From NCBI GenBank assembly GCA_963663765.2, contig CAXXUA010000004.1:864001-928000 (forward strand): a stretch of 64,000 nucleotides of DNA. The letters are read 5' to 3'. This stretch comes from Candidatus Poribacteria bacterium (GTDB lineage: Bacteria; Poribacteria; WGA-4E; WGA-3G). Positions within the stretch are counted from its first letter, which is position 1. Each line of letters starts with the position of its first letter. Below the pieces are notes generated by a model that did no database searches, was not told the DNA's origin, and worked only from the letters and a program-made list of their open reading frames with translations. The translations under genes and the position numbers were made by a program. This document shows, one piece after another, positions 1 through 64,000 of this stretch.

Positions 1-444
1 CTCCACGTCTATACCTTCCCAGCGTAGTTTTATCTGGACCCGTGCTATCAGTTCATGGTTAGCGGATAGGTTATTCCATGTTCTCTCAGGAGTGCCTCGC
101 CATCCAGGTGGTAAAGGTGGATAGGGACCAAATCCAAAAGGAGAAACAGGCACATCCTCATCCTTATTATTCAGCATATCTGCTGTTTGAGACCTGTTCC
201 CTTCTATATTCTCTGCAATATTATTGTTATGTATAGCTTCATCGTTGACAGATTCAACCATTTTGGAAGTATCTGCTTTTTTCTGAGCTGCTTCCAATTG
301 ACGACGGTTTTCAGCAGATTCATCTGCCGCTTTTTTGTAAGGCGCAAGTTCATGCTGAGACCAGAAAATGCCCCCAAATACAAAAACAATCAACACAACG
401 CAAGCACCAATAAACCACTTGTCGGTCAAAATTGTGCGTAGCAT
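1..444 (-). CDS. Membrane-anchored hypothetical protein (VSPFGFGPYP family), paralog of 832..1557; 3' part runs off the window edge
   Basis: ATG at 444-442; reads MLRTILTDKWFIGACVVLIVFVFGG...VPVSPFGFGPYPPLPPGWRG, nearly identical to ORF 832..1557. Confidence 0.85.
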   Translation of the reverse strand, partial: MLRTILTDKWFIGACVVLIVFVFGGIFWSQHELAPYKKAADESAENRRQLEAAQKKADTSKMVESVNDEAIHNNNIAENIEGNRSQTADMLNNKDEDVPVSPFGFGPYPPLPPGWRGTPERTWNNLSANHELIARVQIKLRWEGIDVE

Positions 445-596
445 AATATTTAGGTAACCTCCAATTCAAGCAATTCAAGTTTTTAAATGACATAGGACAT
501 ACATTTTTTGAAACAGAAAAAACTAAAATAATAAGTGTCTCCATACTATTTTTAAGAATATACAATATGCAAAAAATCAAGTTAAAATTTCATTTT

Positions 597-818
597 TTAA
601 GTAAATTCCCATAATTTATCCATTGTCCTTATAATTCGTGTAAAAGCATAAAATTTTGTATTACATTCTATCGTTTCATTACCATCTTCTTCAATTTCAC
701 TGTCTACTACCCTTTTTCCAGCGAATTTTTCTCCGATAGTTGCTTTCTTCCAATCCGCTTGAAGTGGTGTAACCATCAGTATTGTAAAAAGAAATGTCCA
801 AAGTATTCGTAAAAACAT
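597..818 (-). pseudogene. Probable 5' remnant of a secreted protein gene cut at the duplication junction
   Basis: Strong SD (AAGGAGG) and signal peptide (MFLRILWTFLFTILMVTPLQA). The last codons run into sequence copied from the 3' end of the ABC ATPase gene (about 600-631 matches 1850-1880). Confidence 0.5.
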
Positions 819-831
819 TTTGTATCCTCCT

Positions 832-1557
832 TTATGGGGGTGTGAGACCTAAAAACTTGTATGGATCAACGCCCCCATCTTCGTAAGTTATGAGTTTGAT
901 GTCTGGTGGGATGTCTGCCTCGGTTAGAGAGTCATCTTCACCTCTATGGAACTTCGCTTCTCTGATAGCGTTCAGGCGAGTACCATCATCCGGATGTCCG
1001 GTACTTCCTGCAATATATTGATATTCGCCTGTCGGTGTATTTTCTGTTTCCCATCGAACATAGCGAGTACCTTTGATAATTGGGTATACCTTGCCATATT
1101 TCATAACTGTACCTCTTACGTCTATACCTTCCCAGCGTAGTTTTATCTGGACCCGTGCTATCAGTTCATGATTAGCAGATAAGTTATTCCATGTTCTCTC
1201 AGGGGTACCTCGCCACCCTGGTGGCAAAGGCGGATAGGGACCAAATCCAAAAGGAGAAACAGGCACTTCCCCATCCTTATTATCAAACATATCTGCTGTT
1301 TGATAATTGATACCTTCTTTATTCTTTGACACAGTATTGTCATCAACAACTTCATCATTGACAGATTCAACCATTTTGGAAGTATCTGCTTCTTTCTCAG
1401 CTGCTTCCAATTGACGATGCCTTTCAGCAGATTCATCTGCCGCTTTTTTGTAAGGCGCAAGTTCATGCTGAGACCAGAAAATGCCCCCAAATACAAAAAC
1501 AATCAACACAACGCAAGCACCAATAAACCACTTGTCGGTCAAAATTGAACGTAGCAT
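832..1557 (-). CDS. Membrane-anchored hypothetical protein (VSPFGFGPYP motif)
   Basis: 241-aa ORF with N-terminal TM helix, GGAGG SD and a tandem paralog. Confidence 0.85.
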   Translation of the reverse strand: MLRSILTDKWFIGACVVLIVFVFGGIFWSQHELAPYKKAADESAERHRQLEAAEKEADTSKMVESVNDEVVDDNTVSKNKEGINYQTADMFDNKDGEVPVSPFGFGPYPPLPPGWRGTPERTWNNLSANHELIARVQIKLRWEGIDVRGTVMKYGKVYPIIKGTRYVRWETENTPTGEYQYIAGSTGHPDDGTRLNAIREAKFHRGEDDSLTEADIPPDIKLITYEDGGVDPYKFLGLTPP

Positions 1558-1598
1558 AATATTTAGGTAACCTCCAATTCAAGCAATTCAAGTTTTTA

Positions 1599-1731
1599 TA
1601 GTAGATTTTAGAATTATTATTACACTTTCAGGTGTAGGAGGGAACTCCGATTCCCGACTATCAAGACGTTCAATCGCGATTCGGAGATCGCTCCTACAGA
1701 ACAAGTGTAAACTTAATTGTATATTTCACTA
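1599..1731. mobile_element. 133-bp MITE with TA target duplication carrying an inverted GTAG-REP doublet
   Basis: The empty site is visible in the paralogous copy at about 477-491; same-length copies at 11308..11440 and 61864..61996. Confidence 0.9.
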
Positions 1732-1864
1732 TAAATGACATAGGACATACATTTTTTGAAACAGAAAAAACTAAAATAATAAGGGTCTCCATACTATTTT
1801 TAAGAATATACAATATGCAAAACAATTAAGTTAAAATTTCATTTTTTTAATAAATTCCCATATT

Positions 1865-2908
1865 TTATCCATTGTCCTTAATTACAACCGCTTCAATTGG
1901 TTTCAAAACCACCTTGTCCCCGATTTGGAATTGCCGTTGAAAGTCAGTTTGTACAAAGTAATGTTTGCCACTCACCGCAACACGATATGTTAAATCATGT
2001 CCCTTGAATTCACGTGCAACGATGCTCCCTAATATTTTATTCATCGTATCGGAGGCATGCTTTTCAATGAGAATTTGTTCAGGACGAATTGAAAGCAGAA
2101 CATCAAGTGTATCAGGAAAATCTATCTCTAACGGACCGAATGGTGTATTAGCAACACCGTTTTTGATATCTGTTTCAATTATGTTGGTTTTACCCAAGAA
2201 ATTCGCGACATAAACAGTCTTCGGTTGTCGGTAGACATCTTCAGGAGTGCCAATCTGTTCTATTCTTCCACTGTTCATCACGGCAACCCGTTCAGCAAAA
2301 CTCAACGCCTCTTCTTGGTCGTGAGTCACCAGAATTACACTGATACCATAAGTCTTTAACACATCACGTACCTCTTCTCTTGTAGCTTCACGAAGTCCAG
2401 TATCAAGACTTGAAAAGGGTTCATCCAACAAAAGCAGCTTCGGTTGTGTCGCAAGCGAGCGTGCTAAAGCAACCCGTTGCTGTTCACCACCAGACAGATG
2501 ATGTGGCATCCGTTCATGTAGATGTGCAATCCCGACTCTTTCAAGGGTTTCCAATGCTGATGTGTGTCGTTCCTTTTTCGGTAGTTTACGGCTTAATCCG
2601 AATGCTGCATTATTCAAAACGTTCTTATCAGGAAAAAGCGCGTAATCTTGAAAAACAAATCCTATCCCACGCGATTCTGGCGGAACGTGCTTTTTCGCAT
2701 CAGCAAGGATACGGTCACCCATTGAGATTGATCCCGATTCTACCGTTTCAAATCCCGCAATTAATCGCAACGTAGTTGTTTTCCCGCATCCACTTGCACC
2801 AATAAGCGCGAAGATTTCTTCCGGAAAGACTTCAAAACTAACATCCGATACAACCGGCGTCGATGCAAATTGTTTCGTTATTGAGTTGACAGTGAGTAGG
2901 GGTGTCAT
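1865..2908 (-). CDS. ABC transporter ATP-binding protein (FbpC/PotA-like, C-terminal TOBE)
   Basis: Walker A GASGCGKT, LSGGEQQR signature, LLLLDEPF. Confidence 0.92.
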   Translation of the reverse strand: MTPLLTVNSITKQFASTPVVSDVSFEVFPEEIFALIGASGCGKTTTLRLIAGFETVESGSISMGDRILADAKKHVPPESRGIGFVFQDYALFPDKNVLNNAAFGLSRKLPKKERHTSALETLERVGIAHLHERMPHHLSGGEQQRVALARSLATQPKLLLLDEPFSSLDTGLREATREEVRDVLKTYGISVILVTHDQEEALSFAERVAVMNSGRIEQIGTPEDVYRQPKTVYVANFLGKTNIIETDIKNGVANTPFGPLEIDFPDTLDVLLSIRPEQILIEKHASDTMNKILGSIVAREFKGHDLTYRVAVSGKHYFVQTDFQRQFQIGDKVVLKPIEAVVIKDNG

Positions 2909-2935
2909 AGTGTATATTATAACGTACTTCTCGAC

Positions 2936-4867
2936 CTAAAGGGTATGTCCTGCCCCTGAAGATGGCATGTATAAATTCATCACAAAACTAATGATACTCA
3001 ATATACTTCGCGGCACGAAATCACCCAAAACCAATCCCAGAAAAAATGGGATAGCTTTACGATAGGTTTGCCAACCAGAGAACCTCAGGATCATAAATTT
3101 AACAAACCAACTCACCATAACAGGAAACCAAAAGTAGATAAGTCCTCCCCACGATGCCCCAGATAGCACATACCCAGAGGGATGTAAAGTCCACCACAAT
3201 AGTCGTGTCCGCAAAATGTTGAGTAGAAACACAAAACCGAAACCTGCCCCCATAAAGAAAACAGAACTGGTATTTGCTTCTCTCGGATGTTGCAACCATC
3301 GCTGCAGGGGGTTAAAACTCTCCCAACCAAAGTGCCCCACATGCCCTTGACATCTTGCAAGCACACCGTAGTGATAAGCCACATGCAGGTATGTCCAAAA
3401 AGTCGCAATTGCACCAACACCTATCGCCAACACCATGCAAATAAGCAACGTTTTGCCAGGTATACGTGCCTGATCTCCAATCCGCAACGATTCAATCTGG
3501 TTCGGCATCGGATGGGAACGATTACATCGGTTGAACGCATACAGAAATGTCATTACAGTAAGGTTTGCTGCCCCCAAAGTGCGTGTACCAAACGTATTTA
3601 CCATGATTTGCCGTGGGCTTATGCCAATTACTTCGTGGTAAGGTGGTCCCAATTCCGCACGCACGCGTCCAATAGCCAAAGCAAATGCCACAAATAATAG
3701 GTAAAACACACCAATTACCCATAAGGACATCCCAGCAAAATAGCAGAACAAGAATACCGCACCAACGCTTAGCATCGCAAGAACGGCAGTCGTTCTATAA
3801 GATATAGGTTCAGTGCTATCATCACCACGTTCCAATCCTACCACATGCCTGAAAAAACGGACGATGTGTCTACGTCCCATCCACAGTGTCAACACAGCAA
3901 TACCGATCCAGGCTCCTGATGCCCGATCATTTAGGTGAAGAGTACCTATATTATTTACACCAAGCGCACTCGCAATTACTCTCTCCGCACGTGTAAGCCA
4001 AAAGAAAAACCATGTTGAGAATGACAGATCAAGTGGCATGAAATAGGTCAATCCAACAATAGCAAGGTTGAAGGACATAGAAACATAACCCACTGCACTC
4101 CAAGGTCTATCTGTCAGAAGTCTATCAAGTCGGTAACTGGATGGAAATGCTGGGAAAACAGGAAATAAATCATGCAAACCTGCAATGACTCGCACCAGTG
4201 CAGCGATACCAATACCAATCCATAGTGCCCGAGATTTGAAAAAACTGCGGTTTGTCGTCATCTGCAAAGGTAATTGCGTGAGAGGAAAACTCAACTTTTC
4301 GCGCTCCATCCACTGTTTGCGTAAAAGTAATCCCAAACAGAGCAACGAACCATATAAGAGTAGAATAAATCCCGACCAAATAAGTGCAGGTCTCAACCAT
4401 ACACGCAGATGTTCAGAAAGATAAAGACTTGACTCCCCTTCATAATAACCTGTCAACCATTCAGGATCATGCACTGTCAACCATTGTGGAATATGATGCA
4501 AAAAGAGTTGTGACCACTCATTTTCTCCTGTTGCAAACCAGAAGGGATGCGCCAATGTTCCCATCAGAATAGCCATCATCGCATGACCGGAAATGGTGGA
4601 AACCATTGTCACCATAATATAGATTAACAATAGTTCGGCGGGAGTGAAAGCAATGTTGGGGGAGATTCTACGAAGGACAAAATTGAGTGCAAGCAGCACT
4701 ACCAAAGTAAAAACTGCATTGGAAAAAGGGGATACAAGCGTGTAGACTGCATACCAGAGTTCACTTGCAATGCCAACCCAATATGCATTAACGATGACAA
4801 GGAGAAGACCAACAATTATCGCTTTTTTGGTGATAACCTCGGTAGGGTTCGAGGAGGGTTGATTCAT
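2936..4867 (-). CDS. Polytopic membrane protein, DUF6785/DUF6784-like putative transporter
   Basis: 643 aa with many TM helices; motifs ELLLIY, QWMEREKLSFPL, WWTLHPSGY. Confidence 0.7.
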   Translation of the reverse strand: MNQPSSNPTEVITKKAIIVGLLLVIVNAYWVGIASELWYAVYTLVSPFSNAVFTLVVLLALNFVLRRISPNIAFTPAELLLIYIMVTMVSTISGHAMMAILMGTLAHPFWFATGENEWSQLFLHHIPQWLTVHDPEWLTGYYEGESSLYLSEHLRVWLRPALIWSGFILLLYGSLLCLGLLLRKQWMEREKLSFPLTQLPLQMTTNRSFFKSRALWIGIGIAALVRVIAGLHDLFPVFPAFPSSYRLDRLLTDRPWSAVGYVSMSFNLAIVGLTYFMPLDLSFSTWFFFWLTRAERVIASALGVNNIGTLHLNDRASGAWIGIAVLTLWMGRRHIVRFFRHVVGLERGDDSTEPISYRTTAVLAMLSVGAVFLFCYFAGMSLWVIGVFYLLFVAFALAIGRVRAELGPPYHEVIGISPRQIMVNTFGTRTLGAANLTVMTFLYAFNRCNRSHPMPNQIESLRIGDQARIPGKTLLICMVLAIGVGAIATFWTYLHVAYHYGVLARCQGHVGHFGWESFNPLQRWLQHPREANTSSVFFMGAGFGFVFLLNILRTRLLWWTLHPSGYVLSGASWGGLIYFWFPVMVSWFVKFMILRFSGWQTYRKAIPFFLGLVLGDFVPRSILSIISFVMNLYMPSSGAGHTL

Positions 4868-5125
4868 TTATCTGTTGGTTTTTTTCATTAATCGCAAATT
4901 ATACTAAAGTTTGGACAGTTTTAAGATTTTTTGGGACTAATCGTAGAAAAGAGGTTATCCTTTCAGAAATACAAAATACCTTGAAAAAATATTACAATTA
5001 AACCTATTTCCCACATAGATGCAATGTTATCAAATTATCAACCGGTTTGCAAGTTTAATCAGGGTTATTAAGGGTTATTTAGTTTTCAATGTATTGAGTA
5101 AATTCTATCAGAGTCGTTAATCCTT

Positions 5126-5305
5126 CAGGACTTACGCATCCAACGGTAGGCGGGGAATGCCTAAATGGCATTCATACCCGGGGAATGCCAAAAGGTATTC
5201 ATACCGTTGATTTCTTGATTTTGCGCTGGAAACTTAAAAAACGCTGAAAATTACATCATTTTCATCACAATTCTTGATTAATTCATGAAAACTGCGTAAG
5301 TCCTG
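5126..5305. mobile_element. MITE with CAGGACTTACGCA terminal inverted repeats
   Basis: 13-bp TIRs; family members at 20180..20301, about 48383..48497, 51302..51423 and 53031..53279. Confidence 0.8.
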
Positions 5306-5326
5306 ATCATGAGAATGTTTATATCT

Positions 5327-5485
5327 TATACCAATTCAAATAAATCTTGTCTCATTAAGGAATTCTACTGTTTACTGGCAGGGGGTTACTCTCTTCGGTA
5401 GGAGCGCCCTCACGGTCGCGACCGGGAGGGCGCTCCTACCAGATTTCCGCTGCTAATGAGACATCATCACATGAAAATGGTATTA
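5327..5485. mobile_element. 159-bp MITE with IS630-like TA-(A)TACC ends and an internal REP palindrome
   Basis: Near-identical inverted copy at 22378..22536. Confidence 0.8.
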
Positions 5486-5528
5486 GCTGGCGATGAAATT
5501 GACAGAAGCAAAGATGGAAAATACTCCA

Positions 5529-6497
5529 TTAAAACCCAAGCTGCTTATCCACAACATTCACCAATTCTTCACCCTTGAGATACCGTTCAAGATTATCTAA
5601 GAAGAACTCGGTGATACGCCGCATACGGTGCTGCGAACCACCCGCCGCGTGGGGTGTAATAATAACATTATCCATATCCCACAACGGGCTTTCTTTATCT
5701 AACGGTTCAATCTCTGTTACGTCTAATCCCGCACCACCAATTTTACCTGCTTGTAAGATTTCTATAAGGTCTGCTTCGTTAACAATCGGACCCCTGGCGA
5801 CATTGATGAGATAAGCAGTCGATTGCATGACTGACAAGTTATCAAAATTTATCAATCCGCGAGTCTCCTCAGTTAACGGACAAGCGATCATCACAACATC
5901 TACGCGACTCATCATGTCTTTGAGTTTGTCCATCGGTAAGAGTTCGTCCACATTTTCCGGTTTTTCAGTGCGGTAAGCATCTACAGCGATAACATGCATA
6001 TCAAATCCTCTTGCGCGTTTCACCATCTGCATACCTATACCGCCTAACCCGACAATACCGATTTTAAATCCATCAATCTCAATCATGGGTGATTTACTTC
6101 CACCCCATTTGTGGTTATCCTGATTACGAACAAAATGGTGTATACCGCGGGTTAAACCGAGGAGAAGTGCAAACGCTTGGTCAGCAACGTGTGTACCGTA
6201 AAGTCCAGCAGCGTTAGTCAAAATCACATCACTCTCGCGCATATTCGGATACATGTGTTTGTCCATACCAGCACTTGACGCTTGAACCCATTTCACATTG
6301 GATAGGTGTGGAAAAATGTCTTCGCTACAAAAACCAAAGAAAATATCAGTATCTTCGCATTCCAATACCAACTCTTCACGTGAAATTGGCAGAACGTAGG
6401 TATGTTTATCTCCAATAATATCTTCTAACCGCTTTAACTGTTCACCTTCAACTTTATGTTGTAATAATATCTTCATGTAAATCCTTTCGTTAGACAA
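5529..6497 (-). CDS. D-isomer-specific 2-hydroxyacid dehydrogenase (start probably at the second Met)
   Basis: GLGGIG Rossmann motif, INVARG, GAGLDV, ITPHAAG. Confidence 0.92.
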   Translation of the reverse strand: MSNERIYMKILLQHKVEGEQLKRLEDIIGDKHTYVLPISREELVLECEDTDIFFGFCSEDIFPHLSNVKWVQASSAGMDKHMYPNMRESDVILTNAAGLYGTHVADQAFALLLGLTRGIHHFVRNQDNHKWGGSKSPMIEIDGFKIGIVGLGGIGMQMVKRARGFDMHVIAVDAYRTEKPENVDELLPMDKLKDMMSRVDVVMIACPLTEETRGLINFDNLSVMQSTAYLINVARGPIVNEADLIEILQAGKIGGAGLDVTEIEPLDKESPLWDMDNVIITPHAAGGSQHRMRRITEFFLDNLERYLKGEELVNVVDKQLGF

Positions 6498-6510
6498 ATT
6501 CTGTTACGCC

Positions 6511-7404
6511 TTACCACGTGGGTGTGTCTGGTAGCAATTCTTGGTATTTTCTTAACAATTCGTCTGCATAACTGCCTGCATATTGCTCACTGAAAAACCT
6601 GTCTATGCCTTCGTCAAGGAAGTGTGCCCATGAAATGTCTTCAGCACCGGGATTGACAGGAAAGAAGAGTGCGTCTACGCTTCGTCCCGCTTTTAGGTCA
6701 CCTGGAGAATCACCAATCATTAAGACACGGTTTTCGGCATATTTGTCCTTTGTTGTGATAGTAAGATGTTCGGTTTTTGTTCCCATCTCCTGTCCAGCAA
6801 TTAGTGCTACATATTGTTCAATTTCGTGTTCATCCCATTCCCGTTTGAGTGCTTCGTCTGGTGTGGCTGAAACGACAATGACATCTGCTTTTCCCTGTAA
6901 ACGTTGCAGTGCTTCACGTACTCCAGGAAACGGAGGAAGATTGTAGACTATCTCCGCAACGCTTTCGTTCACGTCAAGACTCCATTGCATCACTTGACTT
7001 AACTCATCATGTCTTTCTTCAGAAGCGTTGTCAATTGCATCTTGAAGCGCAGGATTACCAAGTTTTGTTTCTGTTTCTACCCATTCTCGCAGATGAGAAA
7101 GTTCTGGTATTTCTAAACCCCTCTTCTGCACAAGGGACATTTCACGCAAGTAATCAAAAACGAGTAGAACTGCTTTAAATCGGTTTGTGCCGCGCATCGT
7201 GGAATAGAGATTGACAAAATCCCATGCTTGATGTACCTGCCGTGAAATTGCTGCCAATCCAAAATGTTTGACAACGTTGACGCTGAAGCAATCGTTGTGT
7301 TTGACCTCCATGCTATTGAAAACGCATCCGTCAGAATCGATGCCAACAAAAAAATCGTGTTGAGGTTTAAAGTCATATAATTCTTGTTGTGGATCTTGTG
7401 CCAT
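6511..7404 (-). CDS. HAD-superfamily hydrolase
   Basis: DxDG motif (IDSDGC) and IGDSPGD. Confidence 0.88.
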   Translation of the reverse strand: MAQDPQQELYDFKPQHDFFVGIDSDGCVFNSMEVKHNDCFSVNVVKHFGLAAISRQVHQAWDFVNLYSTMRGTNRFKAVLLVFDYLREMSLVQKRGLEIPELSHLREWVETETKLGNPALQDAIDNASEERHDELSQVMQWSLDVNESVAEIVYNLPPFPGVREALQRLQGKADVIVVSATPDEALKREWDEHEIEQYVALIAGQEMGTKTEHLTITTKDKYAENRVLMIGDSPGDLKAGRSVDALFFPVNPGAEDISWAHFLDEGIDRFFSEQYAGSYADELLRKYQELLPDTPTW

Positions 7405-7416
7405 ATATTCTCCTTT

Positions 7417-8880
7417 TTATTCTATAATAACTTCCGGTCGATTTTCTAACATCCATTCTGTATGGAATATGGTCGGTTCTCCATCTGCACCGACAACGGT
7501 GTTCCCATCTGCATCCAATTTATGGTAGGTATGAGCACCAAAATAATCACGCATCGCTTGAATAAGGTTAGCTGAGAGGCTGCTACTACGGTAGCTATCA
7601 AAATATGCTAACGCCGAACTGAATGCGGGAATTGGGACACCAAGTTGTGTAGCGGTACTAATGACATTCCGCCAGTGCGGTTGTGCTGTTTCTATCACAC
7701 CGCGAAAATAGGAGTCAAGCAATAGATTCGGCAGATCAGAATTGCGATCAAACGCCTCCGTAATGCGATGCAGAAACTTAGCACGAATGATACATCCACC
7801 ACGCCAACCTAAAGCGATTGTACCAAGGTCCAAATTCCATTCATATTCATTGCTTGCTTCGCGCATCAACGCGAAACCTTGTGCATAAGAACAGATTTTT
7901 GCAGCATAGAGCGCATCATGGATCGCCTGCAAGGCTGCCTCTCGGTTTCCATCAAAAGTACCTATCGGTCCTTTAATAACCTTGGAAGCATCAACGCGTT
8001 CACTCTTAATTGCAGAGATACAACGTGCAAAAACTGCTTCAGCGATTGTTGGTGCAGCTATACCGAGGTCTAAAGCTGATATACTGGTCCATTTTCCTGT
8101 CCCTTTTTGTCCTGCTTGGTCAAGAACGACATCAACAAATGGAACACCGTTTGCATCTTTTTGTGTAAAAATGTCCGCAGTAATTTCAATAAGATAGGAA
8201 TTAAGTTCACCCTGATTCCACTGCTTGAACACTGTATGCATCTCGTCAACGTTCATTCCCAAGATGTTTTTCATAAGTGAATATGCTTCACAAATCAACT
8301 GCATATCACCATATTCAATACCGTTATGCACCATTTTGACATAATGTCCAGCACCGTTGGGACCGATGTATGAACAGCAAGGTGTACCATCTACCTGCGC
8401 AGCGATTTTCGTGAAAATTGGTTCAACGAGTGAATACGCTTCTGCAGAACCCCCAGGCATCATTGCGGGTCCTTTTAATGCGCCTTCTTCTCCACCAGAG
8501 ATTCCTGTTCCAATAAATAAAATATCCTGTTCTGAAAGGTCAGTGTGCCTGCGGATGGTATCGTTGAAATTGGAATTACCACCATCAATAATCAGATCAC
8601 CTTTAGAAAGATGCGGAGCGAGTAACTCAATGAACGCATCAACAGGTTCACCTGCTTTTACCATCAAGATTATTTTACGTGGCGTGTCTAATTTTTCAAT
8701 AAACTCTGTGATAGAGTGCGTTCCGATGATGTTTTTTCCATCTGCTGCCCCTGATAAGAAGTCATCAACTCGAGAGACGGTTCGGTTAAAAACCGCTACT
8801 TCAAAACCCTTGCTTTCCATATTCAGTGCGAGGTTTTCACCCATCACTGCTAATCCGATGAGACCGATATCTGCTGCCAA
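7417..8880 (-). CDS. gnd: 6-phosphogluconate dehydrogenase (NADP+, decarboxylating)
   Basis: GLAVMG, MVHNGIEYGDMQ and QAMRDYFGAHTY motifs; start moved to TTG at 8880, which follows a GGAGG SD. Confidence 0.96.
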   Translation of the reverse strand: MAADIGLIGLAVMGENLALNMESKGFEVAVFNRTVSRVDDFLSGAADGKNIIGTHSITEFIEKLDTPRKIILMVKAGEPVDAFIELLAPHLSKGDLIIDGGNSNFNDTIRRHTDLSEQDILFIGTGISGGEEGALKGPAMMPGGSAEAYSLVEPIFTKIAAQVDGTPCCSYIGPNGAGHYVKMVHNGIEYGDMQLICEAYSLMKNILGMNVDEMHTVFKQWNQGELNSYLIEITADIFTQKDANGVPFVDVVLDQAGQKGTGKWTSISALDLGIAAPTIAEAVFARCISAIKSERVDASKVIKGPIGTFDGNREAALQAIHDALYAAKICSYAQGFALMREASNEYEWNLDLGTIALGWRGGCIIRAKFLHRITEAFDRNSDLPNLLLDSYFRGVIETAQPHWRNVISTATQLGVPIPAFSSALAYFDSYRSSSLSANLIQAMRDYFGAHTYHKLDADGNTVVGADGEPTIFHTEWMLENRPEVIIE

Positions 8881-8962
8881 ATTTATGTCCTCCAATGATG
8901 TTTTGTGCTTGTATATCATACACTGCAAGAAGCATAATGTCAACTGCAAATAATTGGTAAGT

Positions 8963-9426
8963 AACGACTTGTGCCAGTTAACTAAATGTTTATACTAAAT
9001 TCACATATATTGGGTATGGTATATAAACATTTCGTCCCTACTGGACTAAAGATCATCCAAAGCAAAAGAACGACGGTTAAATCCTCTTGTCTATGTGAAG
9101 TAATTTTTAATAAATACTTATTTAGCACAAGTCGCTACTTTCAGGCAATTGGTAATTTTTTCTGTACACGAATCTTGTCTATGACTGGGTTTTTCCGAAG
9201 ATAAAATTACCAATTTTACCAATTAGTAACTTAACGTAAATTGAGCAATATCCTGATTTGTGCCAGTTAACTAAATATTTATACTAAATTCACATATGTT
9301 GGGTATGATATATAAACATTTCGTCCCTACAGGACTGAAGATCGTTTCAACCTATGAGGGACACCTGCAAAACGTTATGCTTATGTGAAACAATGGTTTA
9401 CATAAAGTCATTTAGCACAACTCGTT
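8963..9426. mobile_element. Two tandem MITE copies with AACGA(C/G)TTGTGC ends carrying GTAGGGACG-type REPs
   Basis: Same family at about 22706..22984 (inverted), 48553..48779 and the end near 63538. Confidence 0.7.
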
Positions 9427-9586
9427 AAGTAATAAGTTTCAATATATTATAACGCAAGTTGCTACCTATAAGGTATAGACGAATAAACACCGTTTTTTAT
9501 AGAGTATAATACACTTTTCGGTAGTATTTGTAGCACAAACTGTATAATGATTAATTTATTAATTCGGTAATAAATTTTTCTCACAC

Positions 9587-10658
9587 GGTAGGCGTGCTTT
9601 GTAAGCGCGCTGTTGAGACGTGATGTGCCAGCGCGCTTACAAAGCAGGTCTACCATCGGGGCGCGCTTACAAAGCACGCCTGCAGTTGGGGGGCGCGCTT
9701 ACAAAGCACGTCTACCATCGGGGCGCGCTTACAAAGCACGTCTACCATCGGGGCGCGCTTACAAAGCATGCCTGCAGTTGGGGGGCGCGCTTACAAAGCA
9801 CGTCTGCAGGGGAGTGCATGTGGGGGGCGCGCTTACAAAGCACGCCTGCAGGGGAGTGCATGTGAGGGGCGCACTTACAAAGCACGCCTGCAGTTGGGGA
9901 GCGCGCTTACAAAGCACGCCTGCAGTTGGGGGGCGCGCTTACAAAGCACGCCTGCAGGGGGAGTGCAGTTGGGGGGCGCGCTTACAAAGCACGCCTGCAG
10001 GGGAGTGCATGTGAGGGGCGCACTTACAAAGCACGCCTGCAGTTGGGGAGCGCGCTTACAAAGCACGCCTGCAGTTGGGGGGCGCGCTTACAAAGCAGGT
10101 CTACCATCGGGGCGCGCTTACAAAGCACGCCTGCAGTTGGGGGGCGCGCTTACAAAGCACGCCTGCAGTTGGGGGGCGCGCTTACAAAGCACGTCTACCA
10201 TCGGGGTGCGCTTACAAAGCACGTCTACTATCGGGGCGCGCTTACAAAGCACGCCTGCAGTTGGGGAGCGCGCTTACAAAGCACGCCTGCAGGGGAGTGC
10301 ATGTGGGGGGCGCGCTTACAAAGCACGCCTGCAGTTGGGGAGCGCGCTTACAAAGCACGCCTGCAGTTGGGGAGCGCGCTTACAAAGCACGCCTGCAGGG
10401 GAGTGCAGTTGGGGGGGGCGCTTACAAAGCACGCCTACAGTTGGGGGGCGCGCTTACAAAGCACGCCTGCAGGAGAGTGCAAGTGGGGGGAGCGCTTACA
10501 AAGCACGCCTGCAGGAGAGTGCAAGTGGGGGGCGCGCTTACAAAGCACGCCTGCAGTTGGGGAGCGCGCTTACAAAGCACGCCTGCAGGGGAGTGCAGTT
10601 GGGGGGCGCGCTTACAAAGCACGTCTACCATCGGGGCGCGCTTACAAAGCACGCCTAC
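9587..10658. repeat. Head-to-tail array of about 30 copies of GCGCGCTTACAAAGCACG(C/T)CT (30/32/42-bp units), preceded by one inverted copy
   Basis: Counted by eye; the linkers come from three recurring types; the array is enclosed by two nested inverted-repeat pairs. Confidence 0.95.
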
Positions 10659-10832
10659 CAAGATGGGTTAGATTGAATTACCTAATTTATTTCTTAATCT
10701 TCATTTAGTTTGTGCATCTTTATGACTCAAACTAACAGTTTGTGCTACAAAATATAGGCTATTAATCAGCATTTTTTGATAATAGATGGTGTTTCTAGGT
10801 CTAATTATTGTAGATAGCAACTTGGGTTATTA

Positions 10833-11290
10833 TAGTGAAATCCAAAAATATATCTACACTCCCTGGTGAGGGTTATTCAGTTTTCAATATTTTTGATAGT
10901 ATTTTGCTATTCCGTTAATATTATGTGATACCATAATATTATGTGATACCATCTTGTCCATGTTTTTAGTTCCGTAGGAACGATATGTTTATAGAAAATG
11001 TTTTCTACCCCAATTGAGTTCCGTAGGAACGACATAGAAGAATAAACATATCGTCCCTACGGGACTAAAGAACTGGGGGAGGGTATTCGTTTTCTATAAA
11101 TATATCGTCCCTACCAAATCAACGCCAAATGCGCCAAATCAACGGTATGAATGCCATTAAGGCATTCCCCGTATGGCATTTGTCGGGACTAAATAGCGAT
11201 GTTCATGTTTCAATAATCTAAAATTGATGTATAAAGTTCGGTAAGGAAACCGAACCTACCGTCGTGTCAAAGTAATTATGGATTTTACTA
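10833..11290. mobile_element. Composite MITE (TAGT(G/A)AAATCCA ends, TA flanks) containing nested REP cassettes
   Basis: Inverted termini flanked by TA; the interior resembles the reverse complement of part of 26772..27164. Confidence 0.6.
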
Positions 11291-11307
11291 TAAATGGAGC
11301 TGATTTA

Positions 11308-11440
11308 TAGTAGATTTTAGAATTATTTTTACACTATCAGGTGTAGGAAGGAACTCCGATTCCCGACTATCAAGGCGTTCAGTCGCGATTCGGAGATCGC
11401 TCCTACAGAACAAGTGTAAACTTAATTGTATATTTTACTA
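11308..11440. mobile_element. 133-bp TA-flanked MITE (same family as 1599..1731)
   Basis: Near-identical sequence and length. Confidence 0.9.
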
Positions 11441-11645
11441 TAAAGAAGTCTGGTGGTTTGTTTGTCGTTTGAACGAAGTTTCACAGGATTATAGGATTTT
11501 CAGGATTGAGCCTCTGTGGTAGGTGAGAATCGCGTAGAATTGATATTAGCAATCGGTTACGCAAATTATGGGGCAATCCTTGTTGAGATCATGATGAGAA
11601 ATAATCCTGTGAAACTGAAAATTCTGAAAATCTTGGTCCAGACAA

Positions 11646-13139
11646 CTAACTCATTACCTGCCAAATTGGTTCCGCACCCTCAACACCAACGAGTTTTTGG
11701 TCTAATCCGCTATGGAAGTAAGTGAGTTGATTCGGGGCAATGCCAAGTTGATGAAGGATTGTAGCGTGCAGATGTCTGACATGGAAAGGGTCTTTGGCAG
11801 CCGCACTACCGAGTTCATCTGTCTCGCCAACACTGATACCACCTTTGATGCCACCACCCGCCATCCACATCGTGAAACCGTATGAGTTGTGGTCACGACC
11901 TGTGCCTTTTGCGTACTCTGCTGTTGGTTGGCGACCAAATTCACCACCCCATACAACAAGTGTTTCGTCAAGTAATCCGCGTTGTTTTAGGTCTTTCAGT
12001 AGACCAGCAATCGGTTTATCAGTTGCTTTGGCATGTTTGTTATGGTTTCTCTCAATGTCGCTATGTGCGTCCCAATTATCATCGTTATGTGCTCCCCCAG
12101 AATAGAGTTGAATGAACCGCACACCACGTTCAACTAATCGCCTTGCCAAAAGGCATTTTCTACCAAATTCCTCTGTCTCTTTCTCATTAATCCCGTACAG
12201 TGTATTGATGTATTCTGGTTCGCTATCCAAATTGACCGCTTCTGGTGCGGCAGATTGCATCTTAAAGGCTAACTCATAGCTTGAAATTCGAGCGGCGAGA
12301 TCGGTGTTGTCAGTCCGTTTAGAGAGATGGGTAGAATTAAATTTGCGCAAATAATCCAGTAGTCTGCGCTGTTCGCTTTCGGACATATCTTTTGCACGTT
12401 CCAAATTCAGTATCGGAGTGCCTTCTGAGCGAAAAACTGTACCTTGATAAACGGCAGGCATATACCCGCTACTCCAATTCTTCGCACCGCTAATTGGACC
12501 ACCCGTCCGGTCAAGCATAACGACATATCCAGGTAAATTCTCGTTCTCACTACCAAGACCATAGTTCACCCAAGAACCGAGTGATGGGTGACCGCTTAGT
12601 ATACGACCTGCGTTCATCATCAGCATCGCTGAACCGTGTAATGGTGAGTCTGCTGTCATTGATTTGATAAAGGCAATGTCATCAACACACGTTGCAATGT
12701 GTGGAAATAGTCCTGACACCCACTGTCCTGACTCACCGTGCTGTTTGAATTCCCATTTAGGACCGACGATGCGACCCTGATTCCTCTCACCACCACGTCC
12801 TTTTGTTTTTACTTGAACGGTTTTGTCGTTGAGTTCCGCCAATTTCGGTTTGTAATCAAAGGTATCAACATGGCTTGGACCGCCATACATGAATAGGAAT
12901 ATTACGCGCTTAGCCTTCGGTGTGAAGTGCGACGGTTTCGGCGCGAGGGGATTTTGATAGGGGGTTACACCGTCTGCTGCAAACGCTTGTGAATTGAGGA
13001 ATCCATCAGTGGATAATAGTCCTGTCAAGGCAAGCGATGCGAAACCTCCAGCGATGTTACCGATAAATTCCCTACGAGTTTGACCACAAAAACTACCTAC
13101 AGAATCTGTTCCTTTCTTAATCTTTGATTGACTATTCAT
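11646..13139 (-). CDS. DUF1501 family (sulfatase-like) protein with Tat signal
   Basis: TRREFI twin-Arg motif, GGPSHVDTFDYKP, GGEFGR, GRDHN. Confidence 0.92.
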   Translation of the reverse strand: MNSQSKIKKGTDSVGSFCGQTRREFIGNIAGGFASLALTGLLSTDGFLNSQAFAADGVTPYQNPLAPKPSHFTPKAKRVIFLFMYGGPSHVDTFDYKPKLAELNDKTVQVKTKGRGGERNQGRIVGPKWEFKQHGESGQWVSGLFPHIATCVDDIAFIKSMTADSPLHGSAMLMMNAGRILSGHPSLGSWVNYGLGSENENLPGYVVMLDRTGGPISGAKNWSSGYMPAVYQGTVFRSEGTPILNLERAKDMSESEQRRLLDYLRKFNSTHLSKRTDNTDLAARISSYELAFKMQSAAPEAVNLDSEPEYINTLYGINEKETEEFGRKCLLARRLVERGVRFIQLYSGGAHNDDNWDAHSDIERNHNKHAKATDKPIAGLLKDLKQRGLLDETLVVWGGEFGRQPTAEYAKGTGRDHNSYGFTMWMAGGGIKGGISVGETDELGSAAAKDPFHVRHLHATILHQLGIAPNQLTYFHSGLDQKLVGVEGAEPIWQVMS

Positions 13140-13189
13140 AACCTCACTCCAATCTTAGGTTTTGTTTTGAAATTCAAAAACAGTTCAAA

Positions 13190-16102
13190 TTAATCTACAA
13201 ATATAAATTCGTTTAAATTCAACGCCAGCAACGCGAATCGAGTAAGCGCGACTTCTGAACTCAGAGCATCTTTTTGTTGAAGTTCCTGTATAAATGTTAA
13301 CGCGTGTTGAATCTCAGTTGCTACCGGTTCACGACAAAGCACAAGTCGTAGTCCAAATTTCACACGCTCTTCGACCGTCTCACCACCTTCCGATTGCATC
13401 TTGTTTGCAAATGCTTGAGCTTGATCATTGATAAATTTCCCATTTAGCATCGTCAGCGATTGGGTCGGCACCGTCGTTGAAAAACGAACTGGACATGTCG
13501 AATCGGTATTCGCTTGGTCGAATTGGTTCAGAATAGGAACAAGCAACGAACGCTTAATTTTTACATAAACACTCCGTCGGTTCGCCTCATCTGGTGGGGA
13601 TTTCCCCCACACACTCCCTGGTCTTGAAGCTGTTGCCAACACTTCTTGTGGTAGTTCAGGAAAAACACTCGGTCCTCCCATTTTAAGGTTCAACTTTCCA
13701 GTATTCCAAAGCACTGTGTCACGAATTTCTTCTGCTGCCAAGCGGCGAATGTTGAATCGCCAGAATAGATCATTGTTCGCATCCTGTTGAATGTAATCCG
13801 AGTGACTCTGAGATGACATACGATATGTGCTTGAGGTCATAATGAGTTTATGTATCGTTTTTAATCGCCAACCAGACGCGATGAATTCAGACGCAAGCCA
13901 ATCGAGAAGTTCTGGATGTGTTGGGGGTGTACCTAACTTGCCAAAATCGTTGGAAGACCGTACAATTCCTCGTCCGAAATGATACTGCCAAATGCGATTA
14001 GCCATCACGCGTGCTGTAAGTGGGTTTTCAGCACGTCCCACCCATTCAGCAAAAACGCGCCGTTTTCCAGACGGTTTGCCATCTTTTGGATTTAACTGTA
14101 TGTTCTCTGCACGTGAATTCAGCACTTCAGGAAATGCAGGTTTTACCTCGCGCCCTACGAGATGCGGATTGCCACGCCGAAGAATATGCGTCGGTGTCTG
14201 TCCATTCTCCGAAACAGCTAAAGCAAGATAGTCGTAAGGTACACGTCGACGTCGAATGTTATCTCGCTGTTTTTTCAGTTCATTGTATTGATCTACCAAC
14301 ACCTTTAGTGGTGGGTTGCCTTTAATTCTTTCTGTATGTGTTTTTATGAGTTCGTCAAAATTGATCGTGGCAGCTGTTGAAAGAGACTGTTTCTCAAGAT
14401 TTGGTCCAGACCACGAGATTTCCAGATGTGGTTTATCTACATCTTTGATGAAATACTCAAGACGAATCGGCACATCACCAACTTCAAGAGTTAGTTGTGT
14501 TTCACTATCACCACTCAATTCACTGACTAATTGACCATTGAGAATTAGTCTAAAGGCACCATTCAGAACAAGGTGGAACGTATAGGTCGCATTTTCCGGT
14601 ACTTGTAATGTCCCTTCAAAGACCAAGCCGAAGTTCTTCTTTCGGTTTGCAGGTGCGAGTGTAAATAAGTTTCTAAATAATTTACCCTCGGCGGTAGGTT
14701 CAAGAGAATCAAAATCGTTAGGAAACTGTTCAAAGGTGTCACGATAGAAACGGTAGGTCAAGTCACGAATTGGAGACACCACGATGTCAGGTGCTATCGG
14801 TTCTGGATGAATCTTAGCGAGTTCTATTTTGATGTTTTCTTGTATTTGAAAGAGATCATCTTGGCATTTTTCTTCTGCTTGTCGTTTTTCAGCCAGTTGT
14901 CTGTCACGTTCAGCTTGCTGTTCAGGTGTACCTATGTCGGCATGCGGTCCACTGTTATGGGGAGTGATGTCATGGAAAAACGCAAGAAAACTGTAATAGT
15001 CATGTGTTGAAATAGGGTCAATTTTATGGTCATGGCATCGCGCACAACCAATTGTCATACCAAGCATCACTTGTCCGGTCGTAGAAACAATATCGTCAAG
15101 ATAGTCGTACCGAGCAAGTTTCCGATCCGCTGGCCCATTGTCCCAAACACCGAGTCTATGATACCCAGTCGCAATGATAGTCTCTGGAGATACGGTATCA
15201 AGTTCATCACCTGCCAATTGTTCCTTGATGAATTCATCATACGGTTTGTCTTGGTTGAACGCGTTAATGACATAGTCTCTGTATCGCCATACATAAGGCT
15301 TGTCAGAATCACTTTCATAACCGTTTGTCTCAGCGTACCGTACAAGATCAAGCCAATGTCGTCCCCATTTTTCACCATACCGAGGTGATTCCAGAAGTTC
15401 GTCAATTAGTTTCTCATAAGCGAATGGTGAAGTGTTATTTAAAAAGGAGTCCACTGCTTCTGGGGAAGGTGGTAATCCTGTGAGATCATAGTATGCCCGA
15501 CGAATAAGCGTCAGTTTGCTTGCGGGAGCGGCGGGGGTATAACAGCGTTCCTCCAGTTTTGCAAGAATAAACGCGTCAATTGGATTCCTCACCCAATCTA
15601 ATGAATACACCGATGGCACTTGAGGTCGTCTTAACGGACGGTATGCCCAATAATCGGATGCAGTTTCAGAAACCGATATGACGTTTCCATCTTGATCGGG
15701 ATATGGAAGTCCCATGTTAATCCACTTTGCTAACACCTCAAGCGAGGCATCATCTAACTTACCATCTGGCGGCATCTCTGCTGTTTCTTGACCGTAACCA
15801 ACCATCTCAAGCAAGAAACTGTCATCAGGTTCTTCTAACGACACCGCGGCTCCGTAATGTCCACCTTCAAGTATCTTTTCCCTATTCGTCAATTCAAGTC
15901 CACCCTGCACTTCGGCTTCACCACCGTGGCATTGGAAACAGTTTTGTTCAAGAATCGGTTTCACTTGAGTGTTAAAGAATTCAGCCTTTTCTTTATCACT
16001 CAGATTATTCGCATGACTGGTACTCAGAAAAATCAACGCACATAAGATAACAATAATACCAAAACAGAAATGATAAGAATGTTGCATAGTTTCTCCATTC
16101 AA
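13190..16102 (-). CDS. Planctomycete cytochrome c + DUF1549 + PA14 + DUF1553 (PSD1) protein
   Basis: CFQCH and CARCH heme motifs, RWLDLVRYAE-like motif, PTHPELLDWLA. Confidence 0.92.
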   Translation of the reverse strand: MNGETMQHSYHFCFGIIVILCALIFLSTSHANNLSDKEKAEFFNTQVKPILEQNCFQCHGGEAEVQGGLELTNREKILEGGHYGAAVSLEEPDDSFLLEMVGYGQETAEMPPDGKLDDASLEVLAKWINMGLPYPDQDGNVISVSETASDYWAYRPLRRPQVPSVYSLDWVRNPIDAFILAKLEERCYTPAAPASKLTLIRRAYYDLTGLPPSPEAVDSFLNNTSPFAYEKLIDELLESPRYGEKWGRHWLDLVRYAETNGYESDSDKPYVWRYRDYVINAFNQDKPYDEFIKEQLAGDELDTVSPETIIATGYHRLGVWDNGPADRKLARYDYLDDIVSTTGQVMLGMTIGCARCHDHKIDPISTHDYYSFLAFFHDITPHNSGPHADIGTPEQQAERDRQLAEKRQAEEKCQDDLFQIQENIKIELAKIHPEPIAPDIVVSPIRDLTYRFYRDTFEQFPNDFDSLEPTAEGKLFRNLFTLAPANRKKNFGLVFEGTLQVPENATYTFHLVLNGAFRLILNGQLVSELSGDSETQLTLEVGDVPIRLEYFIKDVDKPHLEISWSGPNLEKQSLSTAATINFDELIKTHTERIKGNPPLKVLVDQYNELKKQRDNIRRRRVPYDYLALAVSENGQTPTHILRRGNPHLVGREVKPAFPEVLNSRAENIQLNPKDGKPSGKRRVFAEWVGRAENPLTARVMANRIWQYHFGRGIVRSSNDFGKLGTPPTHPELLDWLASEFIASGWRLKTIHKLIMTSSTYRMSSQSHSDYIQQDANNDLFWRFNIRRLAAEEIRDTVLWNTGKLNLKMGGPSVFPELPQEVLATASRPGSVWGKSPPDEANRRSVYVKIKRSLLVPILNQFDQANTDSTCPVRFSTTVPTQSLTMLNGKFINDQAQAFANKMQSEGGETVEERVKFGLRLVLCREPVATEIQHALTFIQELQQKDALSSEVALTRFALLALNLNEFIFVD

Positions 16103-16315
16103 ATATAGAATAATGTGTGAAGCACAGTAGAGTTACTTTCATTTTGCGTAATAAAACACTAACGCATAAGAACATTTCAGCAGAAAATTACTATCTGTAC
16201 TGTGATAAATCAAAGTCAAATTTCAAAATGATAACATATTTTACATAAAGAAATCTATGAAAATCTGTTAATTCCCCAAAAATCATCCATTTTGTTGAGT
16301 TTGTCCATAATTACT

Positions 16316-17878
16316 TTACAACGAATCTAATGTTTCTTCCGTTTCAGTTTGCAGGACAGAAATTCGCGCAAGAAATGCATTAATGCTTCCCTTCTTGCAA
16401 AACCAATTACCTGTTGCCCCTAACTTAAACCGTTGTCCACGGGCAAACTGGTGGCGAATTTGTCCTGTGTCACCGGGCGGAATATCCCACGCTGAAGCGA
16501 GAGCATCATCTGGATACCCTTCAGTGGGCAGTTCAACATCAGCGTCAAATAGATCAAAAGAACCTTCTGCCTCACCCCCACCCACCTGTATATCAATAAT
16601 GAGCGTGCCACCTTGTTCATAAGACGTAGCGTCAATTTCAGTAGGTGTGTAATCCTGATAACCGTCTCCCGGACCACGAAAAACGTTCAAAACCTCCATT
16701 GATTGTTCACGCAAGTTCAAGTCCAATTTTGACACCAATTTCACTCTATTTTCGCTGGCAACGTTGGTGTTCATAACTTTGCCTTTCGCAACGTTTGCTA
16801 ACTGTGTTAAATATCTTTGTGCCGGATTGCGGCTCGGTAGTTTGTTTTCTGGCTGGTGCAAAATTAACTCTGCTTGGGGATTCAGCACCTGAATATCCAC
16901 TGCACCGACGTAATTTTCTTTGAGTGTTTTAGCAAAAACTCTGACCTTTTCACCCTCTGAATCCTCAATCCATGCTGACAAATCGCGAAAGAGCACACAA
17001 GTATTGACAAAATTCTCGTTCAGCACTTTGATGAGTTCCGAATTTGAGAGCGGACCCGCTCTCAAGTTTTTACCGTTCGCTCAGCAGGATTCATCGTCCA
17101 ACGGTCCCCAACTGATGACCGCATGCATCGGAAGCTGCGTCGCAGTTGCTTTTTCAACTGCCTCCTCAAGCGGTAGCCAATCAATTTCAGCGAACTTGTA
17201 GAACTTCAATTCCAATCTTTTGCGTGTCTCTTCGGATGTGACTGAACCGTCCCAATCAATTTCGTCCGGTGCTTTAGTTGAGGTGGCATGGAGTTTCATA
17301 CGCGGCACGAAAACCATGTCAGCATACCCAAAGTCATTGATATCCACATTGCTATTGCGCGGTGGTAGCGCGAGTGAAAAGTCACAAACGATACCTGTTT
17401 TTAGGTTGATGAGCAAACACCCAGCAAATTGTGATGGAATAAAGCGAGCGACATCCATATCATCATCGTTACGGCGTTTCGATTCCGGTTTGGGACGGGT
17501 CGCCAAAGTAAACTCTGCATGAATTCGGAACGTAATGTCTGCGTAGTCCGGCGAAAGTGCACGTAAACAGGCGAAAGCCCCTTCCTGTCCGTTGCCCAAT
17601 TTCCCTGTAGCACCCGGGTGAAATTGTGAAAGAAACGGAATAACTCTGTCCAGATCAAGCTCCCAAACATCGCCTACCGTCACATTTGACGTTGGAAGAA
17701 AGGCGTTGAAAGCCTCTACTTTATACTCTCTGGTAGGTTCGTTTGGTGCCAGATCAAAGAGTTCCATGTTTTCTGGTGAGTCTTGGTGTAGGTCGTAGGT
17801 TGCATCGGCAATTGGGTCCCAATGTGCATAGATTTGTAAAGTTGCTGTATTTTTCAAGACACTGTTAAGGTCTACCAT
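16316..17878 (-). CDS. Selenoprotein N (SELENON)-like protein, about 520 aa, with selenocysteine at UGA 17083..17081 (codon 266)
   Basis: The two track ORFs are in frame, separated by TGA plus 5 sense codons. Reads WGPLDDESC-U-ANGKNLR versus human SelN [17 protein letters not shown] (from memory); FRIHAEF motif; hairpin downstream. Confidence 0.9.
17044..17065 (-). promoter_or_regulatory. Putative bacterial SECIS element
   Basis: UUGAGAGCG-GGUC-CGCUCUCAA perfect stem starting 15 nt after the UGA; the loop starts with G. Confidence 0.8.
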
Positions 17879-18106
17879 CGATTTTCCCCTTTACGTGATT
17901 CATACTATAACATGAGTTTGATAATAGATATATGAACTTCATTTTGCATAAAATCTTCTTCTCATAAACCCGGTAGGTGCGGTTTCCTAACCGCACCGAG
18001 TCCAAAAATCTGATTTATCATATTCACGTTACTATAGGTTCATGGACTATAAATTATACATGCTACGGACGAATTTTGCCATACCTATCGTATCATAAAT
18101 TTCAGG

Positions 18107-20146
18107 CTACAGGTAAGGTCTCATATCCCAAAGCACGATAGTACCATCAAAACTACCACTTGCCAGTAGTGTGCCATCTGGCGAGAATGCCAATGACTGA
18201 ATATCTGTCGGATGTCCCCAGAGAGTAGTTATGTTCTCTCCACTTGCAACATCCCATAACCTAATTGCCATTTTCTCCATTCCCTTCTGCCACCATGTGC
18301 CTGATGTAAGATAACGTCCACACGGTGAAAATGTCAGAGCATAAGGCTTTTCTGTTTGAAACTGCGGTATTGCAAATAGCGTTGTCAAACTTTCGGCACA
18401 CCACAAACGCAATTCACCGTACATTCCACCAGCAATCACTTTCCCACACGGCGAAAATGCTATCTTCATAAGTATACCACGTTCCTTCAAAGACAATGTG
18501 GTAATCTCTTTGCTTGTCTCTACGTCCCACAGTCGAGCAGTTCTATCACTTGAACCACTTACGAGTCTTTTACCATCTGGTGAATATTTCACTGACCAAA
18601 TAAAATCTGTATGTCCAGTAAATGGCTTTAACTTTTCCTTATTTTTGAAATCCCATTGATAGATTGTACCTTCTCTACTTCCAACTGCAAGTTGATCGCT
18701 TGTCGGTGAAAATGCTATTTTCCATGTCAATTGTGCCTGTTCGGTAAATTCAGCGATCGGTTCGTCAGGTTTCCCAGCATCCCACACACAGCCATAGTCG
18801 TCGTTGGATCGGATATATGCACCGATGATGTTTCCGCAAGGTAAAACGGAAAAAGAAGTTATCCTCGTGTTCTCCAGTATTGTATCCTGCACCTGTTTAC
18901 TCTCAACATCCCATAGTGCAATTCCCCTATGATCACTCGTGCTTGCAAGTGTCTTTCCATCCGGTAAAAACAGTACAGGTTGCGGAACATGATTAAATCT
19001 ACGAAGTGTTGTGGTTAAGTGTGTGTGGTACCCCACCTCTGACTCTTTGCTCAGTGTAAAGTCTGTAAGAGCCAGCTGTGGGAACTCTCTAAACCACATC
19101 GCATCAATACTACGGGGATGAATTGCTGGAATGCAAAGTTTTTCTCTACGTTCAACATTCCAGACATCAACAGTATCTTCTCCATTCACAATCGCGAACA
19201 ACTCACCTTCTTCGGAATAGAATGGAACTATCCGAGTCGATCCAAAATCAGTATAAACCTCCTTTTGCTTACCCTTTGCTATGTCCCAGACGCGTAAGCT
19301 TTTATCTCTACTACTCGATGTGATGAATTTTTTACAAGGTGAGAAGGTGATATAATCTACCCAGTCCTTATGACCAATGAAATGTGCAATGCGTTCACCT
19401 GATACTATATCCCAGACTGAGACACATTGTGCAACCCAACCGGTATCGCTGGTGGATTCGTCAGGGGTCGCTGCTGCCAGTAGGTGGTTATCTTGCGAAA
19501 AGATTCTATTTACTCCTGCGAACTTGAATATTAATTCACCAGTCTCAGGACACCAGATGTAAGTTTGCGTACCTTCTGTGCCAAGGTTATCTGCAGTTGC
19601 AGCAACGTATTGTCCATTTGGAGAAAATTCCAAATCGTAAATATCCGCTGAAGTAACTTCACGTTCTCCTCGGTCCATCTGTGCGATGCAAACATCTTCA
19701 TGGACATCCAAAACCTCAACGATTCCTTTCTGATTTGCCGTGACAATCCACTTACTATCAGGGGAAAATGAAACATGCCAATAGATATTTTGTTCTTGCA
19801 TTCGTTTCATCTGTCCTAAACATTCTCCACTCTGAGCATCCAGCAATTTGACTATACCGTCATAATTGGCAACAGCAATCCACTCTCCATTTGGTGAAAA
19901 ATCCAGAGTGGAAATCATCCCTCGTTCTGTTTCCCACAATGCGATAGGTAACTTTGACGACATTTCATACCACCAAAGTCCCACAAGTGTACCGACAGCA
20001 AAGTACTTACTTTTAGGGGAAAGTGCTATTTTATGACTTCTTCCTTTCCCCAACCGAGCGATTGCGTTTTCTGGCAGTACCCATGTCGTTCCTTCAGTGT
20101 CCCTCAGCACAACATTGAATGGTGCCGGTCTTCTATTTTGTTTCAT
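18107..20146 (-). CDS. WD40-repeat protein
   Basis: Many GH...AFSP...WD repeats; N-terminal LPENAIARLGKG motif. Confidence 0.92.
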   Translation of the reverse strand: MKQNRRPAPFNVVLRDTEGTTWVLPENAIARLGKGRSHKIALSPKSKYFAVGTLVGLWWYEMSSKLPIALWETERGMISTLDFSPNGEWIAVANYDGIVKLLDAQSGECLGQMKRMQEQNIYWHVSFSPDSKWIVTANQKGIVEVLDVHEDVCIAQMDRGEREVTSADIYDLEFSPNGQYVAATADNLGTEGTQTYIWCPETGELIFKFAGVNRIFSQDNHLLAAATPDESTSDTGWVAQCVSVWDIVSGERIAHFIGHKDWVDYITFSPCKKFITSSSRDKSLRVWDIAKGKQKEVYTDFGSTRIVPFYSEEGELFAIVNGEDTVDVWNVERREKLCIPAIHPRSIDAMWFREFPQLALTDFTLSKESEVGYHTHLTTTLRRFNHVPQPVLFLPDGKTLASTSDHRGIALWDVESKQVQDTILENTRITSFSVLPCGNIIGAYIRSNDDYGCVWDAGKPDEPIAEFTEQAQLTWKIAFSPTSDQLAVGSREGTIYQWDFKNKEKLKPFTGHTDFIWSVKYSPDGKRLVSGSSDRTARLWDVETSKEITTLSLKERGILMKIAFSPCGKVIAGGMYGELRLWCAESLTTLFAIPQFQTEKPYALTFSPCGRYLTSGTWWQKGMEKMAIRLWDVASGENITTLWGHPTDIQSLAFSPDGTLLASGSFDGTIVLWDMRPYL

Positions 20147-20179
20147 ATATTAACTCCTTGGTTTAGTTTTTATGTATTT

Positions 20180-20301
20180 CAGGACTTACGCAGTTTTCTT
20201 GATTTAATCAAATATTATGTTGAAAATGATGCAATTATCAGCGTTTTTATGGGTTTCCAGCGCGCTTACAAAGCACGTCTACCTTTTTTGCGTAAGTCCT
20301 G
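20180..20301. mobile_element. 122-bp CAGGACTTACGCA-family MITE with 5-bp TSD TATTT, carrying one GCGCGCTTACAAAGCACG REP
   Basis: TIRs and TSD read directly; inverted copy at 51302..51423. Confidence 0.88.
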
Positions 20302-20348
20302 TATTTATAAGATTGTAGCTGGAAATTGCATCTATACACGCTGAGGAA

Positions 20349-22361
20349 CTAACTTTGGATATAAGGTTTCATATCCCAAAGCAGAATGGTACCATCATAC
20401 CCGCCACTTGCCAATACGGAACCATCAGGTGAAAATGCCAGACATTGGATATCTGACGGATGTCCTCGGAAATCTGTGATTTTTTCACCGGTCTTAACAT
20501 CCCACAACAACACCGGACACTTCTTAATACCGAAGTCACGTATCCACCACGCACCAGAAGCCAAATAGCACCCACACGGTGAAAAGGCTAACGCATAAGG
20601 ATATACACTATCTTGTGGTAGCGGTAGTGTCAAAACGATCTCACAATGGACGGTGTCCCATAACAGAAGTTCTCGAATTCTTCCACAAGCTATCAGACGA
20701 CTGCAATCAGAAAAGGCAATTGCACGAATTTATTTTGGGAACGCTTCAATAGACTCACCACTTTCAACATCCCACATTCGGGATTTAGGTCCAGTGCTGC
20801 TAATGCTTACCAGCAGTTTTTCATTTGGACTAAAAGCAAGTGAATACGTCCCTTCAGCATGCGCTTTGAACGCATGCTGTATGTGCTGTTTCTGCACATC
20901 CCACACATACAGCATGCCATCACTATCCGTGCATGCCAGTTTGTTGCTTTTGTGTGCGAATACTGCCGTTGATACTTGCCGTTCTTGTTCGGTAAGTCGT
21001 CTTTTTTCGTTAGGAAGGGTAAAAGTTGCAACTGGAGTCTCTGCATTTCCAATATCCCAGACCTTTGCAATTGAACCGTCACGACCAGCTGCATAGATTT
21101 TTCCCTGTGACGACACAGAGACATTAAATTTTCTTCCAGGTAGATTGAAACTGGATGGTGGTAAGAAAGGTAGGGTAATATCCCATAACCTTACCTTCCC
21201 GTTTTCGCTCCTATACCCGCCTACAAGCGTTTTTCCATCTGGGGTAAAAACCAGCGAAAAAGGAACGCCAGTATGTAAATGTGGAGACAAATGTGGTTCG
21301 GAATTTCCCATCGTCCATTTCCGAAATTCACGGGGATTCTTGGAAGCTAAAACATAAGAAGTGCCCTTTGGAACGTGTGCACCCTGGAGAGAATTATGTT
21401 CTTCAAGGAAGAGGTTACCCTTTTCACCATGCGCTATGTCCCACACTATTAAGGCATCATCAGACATCTCTAAAGCATACAGCATGCCCTCTGGTGAATA
21501 AAAGACCTTCTTCCATTCCGTGCCAAGATTTTGAAATGTATGGAGCAACTCCCAATTTATGACTGACCAAACTCGAATTGCGCCATCTCGTCCACCAGAT
21601 GCAAGGAACTGTCCACAGGGTGAAAAGACAACACTATAAACAAAATCAGGATGTTCTGTAAGACAAGTGAGTTGCTCACCTGTTTTTATATTCCATATAA
21701 CGATATAGTTGGAAGTGTGTTCGGTTTTAGGGATTCTTGGGATTCTCCAACCGCGATCTGCATGTGTGAATAAACGTTCATCAGACATTGTACAAGCGAT
21801 TAAACTGCTATCCGGAGAGAAGGCAATAGGACGTCGTAGAATAGGTTCCCAGATATAATTGGTATTGTCGTGAAATTTTGCAATCAGCTCCCATGTTTCA
21901 GTATTCCAGACATATAAGATGTAGTCACGCTTATTGGAAACAGCGAGAAGCTGACTATCAGGCGAGAAGACGATGTGGGAGACATAATCGTAAGATCTCT
22001 CCGCTTCATCTCGTTCCATTTGAGAAATGCAAACACCTCTCTGCCAATCCCATACCTTGACGAGGCCGTCTCCATCGGCTGTAGCAAGCCACTTGCCGTT
22101 TGGTGAAAAGGAGACAGCATCAATATATCCCCTATCAGTTTCCCAGAGATCAATAGGAACCATAGTGGATAAATCATACCACCATATCCCTATAGAACTC
22201 CCGCATGCAAAGTGTTTTCCATCAGGAGAATATGATGTGGTATCAGGTATTATTAACCCTTGCCCGAATCGTGCAATAGCGCCATCAGGAAGTTCCCAGG
22301 TGGTTATATCATTGTTTTTAATTTGCCCTAAAGCAGACGACCAGACTGCACTCTTTTGCAT
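20349..22361 (-). pseudogene. WD40-repeat protein interrupted by one in-frame TAA (20732..20730)
   Basis: The frame continues after the stop as IRAIAFSDCSRLIACG...LLLWD into ORF 20349..20633; paralog of 18107..20146. Confidence 0.85.
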
Positions 22362-22377
22362 ATAATTGTCCTCTTAA

Positions 22378-22536
22378 TAATACCATTTTCATGTGATAAT
22401 GTCTCATTAGCAGCGGAAATCTGGTAGGAGCGACCTCACGGTCGCGACCGGGAGGTCGCTCCTACCAAAGAGAGTAACCCCCTGCCAGTAAACAGTAGAA
22501 TTCCTTAATGAGACAAGATTTATTTGAATTGGTATA
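22378..22536. mobile_element. 159-bp MITE (inverted copy of 5327..5485)
   Basis: Sequence identity; TA-flanked ends. Confidence 0.8.
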
Positions 22537-22705
22537 ATATGGCACTCGTCATTCAACTATACGCATTCTTGGATGCACTTATGTTTCTTACACCGAACAT
22601 AACGAGATGGTTGCAGGGTGTGAAAAGAATTTGTACTGAAATTTGCAATCAATCCAAATACACAATATACTTATTGGAAATCCCAATAACCAAACACCAA
22701 AAAAA

Positions 22706-22984
22706 CGAGTTGTGCTAAATAACTATATGTTAACCATTGTTTCACATAAGCATGACGTTTTGCAGGTGTCCTTCATAGTTTGAAACGATCTTCAGTCCCG
22801 ACAAATGCCATACGGGGAATGCCTTAATGGCATTCATACCCGGGGAATGCCAAAAGGCATTCATACCGTTGATTTCTTGATTTGGCGCATTTGGCGTTGA
22901 TTTGGTAGGGACGATATGTGCGCATTATAAACCTAATATATGTAATAACTTTGAAAACAATGGATTAACTGGCACAAGTCGTTA
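22706..22984. mobile_element. AACGA(C/G)TTGTGC-ended MITE with nested micro-insertions
   Basis: Inverted termini; matches 48553..48779 apart from the inserts and one internal unit. Confidence 0.75.
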
Positions 22985-23153
22985 CTATAAGAATACATTA
23001 TGACATTTGAATTCCTCTGACTTTACACACCCAAACTTGAAGTACTATTTCACTTTAAGTTAAACTGATTAAACGACACTCTACTTTTCACGTCAAAATG
23101 AATACTCGTTCTAAATCCACGGAACGAGAAAGTTTTCCTGGAGGATACTCACC

Positions 23154-24917
23154 ATTCGCAGTCTATTCGGTCTGAAAAAATACGTCAAAAGATATAGATA
23201 CGCCATTCTGCTTAGTTTCATTTTAGTGATTCTGACTAATGGGTTGCTGCTAATTAGTCCAATAATATTACGAGTATTTTTTAATGAGTTAGAACAGGAT
23301 TTTAGAAACCCAGAATTTTCAATCACTCAGAACCGTGTACTATTTTTTGCAGCCCTCATATTTGGCGTTGCATTCGTAGGGGGTATATTCCGTTTCGGAC
23401 AACGACGTATTATCCAAGGCGTCGCAAGACAGATAGAATTCCATCTACGTGCGGACTTTTTTCTCCATCTGCAAAAACTCTCCGCTTCATATTTTAGCAA
23501 CATCCGAACAGGCGATCTGATGACGCGCGCTACAAGCGATCTGAATGCTATTCGAATGGTGCTGAGTAGTGCTATCATATATACTGCTGATGCAATAGTG
23601 TTTTTCGGGTTTGCACTGGTTATTATGGTTCGCATTGATACATCTCTGACGCTTGTTGCCTTGTTGCCGTATCCGATTCTTGCATTTATTATACGTCTGC
23701 TTGGTAAACACATACACGCACATTACGAACGGATACAAGGGGCGTTTTCTACGATGAATACCAAGGTGCAAGAGAACTTATCAGGTGTACGTGTCGTCAA
23801 AGCGTATACACTTGAGCAGAATGAGGTCGAACATTTCAAGGAATTGAATCAAGAGTTTGTACATCGAAACCACAAACAGATACGTCTGATGACCTTTTTC
23901 TTCCCATTGTTTCGGTTCTTGCCGGGAATAGGTGGTGTTGTACTTCTATGGATGGGAGGAACCCATGTGATTCAGCAGAAAATTACATTGGGTGACTTTG
24001 TTGCTTTCAATGCTTATCTCATGATGCTTGTGCGTCCAATGATAATGCTGGGTTTTATTGTTAATACCTTTGAACGTGGGGCTGCATCAATGGGCAGGAT
24101 AAACGCTATCCTGAGTGAAAATCCAGAAATATACGATGGCGAAAATGTCCAATATAATAAAAAAAGCATTGAAGGTGAAATAACATTAAAGAACCTGAAT
24201 TTCAGTTATCCTGATGGACAGTCTGTCCTAAAAGACATTAACCTAACTATACAAAAAGGCACTACACTTGCGATTGTTGGGGGAACAGGTTCAGGGAAAT
24301 CAACGCTCGTAAATCTTATTCCGCGCATTCGACAAACTGAACGAGGAACAATTTTTATTGATGGTGTGGATATACAGGACATTCCCCTAAACGTTCTCCG
24401 TTCCAATATCGGTTTTGTTGAACAGGAACCTTTCTTGTTTTCTGATTACTTAAGGTATAATATCGCTTATGGTGTTGATACACCAGACGATGACGCAATC
24501 AGGAATGCTGCACATACTGCTGACTTATTGGCACAAATTGAGGAATTTCCAGATGGCTTGCAAACCTTCCTTGGAGAACGTGGTATAACGATTTCTGGTG
24601 GACAACGCCAACGCAGCGCACTTGCACGCGCTATACTGATTAAACCAAAAATCCTTATCCTTGACGATGCATTTGCAAATGTGGATACACAGACTGAGGA
24701 TACAATATTAAACAGGTTATCAGAAATTATGAAAGATAGGACGACGATACTTATTTCACACAGGATTTCTACTGTAAAAAATGCGGATCACATCATCGTA
24801 TTGAACGATGGGAGTATTGTTGAATCTGGGACGCATGAACAACTCCTTGACAAGCGCGGGATTTATGCTGGTATCTATGAAACACAACTGTTACAGGATG
24901 AACTTGAAGAACTATAG
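23154..24917 (+). CDS. ABC exporter subunit (MdlA/YheI-like fused permease-ATPase)
   Basis: TM domain, GGTGSGKS and degenerate ISGGQ/DD motifs; start extended to an in-frame ATT at 23154 after GGAGG (the track starts at 23226). Confidence 0.9.
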   Translation: MRSLFGLKKYVKRYRYAILLSFILVILTNGLLLISPIILRVFFNELEQDFRNPEFSITQNRVLFFAALIFGVAFVGGIFRFGQRRIIQGVARQIEFHLRADFFLHLQKLSASYFSNIRTGDLMTRATSDLNAIRMVLSSAIIYTADAIVFFGFALVIMVRIDTSLTLVALLPYPILAFIIRLLGKHIHAHYERIQGAFSTMNTKVQENLSGVRVVKAYTLEQNEVEHFKELNQEFVHRNHKQIRLMTFFFPLFRFLPGIGGVVLLWMGGTHVIQQKITLGDFVAFNAYLMMLVRPMIMLGFIVNTFERGAASMGRINAILSENPEIYDGENVQYNKKSIEGEITLKNLNFSYPDGQSVLKDINLTIQKGTTLAIVGGTGSGKSTLVNLIPRIRQTERGTIFIDGVDIQDIPLNVLRSNIGFVEQEPFLFSDYLRYNIAYGVDTPDDDAIRNAAHTADLLAQIEEFPDGLQTFLGERGITISGGQRQRSALARAILIKPKILILDDAFANVDTQTEDTILNRLSEIMKDRTTILISHRISTVKNADHIIVLNDGSIVESGTHEQLLDKRGIYAGIYETQLLQDELEEL

Positions 24918-24931
24918 AGAGGAATCTTACT

Positions 24932-26749
24932 ATGTTTGGCATGGGTAGCAACCTATATGAATATAGTGATGAAGAACAAGAACTTGGAAAAGTCTACGAT
25001 TGGGATTTGTTGAAACGTTTGCTCGCATATCTCAAACCATATACTTTTCAGTTGTTTTTCATTGCTTTTCTTATGATAGGTACCACACTTACGCGTTTGG
25101 TTGGTCCCTTCTTGATGCAAATTGCAATTGATAGTCATATTATCCCTGGTGAGTTAGAAGGTTTGGGGTTAATCGCTGCTTTTCTTATTTTTGCATTGGT
25201 TGGTGAGTTTGTGTTTGCTTACTTTGAAGAGTATCGTATCCAAATGATCGGGCAACATGTCATGCACGATCTCCGTCAGACGCTCTTCTCACATCTACAA
25301 CGATTGGACGTACAGTATTTTGACAAGAACCCTGTGGGTAGATTGATGACACGCGTCATGGGTGATGTTCAGGTACTAAACGAACTTTTTACATCTGGTG
25401 TCATTACGGTTTTTGGAAATTTGCTGAGTATACTGGGTATAATGGTAGCGATGTTATTATACAATTGGAAACTAGCGTGTGTTACATTCACGGTTATCCC
25501 AATTATTTTTGGAGCGACACTTGTCTACCAAATATACTCAAGACGTGCTTTCCGTGAACAACGTAAGCAGCTGGCACGTATCAATGCGTTCCTTCAGGAA
25601 AACATCGTTGGGATGACGACGATGCAGTTGTTTACACAGGAACGTAGAAGTTATCACCGTTTCAACGAACGCAACCGTAGGTATCTTGCAGCAAATCTTC
25701 GTAGTATTTTTTATTTTTCTATATTTCATCCAATGATAGAAGTAACCGCGTCTCTTGCGACAGCAGTGATTATCTGGTATGGGGGCGGACAGATTGTGCA
25801 AGCAGTATTGACATTTGGTGTGTTGGTTGCGTTTATACGTTATGCTGAACGTTTCTTCTGGCCGATACGCGAACTCAGTGAAAAATATACTATCTTTCAG
25901 AACGCAATGGCTTCCTCAGAACGTATATTCCAGCTCTTGGACACAGAACCGTCTATTGTTTCTACTGTAGATAAAAGCGGTACAGATACACTGAAGGGTG
26001 AGATTGAATTTCGGAACGTCTGGTTTGCATATAACGATGAGGATTATGTCCTGAAGGATGTCTCATTCAAGGTGAAACCAGGAGAGAAGGTCGCACTTGT
26101 TGGACACACTGGTGCAGGAAAAACCTCTATTATCAACCTATTATGCCGATTCTATGAGATAAACAAAGGACAGATCCTGATTGATGGCAAAGACCTTAGA
26201 GATATGAATTTGGATGAACTGCGGAAAGCTATCAGTATCGTGCAGCAGAATATCTTTCTATTCTCCGATACCATTGAACGGAATATCAGTTTAGGTAATC
26301 CATCTATATCATCTGAGAAGGTTGTACGCGCTGCAGAAGATGTGCATTTGGATCGGTTTATACAAAAGATGCCTGACGGTTATCAAACAGAGATTAAGGA
26401 GGATGGCGGTGGATTATCCGTTGGGCAGAAGCAGTTGGTTGCATTCGCACGTGCCTTAGCTTCCGATCCAAGTATCCTCATTCTTGACGAGGCAACCTCA
26501 AGTGTTGATACGGAGACAGAAATACTCATTGAGGATGCACTCAGTCACCTGATGGAAGAACGTACATCTGTAGTTATAGCACACCGTCTTTCCACAATTC
26601 AGAACGCTGATAGAATCATCGTGATGCATCGAGGGGAAATTCGTGAAACTGGCACACATAATGAGTTGTTACTGAAAGAGGGTATCTATTATCGGTTGTA
26701 TCAACTGCAATACAAAGGTCAGGAAGCAGAAAGACTGAAAACTGCTTAA
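24932..26749 (+). CDS. ABC exporter subunit (MdlB/YheH-like), heterodimer partner
   Basis: GHTGAGKT, LSVGQKQ, ILILDEATS. Confidence 0.92.
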   Translation: MFGMGSNLYEYSDEEQELGKVYDWDLLKRLLAYLKPYTFQLFFIAFLMIGTTLTRLVGPFLMQIAIDSHIIPGELEGLGLIAAFLIFALVGEFVFAYFEEYRIQMIGQHVMHDLRQTLFSHLQRLDVQYFDKNPVGRLMTRVMGDVQVLNELFTSGVITVFGNLLSILGIMVAMLLYNWKLACVTFTVIPIIFGATLVYQIYSRRAFREQRKQLARINAFLQENIVGMTTMQLFTQERRSYHRFNERNRRYLAANLRSIFYFSIFHPMIEVTASLATAVIIWYGGGQIVQAVLTFGVLVAFIRYAERFFWPIRELSEKYTIFQNAMASSERIFQLLDTEPSIVSTVDKSGTDTLKGEIEFRNVWFAYNDEDYVLKDVSFKVKPGEKVALVGHTGAGKTSIINLLCRFYEINKGQILIDGKDLRDMNLDELRKAISIVQQNIFLFSDTIERNISLGNPSISSEKVVRAAEDVHLDRFIQKMPDGYQTEIKEDGGGLSVGQKQLVAFARALASDPSILILDEATSSVDTETEILIEDALSHLMEERTSVVIAHRLSTIQNADRIIVMHRGEIRETGTHNELLLKEGIYYRLYQLQYKGQEAERLKTA

Positions 26750-26771
26750 GTCATCTTGCAAACACATGATA

Positions 26772-27164
26772 CAGGGTTATTCAGTTTTAGGAGTTTTCTG
26801 TTATTGAGATTTACTGAAAGTTAATACCCAAATGAGGTTTCCTAACTGCACCTTATACATCAATTTTAGATTATTGAAACATGAACATTGCTCTTTAGTC
26901 CCGACAAATGCCATACGCGCATTTGGCGTTGATTTGGTAGGGACGATATGTTTATAGAAAACGAATACCCTCCCCAGCTCTTTAGTCCCGTAGGGACGAT
27001 ATGTTTATTCTTCTATGCCGTTCCTACGGAACTCAAGAGAGTTAGATAACATTTTTCTATAAACATATCGTCCCTACGGGACTAAAGACACGGACAAGAT
27101 GGCATCACATAAATTAACGTCATAGCAAAAAATCATCAAAAATACCTAAAACTAAATAACCCTG
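26772..27164. mobile_element. 393-bp MITE with CAGGGTTATT TIRs and 9-bp TSD CACATGATA
   Basis: TIR and TSD read directly; CAGGG ends resemble the ISAs1 family. Confidence 0.88.
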
Positions 27165-27211
27165 CACATGATAATCTATGGTAGATTATGAAATAAATCA
27201 CATACATAACA

Positions 27212-27863
27212 GGTAGGAGCGACCTCACGGTCGCGACCGTCTCCTGCGTCGGTAGGAGCAACCTCACGATCGCGACCGTCTACTGTGTGGGTAGGAGCGA
27301 CCTCACGATCGCGACCGTCTCCTGTGTGGGTAGGAGCGACCTCACGATCGCGACTATCCCCTGCGTCGGTAGGAGCAATCTCCCGATCGCGACCATCCCC
27401 TGCGTCGGTAGGAGCAATCTCCCGGTCGCGACCGTCCTCTGCGTCGGTAGGAGCAACCTCACGGTCGAGACCGTCTCATGAGTGGGTAGGAGCAACCTCA
27501 CGGTCGAGACCGTCTCATGAGTGGGTAGGAGATACCTCCCGGTCGCGACCATCCCCTGCGTCGGTAGGAGCAACCTCACGATCGCGACCGTCTACTGTGT
27601 GGGTAGGAGCAACCTCACGATCGCGACTATCCCCTGCGTGGGTAGGAGCAATCTCCCGGTCGCGACCGTCCCCTGCGTGGGTAGGAGCAACCTCACGATC
27701 GCGACCATCCCCTGCGTCGGTAGGAGCAACCTCACGATCGCGACCGTCTACTGTGTGGGTAGGAGCGACCTCCCGGTCGCGACCGTCCCCTGCGTGGGTA
27801 GGAGCAACCTCACGATCGCGACCGTCCCCTGCGTGGGTAGGAGCGACCTCCCGGTCGCGACCG
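27212..27863 (+). repeat. Tandem array of 17 x 39-bp units with core GTAGGAGC(G/A)ACCTC(A/C)CG(G/A)TCGCGACC
   Basis: Constant 39-bp period; palindromic GTAG-REP core. Confidence 0.95.
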
Positions 27864-28002
27864 TATTGAGACCATGTATCAAAACATTTGCTCCTACAAC
27901 TCAGAATGTAGTAGAATTAATTGTATAATCTACCATAGTAATACCTGTGAATATTGTGTCTGATTAATTTCATAGAATTCACAATGTGATTGAGTGTGTA
28001 TA

Positions 28003-29250
28003 ATGCAAGAGTATTTTCGTTTACTACAGACAGATATCAAGCGTATTTCACAGAATGTGTTCCAGCAGTTTAGGGAACACAACTGCATGCATCAAGCTGC
28101 ATCATTATCATTCAACACAATCCTTTGTCTTGTGCCACTATCGGCGGTCGCTCTTTTCCTTTTAAAGACCTTTGGAGTGGTTGACAAGGACAACTCATTT
28201 TTATTAGCAACGCTGAATAATTACCTTCCTCGCTACAGAGCAGATGATATAATAACAAGCATCTCCGAATTTACCAACAGGAATCTTACAGGACTTGGCA
28301 TCGGGGGTTTCTTACTTTTCTTAATCATATCTCTGATTTTGTTCATGTCTATTGAAGGACATTTCAATCGTATTTGGGGAAGTCAACGTCTACCTTTGTT
28401 ACAAGCATTTCAGAAGTATTTAGTTTTCTACATGCTATTGCTAATAGGTCCTCTCTTTGTCTGGATCGTCTTTTCATCGGTGAGTAATGTAGTCTTATCC
28501 AATCTCTTGCCGTGGATATCTGTATACTTCCTTTTTGTGCTTATGTTTGTTGCGTTACCAAATTTATCAGTGAACTGGAAAGCGGCTCTAATAGGAGCAT
28601 TCTTTGCAGGAACACTCTTTCAAATTGCACGTACTGTCTTTGCAAATTACTTAGAGTTAGTGTGGAAAAACTATACTGAAATCTATGGCACATTAGCAAT
28701 GTTGATTATTTTAGCAATTTGGATTTATATTACTTGGATTATAATTCTCTTAGGTGTTGAGGTTACCTACGCCATTCAAAAGAAGATAGAGATAAAGAAA
28801 ACAATCACAGACTCACATGATCAGCACATAGACATTATCAATATGTCCTGTATTATAACGCTATTTTTGATGGTTGCTATACACTTTCAAAAAGGTAAGG
28901 GTGCATGTATGATTTCAGATCTCAGTAAAAAGACTAAAATTTCTGAATCAGTCGTCAAGCGTATATTTGATTGTTTTATAGCTGCTGACCTTATCTATGA
29001 AGTTCAAAGTGATACAAAAGGGTATATACCTACAAGATCATTAGATTCTATCACACTTGAAACCGTTATTTCATGTGTTGATGGAGAACTGACAAAACAT
29101 TTTATTGATGCAATAGATGCTCCACCTGATTTGACAAAGATGTTAGAAAAAGTTCAAGAAACTCAGACTGAGCAGCTAAAACATATTACGGTGAGTTCAC
29201 TTATTGAGGATATTGACCCCAATAACCATCAGCACGGATTAGCAGGTTAA
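28003..29250 (+). CDS. YihY/BrkB family membrane protein with C-terminal Rrf2-like wHTH
   Basis: AASLSFNTIL, FNRIW, IYGTLA and WIIILLGVE motifs; C-terminal GYIPTRSLDSITL. Confidence 0.85.
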   Translation: MQEYFRLLQTDIKRISQNVFQQFREHNCMHQAASLSFNTILCLVPLSAVALFLLKTFGVVDKDNSFLLATLNNYLPRYRADDIITSISEFTNRNLTGLGIGGFLLFLIISLILFMSIEGHFNRIWGSQRLPLLQAFQKYLVFYMLLLIGPLFVWIVFSSVSNVVLSNLLPWISVYFLFVLMFVALPNLSVNWKAALIGAFFAGTLFQIARTVFANYLELVWKNYTEIYGTLAMLIILAIWIYITWIIILLGVEVTYAIQKKIEIKKTITDSHDQHIDIINMSCIITLFLMVAIHFQKGKGACMISDLSKKTKISESVVKRIFDCFIAADLIYEVQSDTKGYIPTRSLDSITLETVISCVDGELTKHFIDAIDAPPDLTKMLEKVQETQTEQLKHITVSSLIEDIDPNNHQHGLAG

Positions 29251-29380
29251 TAAAGGTTCGTTGTAATGAAGGATAACTTGTTGGTGTAAAGCCGAAATAA
29301 GTCTGTCATGTCCTACTTCACCACGAAATCTGTTAATCATTTCCATATCTTGTTAATTTTTATAGTGTTTTGTTACGCTG

Positions 29381-30634
29381 CTAATGATGCGGGGGAGTTA
29401 GCATTGCGGCGATGTCTTCTGGTAGTTTGACGTTGTGTTTCTGCTCAAAGTCGGCAACGTTCGCGTAAGCGTTACGAAATAAAGCAATGATATCTACTCC
29501 CATGTTTCTGGCAATCGTTAGGTCCGATTTGGCTTTTTGCCACTCTTGCAGGTCTAATAGGGCTATACTGCGATTGTTATAGAATCGAACATCGTCCGGT
29601 TTGATCTTTATAGCACTGTCATAGTCTTCAATGGCGCGGTTAATCTCCCCTTTTTTATGGTAAGCGTAACCACGATTGTTATATGCCTCAGCAAAATTCG
29701 GGTTGAATTTTGTTGCTTTGTTATAGTCTTCAATAGCTGGGTCATACTCATTTTTTTCACCGTAAGCAATACCACGACTATAATAGGCTACAGAAATATT
29801 GGATGTGTCCCCAGGATCCAACCTTATAAATTCAGTATAGTACTCAATAGCGTCATCCAGGTTATCATTTTGATGTGCTTCAAAACCGCGTTGCAGATAA
29901 TCTTGAGCATCAGGTTCAATGTATGGTTTATTGTGCGCATAGAGTCGTGAAAAACCGTCAAAATCTGGGTAAATAGTAGATTCAGTGATACCTGATATTT
30001 TGTCCAAAGCAGCTAACATTTCTTGCTTATTATCTTTTTTGATGATACATTCAGCCTCTGCCTCAATTTGGGCACCACTAAATACAAAGACAGACTGTTG
30101 GGCAATAATACGGTTATTCTGCAGTTTAGGTTGCCATTGATAGAGTGGATATCTACCGTTTTCGTCCGGTTTGATAAAATAGTCAATTTCTTTTGTGATT
30201 AAATCGGGATTAACCGTTTTTAGTCGGACCATATCATCATGGCGGACAGCATAGACTTTTCCATTTGCTTCCCCTTTTGAACCTTGCTGGCAAGCAAACC
30301 AGAGGGCAACCAAAGCACTACGTGAAAAATCTATCAGGCAGGTGGCAGCACCGAAATGTTGAAGTTCTGCAAGTATTTCTAAGTCAGATAATTGTTGCCC
30401 ATTTTTCTGATCGTGTCCCAATGCCCGCGCTTTCATTATCAAATCCTTGTTGATATTGAGTAGCTTAATCGGATTGTTTTCATCTATTTCTGAGAGGCGG
30501 CGATAAGCGGATGCCTTTATTTTGTAACGTTCCGTTGAAACACCACGAAACAGGTATTGTCCATCGCTAAATTGTGCCGCCCATTCTATAAACTCGTTTA
30601 TGGTCTTAGCAGTGATGTTGTTTTTATCTTCCAA
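29381..30634 (-). CDS. FRG-domain + TPR protein
   Basis: YLFRGVS, LQHFGAATCLIDFS, ALWFAC, RIIAQQSVF; TPRs (AYNNRG) in the C-terminal third. Confidence 0.9.
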   Translation of the reverse strand: MEDKNNITAKTINEFIEWAAQFSDGQYLFRGVSTERYKIKASAYRRLSEIDENNPIKLLNINKDLIMKARALGHDQKNGQQLSDLEILAELQHFGAATCLIDFSRSALVALWFACQQGSKGEANGKVYAVRHDDMVRLKTVNPDLITKEIDYFIKPDENGRYPLYQWQPKLQNNRIIAQQSVFVFSGAQIEAEAECIIKKDNKQEMLAALDKISGITESTIYPDFDGFSRLYAHNKPYIEPDAQDYLQRGFEAHQNDNLDDAIEYYTEFIRLDPGDTSNISVAYYSRGIAYGEKNEYDPAIEDYNKATKFNPNFAEAYNNRGYAYHKKGEINRAIEDYDSAIKIKPDDVRFYNNRSIALLDLQEWQKAKSDLTIARNMGVDIIALFRNAYANVADFEQKHNVKLPEDIAAMLTPPHH

Positions 30635-30737
30635 AATGATTGTTTGTTTCCATTCAAGTTTACTTTTGTTTAAATTTAGTGGATTCAGATCAATATCCCA
30701 CTAAAACAGCGGGCATCTTGAGTTTTCAAAAGGAGGG

Positions 30738-31955
30738 TTATTCAGAGAGTTGGCAGGTGCCATCAACCTCAAATTCATAAGGTTCTTCGTTTATATACCG
30801 TTTGTGTCGACGTCCTTTAAATTTGACTTCTACCTGTTCAGGATTCAGAAGTTTCAAATCAAATTGAAGCACCTCCTCAACTGTGTTTGAAAGTTTCAGG
30901 TAAAGAATAGACGTTAAACGAGCATACTTCTCAAATTGACTTTGTCTTTTTCCAAAAAGTCTAAATAAGGGTGGAATGGGTGATCCAGAAATTTGAAATC
31001 CATTTCCCCCACGGATAAACACTTCAAGTGAAGCTTCGTTAAGCAACCCAACGGTTCCAGTTCTGTTCTGGAAATCATCTGGAAGTTCAGGTAATTTCTT
31101 ATTGAGTAAAATCCGTTTTGCACGCTCTTCTGCAAGCTTTTCTGGTGTGAAAGATCCGAAAGTGATCTCACCAAGGGGGTCCCCATTTTGTTTGTGTCTT
31201 TCTTCCTTGAAAACGACTTTCCAAACGTTTTGAGAACCGGATGTAGTTTCAACAATATCCTGAGGTTTTACCCACGTGGCATCTTCTCTTAACGCAAACG
31301 CAATGTGAACATCTCTTGTAAACGCGTCATTTATATGTCTTCTCAATGTACGGAGAAAAGCAGTTTCTTCTAGGGAATCTGGAAGCAGTTCGATCGAAAT
31401 TTCTGTTGAATCCCAGTGTGGACTTTGGAATGGAATGAAATACAATTTTCCATCTTCAGACATTAACAGTACATATTCGGTTGTGTCTTTCTCGACGACA
31501 CCGGAATTTGTTCGGTCCGTTGCAGCTGTTTTTGGTGTTGTTCCTGATAGTTTCTTATCTAAAGCTTCGTACACTTCTTCAATTGTGATTGAACGTAAAT
31601 CAAGATACCCAACTGTCGGAGGAATGCCCGGAATCTCTGTATCGTCAAGACGTACTGGTAGGATATACTCACGGTTTTCCTGAAATGCTCTCGCTTGAGC
31701 ATTTTGACGTTCATAGTTCGTCCATAACTTTTGTTCGTAGTGTTTAGACAGGAACATCACGCAATAGCGCGCACGGTCTTTATAAACCGTTGACAAGTAA
31801 TCATAAAGGTTTTTTCCCCAAAGATTTGCTAACTCATTCTCATCGTAAAAGCACGAATAACCGTTCATCTTAAGAAGATCCGCTAACGCTTTGGCATGTT
31901 TTCTATCTTCTCCAGCAAATGATAATGCTACATCGTATTCTTGCATTTTTGGCAC
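30738..31955 (-). CDS. TIR-domain protein with unknown C-terminal domain
   Basis: YDVALSFAGEDR...WTNYERQ...ILPVRLD (TIR_2 type), catalytic Glu position retained. Confidence 0.9.
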   Translation of the reverse strand: MPKMQEYDVALSFAGEDRKHAKALADLLKMNGYSCFYDENELANLWGKNLYDYLSTVYKDRARYCVMFLSKHYEQKLWTNYERQNAQARAFQENREYILPVRLDDTEIPGIPPTVGYLDLRSITIEEVYEALDKKLSGTTPKTAATDRTNSGVVEKDTTEYVLLMSEDGKLYFIPFQSPHWDSTEISIELLPDSLEETAFLRTLRRHINDAFTRDVHIAFALREDATWVKPQDIVETTSGSQNVWKVVFKEERHKQNGDPLGEITFGSFTPEKLAEERAKRILLNKKLPELPDDFQNRTGTVGLLNEASLEVFIRGGNGFQISGSPIPPLFRLFGKRQSQFEKYARLTSILYLKLSNTVEEVLQFDLKLLNPEQVEVKFKGRRHKRYINEEPYEFEVDGTCQLSE

Positions 31956-32748
31956 CTCTTAAATCCGTGTAAACTGTGTCGTCCGTGCAATCCAAAATTT
32001 AGATATTTTATTCCGTTCCTTCCCTTATGATGTGAATCTCCTCTGATGTTAAATCATACCATATCCACGTACGCTTGTCAATTTCATTTTGTGGAACTGT
32101 CTGAATCTCAGATTATCGCGAATGACGCGGCTTATTGTGTTTGGGATGTCAAGTTCTATTCTGAGAATGGACTTCTTCTGTGAGATTAATCGAATAGGTT
32201 GAGTTGATCTGTCGTAAGTATAAACCGAAGTTTTTCATCTGCAGCTACTAACGCTTCCATTAGTTCTGGGATCTCTACCCATTTTAATTGCTTAGGTATG
32301 GTGTTTTGTTGACATAATAACCAACTCAGGGCTAAACTAACATCAAATGCGTTTCTGGCTGGTGCGAATTTTGCTGGCGCATCCTTTTTTCGCTCATAAA
32401 AGCGCGGTGCGGGAAGATATCGGGTAAATTGAATTGGTATTACACCTCCATATCAGTGTCTTCCACAATCACAATCTCATCGGGGTTCCGGGTTATTATG
32501 AGTATAGCAGAGAACAATTTCATTTTCAAGAAAACGTTGGGATGAGGGCGGGTGTTTAGAAAAGAGGTTGGTTTGTGTGTTCGGGTTTGTTGTTGTCAGA
32601 ATTGCGGTGGACGCGGATGAACGCGGATTTTTGTTTGGCATTTCAAGGGGCTTTTCATAGGATTGGGATGTCCGCACAGCAGAGGACTAATCTGCATAAT
32701 CCGTGTCCTCCGCGCAAATCCGCGATTCTGACAATTTTTGTTTTGCTG

Positions 32749-33552
32749 CTATGCCTGTGGGGACGTTAGCAGTGCGGCGATGTCATCTGGTATTTTGACG
32801 TTATGTTTCTGCTCAAAGTCGGCAATGTCTTCGTAGTCTTTACCAAAGTTCTCAACGACGATGCTTTTTTGGAGTTCTGCAGCAGTTGTTAAGTCTTCTT
32901 TGGCTTTTTCCCATTTCTGCAAGAGTATAAACGCCATACTGCGATTGTAGTATGGCTCTGCTAAATCAGTGGAGCGTTCTATCGCCGCGTTATAGTCGTT
33001 GATAGCGCGTTCGTAATCGCTATCTCTACGGTAAATGTTACCGCGATTGTTATAAGGGTGGACAAGGTCAGGTCTTAATTCTATTGCCTTGTTATAATCT
33101 TTGATGGCGCGATCAAACTCCTCTTTTTCATGGTAGACAATACCGCGGTTGTAATAGGCATAAGCAAAACTTGGATCAAGTTCTATTGCTTTGTTATAGT
33201 CTTTAATAGCAGTCTCTATCTCACCTCTGAGTTTATATACTATCCCACGATTATTGTATGCTTCTGGCAATTCTGGGTCAAGTCTTATGGCTATGTTGCA
33301 ATCTGCAAATGCGCGGTCATATTCGCCTTTCATGCGGTAAGCTGCGCCGCGATTGCTATATGCCTCAGCATAGTTTTCTTTGAATCGTATCGCCGTGTTA
33401 AGATCTTCAATGGCACGGTCAATTTCACCTTTATTGCCGTAAGCTATGCCTCTGTAGTTATAGCCTTGGGCAAAAGTGGGTCTTCGATCAATCGCTTTGT
33501 TAAAGCGTTCAATGGTTGTATCATAAGATGTTTGTTCTGTTTGTGTCTGCAT
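32749..33552 (-). CDS. TPR-repeat protein
   Basis: About six AYxNRG TPRs; C-terminal tail shared with 29381..30634. Confidence 0.9.
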   Translation of the reverse strand: MQTQTEQTSYDTTIERFNKAIDRRPTFAQGYNYRGIAYGNKGEIDRAIEDLNTAIRFKENYAEAYSNRGAAYRMKGEYDRAFADCNIAIRLDPELPEAYNNRGIVYKLRGEIETAIKDYNKAIELDPSFAYAYYNRGIVYHEKEEFDRAIKDYNKAIELRPDLVHPYNNRGNIYRRDSDYERAINDYNAAIERSTDLAEPYYNRSMAFILLQKWEKAKEDLTTAAELQKSIVVENFGKDYEDIADFEQKHNVKIPDDIAALLTSPQA

Positions 33553-33555
33553 GTT

Positions 33556-33740
33556 TTATGTCTCCTTTTCCTTACTGGATTGAGACGATTCAATTTGAAA
33601 GACATCTTCCTTCGGCTGCGTTTTGCTTTTGTAAACTTCTATGCTTTCTTTCAGATGGATGTCTTGGTTTCTAATATACCCATGAAGGTCGTTGTAAACT
33701 GTTTGGATTGAGATACCATGATGTTTTTGCAGATGGTCTA
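33556..33740 (-). pseudogene. 3' remnant of an FRG-type gene truncated by IS630
   Basis: LDHLQKHHGISIQTVYNDLHGY resembles LAALDKISGITESTIYPDFDGF in 29381..30634; abuts the IS end. Confidence 0.7.
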
Positions 33741-34896
33741 ATACCAAATTAACGCGTGTCGTATTGTTTTTCCATTTTGCAAATCCACTGAAAACCGACG
33801 TGTGCCTGCACTTTCTTTTTGTTTTCGGAAAACCATTGACACCTTTTTACCAATACTTCTTCAAGTGCTGATAGTGTTGTCCAAACTTTATTCACAACCA
33901 CCTCCCGCAACAGAGGCCATAGGCGTTCAGCAGGTTGAAGTTCCGGTGTATACGGCGGCAAATAAAATAACTCAATCCCTTGTGGGACTTCTAAACCTTT
34001 ACCCGTATGAAAACCCGCACGATCTAACAAGAGGATTATCTGTTTCTTGCCTTCCGGGTTTACATCACGAGCAAACTCTGCCAACGCAAGGTTCATGATT
34101 TCAACACTCACACTCGGCATCAGAAGCCAATAGGTCTCACCTGTCTGCGGACAGACAAAACCGAAACCATAGAGCCATTTATAGGCTGGACACACCGGGG
34201 CTACCGGTCTTTCACCTTGCTTCGCCCAGACACGCCGATGAACAGGTAATAAGCCTAAGCGCGTCTCGTCTTCTGCCCAAATCTCTACAGGTTTCTCCGG
34301 GTGCTGACTTTCAAGCGTAGCTACCCGATCCTTAAGTTTTTTTTAAATGTTTGCTGTGCTTCGGGGGTTGCAGCAGCCTGATGTTGTGGACGAGGCGTTT
34401 GTAAAGTCCAACCGAGACGCTTGAGATATTTCCAACCTGACACATTACTGACAGGACGCTGAAGGGTCTCAGATATCCACGCAGCTACCTTCGGACCTGT
34501 CCAAAGACCACCATCGGCAGGGGGGCTCAGAAAGCACAGCTTCAAGTGCTGCTTGCTGTTTCTCATCCAAAAAACGCTTGCCTTTATTGTTTTTCCGTTT
34601 ATCTTGTAGAGCTGTTTCCCCTTCAGCATTATAGCGTTTGAGCAACTTGCGAACCCAGTCCGGAGTGCATCCTACGATCTCAGCGACTTCGCGGGGTGTG
34701 CGTGGATGTGTCGTATCAGCAAGAAGCCAAATAATATGCCAATGCGTCCGTTCCCGAGTACATTTACATTCAAGATACCTTTGTCTAAGAACTTCTACTG
34801 GAAAGTGAGGGAGAACCTCATGTTTTCTTTTTCATCTGTTCACAATAGCATATTTTCAAAAAAATATAAACAAGAACTATTCCGTTAATACGGTAT
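33741..34896 (-). mobile_element. IS630-family insertion sequence (1156 bp), OrfA/OrfB joined by programmed -1 frameshift
   Basis: IRs ATACC(AA/GT)ATTAACG with TA on both sides; wHTH (GLWTGPKVAAWI) plus DDE (WAEDETR, LDRAGFH, LPPYTPELQPAE); TTTAAAAAAAAC slippery site at about 34336-34347. Confidence 0.93.
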
Positions 34897-34973
34897 TATC
34901 ACATTCACGTTAGGTTAAAACAACACGAGCTATAGCAAACATTAGTTTATGCTGTTTGCTTCGGTTCTGTTTG

Positions 34974-35714
34974 TCATTTCATATTTTCACCTGACCGTAT
35001 ATGTCTTAATGCCTCATCTAAAACTGTTCTGTTGCTATATTGTGATATAAGTTTCTCTGCCTTGGCTTTGTCTGAGGACCTTTTTATCTTATCAACTAAT
35101 AACGGTAATGCACGTACGACATTATCAACAATGGTGATGCTTGCTTGTTGGGCAGTTCTTGACATAGGGTTCAAGTCAACTGTCACGACGTCTTTTCCTA
35201 TTTTGCGTAGTGCTTGACACCGATCCCCATCTTCAAGCGGAACAAACACGACATCTGCTTTGAATATTCCCTCTGGATGAACAAACTTTCGGTTGGAGTC
35301 AATATAGTCAAGTTGTGCTTCTGTGGAAGGAAGGAGGACTTCTTTTGCCCCGTACTTTAATAGATGGTCTTTGATTTTCTGTTCGCGTCCTGTTTCCGTG
35401 TGGAAAATGTTTATCTCTAATGGAGCATTTAGCACTTGTCCTAACGCAATAAGGTCTTCTGGCACCAATGCTGCTACATTTCCATTTACAGAAATAACCG
35501 GATGTTCTGCTAAGCAAAGCATTGCAGCTGCTGCTTGTATAGCAGTAATTGCAAAGTGTTGTGTTTTCTCGTCTATAAGGTAGTCAAAAGCCTCGCCACG
35601 ACCATGTGCGATGAGGCCGTGGATAGAGGTAATACCTTGTTCTAAGCCGTGAACAATTCTATCGCGCATGGTGAGTGATAGATAGCGGGGATGCGTTCTT
35701 GGAACATCACTCAA
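34974..35714 (-). CDS. 4-phosphopantoate--beta-alanine ligase (archaeal-type phosphopantothenate synthetase, COG1701)
   Basis: HPRYxSL, GLIAHGRGEAFDYLI, PVISVNGN, VPLEDGDR and DLNPMSRTA motifs. Confidence 0.9.
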   Translation of the reverse strand: MSDVPRTHPRYLSLTMRDRIVHGLEQGITSIHGLIAHGRGEAFDYLIDEKTQHFAITAIQAAAAMLCLAEHPVISVNGNVAALVPEDLIALGQVLNAPLEINIFHTETGREQKIKDHLLKYGAKEVLLPSTEAQLDYIDSNRKFVHPEGIFKADVVFVPLEDGDRCQALRKIGKDVVTVDLNPMSRTAQQASITIVDNVVRALPLLVDKIKRSSDKAKAEKLISQYSNRTVLDEALRHIRSGENMK

Positions 35715-35752
35715 TGTGCATTATCCCTATTGTAGAATACCATTTGAATGCT

Positions 35753-38700
35753 CTACTCAGGTTCGGAGATAGTCAAGTCGTCATAAGGTTTTCCATCCTT
35801 GTCAGTAATACGTAGATAGAATCCCCAGAATCCCGTTTGCTCACATACTTTGACAAGTATGGTGTTTTTTCCGGCGTTGAGTTTTACAGGAATCGTATTA
35901 TTATCCATAACTGCAGCTTGCGCAGAATTATTTGTGTATACCTGTTTTCCGTTTACCCACACTTTTGATTGGTCATCTCCATCATATTTGAATTGGACGT
36001 CACGTTCATCAGGTGAAGACACAGTAGCATAGGCATAAGCGACACCCCAATTGATATCTTCTCCGAGACTAACGTAACCGTTCAGTAAATCATCATCACA
36101 TTTTTTCCAACTGACCTTTCCATTAAGTCCCTTATATGTTGCTTTCAAGTCAATTTCTGTTGTATTTTCTGGGATGTATGAAGTTGTGTATCCAATTCCA
36201 CCGTTGTTATCAAATGGACCAAGGATTAACCATTGATGTTCTGTAATGAAACCAGTTGATTTAATAACATCTTTCGCCTGTTTCGGCTTGTCATTTGTCA
36301 GATAGAATTCCGCCAGCATCAACTTTAGTGTCATTGGAACAGTAATATCGTTAGTTTCTATTTCAATTAGCTTCTTCAACAACTCCTCAAAACCGTCCTT
36401 CTGTTCAGTGTTCTTACCGAACTGTGCGATCCATGCAAACATATCACGTTGGTTATCCCTATGTGTAACCATGATTATGCTCTTTTTGAATTGTCCATAA
36501 GCCTTGTCGAATTCTTCATTGACTAAGTATGCTCTTCCGAGTGTCAATAAGTATGTATAACTTGAACTTGATGTGTTTTGTGCTGCTTGTTGGGCAAACT
36601 TCAATGCAGTTTCAGGAAATAGGTTATTAGTCAGAAGTTCATCAGCAAACATGCGAAAATCAGCAGGTTCCCCTGACTTACTTACTTGTTCTTCTCGAAT
36701 TTTTATCCAATCTGCATAAGCAAGATCTGCGTTTTCAGAATCCCCAAGTTTCTTGTAGGTGTTCCCAATAAGTTCGTGTAATTTCGCGCTCCATGCCATT
36801 TTGGGTTTTAGTTCTTCAAGTACAGGGATCAAGTTTTTCTCTAGTCCTTTGTCAGTATAAAGATTAGCAATGTCCTGAATGACGATGTTCTGATCGGACT
36901 GTGAAATCGGAGCATCTAATGCACGTTGATAGACGGACTCTACCTTAAAGGGATCATCAGCTTTTATATAGATTTGTGCTAAGAGTCTATACATTTCATA
37001 ATTGTCTGGTTTGATTAAGATCGCTTTTTCATAGGCAGCGGCAGCTTTTTCCATTTGTTCTGCGCCGGGTGGTGCAAAGATCGGACGTGCATAGGTAGTA
37101 AGTTTGGAAGTTCCCATCAATTTTCCATCGTTACTATTGGGTGATACATCTGAGATACTTTCATCAGACATTTCGTCAAAACTCCAGTAACTGACTAAAC
37201 CGGGTTCATTTCCATTTAGTTTATTATCCATGCATGATTGTATCTGTTCAGGTGTCAAGGGGATATTCCATATACTTACCTCATCAATCAGTCCCGTAAA
37301 AGTTGCATGGGTTTCCCTGATATCTTCATGAGAACTACCAATCCTGAGTGGAAGTGTACTTTCGTGAACACTCTCTTCCCCTTTATAATCTTTCTGTCCA
37401 ACTTCAGACCCATTAATATAGAGTTTAATAGAATCATTTTGAGAATCAATAACACCAGTAATGTGGTGCCATTCGTTAAGCATGATCGAACCAGAGGGAG
37501 AATACACAAAACTTTGTTGCTTACCTTTTGGTGATGAAGATAGCTGAATTGCACCGTCGTTACGTAACCATAAATTATAACTGCGGTTACTAACGTCTGA
37601 ATTTCGATTATCACCTTTAAAGATGATCGGTTGATATCTCTTTGGATAATTGGTTGGTTTAATCCAAGCAGTCATCGTAATTTGCTTGTTTATGTTGTTT
37701 AAGGTTTCACTGTCCCCTACCTCAAAGTAGCTATCTTTGCCATCCAATTCCAGAGCTGTATTTTGAACTTCACCGGTCTTGATGCGTTGATTCTGATATA
37801 AGTCACCAATGGTTCTTTGCCATTTCGGTTTATCTGGTTGAAGTTCGCTTAGTTTTTCGTATTGTGCTACGGCTTTCTCAAGATTGTCTGTATATTCATA
37901 ACTCTTTGCAAGGACAACGTATGCATCTGGGTCATCAGGATTTTCTTGTACATTTTTCTCTTGTTCAGGTATCTTCTTTTCATATAGATTGCCTTGCAAA
38001 TTTGCTTGATGTAATGCGGTTTCCGCAGTTTTTCGTTGAGAATCATTTCTTGCGATTTTCACCAAATTTTGATAGGCATTAGCAGCTTTTTCGTATTGCA
38101 GAGTTGCGATATAACTTTGTCCAAGAAGTTTTAACAAAACCTCATTCACGGAACCGGCAGTTAAATTCTTATTATTATTATTATTGGTTATGGTTTCAAC
38201 AAGATCAATTGTCGGTTCAAACAAACCGTTATCATGACAGATTGTAGCAAGTGAGCCAACAAACCAAGTATCGTTTTTCCTGCTATTGTTTGCAAGTGCG
38301 GTCTTACCTTTTTCTATCATCGTTTTTGCGTCTTCTGTCTGTTCATTCTTATGATAGGCGATTGCAGCACGGTAAAACCCCCTAACGTTACTTGGTTGAA
38401 CTTCACACAATGCTTGATAAGCTTCAGCGGTTTTTACATAGTCGTTGGCTTTACGATAGATCTCTGCGATCATTTCAAGGAAAACCACATTTTTTGGATC
38501 TTTCTCAAGTTTTTCTTCAAAAATGTTTCTTAAACTATCAAGTTTGCTCTCTTGGTTGAATGCATTTATGAGCGTGTTTCGTGCATCATCCCCACCAAAC
38601 TTGACAGTTACCCCAGAAGAACTATAACTGATTGACATGCCAGTATATGAGTATTGTCCAAGCGTTTCATAGACTTCAATTGCAGAGTCAATTTTGTCCT

Positions 38701-41700
38701 GTTTAACATATAATTTTAGCATTTCATTAGAGATGTTTTGTCTTTCATACCTGTCACTTGTCATATTTCTTGCTCTCTTGTATGATGCGACAGCTTCATC
38801 TAATTTATTCTCTTTTTTGTAGTGACTTGCCAATTCTTTTTGTAGTTCTAAAGTGATAGTTCCGTTTTCTTCAGCTGCCGTTAGTTTCTCTTCTAAAGTG
38901 CCTTGCTGTTTATATAGTGAAATTAAATCCCTTTCAATATTACGACGTCCATAGGGATCTGCTGTGTATTGGATAGCGTTGATATAAGCGTTTTCTGCTT
39001 GATCTAATTCATCATCTTGAAGATAGAGTTTTGCTAACTGCTGATGAACTTGTGCATTACCGGGCATGAGTTCAACTGCTTTATTATATGAAGTAATTGC
39101 TTCTTGGTTCTTGTTATCACCTGAATAGAGTCTTGCGATTCGCATGTAATGTGCACCGACATCTGGTTCCTGATCAATGAAGCTTTGAGCAAGTTCAAAG
39201 GCAGTATTGAGATTACCCGCGTTCTTGTAACTCGTTACGAGTCCGTCTTTGTACATCGTGTTCACAGGGTCAGCTTCAAGCAATGCTTTCCATATTTCAG
39301 TTGCTTTATCATGTTCGTTTTGTCGTGTATATAGCGATGCAAGTTGTTTGCGTGATTCAAAGTCTTCAGGCATAATCTTGTAGATATTTTCGTAGATTTC
39401 AATTGCTTTCTTTACTTCATTGTTACGAGTATATTGTTGTGCTAATGCGCGTTGCAAGCCAACATTCATACTTTTTATATCTTCGGAGGACTCCTCAGTT
39501 TCAGTCTTTCCGTCACGTTTCTGCTTTATCGTTAACAGTTGTTCTCTTGCGCGGTCGCGATAATAACGGTCTACAGAAAGGTCATTCAGAAGTTCAGTAA
39601 AGAGGACTTCTGCTTCATCCCACATCTTATGTTGCATGTATATGCGTGCGACACTATCTTTCTCCCAATAGTATTGCCGTGTTAAACGTAATGCACCCAT
39701 TTTTCGGAATGCATCAAGTGCTTTCTCTTCTTCTTTTTCTTTCTTATAGGCATTACCGAGTTTCTGATAGACTGAAGCAATCTGAGATGAATGTTGTGTG
39801 GTATTCCTGGTTAATGATTCCTCCAGAAGTTTGATCTCACGTTTGCTGTCTTTTGCACCTCGGAATGCGTCTGCTAAACTGGTAATCCATTCAGTTCTAA
39901 CCGAATCCATATCAAGGAGTTGTTGTGTGAGTTGGTCCGCACCTTCAAGGTCTTTTGCCATGATTTTCATTCTTGCAAGTAGGTATATGAGGATAGGTTT
40001 CTCTGGGTTCTCAGAAAGTTCGGTTGTATATTCAGTGATTAAACCGTCTATTTCGTCTGAGCCTTTGTAGATTTCAACAATTTTTGCAACCATCTGTTGT
40101 TGATACGGGACAGCCAAAGTTTCTAAGTTGTCACGAACAAATTTGATTGCTTTGTCACGTTCATTTGCTGCAAGGTATGCTGATGCAAGTGACGAATATA
40201 AGTATCCATAATCTGGTTGTTCTTTAATTAGTAATTCATAAAGTTCAATAGACGCTTTCGGGTTGTTTCTACGGAGACACTCTTGTGCGACGTTGCGTGC
40301 AAAGTTGCTTGCGTAACTTTGTCCAATAGCAGGGATAACAGAATCCTTGACCATAGAAACGAGTATATCAACTTTCCCCGCAGAGAAAAAGAGATCTGTT
40401 ACCTCCCAGTAGTTATTACCAAGTATATTAGGGTCTGCCTTGATCAGTGCGGTATATTCGGTTACAGCATCAACTGAGTTTCCATTTTTTTGTAACATTT
40501 GTGCATAACGGTGTCGGGTCATGCTATCTTTGGGTCTTAGTTCCAGCGCTGCTTTGAATGCATCTGATGCCTTTTTTACCTGACTGATACTTTCATAGTA
40601 GTTAGCTAATTTAATCTGTGAACGGAATGATTTTGGATTTTTACTTACAGCTTCAAGCAAAATCGCTTCCCGGTTATTTTTATTTTTTGATTGATGTGCT
40701 ATGGTTGTGGCTTGTTGTAAATTATAAGAACCCATAGTTCTACCGTATTGGTCGCGTTGATGTGCGAATCTTAGGGCGCGCTCTGCAAGGATTGCAGCGT
40801 CCTGTCCGCGTCCGAGTCTTTGAAGGTGTTGACTTAGCTGCACAAGGAAATTCGGGTCGCGTTCTCGCATGGATAAAGTCATCGCTTTTTTCGCAACAGC
40901 TACAGCAAATTGCGTGAGACCCGCTTCTTGTAGTTTTAACGAGAATTGATAGATATCCCGCGCACCGCTTGGTGAATTCAGTATACTTGTCATCATTTTT
41001 CGCACAGCAGCAGTATTACCGTGATGCAGTGCAATTTGTAACATGAGATCATAATACTGTCGACGGTTTTTCGGATCAGCTTCAGCAAGGTCTTCAAGTA
41101 AAGGTATGGATGCGGTATGTTGACCTGTTTGGATACTAATGAATACTGTAATGAGTTTGATGGTAAGGTCGGTAGGAAATTCCTTCTGCAAGTTTGTTAT
41201 TATTTCCTGTGCTTTCTCACGTTGTCCATCCCACCAATAACAGTAACTCATCGCTAAGCTTGGAAAGATTCGGTCTGTATCTTCTGCAGCTTCTAACACT
41301 GACCGCAATTTTGCGTAGAGCAAATCATTTTGATTTACTATCCAAAGACGATTGAAGGTTTCTTGAAGATAACTTAGCCGATTTTGATTGAAATATTTTG
41401 TTGATGTAGGAAATCTTGCTTGAACTGGGGAATAACCGCCATAAGAGAGGGATGATGTTGCAAGTGGTGCAACATTCCTTGCATGAGATGTTTTCGGTTT
41501 GGTATCCTCAAGAAGTTTCCAAGAAAGATCAAGTGCTTTATCAATTTTTCCATCACGATAATAAACAGTTGTTAACGTTTGGTATATTTGTTGATACTGC
41601 CACCAAGATGTTTTTGGTGGATAAGTTAGATCTGCAATAACTTTTTCTGCTTCATCAATTTTACCTGATTGAACCAGTGCATTTACATAAGTGTAGGTTG

Positions 41701-44700
41701 TGTTAATTGATGTAAACTTGATATTTTTAATATCGGTGAAAAACTTCTCTGCTTCAGCTTTTTTGCCTTCTTGATAGAGTTTGGTTACGTAACTAATTAT
41801 ATACCAAAGTCTTGCTTCTTCAGATAATCCATCTATATTGTTTAAGTATTTTTCAAAAGTCTCAGTATCCAAACCTTTCTGTATTTCTCTACTTAAACGT
41901 ATAGCTTTATATGTAATGTCGTTAGGAGAGGCATCAATTAACCGATTTGTAATGTCTTCAGATTTATCCGTATCCTCTAATAGAACATAGATTTGTGCTA
42001 ACTTTTCCAATGTCTGGATGTCTCTTGGATTATTAGCGACCTCTGCTTCCAATTTGTCAATCAATTCATTTTGTTTACCATTCTGTTGTAAGAAAGTCAC
42101 GATCTGGACGACTGCAGCAGACTGTGCTTGATCGTAGTCTCTTGGTGACCATTGTCGCCCCCTACTATTTGATGAAGATGAATTCTGTATCGTACTAACA
42201 AGGTTTTTTGCTGCATTGAACTTGTAGATGTCAATATTAGGTGGTCCAATCCTGTTAGCAGTATTGCTGGCTGATGCTTTATTGGCATCCGTCTCATCGG
42301 GTTTGGGCATTTCCAATATTCGTTGAAAATGTGGTAATGCACGTTCAGATTCATTCAATCGAACAAACATTGCACCGAGTTGATATAGGGGTTGATATGC
42401 ATCGGGACCAGTTATTTTTTCTGCAGCACGATCCAAAATTAGAAGTGCTTCATCCACGAGACCGTGTCGTATCAACAGTGTTGCAAGTTTAATTTCAGCT
42501 TCCAGAGTCTGATTTTTTGCATGTAATAACTTTGTCCATGATTGAATTGCTTCCTGTTCTCGTCCAGCATCAAACAACAACTCACCAAGTCTTCGTTGAT
42601 GTGCTGTATCAGGATCAGATTTTACCAGTTTTTCTTGGTAGGAAAGAGCGTCTTGATTATCACCAAGGTCCAAACTGATGTTGACGAGTTCTGATAGTAG
42701 TTCTGGATTATCGGGTTTCTTGTCTAAAGCGCGTGCCAACTGAAAACGAGCTTTGCTAAGGTCATCTTGCATGCGATATAGTTCTGCTAAAGCGATAACA
42801 GGTGCCACACTTGATGGACTGGTTTTCGCCATCAGTTTCAATTTATCCTCAAGTTCAGTACGTTGTCCTAAATTGTAATATGTCTCTGACAGAGGTTTTA
42901 TGAAAATGAGCTTGTCACTTACAGAAGTACTTAGTTCCCAACATCTCCAGTATTGTGCGATTGCTTGTCTCGGTTTTCCTGCAAGTTTATAAGTTCCTGC
43001 AAGTTCACTACGGATGTCAGTTGCTTCAGGACGCAATCGTATTGCTTTCTTTAGGCTATCAATTGCTTCGTCAAAATTTCCGGAGACTTTTGCTATTTCT
43101 GCGATGAGTTGATGTCCATCAGGATTGCGCGGACTGTGTGCAACGACTTTCTTAGCAAATTCTGTTGCTTCTTCAAAATCCATCACATTCAGGTAAGAAC
43201 GTGCAATGTTAGCGTAATATTCTCGTGCATTTGCGTTGTCTACATCAATAAGGCGAGTAAAGATGGTGTTAGCATCATCCCGTCTACCTTGCTGTTCGTA
43301 TATTTTTGCAAGCCATCGGTTTATGATGACATCATCTGGTTTGAGTTCCTTTGCTTTTAATAGCACTTCTAAAGCATAGGTTATATTTCCTAACTTCAGA
43401 TACATTTTCGCAAGTCGTTTCTGATGGTCAAAGACCGTTTCAGACGGTAGATTTGACGCTTTGAGTTCGGCTTCTGCTTCTTCAATTTTCTCTACAAGCG
43501 TACCTTGTCGCCGAAAAAGTTCAATTCGTTGATCATTCATCTTTTCAGCAAAAAACTCGTTTGGCGCGAGTTTCGCAGCTTCAGTGAATTCAACCAATGC
43601 ATCGTCAAACTTACTATTCGCCATGAGACGTTTTGCTAACGCTTCGTGATAGCGATATTCTTCAGGTTTCAACTCCACAGCTTTACGACTTGCAGCTAAT
43701 GCTTCTGTTTTATATGCTTTGGTATCAAGAAGTCTTGCTAAACGGTCGTAATTTTCAGCAACGTTTTTTGCACCCGCAACCATACGATTCCAAGTTTCAA
43801 TTGCTTTCTCACGGTTCCCTTGTCGGAAATAGAACTCACCGAAATACTCTATATAGTCAAGATTGTTTGGAGTTATGGAGAGTGCTTTTTCATATTGTGC
43901 AGCAGCATCTTCCATCCATTCATGGCCGGTATATATTTCTGCAAGGATAAGATGTGTTCCTGCATTATTGGGTGCACGGTCAATCATCCGTTGATATGTT
44001 GTTCGTGCTTTTTCTTCGTCATCTAAATGTAAGTACAACTCGCCAAGTTCCCTGTATACACCGAAATTGTCTGGGTCTTGTTGACTGATGGCTTCATATT
44101 CCTCAGCAGCGCCAGCGTATTTTTCTGCATTACGAAGTGCAGATATAAGATTTAAGCGTAGGTTAGTGTCTGTTGGTGCGAGTTCAACGCCTTTACGATA
44201 TGTTTTTATACCTTCTTCCTGCTGTTGGTCTTCAATATATGCGGCAGCAAGGAGTCCAAGTAACTCCGGTTCGTTTGGTGTCTCTTCAAGTTTTACCTGA
44301 TAGTATTCAATCAATCCTTTCCAATTGCTGTCCGCTGCATAAATTCCAATAATACGATGTTGTAGGTCTTTCCGCAACCAATTACCGGGAGCAGTCAATG
44401 ATAATGCTTCATCGTAACTTTCTATAGCATTTTGATATTCTGTTTTCGCTTCATAGATGTTACCGATTTCTCTACGACTCAGACATATACGGTATGGATC
44501 GTCTTTCTTTAGTTTTATAATTTCTTGATGTTGTTCAATTGCTTGTTCATATAGTTCTTGCTCGCGGAATAGGTCTGCAAGTTCTATTCGTGCAAAGATG
44601 TCATTTGGATCTAATTCAGATATTTTTTGCCATGCTTTTACCGCTTCATCTATTTTGTCTCGTCTGAAATATGCATGTCCAAGCGACTTATATATTTCAG

Positions 44701-45190
44701 TTAATTCTTCTGGTGGTACATCTTGTGCTTGTTCAGACAGTGTTGCTGCTTTTGTTAGTTCACGTATAGCGTTTTCATGTTGGCGTAAGGTAACATATAT
44801 TTTGCCAAGTGCAAAAAATGCGTAATAATTGTTGCTGGATAATTCAGCTGCGCGCTGATATGCAGCAACTGCATCTGTATCTTTCCCAAGTCGTTTTTGT
44901 ATGTGACCTACAATCAGTTGGAGATTAGCATCATTTGGTTTAGCTTCTGCTTCCGCTTGATAGTCAGACAACATAGCCTCTAAACCATCACCTTCAAGGT
45001 AGAACTGGTATAGACGGTCAAATGTACTACCTTCTTTTGGCTTGCGTTGAAGCATAAGCTTATATCGTTCAATGACTTTTTCGTTGGATATTTCACTCTG
45101 TGCAAAAATGCTTATATCTAAACAGAAAATACCAAAGAAAACAAGACTCAATATATAAGCTGCAATGTGAAGTTTACCTGTTTTTTTCAC
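35753..45190 (-). CDS. Giant exported TPR protein (3145 aa) with LamG/ConA domain and C-terminal PA14/galactose-binding-like domain
   Basis: N-terminal signal/TM, dozens of TPRs, LamG (TMTAWIKP, WHHITG, FTGLIDEVSIWN) at about 37110-37770, WLILGPF...DDQSKVWVNG. Confidence 0.9.
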   Translation of the reverse strand: MKKTGKLHIAAYILSLVFFGIFCLDISIFAQSEISNEKVIERYKLMLQRKPKEGSTFDRLYQFYLEGDGLEAMLSDYQAEAEAKPNDANLQLIVGHIQKRLGKDTDAVAAYQRAAELSSNNYYAFFALGKIYVTLRQHENAIRELTKAATLSEQAQDVPPEELTEIYKSLGHAYFRRDKIDEAVKAWQKISELDPNDIFARIELADLFREQELYEQAIEQHQEIIKLKKDDPYRICLSRREIGNIYEAKTEYQNAIESYDEALSLTAPGNWLRKDLQHRIIGIYAADSNWKGLIEYYQVKLEETPNEPELLGLLAAAYIEDQQQEEGIKTYRKGVELAPTDTNLRLNLISALRNAEKYAGAAEEYEAISQQDPDNFGVYRELGELYLHLDDEEKARTTYQRMIDRAPNNAGTHLILAEIYTGHEWMEDAAAQYEKALSITPNNLDYIEYFGEFYFRQGNREKAIETWNRMVAGAKNVAENYDRLARLLDTKAYKTEALAASRKAVELKPEEYRYHEALAKRLMANSKFDDALVEFTEAAKLAPNEFFAEKMNDQRIELFRRQGTLVEKIEEAEAELKASNLPSETVFDHQKRLAKMYLKLGNITYALEVLLKAKELKPDDVIINRWLAKIYEQQGRRDDANTIFTRLIDVDNANAREYYANIARSYLNVMDFEEATEFAKKVVAHSPRNPDGHQLIAEIAKVSGNFDEAIDSLKKAIRLRPEATDIRSELAGTYKLAGKPRQAIAQYWRCWELSTSVSDKLIFIKPLSETYYNLGQRTELEDKLKLMAKTSPSSVAPVIALAELYRMQDDLSKARFQLARALDKKPDNPELLSELVNISLDLGDNQDALSYQEKLVKSDPDTAHQRRLGELLFDAGREQEAIQSWTKLLHAKNQTLEAEIKLATLLIRHGLVDEALLILDRAAEKITGPDAYQPLYQLGAMFVRLNESERALPHFQRILEMPKPDETDANKASASNTANRIGPPNIDIYKFNAAKNLVSTIQNSSSSNSRGRQWSPRDYDQAQSAAVVQIVTFLQQNGKQNELIDKLEAEVANNPRDIQTLEKLAQIYVLLEDTDKSEDITNRLIDASPNDITYKAIRLSREIQKGLDTETFEKYLNNIDGLSEEARLWYIISYVTKLYQEGKKAEAEKFFTDIKNIKFTSINTTYTYVNALVQSGKIDEAEKVIADLTYPPKTSWWQYQQIYQTLTTVYYRDGKIDKALDLSWKLLEDTKPKTSHARNVAPLATSSLSYGGYSPVQARFPTSTKYFNQNRLSYLQETFNRLWIVNQNDLLYAKLRSVLEAAEDTDRIFPSLAMSYCYWWDGQREKAQEIITNLQKEFPTDLTIKLITVFISIQTGQHTASIPLLEDLAEADPKNRRQYYDLMLQIALHHGNTAAVRKMMTSILNSPSGARDIYQFSLKLQEAGLTQFAVAVAKKAMTLSMRERDPNFLVQLSQHLQRLGRGQDAAILAERALRFAHQRDQYGRTMGSYNLQQATTIAHQSKNKNNREAILLEAVSKNPKSFRSQIKLANYYESISQVKKASDAFKAALELRPKDSMTRHRYAQMLQKNGNSVDAVTEYTALIKADPNILGNNYWEVTDLFFSAGKVDILVSMVKDSVIPAIGQSYASNFARNVAQECLRRNNPKASIELYELLIKEQPDYGYLYSSLASAYLAANERDKAIKFVRDNLETLAVPYQQQMVAKIVEIYKGSDEIDGLITEYTTELSENPEKPILIYLLARMKIMAKDLEGADQLTQQLLDMDSVRTEWITSLADAFRGAKDSKREIKLLEESLTRNTTQHSSQIASVYQKLGNAYKKEKEEEKALDAFRKMGALRLTRQYYWEKDSVARIYMQHKMWDEAEVLFTELLNDLSVDRYYRDRAREQLLTIKQKRDGKTETEESSEDIKSMNVGLQRALAQQYTRNNEVKKAIEIYENIYKIMPEDFESRKQLASLYTRQNEHDKATEIWKALLEADPVNTMYKDGLVTSYKNAGNLNTAFELAQSFIDQEPDVGAHYMRIARLYSGDNKNQEAITSYNKAVELMPGNAQVHQQLAKLYLQDDELDQAENAYINAIQYTADPYGRRNIERDLISLYKQQGTLEEKLTAAEENGTITLELQKELASHYKKENKLDEAVASYKRARNMTSDRYERQNISNEMLKLYVKQDKIDSAIEVYETLGQYSYTGMSISYSSSGVTVKFGGDDARNTLINAFNQESKLDSLRNIFEEKLEKDPKNVVFLEMIAEIYRKANDYVKTAEAYQALCEVQPSNVRGFYRAAIAYHKNEQTEDAKTMIEKGKTALANNSRKNDTWFVGSLATICHDNGLFEPTIDLVETITNNNNNKNLTAGSVNEVLLKLLGQSYIATLQYEKAANAYQNLVKIARNDSQRKTAETALHQANLQGNLYEKKIPEQEKNVQENPDDPDAYVVLAKSYEYTDNLEKAVAQYEKLSELQPDKPKWQRTIGDLYQNQRIKTGEVQNTALELDGKDSYFEVGDSETLNNINKQITMTAWIKPTNYPKRYQPIIFKGDNRNSDVSNRSYNLWLRNDGAIQLSSSPKGKQQSFVYSPSGSIMLNEWHHITGVIDSQNDSIKLYINGSEVGQKDYKGEESVHESTLPLRIGSSHEDIRETHATFTGLIDEVSIWNIPLTPEQIQSCMDNKLNGNEPGLVSYWSFDEMSDESISDVSPNSNDGKLMGTSKLTTYARPIFAPPGAEQMEKAAAAYEKAILIKPDNYEMYRLLAQIYIKADDPFKVESVYQRALDAPISQSDQNIVIQDIANLYTDKGLEKNLIPVLEELKPKMAWSAKLHELIGNTYKKLGDSENADLAYADWIKIREEQVSKSGEPADFRMFADELLTNNLFPETALKFAQQAAQNTSSSSYTYLLTLGRAYLVNEEFDKAYGQFKKSIIMVTHRDNQRDMFAWIAQFGKNTEQKDGFEELLKKLIEIETNDITVPMTLKLMLAEFYLTNDKPKQAKDVIKSTGFITEHQWLILGPFDNNGGIGYTTSYIPENTTEIDLKATYKGLNGKVSWKKCDDDLLNGYVSLGEDINWGVAYAYATVSSPDERDVQFKYDGDDQSKVWVNGKQVYTNNSAQAAVMDNNTIPVKLNAGKNTILVKVCEQTGFWGFYLRITDKDGKPYDDLTISEPE

Positions 45191-45221
45191 CTAAACGACC
45201 TCCATTTTATGTTATGTCTAC

Positions 45222-45341
45222 CAGGGTTATTCAGTTTTCCTAATCTTTGGATTTTTCAAAAATGAACCCCGCGGTAGGAGCGACCTCCCGGTCGCGATTT
45301 TCTCAGGAAACGACTAAAATAGCTAAAACTAAATAACCCTG
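45222..45341. mobile_element. 120-bp CAGGGTTATT MITE with 9-bp TSD TATGTCTAC and one GTAGGAGCGACC REP
   Basis: TIR and TSD read directly. Confidence 0.9.
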
Positions 45342-45376
45342 TATGTCTACATACCTTTATTGTAGTATTTAGAAGG

Positions 45377-46315
45377 TTATGCTGCCAACGCAGCGAATAT
45401 CGCTTTGATATAACCCACAGAATATGCTAACCCAACATTGCCTTCTAACCTTGGAATGTGGTCTGCATTAATACATCCATTAAACCCAACCTTTTTTAAT
45501 TCACTGACAATTCTATACATATTCATATCACCATCATCAAGTAACGTTTCCTCAAATGCCCCAGCAGTCGCAAGACTTCCTCGGACATTACGCAGGTGAA
45601 CCATAAAAATACGTCCCTTGCGACCATAATTGTTAATCTCATCAAGTACGATGGCACTCCCTCCAGCTTCAGCACGGGTTCCACAACAGTATAAATAACC
45701 GACATTCCTGCTTGGGAACGCATCAATCACGCGATGAAACCCCAATGTACCGAGTGGTGTATCAGGATTCGGAACATCAGACGGATGGATAGCAAGTTTA
45801 ATGTCATGTTCATCAGCAATTGGAACTAATGCATCGTATACTTCACAGAAACGTTTCCACCACTCCTCAAGTTCTGCCACCGTTGGTGTTTCAGGAGGGT
45901 TCTTTGTTGCTGCACGACTTTCTCCACGAGACGTATAGCCTCCACGATGTACCGCAGTATACCGTGTCATTAGATAGTCAAACGTATCACCCCAAAACCT
46001 TTGTCTTGCTATAGGGACTCCTGCTTCTGCAAACACTTGGAGTGCATTGCAAGTGTTCTCTAATTCCTTTTCCCCATCCGTTTGTCCTTTCATGAACTTT
46101 TCAGTGATGTTTGGTAGGGTAACACGATTTATGTCTAATCCATAGGAACGTATCCGTTTTTTTATTTTTAGTAGTTCATCTAAATCGGGATACCCTTGTT
46201 CCTTGACACCGGGAAATGAACCGCCATTTCCAAAGTCAATACAATCAGCACCGAGTTGGGTTACCTGTGTCAGATATGTGTCTGTAAGTCCGCCATCCCA
46301 GACAGAAACTTTCAT
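45377..46315 (-). CDS. uxuA: Mannonate dehydratase family protein
   Basis: LAIHPSD, MVHLRNVRG, FEETLLDDGDMNM, DHIP, LAYSVGYIKA. Confidence 0.8.
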   Translation of the reverse strand: MKVSVWDGGLTDTYLTQVTQLGADCIDFGNGGSFPGVKEQGYPDLDELLKIKKRIRSYGLDINRVTLPNITEKFMKGQTDGEKELENTCNALQVFAEAGVPIARQRFWGDTFDYLMTRYTAVHRGGYTSRGESRAATKNPPETPTVAELEEWWKRFCEVYDALVPIADEHDIKLAIHPSDVPNPDTPLGTLGFHRVIDAFPSRNVGYLYCCGTRAEAGGSAIVLDEINNYGRKGRIFMVHLRNVRGSLATAGAFEETLLDDGDMNMYRIVSELKKVGFNGCINADHIPRLEGNVGLAYSVGYIKAIFAALAA

Positions 46316-47331
46316 ACTTCCTCCTTTAACAAAGGTAATGCTACAGGATGTCCAGATTCAACGGATTGGTATGCAGCTAAAGCGATTTCAACTGCTGCCC
46401 TACCATCACGTCCTGAAATTGGAGGGGGTGTGTCTTGTCGAACCGCATTAACAAATACGCGTATTTCTTGTTGCACAGGCGGCGGTACTTTAATATCGCT
46501 AATGCGTATACTTCTTCCTTCCCCTTCAAAAGGTTTTATCTGAATAGATGCATCACCACCCCATATTTGTGGGAAATAGATAGATCCTTTTTCACAGTCA
46601 ACTCTCCCGCCGTAACCACCTACCGCAGCAACATGACTGGAATGTAACAATCCCACAGCTCCATTCTCAAAATTCAATGAAGCAAGCACAACATCAGGAT
46701 AGTCTGTATGTTCTTGGACGTATTGACCACCTGCAGCAAACACGGATTTTACATCTCCGCAGGTCCACCGCATAAAATCTATCTCATGTGCGTTGATTTC
46801 CATGAGACTGCCACCGGACTTTGCCCTTTCCAACCGCCATGGAGTGCGATGTCCACCCCGCCAAGGTCCACCAATACGATGCACCATCATGTTGACAGGT
46901 ACTCCTAATTCGCCGCTATGGACAATTTCACGTACTCTGGAATGTGTGGCATGGTAACGACAGACCAAACCAATTGTCAATTTGACTCCGTTTTCCGATG
47001 TCGCTTTGATCATTGCATCACAATCTTCCAATGTGGGTGCCATCGGTTTTTCGGAGAAAATGTGTTTTCCAGCATTTGCAGCGTCAACCGCCATCTGTGC
47101 ATGTAAGAATGGTGGTGAAGCAATAAGGACTACGTCAATATCATCATTTCCAAGCAGTTCATGGTAATCAGTTGTGTAGTTTGTGTCAAGGTTGTCAGCA
47201 AGTGTTTTTGCTAATTTCTGCTGTAGATCACTGACGCAAATGACCTCTATACCTTCAACAGCATTCGCTCCATTTGCAAGGCTTCTGCCCATACCACCAC
47301 AACCAATTACCCCTACTCCAACTGTTTCCAT
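46312..47331 (-). CDS. Gfo/Idh/MocA oxidoreductase
   Basis: GCGGMG, GKHIFSEKP, HEID. Confidence 0.92.
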   Translation of the reverse strand: METVGVGVIGCGGMGRSLANGANAVEGIEVICVSDLQQKLAKTLADNLDTNYTTDYHELLGNDDIDVVLIASPPFLHAQMAVDAANAGKHIFSEKPMAPTLEDCDAMIKATSENGVKLTIGLVCRYHATHSRVREIVHSGELGVPVNMMVHRIGGPWRGGHRTPWRLERAKSGGSLMEINAHEIDFMRWTCGDVKSVFAAGGQYVQEHTDYPDVVLASLNFENGAVGLLHSSHVAAVGGYGGRVDCEKGSIYFPQIWGGDASIQIKPFEGEGRSIRISDIKVPPPVQQEIRVFVNAVRQDTPPPISGRDGRAAVEIALAAYQSVESGHPVALPLLKEEV

Positions 47332-47447
47332 ATAATTTATACCCCAAATTTACCAATTGTTGAGAAAACCTACACCAAGACACTGCTGCGAAACAAATGA
47401 TAATAGCTAAACAGACAATAAACCAATTCCAAAAATTCTCAATTCAA

Positions 47448-48285
47448 TTATCTACGTCTTGACTTGATCTGTCCCCATGTCACACTCAAATGTTTACTTG
47501 TAGGACTAACATCAAGACCTTCTGCATTCATATTGTGTACTACTTCAGCAGCAGTCAACGCACGGTCATATATACGAAATTCGTCTATATATCCTTAGTA
47601 TAGCATCACAATTACAACCATCAGACCTATCACCAATAGCAAGTTTTAGACCACCTTTAGCAAGATTACCACCTGCAACTGAATGCTGTATAGCAAGTTC
47701 TCCATTCACATAGTAATTTGCTACAGAACCATCATAAGTACCAACAAGGTGTAACCATTTGTCAAGTGGGATATCTTCCTGAACAGTGTGTTCGGCAGCT
47801 TGTGTCGCATTATTACCAACTTTGACAAAAAAACCATGTCGGTTGTCATCGTCATCATAATATAGACTTGCGACTTTACTGTTTGTGGGTTCATCATCAA
47901 GAGAAATAATTCGATTCCAACTATCATCCAGTGCTATGATATATACCCAACATTCCAATGTTATCTCATTCCAATCTCTGTCAATTCTGGGTGGGTTTGT
48001 ATCTTCTACAAGAAGATAGTCTACTTCACCGTCAAGTAGGATACATTCACCCACCTTACAATCAGGTGCAAGCGCGAGTTCAGGATCTCCATTAACTCTT
48101 GCAATCAGTCCAGCATACGTGTCTTCAACGTAATCTTGTATCTGCACTGTACCGCTATCAAATGACCAATAAGCCACTAATCCATCCTCAACAGCACCAA
48201 TAATAGCATCTGTCGAATATGTAGTCATAAACAAGAGAAAACAAATAATCGCTATTACCTTTATTGATAAAAAGGCCTGTTTCAT
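47448..48285 (-). pseudogene. Secreted LamG-domain protein with a +1 frameshift near 47598
   Basis: The shifted frame gives GYIDEFRIYDRALTAAEV...LDVSPTSKHLSVTWGQIKSRR* ending at 47448; may be a sequencing error. Confidence 0.8.
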
Positions 48286-48552
48286 AGCAAGAATACCTCC
48301 TATGCTGTATGTATTATAAAAGTTAATACAGAATTGGGTATAACTTTTGAGACCAATATTCCTCCCAATTATAACCTATCGAGACTTACGCAGTTTTCAT
48401 GATTTAAACAAGAATTATGACGAAAATGATGTAATTTTCAGCATTTTAAACTTCCAGCGCCGCTAACAAAACCCACCTACCTTTATGCGTAAGTCCTAAC
48501 GATGCATTTATTCATCAATAAGAAAGGGTAATGAAAAACATAATTCTAATAT

Positions 48553-48779
48553 AACGACTTGTGCCAGTTAACCCATTGTTTTCAAAGTTTTTACATATAT
48601 TAGGTTTATAATGCATACATATCGTCCCTACGGGACTAAAGAGGATGTACTATACCGTTTTTCTATAAACATATCGTCCCTACGGGACTGAAGATCGTTT
48701 CAAACTATGAAGGACACCTGCAAAACGCCATGCTTATGTGAAACAATGATTAACATATAGTTATTTAGCACAACTCGTT
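48553..48779. mobile_element. AACGA(C/G)TTGTGC-ended MITE with AATAT duplication, inserted at the stop codon of the adjacent gene
   Basis: TIR and flanking direct repeat. Confidence 0.8.
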
Positions 48780-50169
48780 AATATAGGTCTCGTATAGCAC
48801 GACGACGACGGTCTTCTCGAATATCTTCTCTTTCTTCATCAGAAACTTGGTCAACACCTACAGCCCTTATTGAACGATATTGCGCCGCTTCACTTCTACG
48901 TTTAAAGAGTCGGAAATAATCAAATCTTGTAAGGGTTGGTGGGATATTTCCTGGGCAAAGAGAATGTAAACCTACATTTACTCTTGGTCCCATAGCGACC
49001 CGTGTGACACCGACACCTTTCCAATGAATGCCGTCCTGACTTGCAAAAGCCATGAATTGATTACCTCTACGTTCAAGACGTAAGAATAGTTCGCGAACAT
49101 TCCGCATTCCCCCGCGAGCGACAAGACTAAACCGACGATTGACATGTCGTTCAAAACGAACATCTCCACGGAAAGCGTGCGGTCCCGAGGTTTTCTCTAA
49201 TCGTACGAACTGGTTTTCATTTTTCCATATAATCAAACCACCATGTTCTCTGAGTTGCGATGAGATACGCATACGTGTTTCAATTGCAAAGTCTTCAGTA
49301 ACATCCATCAGGAGTCGAGGTGCTGTCATATCTCCACCTCTACCATTTGGACCGTGCCACAAGTCTTGTCCTGGATCAGTTCGCATCTGAAGGTAACCTT
49401 GCCGTTCAGTCCAATCACCGCCTCCTTGCGGGTCTACCCATTGCCATTCAGGACGCATATCATTTCCAATAAATTCGTCATCAAAAACCATTTCAGTGAA
49501 TTCGCCAGATGATGCCCAACCTTCAATTTTGATAGCAGAAATTTTATCACCAAAACTCTGCGGAAGAAGATGAAGATTTGGGAGTTCTTTCTTATAATCT
49601 TGCGGTTCCATCCGTATCATCAACTTTTGCCCTTCAAAATCAGGATGTTCATAGAAAACGACATCAGCCCCATCAGAAGGGAAATTCGGTCCTTTAAAGA
49701 TTTGGACAGAGGAAATCCTGTCTTCAAACCAAGTACCACCCTGTGGTGTACGTAGGTTCGCTATATCACGCAATATTGTGATTTTCTTTCCTCTAAATTC
49801 AGTATCCTCATAACAGTGTACAATTAAGGGAATGGTGCCCCATTCCGGTCCCACAACATCTATTGTTGAACCGAAGTTGATAGAAGATACTCTATCAGCA
49901 AAGTTGTATGCGACATCATGCAAGTTAGGATAGAATCCAGGACCCAATGCTAACTTTTTCCCTTTGTAGTTAGCATGTTGATATAAGAGAGCCTTATAAT
50001 TTGGACTGCCTGAAAAATTTGGACCTTTATAAATTTTCAGAGATGAGATATTATCTTGAAAACCAATTCTTCCTGTATGTGGTACAGGTTCCAAGATATA
50101 TCCCATCCTACCGCGATAGTTTACATGCTGAAATGCCTCTACGATGAGACGGGGAATTACAACTGGCAT
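48778..50169 (-). CDS. Beta/gamma-crystallin domains fused to a DUF1349/beta-xylosidase C-terminal ConA-like domain
   Basis: Four Greek-key motifs of the type (F/Y)xxxx(Y/F)xG...D(R/K/N)(I/V)S(S/A); DLW...TAPRLL, LRLERRGNQF. Confidence 0.8.
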   Translation of the reverse strand: MPVVIPRLIVEAFQHVNYRGRMGYILEPVPHTGRIGFQDNISSLKIYKGPNFSGSPNYKALLYQHANYKGKKLALGPGFYPNLHDVAYNFADRVSSINFGSTIDVVGPEWGTIPLIVHCYEDTEFRGKKITILRDIANLRTPQGGTWFEDRISSVQIFKGPNFPSDGADVVFYEHPDFEGQKLMIRMEPQDYKKELPNLHLLPQSFGDKISAIKIEGWASSGEFTEMVFDDEFIGNDMRPEWQWVDPQGGGDWTERQGYLQMRTDPGQDLWHGPNGRGGDMTAPRLLMDVTEDFAIETRMRISSQLREHGGLIIWKNENQFVRLEKTSGPHAFRGDVRFERHVNRRFSLVARGGMRNVRELFLRLERRGNQFMAFASQDGIHWKGVGVTRVAMGPRVNVGLHSLCPGNIPPTLTRFDYFRLFKRRSEAAQYRSIRAVGVDQVSDEEREDIREDRRRRAIRDLY

Positions 50170-50239
50170 CTTTTTCTCCTATGTGTTAATATGCATTCAT
50201 TACAGTATTCTAACCACTTTTCTGTCAATTGTAAAAATA

Positions 50240-51238
50240 TTAATCTTCAAAAGCAGCATCAAACGCAACAGCGGAAGGTTCAAAGTCATACCCTTTTACT
50301 GCACCACATGCTTCACTTGCGCCGTGTTCACGGTCCATACCACTGTCTTCCCATTCAATTGAGAGTGGACCATCATAACCGATGTTATTCAATGCACGAA
50401 TAATTTCTTCGAAATCAATACTTCCACGACCGATTGAACGGAAATCCCAGAAACGTCTTGCATCTCCGAATCCGAGATGACCACCGAATACACCTGCTAA
50501 CCGTGGTGTGTCTGCCCACCAGACATCTTTCATGTGCACATGATAGATACGGTCGCGGAAAATCTCTATGAATGCGACATAATCGACGCCTTGATATCCA
50601 AGGTGACTTGGGTCATAGTTGAAACCGAATGTTTCTCTACCATCAAGGACATCAATTGCGCGTTGTGCAGTTACGATGTCAAAAGCAATCTCAGTTGGAT
50701 GTACTTCCAGTCCGAACTTCACACCGACCTCATCAAAGACATCAAAAATCGGATTCCATCTCTCAGCAAAGTCTTTGAAACCGGCATCAATTTCTGATGC
50801 TCCAACAGGGGGAAATGAGTATAGAAAATGCCAGATAGAACTTCCTGTAAATCCGTTTACGACATCTACACCGAGTTGCGCTGCAGCACGTGCTGTGTTT
50901 TTCATCTCTTCCGCAGCTCGCTCCTGGACACCTGAGGGATCACCGTCCCCCCATATTGCTTCTGAGAGTATCCCTTGATGTCTGCTGTCAATGTTGTCAC
51001 ATACTGCTTGTCCGACAAGGTGATTGCTTATTGACCACACCTTCAAGTTATACTTTGCAAGCAGGTCATGTCTACCTTGGCAATAACCATCATCGGATAG
51101 TGCTTTGTCTACTTCAAAATGATCACCCCAGCAAGCGAGTTCTAAACCGTCATAACCCCACTCACTGGCTTTCTTTGCCAAATCTTCAAGTGTTAAATCT
51201 GCCCACTGTCCTGTAAACAGAGTCACAGGTCTTGCCAT
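50240..51238 (-). CDS. Sugar phosphate isomerase/epimerase (xylose-isomerase-like TIM barrel)
   Basis: [29 protein letters not shown]. Confidence 0.9.
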
Positions 51239-51301
51239 ATTGTATCTCCTTCTTTACATTGAAATTCTTTACATTGAAATTTATTTTTTACTTCATATAA
51301 G

Positions 51302-51423
51302 CAGGATTTACGCAAAAAAGGTAGACGTGCTTTGTAAGCGCGCTGGAAACCCATAAAAACGCTGATAATTGCATCATTTTCAGCAGTTTTCTTGATTAAA
51401 TCAAGAAAACTGCGTAAGTCCTG
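51302..51423. mobile_element. 122-bp CAGGA(C/T)TTACGCA MITE with TSD ATAAG
   Basis: TIR and TSD; inverted copy of 20180..20301. Confidence 0.88.
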
Positions 51424-51444
51424 ATAAGATAATTTTTACGACTA

Positions 51445-52686
51445 CTACGCAGGAGGTGTATAACTTGCATCAACCCAACCCCGCTGCTTTCCACTTTCTA
51501 CCGCAATATTGATGAAATGGACACCACGTGCGCCATCTTGCACAGTTGGGAAATCGGTGTCAAATTCACCTGGGGTTTCACCTGTTATTCTTGCTGCCAT
51601 TGTGCGAGAAGCGTTGACATAAATATTTGCAAATGCCTCTATGAATGCTTCGGGATGACCAAAGGGTATACGAGAATTGTGTTGTGCGATCTCGGCAAGA
51701 TAGTCATTCCCACGTTTATATACCTGTTCGGGGCCGTCAGGATAACGGACATAGAGGTAATTTGGGTTTTCCTGATGCCAATCTAACGATGCATCTGTTC
51801 CATAAACACGAATACGTAAATTGTTCTCTTCTCCGACAGAGATCTGCGATGCAAAAAGGACACCGCGAACACCTTTCTCATAATGTACTAAAAGGTTTCC
51901 ATCATCTTCTAACAACCGTCCTTCAACAAAAGTGGTCATGTCGGCACAGACTTCTTCCATTTCAAGTTGTGTAATGTAATGTGCTAAATTTTCTGCGTGT
52001 GAACCGATGTCCCCGATACATGACGATGCGCCTGCTTGTTTCGGATCTGTACGCCATACTGCTTGCTTAGCACCTTCGTCCTCTAAAAATGTTGACAACC
52101 AACCCTGCGGATATTCTACGACTATCTTCCGAATTGTTCCGAGTTTCCTTTCTTTGACAAGTTCCCGTGCTTGTTTCACCATAGGATAACCCGTATAGTT
52201 GTGCGTCAGAGCAAAAACTACATCGTGCTCATTCACAAGACGACACAATGTTTCTGCATCTTCTACTGTTGTCGTCATCGGTTTATCACAAACCACATGA
52301 AATCCTGCTTCTATGAAGGTCTTTGCAACATCAAAGTGAACATGATTAGGTGTGACAATTGAGACAAAGTCAATTCTTTGACCTTCGGGAAGTTGACTCT
52401 CCTTCTCTGCCATCTCCTTATAAGAACCGTATACACGGTTATCGTCAAGATAGAGTTCTTTACCTTGTTGCTTTGATTTTTCTGGAGACGAAGAAAATGC
52501 ACCAGCAACTAAATCTATTTCACCATCAAGTGCAGCAGCCTTGCGATGCACAGCTCCAATGAATGCATCCGGACCACCGCCTACCATTCCATAACGTATT
52601 TTCCTACCAAGTGGCATATTGCGTATCCATTCCTTTGTTCGGTGTGCGATGACATCTGCACGTGACATCTCTTGTTTAATCAACAC
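51445..52686 (-). CDS. Gfo/Idh/MocA oxidoreductase (true start may be slightly downstream)
   Basis: GMVGGG, TPNHVH, CDKP, DIGSHA. Confidence 0.92.
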   Translation of the reverse strand: MLIKQEMSRADVIAHRTKEWIRNMPLGRKIRYGMVGGGPDAFIGAVHRKAAALDGEIDLVAGAFSSSPEKSKQQGKELYLDDNRVYGSYKEMAEKESQLPEGQRIDFVSIVTPNHVHFDVAKTFIEAGFHVVCDKPMTTTVEDAETLCRLVNEHDVVFALTHNYTGYPMVKQARELVKERKLGTIRKIVVEYPQGWLSTFLEDEGAKQAVWRTDPKQAGASSCIGDIGSHAENLAHYITQLEMEEVCADMTTFVEGRLLEDDGNLLVHYEKGVRGVLFASQISVGEENNLRIRVYGTDASLDWHQENPNYLYVRYPDGPEQVYKRGNDYLAEIAQHNSRIPFGHPEAFIEAFANIYVNASRTMAARITGETPGEFDTDFPTVQDGARGVHFINIAVESGKQRGWVDASYTPPA

Positions 52687-52761
52687 ACCAGATAAAATAT
52701 AATGAGTATTATAGAATTATCACATATTAAATCAATTTTTTCAAGGTCTTTTTGTTTTGTG

Positions 52762-52881
52762 CAGGGTTATTCAGTTTTCCTAATGTTTGAATTTTTCAAA
52801 AAATAACCATTCGGTAGGAGCGACCTCCTGGTCGCGATTTTCTCAGGAAACAGCTAAAATACCTAAAACTGAATAACCCTG
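52762..52881. mobile_element. 120-bp CAGGGTTATT MITE with 9-bp TSD TGTTTTGTG
   Basis: TIR and TSD; copy of 45222..45341. Confidence 0.9.
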
Positions 52882-53030
52882 TGTTTTGTGAAGGTTTATA
52901 GGGATTTTGGTATTAGTGTGAAGCAAGATTCATTGATTGGCTTGATTAGTTGTTGATGTTGCTGCATACCATTCCTATGGAATATTTTCTCTAAACAGGA
53001 AGAACTGATGTGATAATCCTGTAATTCTAA

Positions 53031-53279
53031 CAGGACTTATACCAAATAAACGGAATTTATCTTTTTCCAACGGTAGGTGCGGTTTCCTAACCGCACACTT
53101 AGCAAGACGAATCACGCTAATTGGGTATTACGCATTTTTCATGATTTGATGAAGTATTATGATGAAAATGATGCAATTATCAGCGTTTTTATGGGTTTCC
53201 GGCGCGCTTACAAAGCACCAAATCAACGGTATGAATGCTATTTAGGCATTCACCGCCTACAGTTTTTGCGTAAGTCCTG
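53031..53279. mobile_element. CAGGACTTA-family composite MITE with TSD TCTAA
   Basis: TIR and TSD; holds two REP types and a 36-nt micro-insert. Confidence 0.8.
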
Positions 53280-53391
53280 TCTAATAATACTGAAAATTCT
53301 GGTTCATACAAAAAAATCAACACCAAAAACTATTGTTTTGATGTTGATTTTATCAAGCACACAAGAAGAATTTGAAAAGATCAATTTTATA

Positions 53392-55278
53392 CTATCTTCC
53401 CCATCCGTTCTGAGGTCTTTGTCGCCGTTGAAGGATGACACGATCCCCTTCTGCTATACCACTTTTTACGATGACTTCTGTTTCGTTCTGTATACCAGTT
53501 TCAATGGGGGTTTCAATACCTTTACCACCATCACCGTTCTCCTTCATAACAAACTTCCCTTTTATAATATTTACCTGTGCCGGTACGCCATTTGCTTTCT
53601 TTTCGTCATTGATTAAGAGTGATATAGTTGCTGGTCCATTAACCAAACCACGTTGTGAACCATCCAAATTTATTGTTACGCTACCGCTACCAGCACTTTC
53701 AACAGTACCATTAAATGTTTTCTCACTTATAGTTTGCATCGTTACCGGTTTACCGACTTTGAAAGCCGATGTATTCCCAACTTGTGCGACAACCGTAGCA
53801 GAATTCTTGTTAATAACCGCATCAATAGGAAGCAGTAGAACATTCTTTTCTTCATAGGTAATAATGTCAACATCAGCACTCATACCCGGGCGGATGTTAC
53901 CCGACGTATCGACCACCTCAATCATCACCTCAAATGAAATGATGTTGTCTTGCTGCTGTCCACTTGGTGATATTTCGTAGACATTTCCGTTGAATTTTCT
54001 TGTTTGGAAAGCATCAATCTTAATCACCGCTGGTTGGCCAAGTTCAAGACGTTCCATATCTACTTCGTTGATGAAGGTTTTCACGACCATTTTTGAGAGA
54101 TCGGCAATCGTCATGATAGGAGGACTCTGTGAAAATGCAGAACGTCCAGAAGTAACAATTTCACCTTGTTCAATTTCAAGTCGTGTTACTGTACCTGACA
54201 TGGGAGCCTTAATAACTGTCCAAGCAAGACGTTCTTCTTGGTTCTTCAAGGTGCTTTGCCTGCGTAAAAGATTAGCATCTGCACTGACGCGAGATTGTTC
54301 TGTCATCAACTTTTCATTGTCAATTGTTGCATTTAACTCCTCCAACTGAGTCTTAGTATTATCCAGGCGTATTTGGCTTTCTTCTTCTGCCTTTTCACGT
54401 GTCTTTTTTAAATGTTCAAGGTTTAGTTGTTGGTAACTCAATTGTGATTCGCGCGTTTTTATGGCAGTCTTGCGAGCAAGAATAGTACGTTCTTGTGATT
54501 TGATGGTTTGCTTTTGTGATTCTACGCGCTTGTTAGCGTTTTGATACTGTGAATCCGCATTTGCATGACGAGATTTAGCATCTTCCAAAGATTGCTCGGA
54601 GACTAATTCCTTCTCAAAAAGAGACTTATTTCTTTCGTATTCTGATTTGGCAGTTTCTAACGAAATCTTTGAAGACGCAAGGGATGTTTCAAACTCAGCA
54701 AGTGTTAACTTGCCTTGTTCAAGTGATATTTTTGCTTGTTCTACTCCGATATTGTCCTGATCTAATAGATTTTTTGTCGCTTGAATATCTGTTTCGGCTG
54801 AACTGATTTGTGTTAGAGAAGTGGCTTTTGTCGTTTCAAGATTGGCTTGTGCTATTTTGACTGATGCTTCTGCCTGAGTCAGTTGACTGTTTAAACGTTC
54901 TTTTTTCAGTTCGATGTTTAACTGTGCCTGCATGAGTTGTGCTGCAGCAGCGTTAACATCAGCTTTTGCTTGCTTTTGTTCTTCCTGATATATTTCAGGA
55001 TTAAGTTTGACTAAGATCTGACCTTTTTCTACGTAGTCACCATCATTAACGGGCAGTTCAACGACTTCCCCCTCCACATTAGACTTCACTTCAACATCAA
55101 GCAGTGGTTCTAAATTACCGGTTGCCCGGATACTCATTTGGAAGTCACCGCGTTTGACTACCTCAATTTTTGGTGCAAGTGAAGGGTCCACCCCGTTTTT
55201 GTTCCGGCTAAGCACAACCCAACCAGCAGCGACCACGAGAACAACTATAATACAAACAGTAATAATTAACTTTCTCAA
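53392..55278 (-). CDS. MacA/HlyD-like periplasmic adaptor with long coiled coil
   Basis: GDYVEKGQILV, IKAPMSGTV, IRPGMSADV. Confidence 0.9.
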   Translation of the reverse strand: MRKLIITVCIIVVLVVAAGWVVLSRNKNGVDPSLAPKIEVVKRGDFQMSIRATGNLEPLLDVEVKSNVEGEVVELPVNDGDYVEKGQILVKLNPEIYQEEQKQAKADVNAAAAQLMQAQLNIELKKERLNSQLTQAEASVKIAQANLETTKATSLTQISSAETDIQATKNLLDQDNIGVEQAKISLEQGKLTLAEFETSLASSKISLETAKSEYERNKSLFEKELVSEQSLEDAKSRHANADSQYQNANKRVESQKQTIKSQERTILARKTAIKTRESQLSYQQLNLEHLKKTREKAEEESQIRLDNTKTQLEELNATIDNEKLMTEQSRVSADANLLRRQSTLKNQEERLAWTVIKAPMSGTVTRLEIEQGEIVTSGRSAFSQSPPIMTIADLSKMVVKTFINEVDMERLELGQPAVIKIDAFQTRKFNGNVYEISPSGQQQDNIISFEVMIEVVDTSGNIRPGMSADVDIITYEEKNVLLLPIDAVINKNSATVVAQVGNTSAFKVGKPVTMQTISEKTFNGTVESAGSGSVTINLDGSQRGLVNGPATISLLINDEKKANGVPAQVNIIKGKFVMKENGDGGKGIETPIETGIQNETEVIVKSGIAEGDRVILQRRQRPQNGWGR

Positions 55279-55319
55279 AACTTATTCCTCCAAAATGATT
55301 CTTTAGAATTGTATCTGTT

Positions 55320-56636
55320 CTAATCTGTACGAAGGGCTTCAACAGGTGTAAGTTTCGCAGCTTTGTGCGCAGGATAAAGACCAAAGAAAACACCTATTGC
55401 AACAGATACAACCAAAGCAATAAACATGGTTTCAAATGATATGACCGAAGGCCAGTTGCTTCCTTCCCATACAAACTTTGATATGAGCGCCGCCGTACCT
55501 TGTCCCATAAACACACCTAAGATTGAACCGAGAATTCCACCAGTTAGTGTTAAGACAGATGCTTCAATAAGAAATTGCGTAATAATATCGTTGAAAGTTG
55601 CTCCAAGTGCCTTACGTAACCCAATTTCTTTCGTGCGATCTGTAACGGAGACAAGCATAATATTCATCACACCGATACCTGCAACCATCAATGCAATACC
55701 CGCAATCCCACCCATGAGTGCTTTCATAACTAAACCGACTTTGTTTGCAGTAGCCAATTCTTCAGTGGCAGTCCAATAATTATATTCCTCTCCCGTGTTT
55801 TTGTGAATTCTACCTAAAATCTGTTTTGCGTCTGAGATGACCAACGGTATATTTTCTACCTCTGTCGCTTCAACACGAATTCGTTCAACGTCCTGCCGAC
55901 CTTTGAACCGTTCTTGTAGAGTCGTAATAGGGATAATGAATCTATCATCCCAACCTGTCGTGTCCATCGCATCGCCCTTTTCTTCCATTACACCAATAAC
56001 TTTAAGGCGCACTTCATACAATCCACTACGACCCCGCCAGAACGAAGGACGCGACGCTTTGATTTCTTTACCTACAGGATCTTCGTTGAGAAATACTTCC
56101 TCAGCAATCTTTGAACCTATCACAGCAACACTACTTGAAGATTCAACCTCTTCTGGACGGAAAAACCTACCACTTGAGGTGTACCAGTTATATGATCTAT
56201 CATATCCTGCGGTAGATGCGACTATTCTGGACTCTTTTGAACGTCCCTTATAACTTACATTCCAACCCGGCATATCATCTTCAGCGACGACATTCACGAT
56301 TCCGCGAGCATTTCTCAAGATTTCAAACGCATCATCAGTTTCAAGGTGTTCTGCTCGGTTCCGTCGCCAACGACTTTTACCTCTGACCGCTTCACCTGCA
56401 GCACGACTTAAAGTACCCGATTGCCGATCCCAATCATCTTTGTAGATTTCTATTATCTTTGTACCGCCAGTACGTTCGATTTCACGTAACACCATTTCCG
56501 TAGAACCATCACCAACAGAGACCATACTAACAACAGAGCCAACTCCTACGATTATCCCCAATATGGTCAAACTGGAACGTAGAGGATTACGTCTTAGACT
56601 GACAATACCTAATATAATACATTCAAATAGACTCAT
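55320..56636 (-). CDS. MacB/FtsX-type ABC permease
   Basis: RSSLTILGIIVG, GIGVMNIMLVSV, EIGLRKALGA. Confidence 0.92.
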   Translation of the reverse strand: MSLFECIILGIVSLRRNPLRSSLTILGIIVGVGSVVSMVSVGDGSTEMVLREIERTGGTKIIEIYKDDWDRQSGTLSRAAGEAVRGKSRWRRNRAEHLETDDAFEILRNARGIVNVVAEDDMPGWNVSYKGRSKESRIVASTAGYDRSYNWYTSSGRFFRPEEVESSSSVAVIGSKIAEEVFLNEDPVGKEIKASRPSFWRGRSGLYEVRLKVIGVMEEKGDAMDTTGWDDRFIIPITTLQERFKGRQDVERIRVEATEVENIPLVISDAKQILGRIHKNTGEEYNYWTATEELATANKVGLVMKALMGGIAGIALMVAGIGVMNIMLVSVTDRTKEIGLRKALGATFNDIITQFLIEASVLTLTGGILGSILGVFMGQGTAALISKFVWEGSNWPSVISFETMFIALVVSVAIGVFFGLYPAHKAAKLTPVEALRTD

Positions 56637-56651
56637 ATTGATTTCCTCTTA

Positions 56652-57953
56652 TTACTCAGTTCGCAATGCTTCTATTGGAGACAAGGCAGACGCTTTTAAT
56701 GCTGGATACAGACCGAATGATATACCAATCAATGCTGAAAATGAAACTGAAATTATGACCCAACTTAAGGAAATAACTGAAGGCCAATCAGGTACAAGTT
56801 TAACGATCTTCACTGCAAGAAGTGCCATGCCTTCACCTGCAAGATAACCCAAACCTACACCAATTGCTCCACCAATTAGACACATTGATATTGATTCTAT
56901 AAGGAACTGAACCAAAATATCTAAACGTTTTGCCCCGAGTGCTTTTCTTAGTCCAATCTCACGTGTACGTTCAGTAACAGCAACCAACATCATATTCATT
57001 ATCCCAATACCACCAATAAGTAAAGAAAATCCAGCAATACTGCCAAGTGCGATTTTAATGACTCTACTAATTTTTTCCAACTGTGCCATACCTTCACGCA
57101 TATCCCTAAGGCTAAAAAAGTCGTCCTGATTGTTATGTCTTTTTCTCAGGACATCTTTTACCTCTTCAATCGCTTTTGGCACATCCTCAACAGTTTTTGC
57201 GTGTACTGAAAGCATGGTAATATAGTCGTTACCTGTAAAACGTTCTTGTGCAGTTGTAAGAGGCAAGAAAAGCATATCGTCAAGGTTCCATCCGAATCTT
57301 AGACTTCTACCCCTTGGATTCATTACGCCTATAACAGTAAATCGCTCAGCAATTCGAGACTGATCCTTTCTACCCCATCGGTCATGTCGATCTCCACCAC
57401 GACCAATTTTGATTTCTTTGTTAATTGGTGACATATTCCCGAATAGGTTAAAGGCTACCTCTGTTCCTAATACACAGACTTTTGCTTTGTGCTCCATATC
57501 CTCGTCAGATATAAAACGACCTTCCTGAATACCCCAATCCATTGCATCTGAAAATGAAGCATCTACACCATTATATCCGCTACGCGCTTCCGAACCATCA
57601 GAAGTTTGAATTAAGACTCCTCTCCATTCTGGTATTCGGGGAACGGCAACTTTTACGGATGGACATTCCGCTTCTATCATTAATACGTCTTCGTACTCAA
57701 AATGTTCGTTGCTACGATTAGGCACCCAATTACTCCCAACACGTTTATAACTGCTACGAAACATCGTAAATTGGTTGACACCCCCGAGTTTTTGTGCATC
57801 TTGCAACACAATCTCTTTTGCACCATCACCAATTGAAATCATAGCAAGGACAGAAGCAACGCCAATGATTATACCCAGCATTGTTAACAATGACCGTAAT
57901 TTGTTACTACGGATAGCTGAAATACCAACGAATAATCCCTCGAATATGCGCAT
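56652..57953 (-). CDS. MacB/FtsX-type ABC permease
   Basis: RSLLTMLGIIIG, GGIGIMNMM, ERTREIGLRKALGA. Confidence 0.92.
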   Translation of the reverse strand: MRIFEGLFVGISAIRSNKLRSLLTMLGIIIGVASVLAMISIGDGAKEIVLQDAQKLGGVNQFTMFRSSYKRVGSNWVPNRSNEHFEYEDVLMIEAECPSVKVAVPRIPEWRGVLIQTSDGSEARSGYNGVDASFSDAMDWGIQEGRFISDEDMEHKAKVCVLGTEVAFNLFGNMSPINKEIKIGRGGDRHDRWGRKDQSRIAERFTVIGVMNPRGRSLRFGWNLDDMLFLPLTTAQERFTGNDYITMLSVHAKTVEDVPKAIEEVKDVLRKRHNNQDDFFSLRDMREGMAQLEKISRVIKIALGSIAGFSLLIGGIGIMNMMLVAVTERTREIGLRKALGAKRLDILVQFLIESISMCLIGGAIGVGLGYLAGEGMALLAVKIVKLVPDWPSVISLSWVIISVSFSALIGISFGLYPALKASALSPIEALRTE

Positions 57954-58374
57954 CGTCTATCTCCCAAAGCCCATAAAAGTAGTTATTCTCCACCTTGTAA
58001 GTTAGACAGAAAAAAGCACAAAAAGTTCTAAAATTTATTTTTAGAGAATTGTTGGTTATTTCATCCTTATTGTGTGATAAGATTCAATCATTGCTGGAAT
58101 AGAATTGTAGCAAATTTTGACGTAAAATTGCGAATTGGGTTTATTGTGTTTTGTTATGGTTGATTTAAAAAATACAATTGCTTCAATTTACGATGTTATA
58201 GTCATGTGGTTTATATTACCTATTGCAATTGGTAGGATGCAATTGGTAGGAGCGACCTCCCGGTCGCGACCGTATGAAGATTGTGCTACAACTGACCTCA
58301 CAATCTGACAGAATGCCTATTATTGGCGAAGGTATTGTATTATTAGAAGTGGTATTATACCCACTAATTTACTT

Positions 58375-58938
58375 CTATACTCTCAAAAAGTTACCTAATA
58401 GACTTTTACCAGCAGTAGTTAAAATAGACTCTGGATGAAATTGCACCCCCCAGATAGGTAAGGTTTTATGTCGGATTCCCATAATTTCGGCTTGATCCGT
58501 CCATGCTGTGATTTCAAGACAATCTGGCAATGTCTCTTTTCTTAAAATAAGGGAATGGTAGCGCGTTGCTTTAAACGGATTGTCTAAATCCCTGAAAAGT
58601 TCTTTGTCATTATGATGAATCATAGAAGTTTTTCCGTGCATTAACCGATCTGCGCGTACGACTTCTCCACCAAACACATCACCCACACACTGATGCCCCA
58701 AACATACACCTAAAATCGGCACTTTTCCAGCAAAGTGTTTTATTACATCATTGGATATACCTGCCTCTCTTGGAGTACATGGTCCGGGAGAGATGACAAC
58801 ACGTTCAGGTTTCAAAGCATCTAATTCTTCTATGCCGATTTTACGACTACGATGTACCTCCAATTCCGCGCCAAGTTCCCCAAAATATTGTACAAGATTA
58901 TATGTAAATGAGTCGTAGTTATCTATCATTAAGACCAT
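58375..58938 (-). CDS. trpG: Anthranilate synthase component II (glutamine amidotransferase)
   Basis: [25 protein letters not shown]; directly follows trpE. Confidence 0.93.
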
Positions 58939-58949
58939 CTTCTTGCCTC

Positions 58950-60452
58950 CTATAACACCAAACCTTGCTGCGCTATTTCAATCGCAGTGAGTAAAGCCCA
59001 TGCCTTGCTCACGGTTTCATAATACTCATTTTCAGGTACCGAATCAGCAACGACTCCACCTCCAGCTTGTACATAAGCTATACCGTTCTTGATAACTGCT
59101 GTTCGAATCGTAATTGCGGTGTCTGCACTACCAGAAAAACTGAAGTAACCGACTGCACCACCATACGGACCCCGCCGAGTCGGTTCCAATTCGTCAATTA
59201 TCTCCATTGCACGTATTTTAGGGGCACCAGAAAGTGTGCCAGCAGGTAAGCAGGAACGTATGACATCAAATGCGGTAAGATTATCGCGTAATTGTCCCGT
59301 AACATGTGACACAATGTGCATCACATGCGAATAACGTTCAACTATCATTAGTTCCGTCACCTTAACGGTGTGATATTCACACACACGTCCAAGGTCGTTA
59401 CGTCCCAAGTCAACCAACATGACATGTTCGGCGCGTTCCTTTGGATCAGCAAGGAGTTTCTGTTCAAACTCACGATCTTCAACGTCTGTCTTACCACGCG
59501 GAAGTGTTCCCGCAATGGGTCGCGTCTGGACAAGACCATCTTCAACACGTACCATCATTTCAGGGGATGCCCCGACAATTTCAAATCCATCACACTTTAG
59601 GAAGTACATATAAGGCGATGGGTTTACAACTCGTAACGCTCGATAGATATCAAATGAATCAACGGATACAGGACGGCTAAACCGTTGGGATGGTACAACC
59701 TGGATTATGTCCCCTGCTGCGATGTATTCTTTCGCTCGCATCACCGCTGCTTCGTACTCTGACTTTGTAAAATTTGAAGGTGGGTCTGGAACAGTATCTG
59801 GATGACTATCACTGTCACTAACAGCAATTTCTCTTTGGTGTTCTTCAGAGACTGAAGTTAGTTTTTCAACTAACTTGTCAATTTTGCTAACAGCATCTGT
59901 GTAAGCTGCATCTACATCTTTGTTAATATGCGCATTTGCTACAACCTTAATCTGATGATTTACATGGTCAAATATCAAGATTGTCTCAGCAATCATGAAA
60001 AAGCAATCAGGAAGTTCCAGTTCATCTGCTGTATCATCGGGTAGTTCTTCTACGAAACGCACCATATCATAACTCAGAAAACCGACTGCACCTCCATGAA
60101 ATTCTGGCAAACCATCTACACTAACGGGTTGATAATTTTGCATTACTTCTTCAAGGGCAGCCAATGGATCCTCGTACTCTTTAGATACCTTTTCACCTTT
60201 TGTCAAATACTCAATAGTTACTTGGTGTCCCTTGCTTTGGAATAAGACAGATGGTTGACTACCCAAAAACGAGTATCTCGCTACGGTTTCTCCACCTTCA
60301 ACACTCTCCAATAAGAACGCATGTTTGTTGGGTAATAACTTATAGAAGGCAGATACAGGCGTCTCCATATCTGCTAAAATTGACCGATATACAGGTATGG
60401 TATTTCCATTTCTTGATTTTTTCTTGAATTCATTTAAAGTTGGATAATACAT
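58950..60452 (-). CDS. trpE: Anthranilate synthase component I
   Basis: [30 protein letters not shown]. Confidence 0.95.
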
Positions 60453-60619
60453 TGAATAACTCCTAATTTGTATATTCTACATCAAAATTAATTTCATTTA
60501 CTTACAATATGTCTATAAGACACAAGAATAATAACCATTTTGCATGATTGATAATCAAATTTATCAAAATGATTTGATGCCAATATACCCAATATACAAT
60601 GAATCAGGAAAATCAATGA

Positions 60620-61000
60620 CTAATAAACCTCGTTAGCATCAAATATTTTTTGTCCTACCACACTTGTTGAATCACCGTCGGGGGAGACTTCGCGAAAGAA
60701 ACAGGAACGAAAACCTGTATGGCAAGCTGCTACTTTCTGAGCAACTTTTATGAGTAGGGCATCGCCATCACAGTCAACTGCAATGGACTCAACGGTCTGT
60801 GTATGCCCCGAAGTCTCCCCCTTAATCCACAACTTTTGACGAGAACGACTCCAGAAGCAGACACGTCCTGTTGACAATGTTTGTTTGATCGCTTCAACGT
60901 TCATATAACCTACCATCAACACTTCATTGTTTGTCTTATCTTGTATAACTGCTGCAACCAGTCCGTTGTGATCGAACTTTATTTCTGATAGGAATTTCAT
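60620..61000 (-). CDS. hisI: Phosphoribosyl-AMP cyclohydrolase
   Basis: WSRSRQKLWIKGETSG, DCDGD, ACHTG..SCF. Confidence 0.95.
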   Translation of the reverse strand: MKFLSEIKFDHNGLVAAVIQDKTNNEVLMVGYMNVEAIKQTLSTGRVCFWSRSRQKLWIKGETSGHTQTVESIAVDCDGDALLIKVAQKVAACHTGFRSCFFREVSPDGDSTSVVGQKIFDANEVY

Positions 61001-61017
61001 AGTTTCTCCTTCGTTAT

Positions 61018-61062
61018 AAAAACAAAAAACCTTATGCCACTAACTTTGGTGTGTGCATAAGG
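61018..61062 (-). terminator. Attenuator intrinsic terminator
   Basis: CCUUAUGC...GCAUAAGG stem followed by UUUUUUGUUUUU, between the leader ORF and hisI. Confidence 0.85.
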
Positions 61063-61096
61063 CTTACAAGTAATAATAGAATAGACCTAATTTGGC

Positions 61097-61192
61097 TTAG
61101 CGCGCACACCCCCATATACTGGTATCGGAACGCCACCAATGCCAATCGTTGGAAAATCTATGTGAACTGGATTGTGTCTTAGAATATTTCAT
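61097..61192 (-). CDS. trpL: Trp-rich attenuation leader peptide MKYSKTQSSSHRFSNDWHWWRSDTSIWGCAR
   Basis: 31 codons with 4 Trp (WHWW cluster), upstream of the terminator and hisI-trpE-trpG. Confidence 0.85.
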   Translation of the reverse strand: MKYSKTQSSSHRFSNDWHWWRSDTSIWGCAR

Positions 61193-61346
61193 TACATACG
61201 TCATTGTTTTGCAGGTGTCACAACTTATAACTTCTATTTTTTGTTTAATAATACCATATTTGAACTCAATATGCAAATAAAAAATGCCGTCAGGCAGGAT
61301 TATTCAGTTTTCCTGATTTTTGGATTTATCCAAAAAGAAACTACGC

Positions 61347-61632
61347 GGTAGGAGCGACCTCCCGGTCGCGACCGTTCACTGCGTTGGTAGGAGCAACCTC
61401 CCGGTCGCGACCGTTCACTGCGTCGGTAGGAGCAACCTCACGGTCGCGACCGTGCCCTGCGTCGGTAGGAGCAACCTCCCGATCGCGACCGTTCACTGCG
61501 TTGGTAGGAGCAACCTCCCAGTCCCGACCGTTCACTGCGTCGGTAGGAGCAACCTCCCGATCGCGACCGTTCACTGCGTTGGTAGGAGCAACCTCCCGAT
61601 CGCGACCGTTCACTGCGTTGGTAGGAGCGACC
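61347..61632 (+). repeat. Tandem array of 8 x 39-bp GTAGGAGC-REP units inside degenerate CAGG(A/G)TTATT termini (about 61295..61817)
   Basis: 39-bp period; same core as 27212..27863 but with a GTTCACTGCGT(T/C)G linker. Confidence 0.93.
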
Positions 61633-61863
61633 CGTTGCAAACCATTGGGTGAAAGAACACATGGCATTCACCATGTTTCATACCTTTGATTTGAAAATTA
61701 AATAATCCTGAAAATCCTGGTTCAGACAAAGAATGAGTTAACTCCAAAAAGTAAGCAACACAGGATTAACAGCTGTGATAGAATTTACTCAATAAATTGA
61801 AAACTGAACAAACCCTGCAAGAATGTAAGGGTGTGTAAAGTTTTTGTAGAAACCCTGATATTA

Positions 61864-61996
61864 TAGTGGATTTTAGAATTATTTTTACACTTTCAGGTGT
61901 AGGAGGGAACTCCGATTCCCGACTATCAAGGTGTTCAGTCGCGATTCGGAGATCGCTCCTACAGAAAAAGTGTAAAAATAATTGTATATTTCACTA
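61864..61996. mobile_element. 133-bp MITE (1599..1731 family) whose right end is the target of the next element
   Basis: Sequence identity. Confidence 0.88.
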
Positions 61997-62313
61997 CAAT
62001 ACCTTCGCCATTTTTGAGTGTTTCAATTGAATGAGTATATAGTGTTGATCTACCATTGCTCTGTGATATTGTTAGGATTACATAAATAAAAATAACTTCA
62101 GGTTTTCGTTGAAGTATTTTTAATTATCATAGCGTCTAATTTGACGATAGAATCTGACAGAATAATTTATATGCACAATCTGGATGAAGATAAATTAATT
62201 TATTAATTAATTTATTAATCGGGTAATAAATATTTTTCAGATGGTAGGCGGGGAATGCCTAAAGAAGCATGCGCGTATGGCATGCTCCATGATTCATACC
62301 GTTGATTTGGTGG

Positions 62314-63165
62314 TTTGTAAGCGCGCTCTTGGGACTTGATGTGCCAGCGCGCTTACAAAGCAGGGCTGCAGTTGGTAGCGCGCTTACAAAGCAGGGCTGC
62401 AGTTGGTGGTGCGCTTACAAAGCACGGCTGCAGTTGGTGGCGCGCTTACAAAGCACGCCTGCAGGTGGGTGGCAGTTGGGGGGCGCGCTTGAAAAGCACG
62501 CCTGCAGTTGGAGTGCAGTTGGGGGGCGCGCTTACAAAGCACGCCTGCAGTTGGTGGCAGGTTGGGGGGCGCGCTTACAAAGCACGCCTGCAGTTGGTGG
62601 CAGGTTGGTGGCGCGCTTACAAAGCACGCCTGCAGTTGGGTGGCGCGCTTACAAAGCACGCCTGCAGGTGGGTGGCAGGTGGGTGGCGCGCGGACAAAGC
62701 ACGGCTGCAGTTGGGGGACAGTTGGGGGGTGCGCTTACAAAGCACGGCTGCAGTTGGTGGTGCGCTTACAAAGCAGGGCTGCAGTTGGTGGTGCGCTTAC
62801 AAAGCACGGCTGCAGTTGGTGGCGCGCTTACAAAGCAGGGCTGCAGTTGGTGGCGCGCTTACAAAGCACGCCTGCAGTTGGGTGGCAGTTGGGTGGCGCG
62901 CTTGCAAAGCACGCCTGCAGTTGGTGGCAGGTTGGTGGCGCGCTTACAAAGCACGGCTGCAGTTGGTGGCGCGCTTACAAAGCACGGCTGCAGTTGGTGG
63001 CGCGCTTACAAAGCACGGCTGCAGTTGGTGGCGCGCTTACAAAGCACGGCTGCAGTTGGGTGGCAGGTTGGTGGCGCGCTTACAAAGCACGCCTGCAGGT
63101 GGGTGGCAGGTGGGTGGCGCGCTTACAAAGCACGTCTACCATCGGGGGGGCGCTTACAAAGCACC
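62314..63165. repeat. Array of about 23 GCGCTTACAAAGCA(C/G)G units with GCAGTTGGTG-type linkers, preceded by one inverted copy
   Basis: Same REP as 9587..10658 with a different linker set. Confidence 0.95.
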
Positions 63166-63166
63166 A

Positions 63167-63305
63167 TAGGCGTCAATTTAAGAAAATATTGTTGTCATTT
63201 TTCTTGTGGGAGGGGTTTTCAACCTCGATTTGAGCGGAAATGCACTAAAAAATCGGGGTTGAAAACCCCTCCCACAAGAGGTGAAAATCCTTAAATTGAC
63301 GCCTA
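63167..63305. mobile_element. TA-flanked MITE (GGCGTCAATTTAAG TIR) with a GTGGGAGGGGTTTTCAACC REP doublet
   Basis: Perfect terminal inverted repeat and an internal inverted pair. Confidence 0.8.
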
Positions 63306-63568
63306 TGATTAGGTTTATAATGCACACATATCGTCCCTACGGGACTAAAGAGGATGTACTATGACGTTTTCTATAAACATATCGTCCCTACGGGACTAAA
63401 GAGGATGTACTATGACGTATTTCTATAAACATATCGTCCCTACGGGACTGAAGATCGTTACAAACTATGAAGTACACCTGCCAACGTCATGTTTATGTAT
63501 AACATTGATTAACATACAGTTATTTAGCACAACTCGTTATATCAGCAATCTGACAGAATAATTTATAT

Positions 63569-63705
63569 GCACAATCTGGCAGAATGTGCTACAACTACCC
63601 GCACAATCTGGCAGAATGTGCTACAACTACCCGCACAATCTGGCAGAATGTGCTACAACTACATGGAAGATTGTGCTACAACTGACCGCACAATCTGGCA
63701 GAATG
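63569..63705 (+). repeat. 32-bp tandem repeats GCACAATCTGGCAGAATGTGCTACAACTACCC (about 3 plus a partial copy)
   Basis: Read directly; related sequence at about 58275-58338 and 62151-62183. Confidence 0.85.
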
Positions 63706-64000
63706 TCTATTATTGGCGAAGGTATTGTCACTATAAAAGAAGTATCTAAAGTTTCTATCAAAGCTTGCTTGACGTAAGGGAACTGTGGACATCGTAGGGG
63801 CGAGGTTTCCTCACCTACGTAAAACCTCTGTTTGGGCGGGGAGACCCCGCCCCTACGCACAGTAACCAAAACTTTACACACCCAGAATGTAAAAGACACT
63901 TGACACGAATTCTGCTTAATGCTATTTTGGTTCTAATATTTTTACGCCTTCTTGAATACAAAGTTGTAGAGAGCAATTGCACACAAGGAGGATATGACAG

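Follow-up and report, generated by a model that had tools for sequence, protein, structure and literature searches.

At one site in a Candidatus Poribacteria genome, a palindrome (GTCCCTAC|GGGAC, 11104-11195) is split by a 34-nt unit, B, and the loop of B is split in turn by a 36-nt unit, A. What are these units, and how did they come to lie inside a REP palindrome and inside one another? The site belongs to a stretch of 64,000 nucleotides, here called the window, from the genome of a sponge symbiont (G000). An earlier note, made from the letters of this stretch, took the units for an undescribed class of tiny mobile DNA that parasitises REPs.

Results

Tagged hairpins in the window

Each of the six nested or filled sites named in the earlier note reads as claimed at its coordinates (Table 1). 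Matches to the tag with at most one mismatch number 20 in the window, against 7.2 expected, and 20 was reached in none of 100 shuffles. Eight of these matches are parts of elements. The remaining 12 are accompanied by an A hairpin or a B arm in no case, and the matches at 24296 and 46791 are without any hairpin. In the whole genome the exact 10-mer tag occurs 462 times, while about 15 occurrences are expected from base composition, and family A numbers 406 copies. A further REP type (TTCGGT...ACCGAACCTACC) adjoins the A-in-B site at 11236-11270. It is akin to the REP that flanks the sole RAYT of a related genome (G017, locus L100).

Table 1. Tagged hairpins and their host repeats in the window, and IS605-type copies in the genome. 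Positions given without a contig (C3, C5) are those of the window.
Feature	Position	Strand	Remarks
Host REP-A, 5' arm and loop	11107..11114	+	GTCCCTAC; GTAG-type REP (GTAG on opposite strand)
Element B, 5' part	11115..11134	+	Tag CAAATCAACG, 5' arm CCAAATGC, loop bases 1-2
Element A, 36 nt	11135..11170	+	Tag and hairpin GAATGCC/GGCATTC, within B loop at GCGC|GTATGG
Element B, 3' part	11171..11184	+	Remaining loop and 3' arm, GTATGGCATTTGTC
Host REP-A, 3' arm	11185..11189	+	GGGAC
Empty REP-A	11053..11065	+	GTCCCTACGGGAC; unfilled allele of host, 50 nt upstream of A-in-B site
Element B, 34 nt, uninterrupted	26903..26936	-	Splits REP-A at GTCCCTAC|GGGAC; ssDNA fold -5.4 kcal/mol, z -1.17
Composite: B holding two tags and two A hairpins	22800..22904	-	B, 22885-22904 and 22800-22813; inside B: outer A tag, 22877-22884; complete inner A, 22842-22876; GG; outer A hairpin, 22814-22839
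Double A	5152..5222	-	Outer tag, 5215-5222; inner A, 5180-5214; outer hairpin, 5152-5177; host REP-B-like (CCAGCGC|GCCTACCG)
Element A, 36 nt	53219..53254	+	Splits REP-B at AAAGCAC|GCCTAC; ssDNA fold -6.3 kcal/mol, z -3.99
Element A in REP-B	62250..62309	-	A hairpin interrupted by 28-nt inverted second-class hairpin (62264-62291)
Empty REP-B, example	10425..10438	+	CAAAGCACGCCTAC
IS605-type copies (loci L090-L093)	C5:688634, C3:287718, C5:550867, C5:353059		

Anatomy of the unit

The unit consists of a 5' tail, (N)AAATCAA, and, 3' of it, an imperfect hairpin with CG at either end. Its length is 34 nt in B and 35-36 nt in A. When the units are folded as single-stranded DNA, the 5' tail is free, and the hairpin opens with the CG of the tag and has the lower stem CGG/CCG. 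The closing CG takes in a G that was previously counted as flank. The hairpin claimed for each unit is present, but it extends to CG...CG and so includes this supposed flanking base. The claimed 10-nt tag has to be shortened: its conserved part is the 9-mer AAATCAACG, and the base ahead of it varies, being C in 35, G in 13, A in 5 and T in 3 of 56 host families. This base is variable even inside a single host type, and it is C in most copies. At the A-in-B site, the single-stranded fold has the stems of the host, of B and of A nested in one another.

The units have one internal hairpin and unlike ends, and terminal inverted repeats are absent, as the earlier note stated. The combination of such repeats with a target-site duplication that marks a MITE was not found. 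The features of a REP are present in the folds, the stems and the 406 copies: a short imperfect palindrome, an unpaired 5' motif, a high copy number and an extragenic position. Among just 22 distinct un-nested B/C-like units compared, the stems of families A, B and C differ by compensating changes in both arms. The paired arm variants are CCAAATGC/GCATTTGG, TCAGAAGC/GCTTCTGA, CCGAATAC/GTATTCGG and ACAAATAC/GTATTTGT. The loop GCGTATG is common to many units and is the point at which A enters B.

Hosts and junctions

The units are discrete and insertion-derived, and they have been copied to many unrelated places. This part of the claim of a tiny mobile DNA class stands, whereas mobility itself we infer. 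Genome-wide, REP-A was found uninterrupted (GTCCCTACGGGAC) 602 times and filled 120 times, REP-B was found empty (CAAAGCACGCCTAC) 358 times and filled with a tag 113 times, and the B loop was found empty 54 times and filled with A 50 times. Simple A units of 35-36 nt number 414 and occur in 97 contexts of six plus six flanking nucleotides. An identical 35-mer lies in REP-B, in the B loop, in REP-D and in other unrelated hosts. The REP load of this genome is extreme and diverse: besides the 602 copies of GTCCCTACGGGAC and the 358 of CAAAGCACGCCTAC, there are about 400 REP-D hairpins, with the 4-nt loops GGGA (266), AGGA (96) and GTGA (39).

The hosts are GTAG-type REPs read on the opposite strand, octamer tandem repeats and the elements themselves. 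The host REPs have the forms GTCCC-GTAG-GGAC, GGTAG-GCGTGCTT-TGT-AAGCGCGC and GTAG-GAGCGACC-TCCC-GGTCGC.... Insertions were found in the loops of REP-A, REP-D, B and the GGGAATC|GGAGTTCCC REP. The positions occupied are exposed ones, namely loops or stem edges of GTAG-type REPs, octamer tandem repeats and resident copies, and the strand of the unit is in every case the same with respect to the host hairpin. Resident copies have two fixed entry sites. Entry at the junction of tag and hairpin gives nesting, and entry at the 3' end gives head-to-tail pairs.

The A-type clusters of G000, together with at least 79 loci of other species, gave 56 host families. According to the earlier note, a single ancestral context or the lack of a consistent junction would refute its reading. 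The copies are spread over these 56 host families, and a G follows the unit in 49 of them. The full C|G step of the earlier note is found in 27 host families, and a C stands ahead of the variable junction base in 32. C|G is the commonest target and is also found at both fixed sites in the element. Donor flanks and targets have at most 1-2 nt in common, and the unit ends are fixed over the 56 host families and between species. Clean sites carry no duplication beyond one ambiguous C. In REP-D, the filled loop is one base short of the empty loop.

The contrast between the two ends would also fit copying by a polymerase. An RNA or single-stranded DNA copy could be templated at a nick in an extruded hairpin, in a target-primed reaction of a reverse transcriptase or a repair polymerase. 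Such a reaction should leave the 3' junction exact and add a variable base at the 5' junction; the 3' junction observed is near-invariant, while the pre-tag base is C, G, A or T. The persistence of intact copies in genomes without Y1 genes (see below) also agrees with it. However, no bacterial system is known to insert 35-nt units by target-primed copy-in, and we consider such copying distinctly unlikely.

Nested copies

The genome contains 71 doubles. Their outer hairpin is the variant of the single units in that host (10 of 13 and 8 of 9), and their inner hairpin is mostly a different variant, one that occurs across hosts. A resident copy was therefore entered by another copy, and this happened repeatedly, the outer hairpin being of the resident type and the inner one foreign. 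The nested junction always reads AATCAA-G-AAATCAACG...CCCC-GG-GTATG. The junction type of the composite in the window is common to 65 of the 71 doubles, and 171 of 173 G-initial tags are preceded by AATCAA. Such a junction requires a C-to-G change. Nesting of A in A, as reported earlier, is present, but it is not a clean insertion: a clean C|G junction was seen zero times.

A second nested module is a hairpin of the GAATGC...GCATTC type with the loop GCGTATG and a 3' CATG, for example, the one interrupting the A hairpin in Table 1. It enters just ahead of ATTC in the 3' arm of A, in either orientation and recursively (...CTACATG-ATTCGCCATG-ATTCATACC). The module also occurs at loci L015, L036, L055, L058, L079, L080 and others, and it is much commoner in some other species. 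The 8-mer CATGATTC is barely enriched in G000 (234 versus about 170 expected).

Amplification together with the host

Most of the 406 A copies result from amplification of host and guest together, including long tandem arrays. The loop variant is tied to the host context (12 of 12, 8 of 9, 41 of 50 and 28 of 33). This tight link means that independent insertions are far fewer than copies. The numbers of tags and hairpins vary independently: two tags with one hairpin were found 55 times and two with two 46 times, and the largest assemblies reach four tags or seven hairpins. The architectures counted are mostly single units, nested forms and head-to-tail pairs. The irregular numbers indicate slippage on top of insertion. 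Most copies are due to co-amplification with the host, arrays and slippage, and not to insertions of their own.

Long arrays of A-bearing REP-B units lie at 110-112 kb of contig C4 and at 322-327 kb of C6. Tandem arrays with a period of about 78-134 nt were located at C4:110139-111763, C6:322492-327428, C5:1739866-1740106 and C4:1182633-1183207. The units in these four arrays are REP-B plus A with the GCGTATG loop, and they yield long spurious ORFs with repetitive translations.

It is possible, though doubtful, that the units are not mobile by themselves. They would then have had few origins by replication error (template switching, slippage or quasi-palindrome copying) and would have travelled since as passengers of REPs, arrays and gene conversion. 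The tie between loop variant and host context, the independent numbers of tags and hairpins, the irregular junctions and the long REP-B plus A arrays all fit such a history. So do the lack of any enzyme found, the many copies in Y1-free genomes and the fact that species differ by entire repeat blocks and not by one unit at a time. At the same time, it is hard to reconcile with unit ends that are fixed over 56 host families and species, with identical 35-mers in unrelated hosts, and with doubles that combine a resident outer and a foreign inner hairpin. The abundances of A and B, which are uncoupled between species, also argue against it.

Position relative to genes and replication

Four units fall within ORFs, all of them spurious ORFs over repeat arrays, and none of the units lies in a real gene. 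We found no preference of orientation relative to the flanking genes (218 co-directional versus 189 opposed). Tag-bearing sites are over-represented in the space between divergent genes, where 193 of 688 lie, although such pairs make up 11.5% of gene pairs, on crude ORF calls. No solid replication strand bias was found in G000, G005, G017 and G047. In G017, one variant occurs 26 times forward and 25 times reverse, intermixed, and the orientations are likewise intermixed in G047. G005 has only regional clustering of orientation, with dnaA inside one block. In G000, the comparison of tag orientation with gene-corrected GC skew gave a rho of 0.16 (p 0.22).

The strict confinement to the space outside real genes could mean that the units are functional modules selected by the host. 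A protein-binding site with a structural hairpin, an RNA stabiliser or a terminator might be kept uniform by selection. The ATCAA core occurs in IHF sites of E. coli BIMEs, and exact variants are kept between species with genes 70-90% identical. However, we consider such a function very unlikely in view of the absent orientation preference, the enrichment between divergent genes and the copy number of 0-406 in one genus. Nesting also disrupts host hairpins, and Rfam gave no match at gathering score within the window.

Search for an enzyme

The enzyme families searched were Y1_Tnp and one RAYT protein. G000 has one intact RAYT of 159 aa (Y1_Tnp, 41 bits) at C4:621598-622074 (locus L094, 1438-1917), outside the window. 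Inverted arrays of the REP GTAGGAGGGAACTCCGATTCCC stand on either side of it, which makes it a textbook REPtron. A second RAYT, behind a REP-B array, is truncated where contig C10 ends, and C5:1704569 holds a 35-aa fragment. GTAG REPs flank the intact RAYT, the one at the C10 contig end and that of G017. The tag is absent from the scanned RAYT/Y1 loci L090-L094, L099, L100, L102, L103, L105, L107 and L108. At L095, a single tag lies about 600 nt from a partial RAYT.

G000 also carries four IS605-type copies (Table 1), with a tnpA of 139 aa and a tnpB of 370 aa, each located 3' of TTAAC. Three of them are complete, and the copy at L093 loses similarity beyond tnpA. The IS605 ends and the TTAAC target are unlike the tag; the units have neither ends matching a resident IS nor a fixed target, as a miniature of the IS200/IS605 type would have. 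Derivation of the units from the ends of these elements, or membership in the cyanobacterial SDR families, is extremely unlikely. What speaks for it is the presence of the four IS605-type copies and the very small, nested, hairpin-forming build that SDRs are said to have. Against it stand, besides the ends and the target, the lack of a match in the plasmid collection, which presumably covers Nostoc plasmids, and the mere 29 occurrences of HIP1 in the genome. The viral contig collection likewise gave no match. The host is a Poribacterium and not a cyanobacterium, so the SDR comparison made in the earlier note keeps its value only as an analogy.

That note had also proposed to look for an HUH/Y1, RT or recombinase gene flanked by the tag. 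None was found at the scanned RAYT/IS605 loci, in the tag-bounded intervals or next to the arrays. In 50 intervals bounded by tags of opposite orientation, the ORFs are ordinary or spurious, and so are those next to the two largest arrays (both read by eye). A RAYT is present in 80 of 101 genomes, and its presence does not track the A copy number. A search with Y1_Tnp (PF01797) at E <= 0.01 gave no hit in G048, G001 and G010, which have 106, 89 and 104 A copies, respectively. The share of perfect full-length copies is 64% in G048, 63% in G001 and 49% in G010, versus 68% in G000. Intact copies in the absence of Y1 imply another, unrecognised enzyme, or copying by a polymerase, or passengers of other processes.

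The first of these options can be stated more narrowly. A 35-nt unit might insert strand-specifically into single-stranded DNA loops, those of its own copies included, by machinery that is not a recognisable Y1/HUH enzyme, since the units are uniform and abundant in genomes without such a gene. We think this unlikely. The enzyme would then be a new, hairpin-specific inserter, or an activity of host replication or repair would have been co-opted for copy-in.

Distribution across Poribacteria

A and B are confined mainly to one genus. Of 37 other genomes of the genus, 36 contain a 19-mer of A, and copy numbers range over 0-275 there, versus 406 in G000. The 19-mer also occurs in 25 of 57 genomes of the sister genus (mostly 1-2 copies, up to 67), in 1 of 20 genomes of a further genus and in none of 36 other genomes sampled from the phylum. 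For B, the corresponding figures are 34 of 39 genomes in the genus and 1 of 54 in the sister genus. The two families are uncoupled: G040 has 14 copies of A and 134 of B, G017 has 275 and 10, and G001 has 89 and 0. Of two other members of the genus, G003 and G009, one is a complete genome with no A and three copies of B, and the other has three copies of A, two of B and 21 Y1_Tnp hits, mostly of one IS with a TAG-interrupted tnpA.

An exact 20-mer of A was found at no fewer than 79 loci in public genomes; among the matches listed, 76 are Candidatus Poribacteria and 3 are "uncultured bacterium". These loci are collinear with G000, with genes up to about 88-90% identical. Species with no more than 70-90% identity between their genes have exact variants in common, at non-orthologous places. 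This requires continuing copying, homogenisation or selection. The foreign loci contain 84 A units, and for 26 of them both flanks were found in G000. Seven of these 26 candidates, chosen for good collinear gene flanks, were aligned as orthologous spacers, the species being too distant for single-unit events to be seen. In six of the seven, a whole repeat block is missing from G000, and in one, the two species have unrelated blocks. Nine of the 11 public runs listed cover the window or part of it, and none is on record as RNA. The four runs examined are short-read contigs that end at repeats (e.g., 11406, 22403 and 26800), so no read bridges an element. Neither these runs nor the aligned spacers gave a host site that is empty and filled within one species.

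Discussion

The tagged hairpins are real and apparently undescribed relatives of the known miniature bacterial repeats, and they are REP-like in their working. A full-text search gave no paper on such repeats in Poribacteria and none with the tag or arm sequence. E. coli BIMEs are intergenic mosaics in which a few palindromic units and fixed linker motifs stand side by side. The repeats described here share the mosaic build, but their units are nested in each other's loops, up to three deep.

The units have much in common with REPs. Both are imperfect stem-loops of 20-40 nt with an unpaired conserved motif at the 5' foot and hundreds of extragenic copies, and both have several families per genome, form arrays and insert into palindromes that are also found empty. 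For REPs, target palindromes that also occur empty are described in section 7 of Di Nocera 2013 (PMC3733652). The literature distinguishes GTAG- and CGTC-tagged REP superfamilies, and it attributes the mobilisation of REPs and REPINs to RAYT Y1 HUH nucleases (PMC3733652, PMC3479197, PMC3116915). Here the tag is AAATCAA(CG), in contrast to both superfamilies, and GTAG is found on the hosts and not on the guests. The tagged hairpins are themselves guests inside GTAG REPs and inside each other. Unlike in the REP/REPIN-RAYT pairs, no RAYT is flanked by the tagged units, and the units are abundant and intact in genomes without a Y1 hit. The target palindrome of the Anabaena variabilis GTAG-15 dimer, as given in the same section 7 (PMC3733652), holds AATCAAAT/ATTTGATT, which resembles the tag core; this may be a coincidence.

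Two other systems share single features with the units. In the account of IS200/IS605 elements (IS608 and ISDra2) given in PMC3479197, a hairpin and a short 5' guide set the cleavage site, and the targets are single-stranded DNA. As in these elements, so far as that account goes, terminal inverted repeats and target duplication are lacking. However, IS200/IS605 elements carry a pair of subterminal hairpins, and their insertion site lies 3' of a fixed tetra- or pentanucleotide, whereas the units have one hairpin and a variable left flank. The SDRs of heterocystous cyanobacteria are reportedly able to insert into one another. In papers that cite Elhai et al. (2008, Genome Res 18:1484), SDR5 of Nostocaceae is described as 21 nt long and located between bases 3 and 4 of HIP1. 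By this description, very small dispersed repeats and precise insertion into another short palindrome are common to both cases, and the Poribacterial host, the length of 34-36 nt, the 5' tag and the position in REP loops set our units apart from SDR5.

How the units are inserted can be answered only tentatively. We rank first, at somewhat less than an even chance, the reading that they are non-autonomous, REP-like "tagged hairpin" micro-elements of a Poribacteria lineage with HUH-like insertion in trans. The build of tail and hairpin, the strand-specific placing in loops and the use of two fixed sites in resident copies all suggest that the reaction takes folded single-stranded DNA as its substrate. 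Among enzymes that act in this way, the Y1 HUH nucleases are understood best. The target would be single-stranded and folded at the moment of insertion, and a hairpin-recognising nick-and-join enzyme of the HUH kind would act in trans. The analogy is to a REP with its 5' guide and HUH cleavage, as set out in PMC3479197. There, Messing 2012 ascribes the C|T cleavage by E. coli TnpA-REP to the last two bases of the GTAG guide, A and G. The CG at the end of the tag may play the role that GTAG has for this enzyme, and a guide ending in CG would, by the same rule, specify cleavage at C|G. The enzyme may not be a recognisable Y1 transposase. After insertion, the units multiply mostly with the host repeat, by array formation and slippage.

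The evidence against HUH-like insertion is serious. No gene flanked by the tag was found, RAYT presence does not follow the number of A copies, and genomes without a Y1 hit have copies. The tight link between loop variant and host context, the lack of an observed empty/filled polymorphism within a species and the lack of a solid replication strand bias also count against it. The junctions are not uniform either, as seen in the pre-tag base, in the REP-D loop and in the C-to-G change of nested copies.

The multiplication of REPs and SDRs is a long-standing open question, and this lineage represents a clean natural data set for it. Its units are discrete and bear a fixed tag, its empty and filled sites run to hundreds, and its recursive nesting records the order of events. 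It also includes sister species with 0-406 copies and several complete genomes that have intact copies and no Y1 transposase. If the units do insert through machinery other than a recognisable Y1/HUH enzyme, the tagged hairpin, at 35 nt, would rank with the smallest self-defined units of mobile DNA known. A trans-acting enzyme, should there be one, could be found by comparative genomics over about 100 genomes, and it would be a hairpin-loop-specific inserter and a possible tool. If there is no enzyme, replication alone would generate and spread defined micro-insertions.

Follow-up and report, generated by a model that had tools for sequence, protein, structure and literature searches.

The window, a 64,000-nucleotide stretch of a Candidatus Poribacteria contig, carries on its minus strand two open reading frames that share one frame and meet at a TGA codon. 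The upstream frame (17081..17878) encodes 265 residues ending in ...WGPLDDESC and the downstream frame (16316..17065) encodes 249. The codons across the junction, GAT GAA TCC TGC TGA GCG AAC GGT AAA AAC TTG AGA, spell DDESC-U-ANGKNLR, confirming codon for codon the arrangement given in a preliminary description of this DNA. Read through, the two frames form one coding sequence (16316..17878, stop included at the low end) of 520 residues, with the ATG at 17876-17878 and a single in-frame stop. From the sequence and the columns of its homologues, we propose that this TGA (17081..17083) is a selenocysteine (Sec) codon, U266. The TGC just before it (17084..17086) encodes Cys265, the partner of Sec in a putative C-U redox pair suggested by the alignment. 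In a Shine-Dalgarno-like AAGGGGA (17885..17891), the GGGG stands 7 nt ahead of the ATG. Further upstream, about 175 nt from the ATG, is a promoter-like ATGGCA-18-TATAAT (18053..18082), which is no more than a match to the consensus (10/12); the region searched held six such sites where 4.4 were expected. Neighboring genes encode WD40, PSCyt/DUF1549/DUF1553, DUF1501 and ABC proteins, and no redox partner was found among them.

The TGA is not an assembly error, because contigs from two sequencing runs in two studies (one run possibly being the source sample) match the window with 0 differences over 17046-17950; a misread base had been named beforehand as something to check. Two further contig sets covering the region contain many strain differences, none of which, among the differences listed, falls at 17081-17083; only the two identical contig sets are counted as evidence for the TGA.

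The read-through protein resembles animal Selenoprotein N (SELENON, or SEPN1) both before and after the Sec position. When the 520-residue protein was compared by BLASTP with Selenoprotein N of Callithrix jacchus, residues 48-341 aligned with subject residues 164-504, spanning the Sec column, at 29% identity over 352 columns (E 2e-40). Every motif that the preliminary description had cited for human SELENON is present in this alignment, as the Callithrix/window pairs GAVACLTA/GAFACLRA, FRIHAEFQL/FRIHAEFTL, SPAQFTG/IPSQFAG, NVD (in both), IPQMEL/VPRMKL and LLNESFISTW/VLNENFVNTC, and the significant alignment across the UGA that it had called for is thereby provided. A profile built from six natural full-length bacterial homologues matched animal proteins with E-values of 1e-25 to 1e-28 (library size 1.84 billion), and the relatives of one of these matches carry the names Selenoprotein N, SELENON or SEPN1, with Homo sapiens among them. 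With a pairwise E-value of 2e-40 and a TGA shared by 101/104 homologues, the similarity to SELENON is far beyond chance. BLASTP, the profile matches and the conserved columns together place the homologous core at 16856..17737 (minus strand; residues 48-341), which includes FRIHAEF with R118 and H120 as well as DDESCU.

This core of about 300 residues has in common with animal SELENON a Cys-Sec pair in matching alignment position, embedded in DD(E/Q)SCU, the invariant motifs FRIHAEF, G.ACL.A, P.QF.G, NVD and LNE.F.NT, and a basic residue at U+4, where K270 of the window protein aligns with human R466, a residue mutated in patients (p.Arg466Gln; 2026 review, PMC12839072). Other features set the two apart. 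The window protein has S-C-U-A where animals have S-C-U-G, although many of its paralogues also have S-C-U-G. It lacks both the transmembrane anchor and the EF-hand, in agreement with the preliminary description: the alignment opens only at SELENON residue 164, and a Pfam search (E<=1) returned no match and no EF-hand for the window protein, whereas EF-hand models matched four animal SELENON proteins weakly. No hydrophobic N-terminus or signal peptide was found, so that the bacterial protein is presumably cytoplasmic, whereas the animal protein is ER-lumenal; the SERCA2 and ERO1 context of the animal protein is likewise absent from bacteria. Because the anchor and EF-hand are missing and the alignment begins at residue 164, the window protein is best classified, from its sequence, as a member of the core family and not as orthologous to the calcium-sensing animal protein.

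The window protein also carries an additional C-terminal domain of about 125 residues (residues 385-508; 16355..16726, minus strand) with no counterpart in the SELENON alignment. This domain recurs in other Poribacteria proteins, sometimes twice, and had no match in Pfam or NCBIfam. In animals, SELENON is an ER-membrane redox protein, and it is mutated in SELENON-related myopathy. The earlier characterization of SelN as an ER protein of animals is too narrow, as SELENON is also listed in a few algae (algal selenoproteome paper, PMC7539508).

The TGA is conserved over a wide range of divergence. Among homologous copies whose identities range between 90% and about 31%, 101/104 have TGA at the Sec column, the exceptions being one TGG, one TGT and one GGC; the 104 copies come from 79 Poribacteria loci, which show full-length homology to the window protein. 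In Planctomycetota-type metagenome loci the codon is TGA in 12/12, and the frame then stays open for 113-179 codons. A scan of the phylum found an in-frame TGA in 143/150 among the matches listed. Of 269 database proteins, 76 are N-halves that end exactly at the Sec column, which bears out the claim that gene callers split the gene, and five proteins that span the column have Cys there. Homologues with TGA and with Cys, both of which had been suggested as a search, thus exist, and the conserved in-frame UGA with Cys at the same column elsewhere is the pattern of a bacterial selenoprotein. The Cys before Sec is present in 70/70 filled rows of the cross-kingdom alignment. Some database proteins have W or G at the Sec column and, because such natural Trp and Gly replacements exist, some members of the family may function with no redox-active residue in this position.

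A bacterial SECIS is a stem-loop that closely follows the UGA and has G/U in its small apical loop. The window has such a structure, UUGAGAGCG-GGUC-CGCUCUCAA (17044..17065, minus strand; loop GGUC at 17053-17056), and we regard it as a predicted SECIS: its 9-bp stem starts 15 nt past the UGA and its GGUC loop 24 nt past it. The native hairpins are more stable (mean energy −10.5 kcal/mol) than resamples with synonymous codons (−4.6 kcal/mol; mean z −2.6), and in 67/95 copies no more than 5% of resamples were equally stable. Codon choice in the stem is strongly biased, with the Arg codon being AGR in 95/95 copies (these genes overall, 29% of Arg codons) and the Leu codon CTC in 91/95 (these genes overall, 19% of Leu codons). 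At stem pair 27-32, 54 copies have G-C and 33 have A-U, pair 21-38 has switched from G-C to C-G in 4 copies, and G28 is invariant; much of this covariation reflects the split of one clade and so represents few independent events. The stem codons encode a conserved peptide, LRAGPLS, whose animal counterpart is LRETVLES. Since the stem overlaps a peptide that animals also keep, conservation of its nucleotides is partly protein-driven. An Rfam scan of 16900-17200 gave no match, and the role of the hairpin therefore rests on its position, loop motif and codon bias. The hairpin is kept by biased codon choice together with some compensatory changes, and selection acts at the RNA level.

All four Sec genes that the preliminary description had proposed to look for are present in the same genome: selA (545 bits), selB, selD and, directly after selB, selC as tRNA-SeC(tca). 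The selD gene itself contains one in-frame TGA; folding of the stretch past that UGA gave no clear common hairpin with a GGUC loop. In the window, TGA closes 4/32 long frames, one of them the N-half of this gene. Since TGA closes other frames in the window and selA and selB are open under table 11, the genetic code is standard.

Could the TGA simply be a stop, separating two genes or marking a decaying pseudogene? Gene calls under table 11 do give two ORFs, a TTG start lies 15 nt past the stop, and databases hold the halves as separate proteins. Yet 101/104 divergent copies, and copies from another phylum as well, retain both frame and TGA, whereas a pseudogene would have accumulated other stops and frameshifts. 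Moreover, homologues with Cys, Gly or Trp at the Sec column, like the animal proteins, cross it as one chain, the hairpin downstream is under selection, and the genome encodes Sec machinery, all of which makes termination at this codon exceedingly improbable. Alternatively, near-cognate decoding or a reassigned code might place an ordinary amino acid, such as Trp or Cys, at the UGA. The TGG of one relative and the W or G of some database proteins would fit this reading, and Sec insertion is itself a prediction. We nevertheless find this reading very improbable, given the standard code, the coincidence of the position with the Sec of SELENON, and a GGUC-loop hairpin and complete selA/B/C/D set that fit SelB-dependent decoding.

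We conclude that 16316-17878 on the minus strand is very probably one gene whose product is a SELENON-family selenoprotein of 520 residues, with its UGA decoded as Sec by the bacterial pathway. The frame, the homology to SELENON across the UGA and the Sec machinery support the preliminary proposal of one gene for a selenoprotein of about 520 residues. In the mechanism we propose, SelB, loaded with Sec-tRNA(Sec, anticodon UCA), would bind the GGUC-loop hairpin that lies 15-37 nt past the UGA and deliver Sec at U266, beside Cys265. Animal SELENON, in contrast, depends on a eukaryotic SECIS in the 3'-UTR. The product would be a thiol/selenol oxidoreductase, probably cytoplasmic because it has no signal peptide, and it has the SELENON catalytic core plus the C-terminal domain, minus the transmembrane anchor and the EF-hand calcium sensor. 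Its Cys-Sec pair could cycle between selenolate/thiol and selenenylsulfide, as proposed for SELENON (SCUG) and thioredoxin reductase (GCUG), and could reduce oxidized (sulfenylated or disulfide) proteins or peroxides. This redox function is inferred.

Thioredoxin reductase, whose C-terminal GCUG redox centre is described in PMC12839072, offers a chemical model for an adjacent Cys-Sec pair able to form a selenenylsulfide. It differs from the window protein in that the C-U pair of the latter is internal and not C-terminal, and no sequence homology or flavin domain was detected. The invariant R118 and H120 of FRIHAEF, together with D262, probably have a role in the active site or in the structure. 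As for the fold, the one thioredoxin-like signal was a sub-threshold Thioredoxin_7 match in one Cys homologue (E 0.044, 14.3 bits vs. a cut-off of 27). Known bacterial thioredoxin-fold selenoproteins (PMC13188914, NCBIfam) are similar in their SelB-dependent UGA decoding and in-frame hairpin, in having Sec next to or near Cys, and in the alternation of Sec and Cys among homologues (PMC13188914). They differ in that no NCBIfam model matches the window protein at E<=1.

By sequence comparison, the family is large in bacteria, comprising 746 clusters at 50% identity. It is found in Poribacteria, whose genomes often encode many copies with many exported members, and in Planctomycetota-type organisms. 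Within the phylum it occurs in 131/176 genomes, with up to 15 matches per genome. The Planctomycetota-type proteins belong to the same family and have the same TGA, within the motif DDQSCU-PSGTDLR, and a hairpin (GAGAGCA-GGUC-UGCUCUC) with the same place and loop. In contrast to the window protein, they have an N-terminal hydrophobic anchor, lack the 125-residue C-terminal domain, continue for 113-179 residues past Sec (an animal-like length) and lie nearer the animals in the tree than does the clade of the window. Their N-halves are labelled 'hypothetical protein' in Planctomycetaceae, Gemmataceae and Planctomycetales MAGs. With the window protein as query, Pfam, NCBIfam (E<=1) and PDB sequence searches gave no match, and a PDB profile search gave only chance LpxC matches at E ~1.

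We found no description of a bacterial SelN in the article texts searched, and the possible earlier mention of a Poribacteria SelN raised in the preliminary description could not be traced there. The selenoprotein candidates tabulated for two Planctomycetes in PMC4807772 (S9 Table), and those in the supplementary tables of selenoproteome surveys, may include this family. In Chernorudskiy 2020 (PMC7474598) the words 'bacterial', 'poribacteria' and 'candidatus' are absent. The part of a 2026 review (PMC13188914) that deals with selenoproteins shared between bacteria and eukaryotes names SelD, GPX, deiodinase-like and SELENOW-like proteins and MsrA, and SelN is not in that list.

We examined the origin of the family in a careful maximum-likelihood tree (LG+G4), which replaced FastTree and quick IQ-TREE trees; a constrained search had reached a better likelihood than the quick IQ-TREE search, which was therefore poor. 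For the 107-row tree, any row that shared over 70% identity with one already retained was removed beforehand, the poorly aligned animal row Owenia was dropped from the 72-row trees, and the trees were made without sponge sequences, algal sequences or an outgroup. The maximum-likelihood tree unites the 12 animal rows in a single clade (100/99), and a 98/93 branch joins them with 13 Planctomycetota-type and 7 other rows, apart from 18/18 Poribacteria rows.

The preliminary description had raised the possibility of gene exchange between a sponge host and its symbiont, that is, recent acquisition of the gene or the whole Poribacteria family from sponge SELENON, or its donation to sponges. Record titles do identify Poribacteria as sponge symbionts, one DNA record is labelled sponge metagenome, and sponges have SelN (PMC3473315). 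However, because the animals group with Planctomycetota-type proteins, the best tree, from which sponge rows are absent, does not favor a recent transfer and the exchange is not supported, although an AU test holding the animals together with the clade of the window did not reject that grouping (lnL 14.26 lower, p = 0.263). Joining the animals with all Poribacteria gave p = 0.06 in an AU test on the quick tree. Over the core columns, identity to the nearest Poribacteria copy is similar for animal rows (33–42%) and Planctomycetota-type rows (36–45%). The 746 bacterial clusters, the identical TGA and hairpin in GC-rich contigs of Planctomycetota type from soil-type metagenomes, the use of in-frame bacterial SECIS elements by the bacterial genes and the report of SELENON in some algae (PMC7539508) also speak against exchange with the host, which we consider unlikely.

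A broader reading, which we offer tentatively and regard as possible but doubtful, is that the SELENON core was a bacterial invention, supplied by this very large family of Poribacteria and Planctomycetota-type organisms, to which eukaryotes would have added the transmembrane anchor and the EF-hand. In detail, the animal peptide past Sec (LR...L-E/S) could be a leftover of the codons of a bacterial in-frame SECIS. The many paralogues per genome, many of them exported, might be a main reason that sponge symbionts keep SelA and SelB. These are retained by sponge symbionts and not by free-living relatives, an enrichment that is noted without explanation in PMC5649159.

SELENON is a human disease gene with unresolved chemistry and structure, and no PDB chain matches the family. 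Soluble, anchor-free bacterial homologues and natural Cys forms offer a practical route to the structure and enzymology of the core, and within the core thus accessible lies the counterpart of R466, the site of the patient mutation R466Q. A large selenoprotein family appears to be systematically mis-annotated, its halves filed as 'hypothetical protein' and missing from Pfam and NCBIfam. Its recognition would substantially enlarge the count of the Poribacteria selenoproteome, and the family reopens the question of where the 'animal' selenoprotein N came from.

Two open reading frames on the minus strand, an N-terminal half (17081..17878; 265 aa, ending ...WGPLDDESC) and a C-terminal half (16316..17065; 249 aa), share one frame and are separated by a sole stop, an in-frame TGA at 17081-17083, where the junction codons are identical to those quoted in the preliminary description. 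When this TGA is read as selenocysteine, conceptual translation gives a protein of 520 residues with the motif DDESC-U-ANGKNLR. Direct reading of the sequence places a Shine-Dalgarno-like AAGGGGA 5' of the ATG, on the minus strand, and a promoter-like site on that strand (18053-18082) is a weak consensus match. TGA is otherwise an ordinary stop codon in the window DNA; of the 32 frames that run for at least 250 codons from stop to stop, it terminates 4, one of them the SelN-like N-half, and the selA and selB coding regions are open under table 11.

A search of the window's genome for selA, selB, selC and selD, suggested earlier, found all four. The selA match (545 bits) lies ~12 kb from tRNA-SeC and selB on the same contig, and tRNA-SeC (anticodon tca; G000:C4:286101-286381, loci L002 and L010) follows the selB match after 54 nt. 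The selD gene (G000:C2:220603-221529, minus strand; L011) contains one in-frame TGA, in the motif ...VKCAG-U-ASKLAPGE, implying that SelD is itself a selenoprotein in this genome.

The read-through protein had no match in Pfam, NCBIfam or the PDB. We built a profile (A2) from six natural bacterial homologues that are full-length in databases because their Sec column holds Gly or Trp, which lets gene callers read through. Against 1.84 billion proteins, it matched 746 cluster representatives at E≤1e-3 and 521 at E≤1e-10; matches listed at E 1e-25 to 1e-28 include proteins from Nucella, Potamilus, Nematostella and Pycnogonum. The Pycnogonum protein is named SEPN1; the Potamilus protein has relatives throughout the animals, Homo sapiens among them, that carry the names Selenoprotein N, SELENON or SEPN1. 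By BLASTP, residues 48-341 of the window protein aligned with marmoset Selenoprotein N (29% identity, 352 columns, E 2e-40) straight across the Cys-Sec pair. The proposed SELENON homology through the UGA was thus borne out, and the SELENON motifs put forward in its favor are all present in this alignment. As had been predicted, the window protein has nothing that corresponds to the N-terminal 163 residues of animal SELENON, which hold its TM anchor and EF-hand. In an alignment of 72 bacterial and animal rows (window-protein numbering, allowing for its insertion), L83, H87, G100, A107, P148, F151, G153, F167, P172, N177, G258, L260 and D262 are conserved in ≥90% of rows, R118 in 72/72, H120 in 71/72 and C265 in 70/70.

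Could the TGA be a sequence error, which would have undone the proposal? It is not: two public-run contigs from two studies (X1 and X2, one of which may be the window's source sample) showed 0 differences from window 17046-17950, and relatives keep the TGA. The comparative evidence is stronger than the contig evidence. When one genome per prokaryote species was scanned, relatives turned up in 290 stretches, of which the best 80 gave 79 loci, nearly all titled Poribacteria MAG. Here the Sec column is TGA in 101 of 104 copies (TGG, TGT and GGC once each), whose identity to the window protein ranges between 90% and ~31%. Among 269 database relatives, 76 N-halves end exactly at the Sec column and 2 elsewhere, 38 are C-halves, 138 cover neither side, and 15 span the column (5 Cys, 5 Gly, 3 Trp, 1 Lys and 1 Ala; one of the Trp proteins stems from a flawed gene model in Nematostella). 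Loci L064:3805, L083:7283 and L072:3808 show Sec exchanged naturally for Trp (TGG), Gly (GGC) and Cys (TGT), and listed proteins with such replacements are P0004, P0006-P0009 and P0012; the Gly copy still has the hairpin described below, and the TGT copy diverges and stops 13 codons further on. The Sec-motif/SECIS stretch (window 17046-17095) is so conserved among paralogues and strains that it behaves as a repeat in assembly graphs: it is precisely where public-run contigs break or branch, and its 50 bases are all that short pieces of other contigs match.

A SECIS-like hairpin, UUGAGAGCG-GGUC-CGCUCUCAA (17044-17065, minus strand), begins 15 nt after the UGA. It appeared at the same place in folds of 95 distinct 60-nt stretches from the Sec codon onward, with loop G28 invariant. 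Because the stem overlaps conserved codons (LRAGPLS), we tested for RNA-level selection beyond the peptide by resampling synonymous codons in the 30-nt hairpin region according to the genes' own usage. The native region was far more stable than its resampled versions (mean −10.5 vs. −4.6 kcal/mol; mean z −2.6), and in 67 of 95 copies ≤5% of resamples were as stable as the native sequence. The stem Arg codon is AGR in 95/95 copies, vs. 29% of Arg codons overall, and the stem Leu codon is CTC in 91/95, vs. 19% of Leu codons. At stem pair 27-32, 54 copies have G-C and 33 have A-U, and pair 21-38 is flipped to C-G in four, altering both amino acids; this covariation represents few independent events, since it is mostly one clade split.

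The same arrangement occurs in a clade with the motif DDQSC, whose members are titled Planctomycetaceae, Gemmataceae or Planctomycetales bacterium. All 11 aligned proteins end at ...DDQSC and start with a hydrophobic anchor. In DNA of this type, taken from metagenome contigs (GC 0.52-0.66), TGA comes next in 12/12 loci that reach the Sec column, and the frame stays open for 113-179 codons beyond it (U-PSGTDLRAGLLS...). The same hairpin is found at the same place (GAGAGCA-GGUC-UGCUCUC), with additional compensatory changes in locus L103. Thus, the TGA and hairpin that these genes share with the window gene imply that the Sec codon and SECIS are ancestral and that the family spans at least two bacterial phylum-level groups.

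Within the Poribacteria, a phylum scan found matches in 131 of 176 genomes (103 of 133 high-quality genomes): 109/111 in family f1, 10/11 in f2, 11/29 in f3 and 0/24 in eight other families. Genomes held up to 15 matches, and 143 of the 150 matches listed had an in-frame TGA; apart from a fragment of the C-terminal domain where a contig ends, the window's own genome has one copy only. SelN-like genes often lie in tandem, up to 4 in a row (L090:1-6546; also L061, L063, L075 and L044), each with its own TGA, and P0003, a chimeric database protein, joins one tandem copy's C-half to the next copy's N-half.

Beyond the SELENON-aligned core, the window protein has ~180 residues, including a 125-aa domain (residues 385-508; window 16355-16726, minus strand) also seen, in some cases in duplicate, in other proteins from Poribacteria. 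This domain, without family assignment, is present in two copies in 298-aa Poribacteria proteins (P0013); another two-domain protein, P0062, bears the NCBI name 'BrnA antitoxin family protein', probably a misnomer. A crude test for hydrophobic runs assigned a signal- or lipoprotein-like N-terminus to 32 of 99 Poribacteria copies. It assigned one to no member of the subfamily with the motif U-ANGK, to which the window protein belongs, so this protein is probably cytoplasmic. In database proteins P0137 (a Cys form, SCCG) and P0220, an ECF sigma-factor-like N-terminus precedes a hydrophobic segment, after which comes the SelN domain (P0137: Sigma70_r2, E 8.8e-13; Sigma70_r4_2, E 2.2e-10), an arrangement that looks like a fused sigma/anti-sigma sensor; a separate match, P0058 (588 aa), has precomputed sigma-70 Pfam domains.

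All neighboring genes considered here are on the minus strand. Downstream lie a PSCyt1/DUF1549/PA14/DUF1553 gene and then a DUF1501 gene (11646-16102); the former shows synteny with SelN across 19 related loci (73-89% identity), which may reflect mere relatedness. Two large WD40 beta-propeller proteins are encoded upstream (18107-20146 and 20730-22361), the first syntenic in 4 close relatives. No redox partner adjoins the SelN-like gene among the window neighbors.

Passages of two reviews describe SELENON as a reductase that works through an SCUG motif, which is compared with thioredoxin reductase's GCUG (PMC12839072, PMC8148124). By homology, Cys265-Sec266 would be the redox centre, and would cycle via a selenenylsulfide to reduce oxidised thiols or peroxides. 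Human SELENON R466, mutated in patients according to a passage of PMC12839072, aligns with K270 (U+4). The sole hint of a thioredoxin-like fold was a Thioredoxin_7 match below threshold in one homologue, and the PDB holds no solved relative of the family.

The preliminary description had raised gene exchange between sponge and symbiont. In an unrooted ML tree without sponge and algal SELENON (72 rows, 268 columns, LG+G4, Sec column taken out), the 12 animal rows formed one clade (100/99). A 98/93 branch placed them with 13 Planctomycetota-type rows and 7 others, apart from all 18 Poribacteria rows, which form two clades in the 40-row group across that branch. The tree does not favor a recent exchange, but an AU test did not reject uniting animals with the window's clade (p = 0.263).

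A full-text literature search, with incomplete coverage and without supplements, returned no account of a bacterial SelN, and an earlier mention is possible. The available text of both SELENON reviews (PMC12839072, PMC8148124) contains no word beginning 'bacteri' or 'prokaryot'. In that of a 2026 review of prokaryotic selenoproteins (PMC13188914), all that matches 'selenoprotein N' or 'SELENON' is words with another meaning, and SelN is absent from its passage on families common to eukaryotes. We rate the window gene as a SELENON-family core in a bacterium, with bacterial SECIS decoding, no calcium-sensing module and a different C-terminus. In the available passages of a 2017 sponge-microbiome study (PMC5649159), SelA and SelB occur together in most symbiont bins and are absent from most close relatives, and no selenoproteins are named. 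This enrichment of SelA and SelB in sponge symbionts might be explained by the SelN-like expansion.
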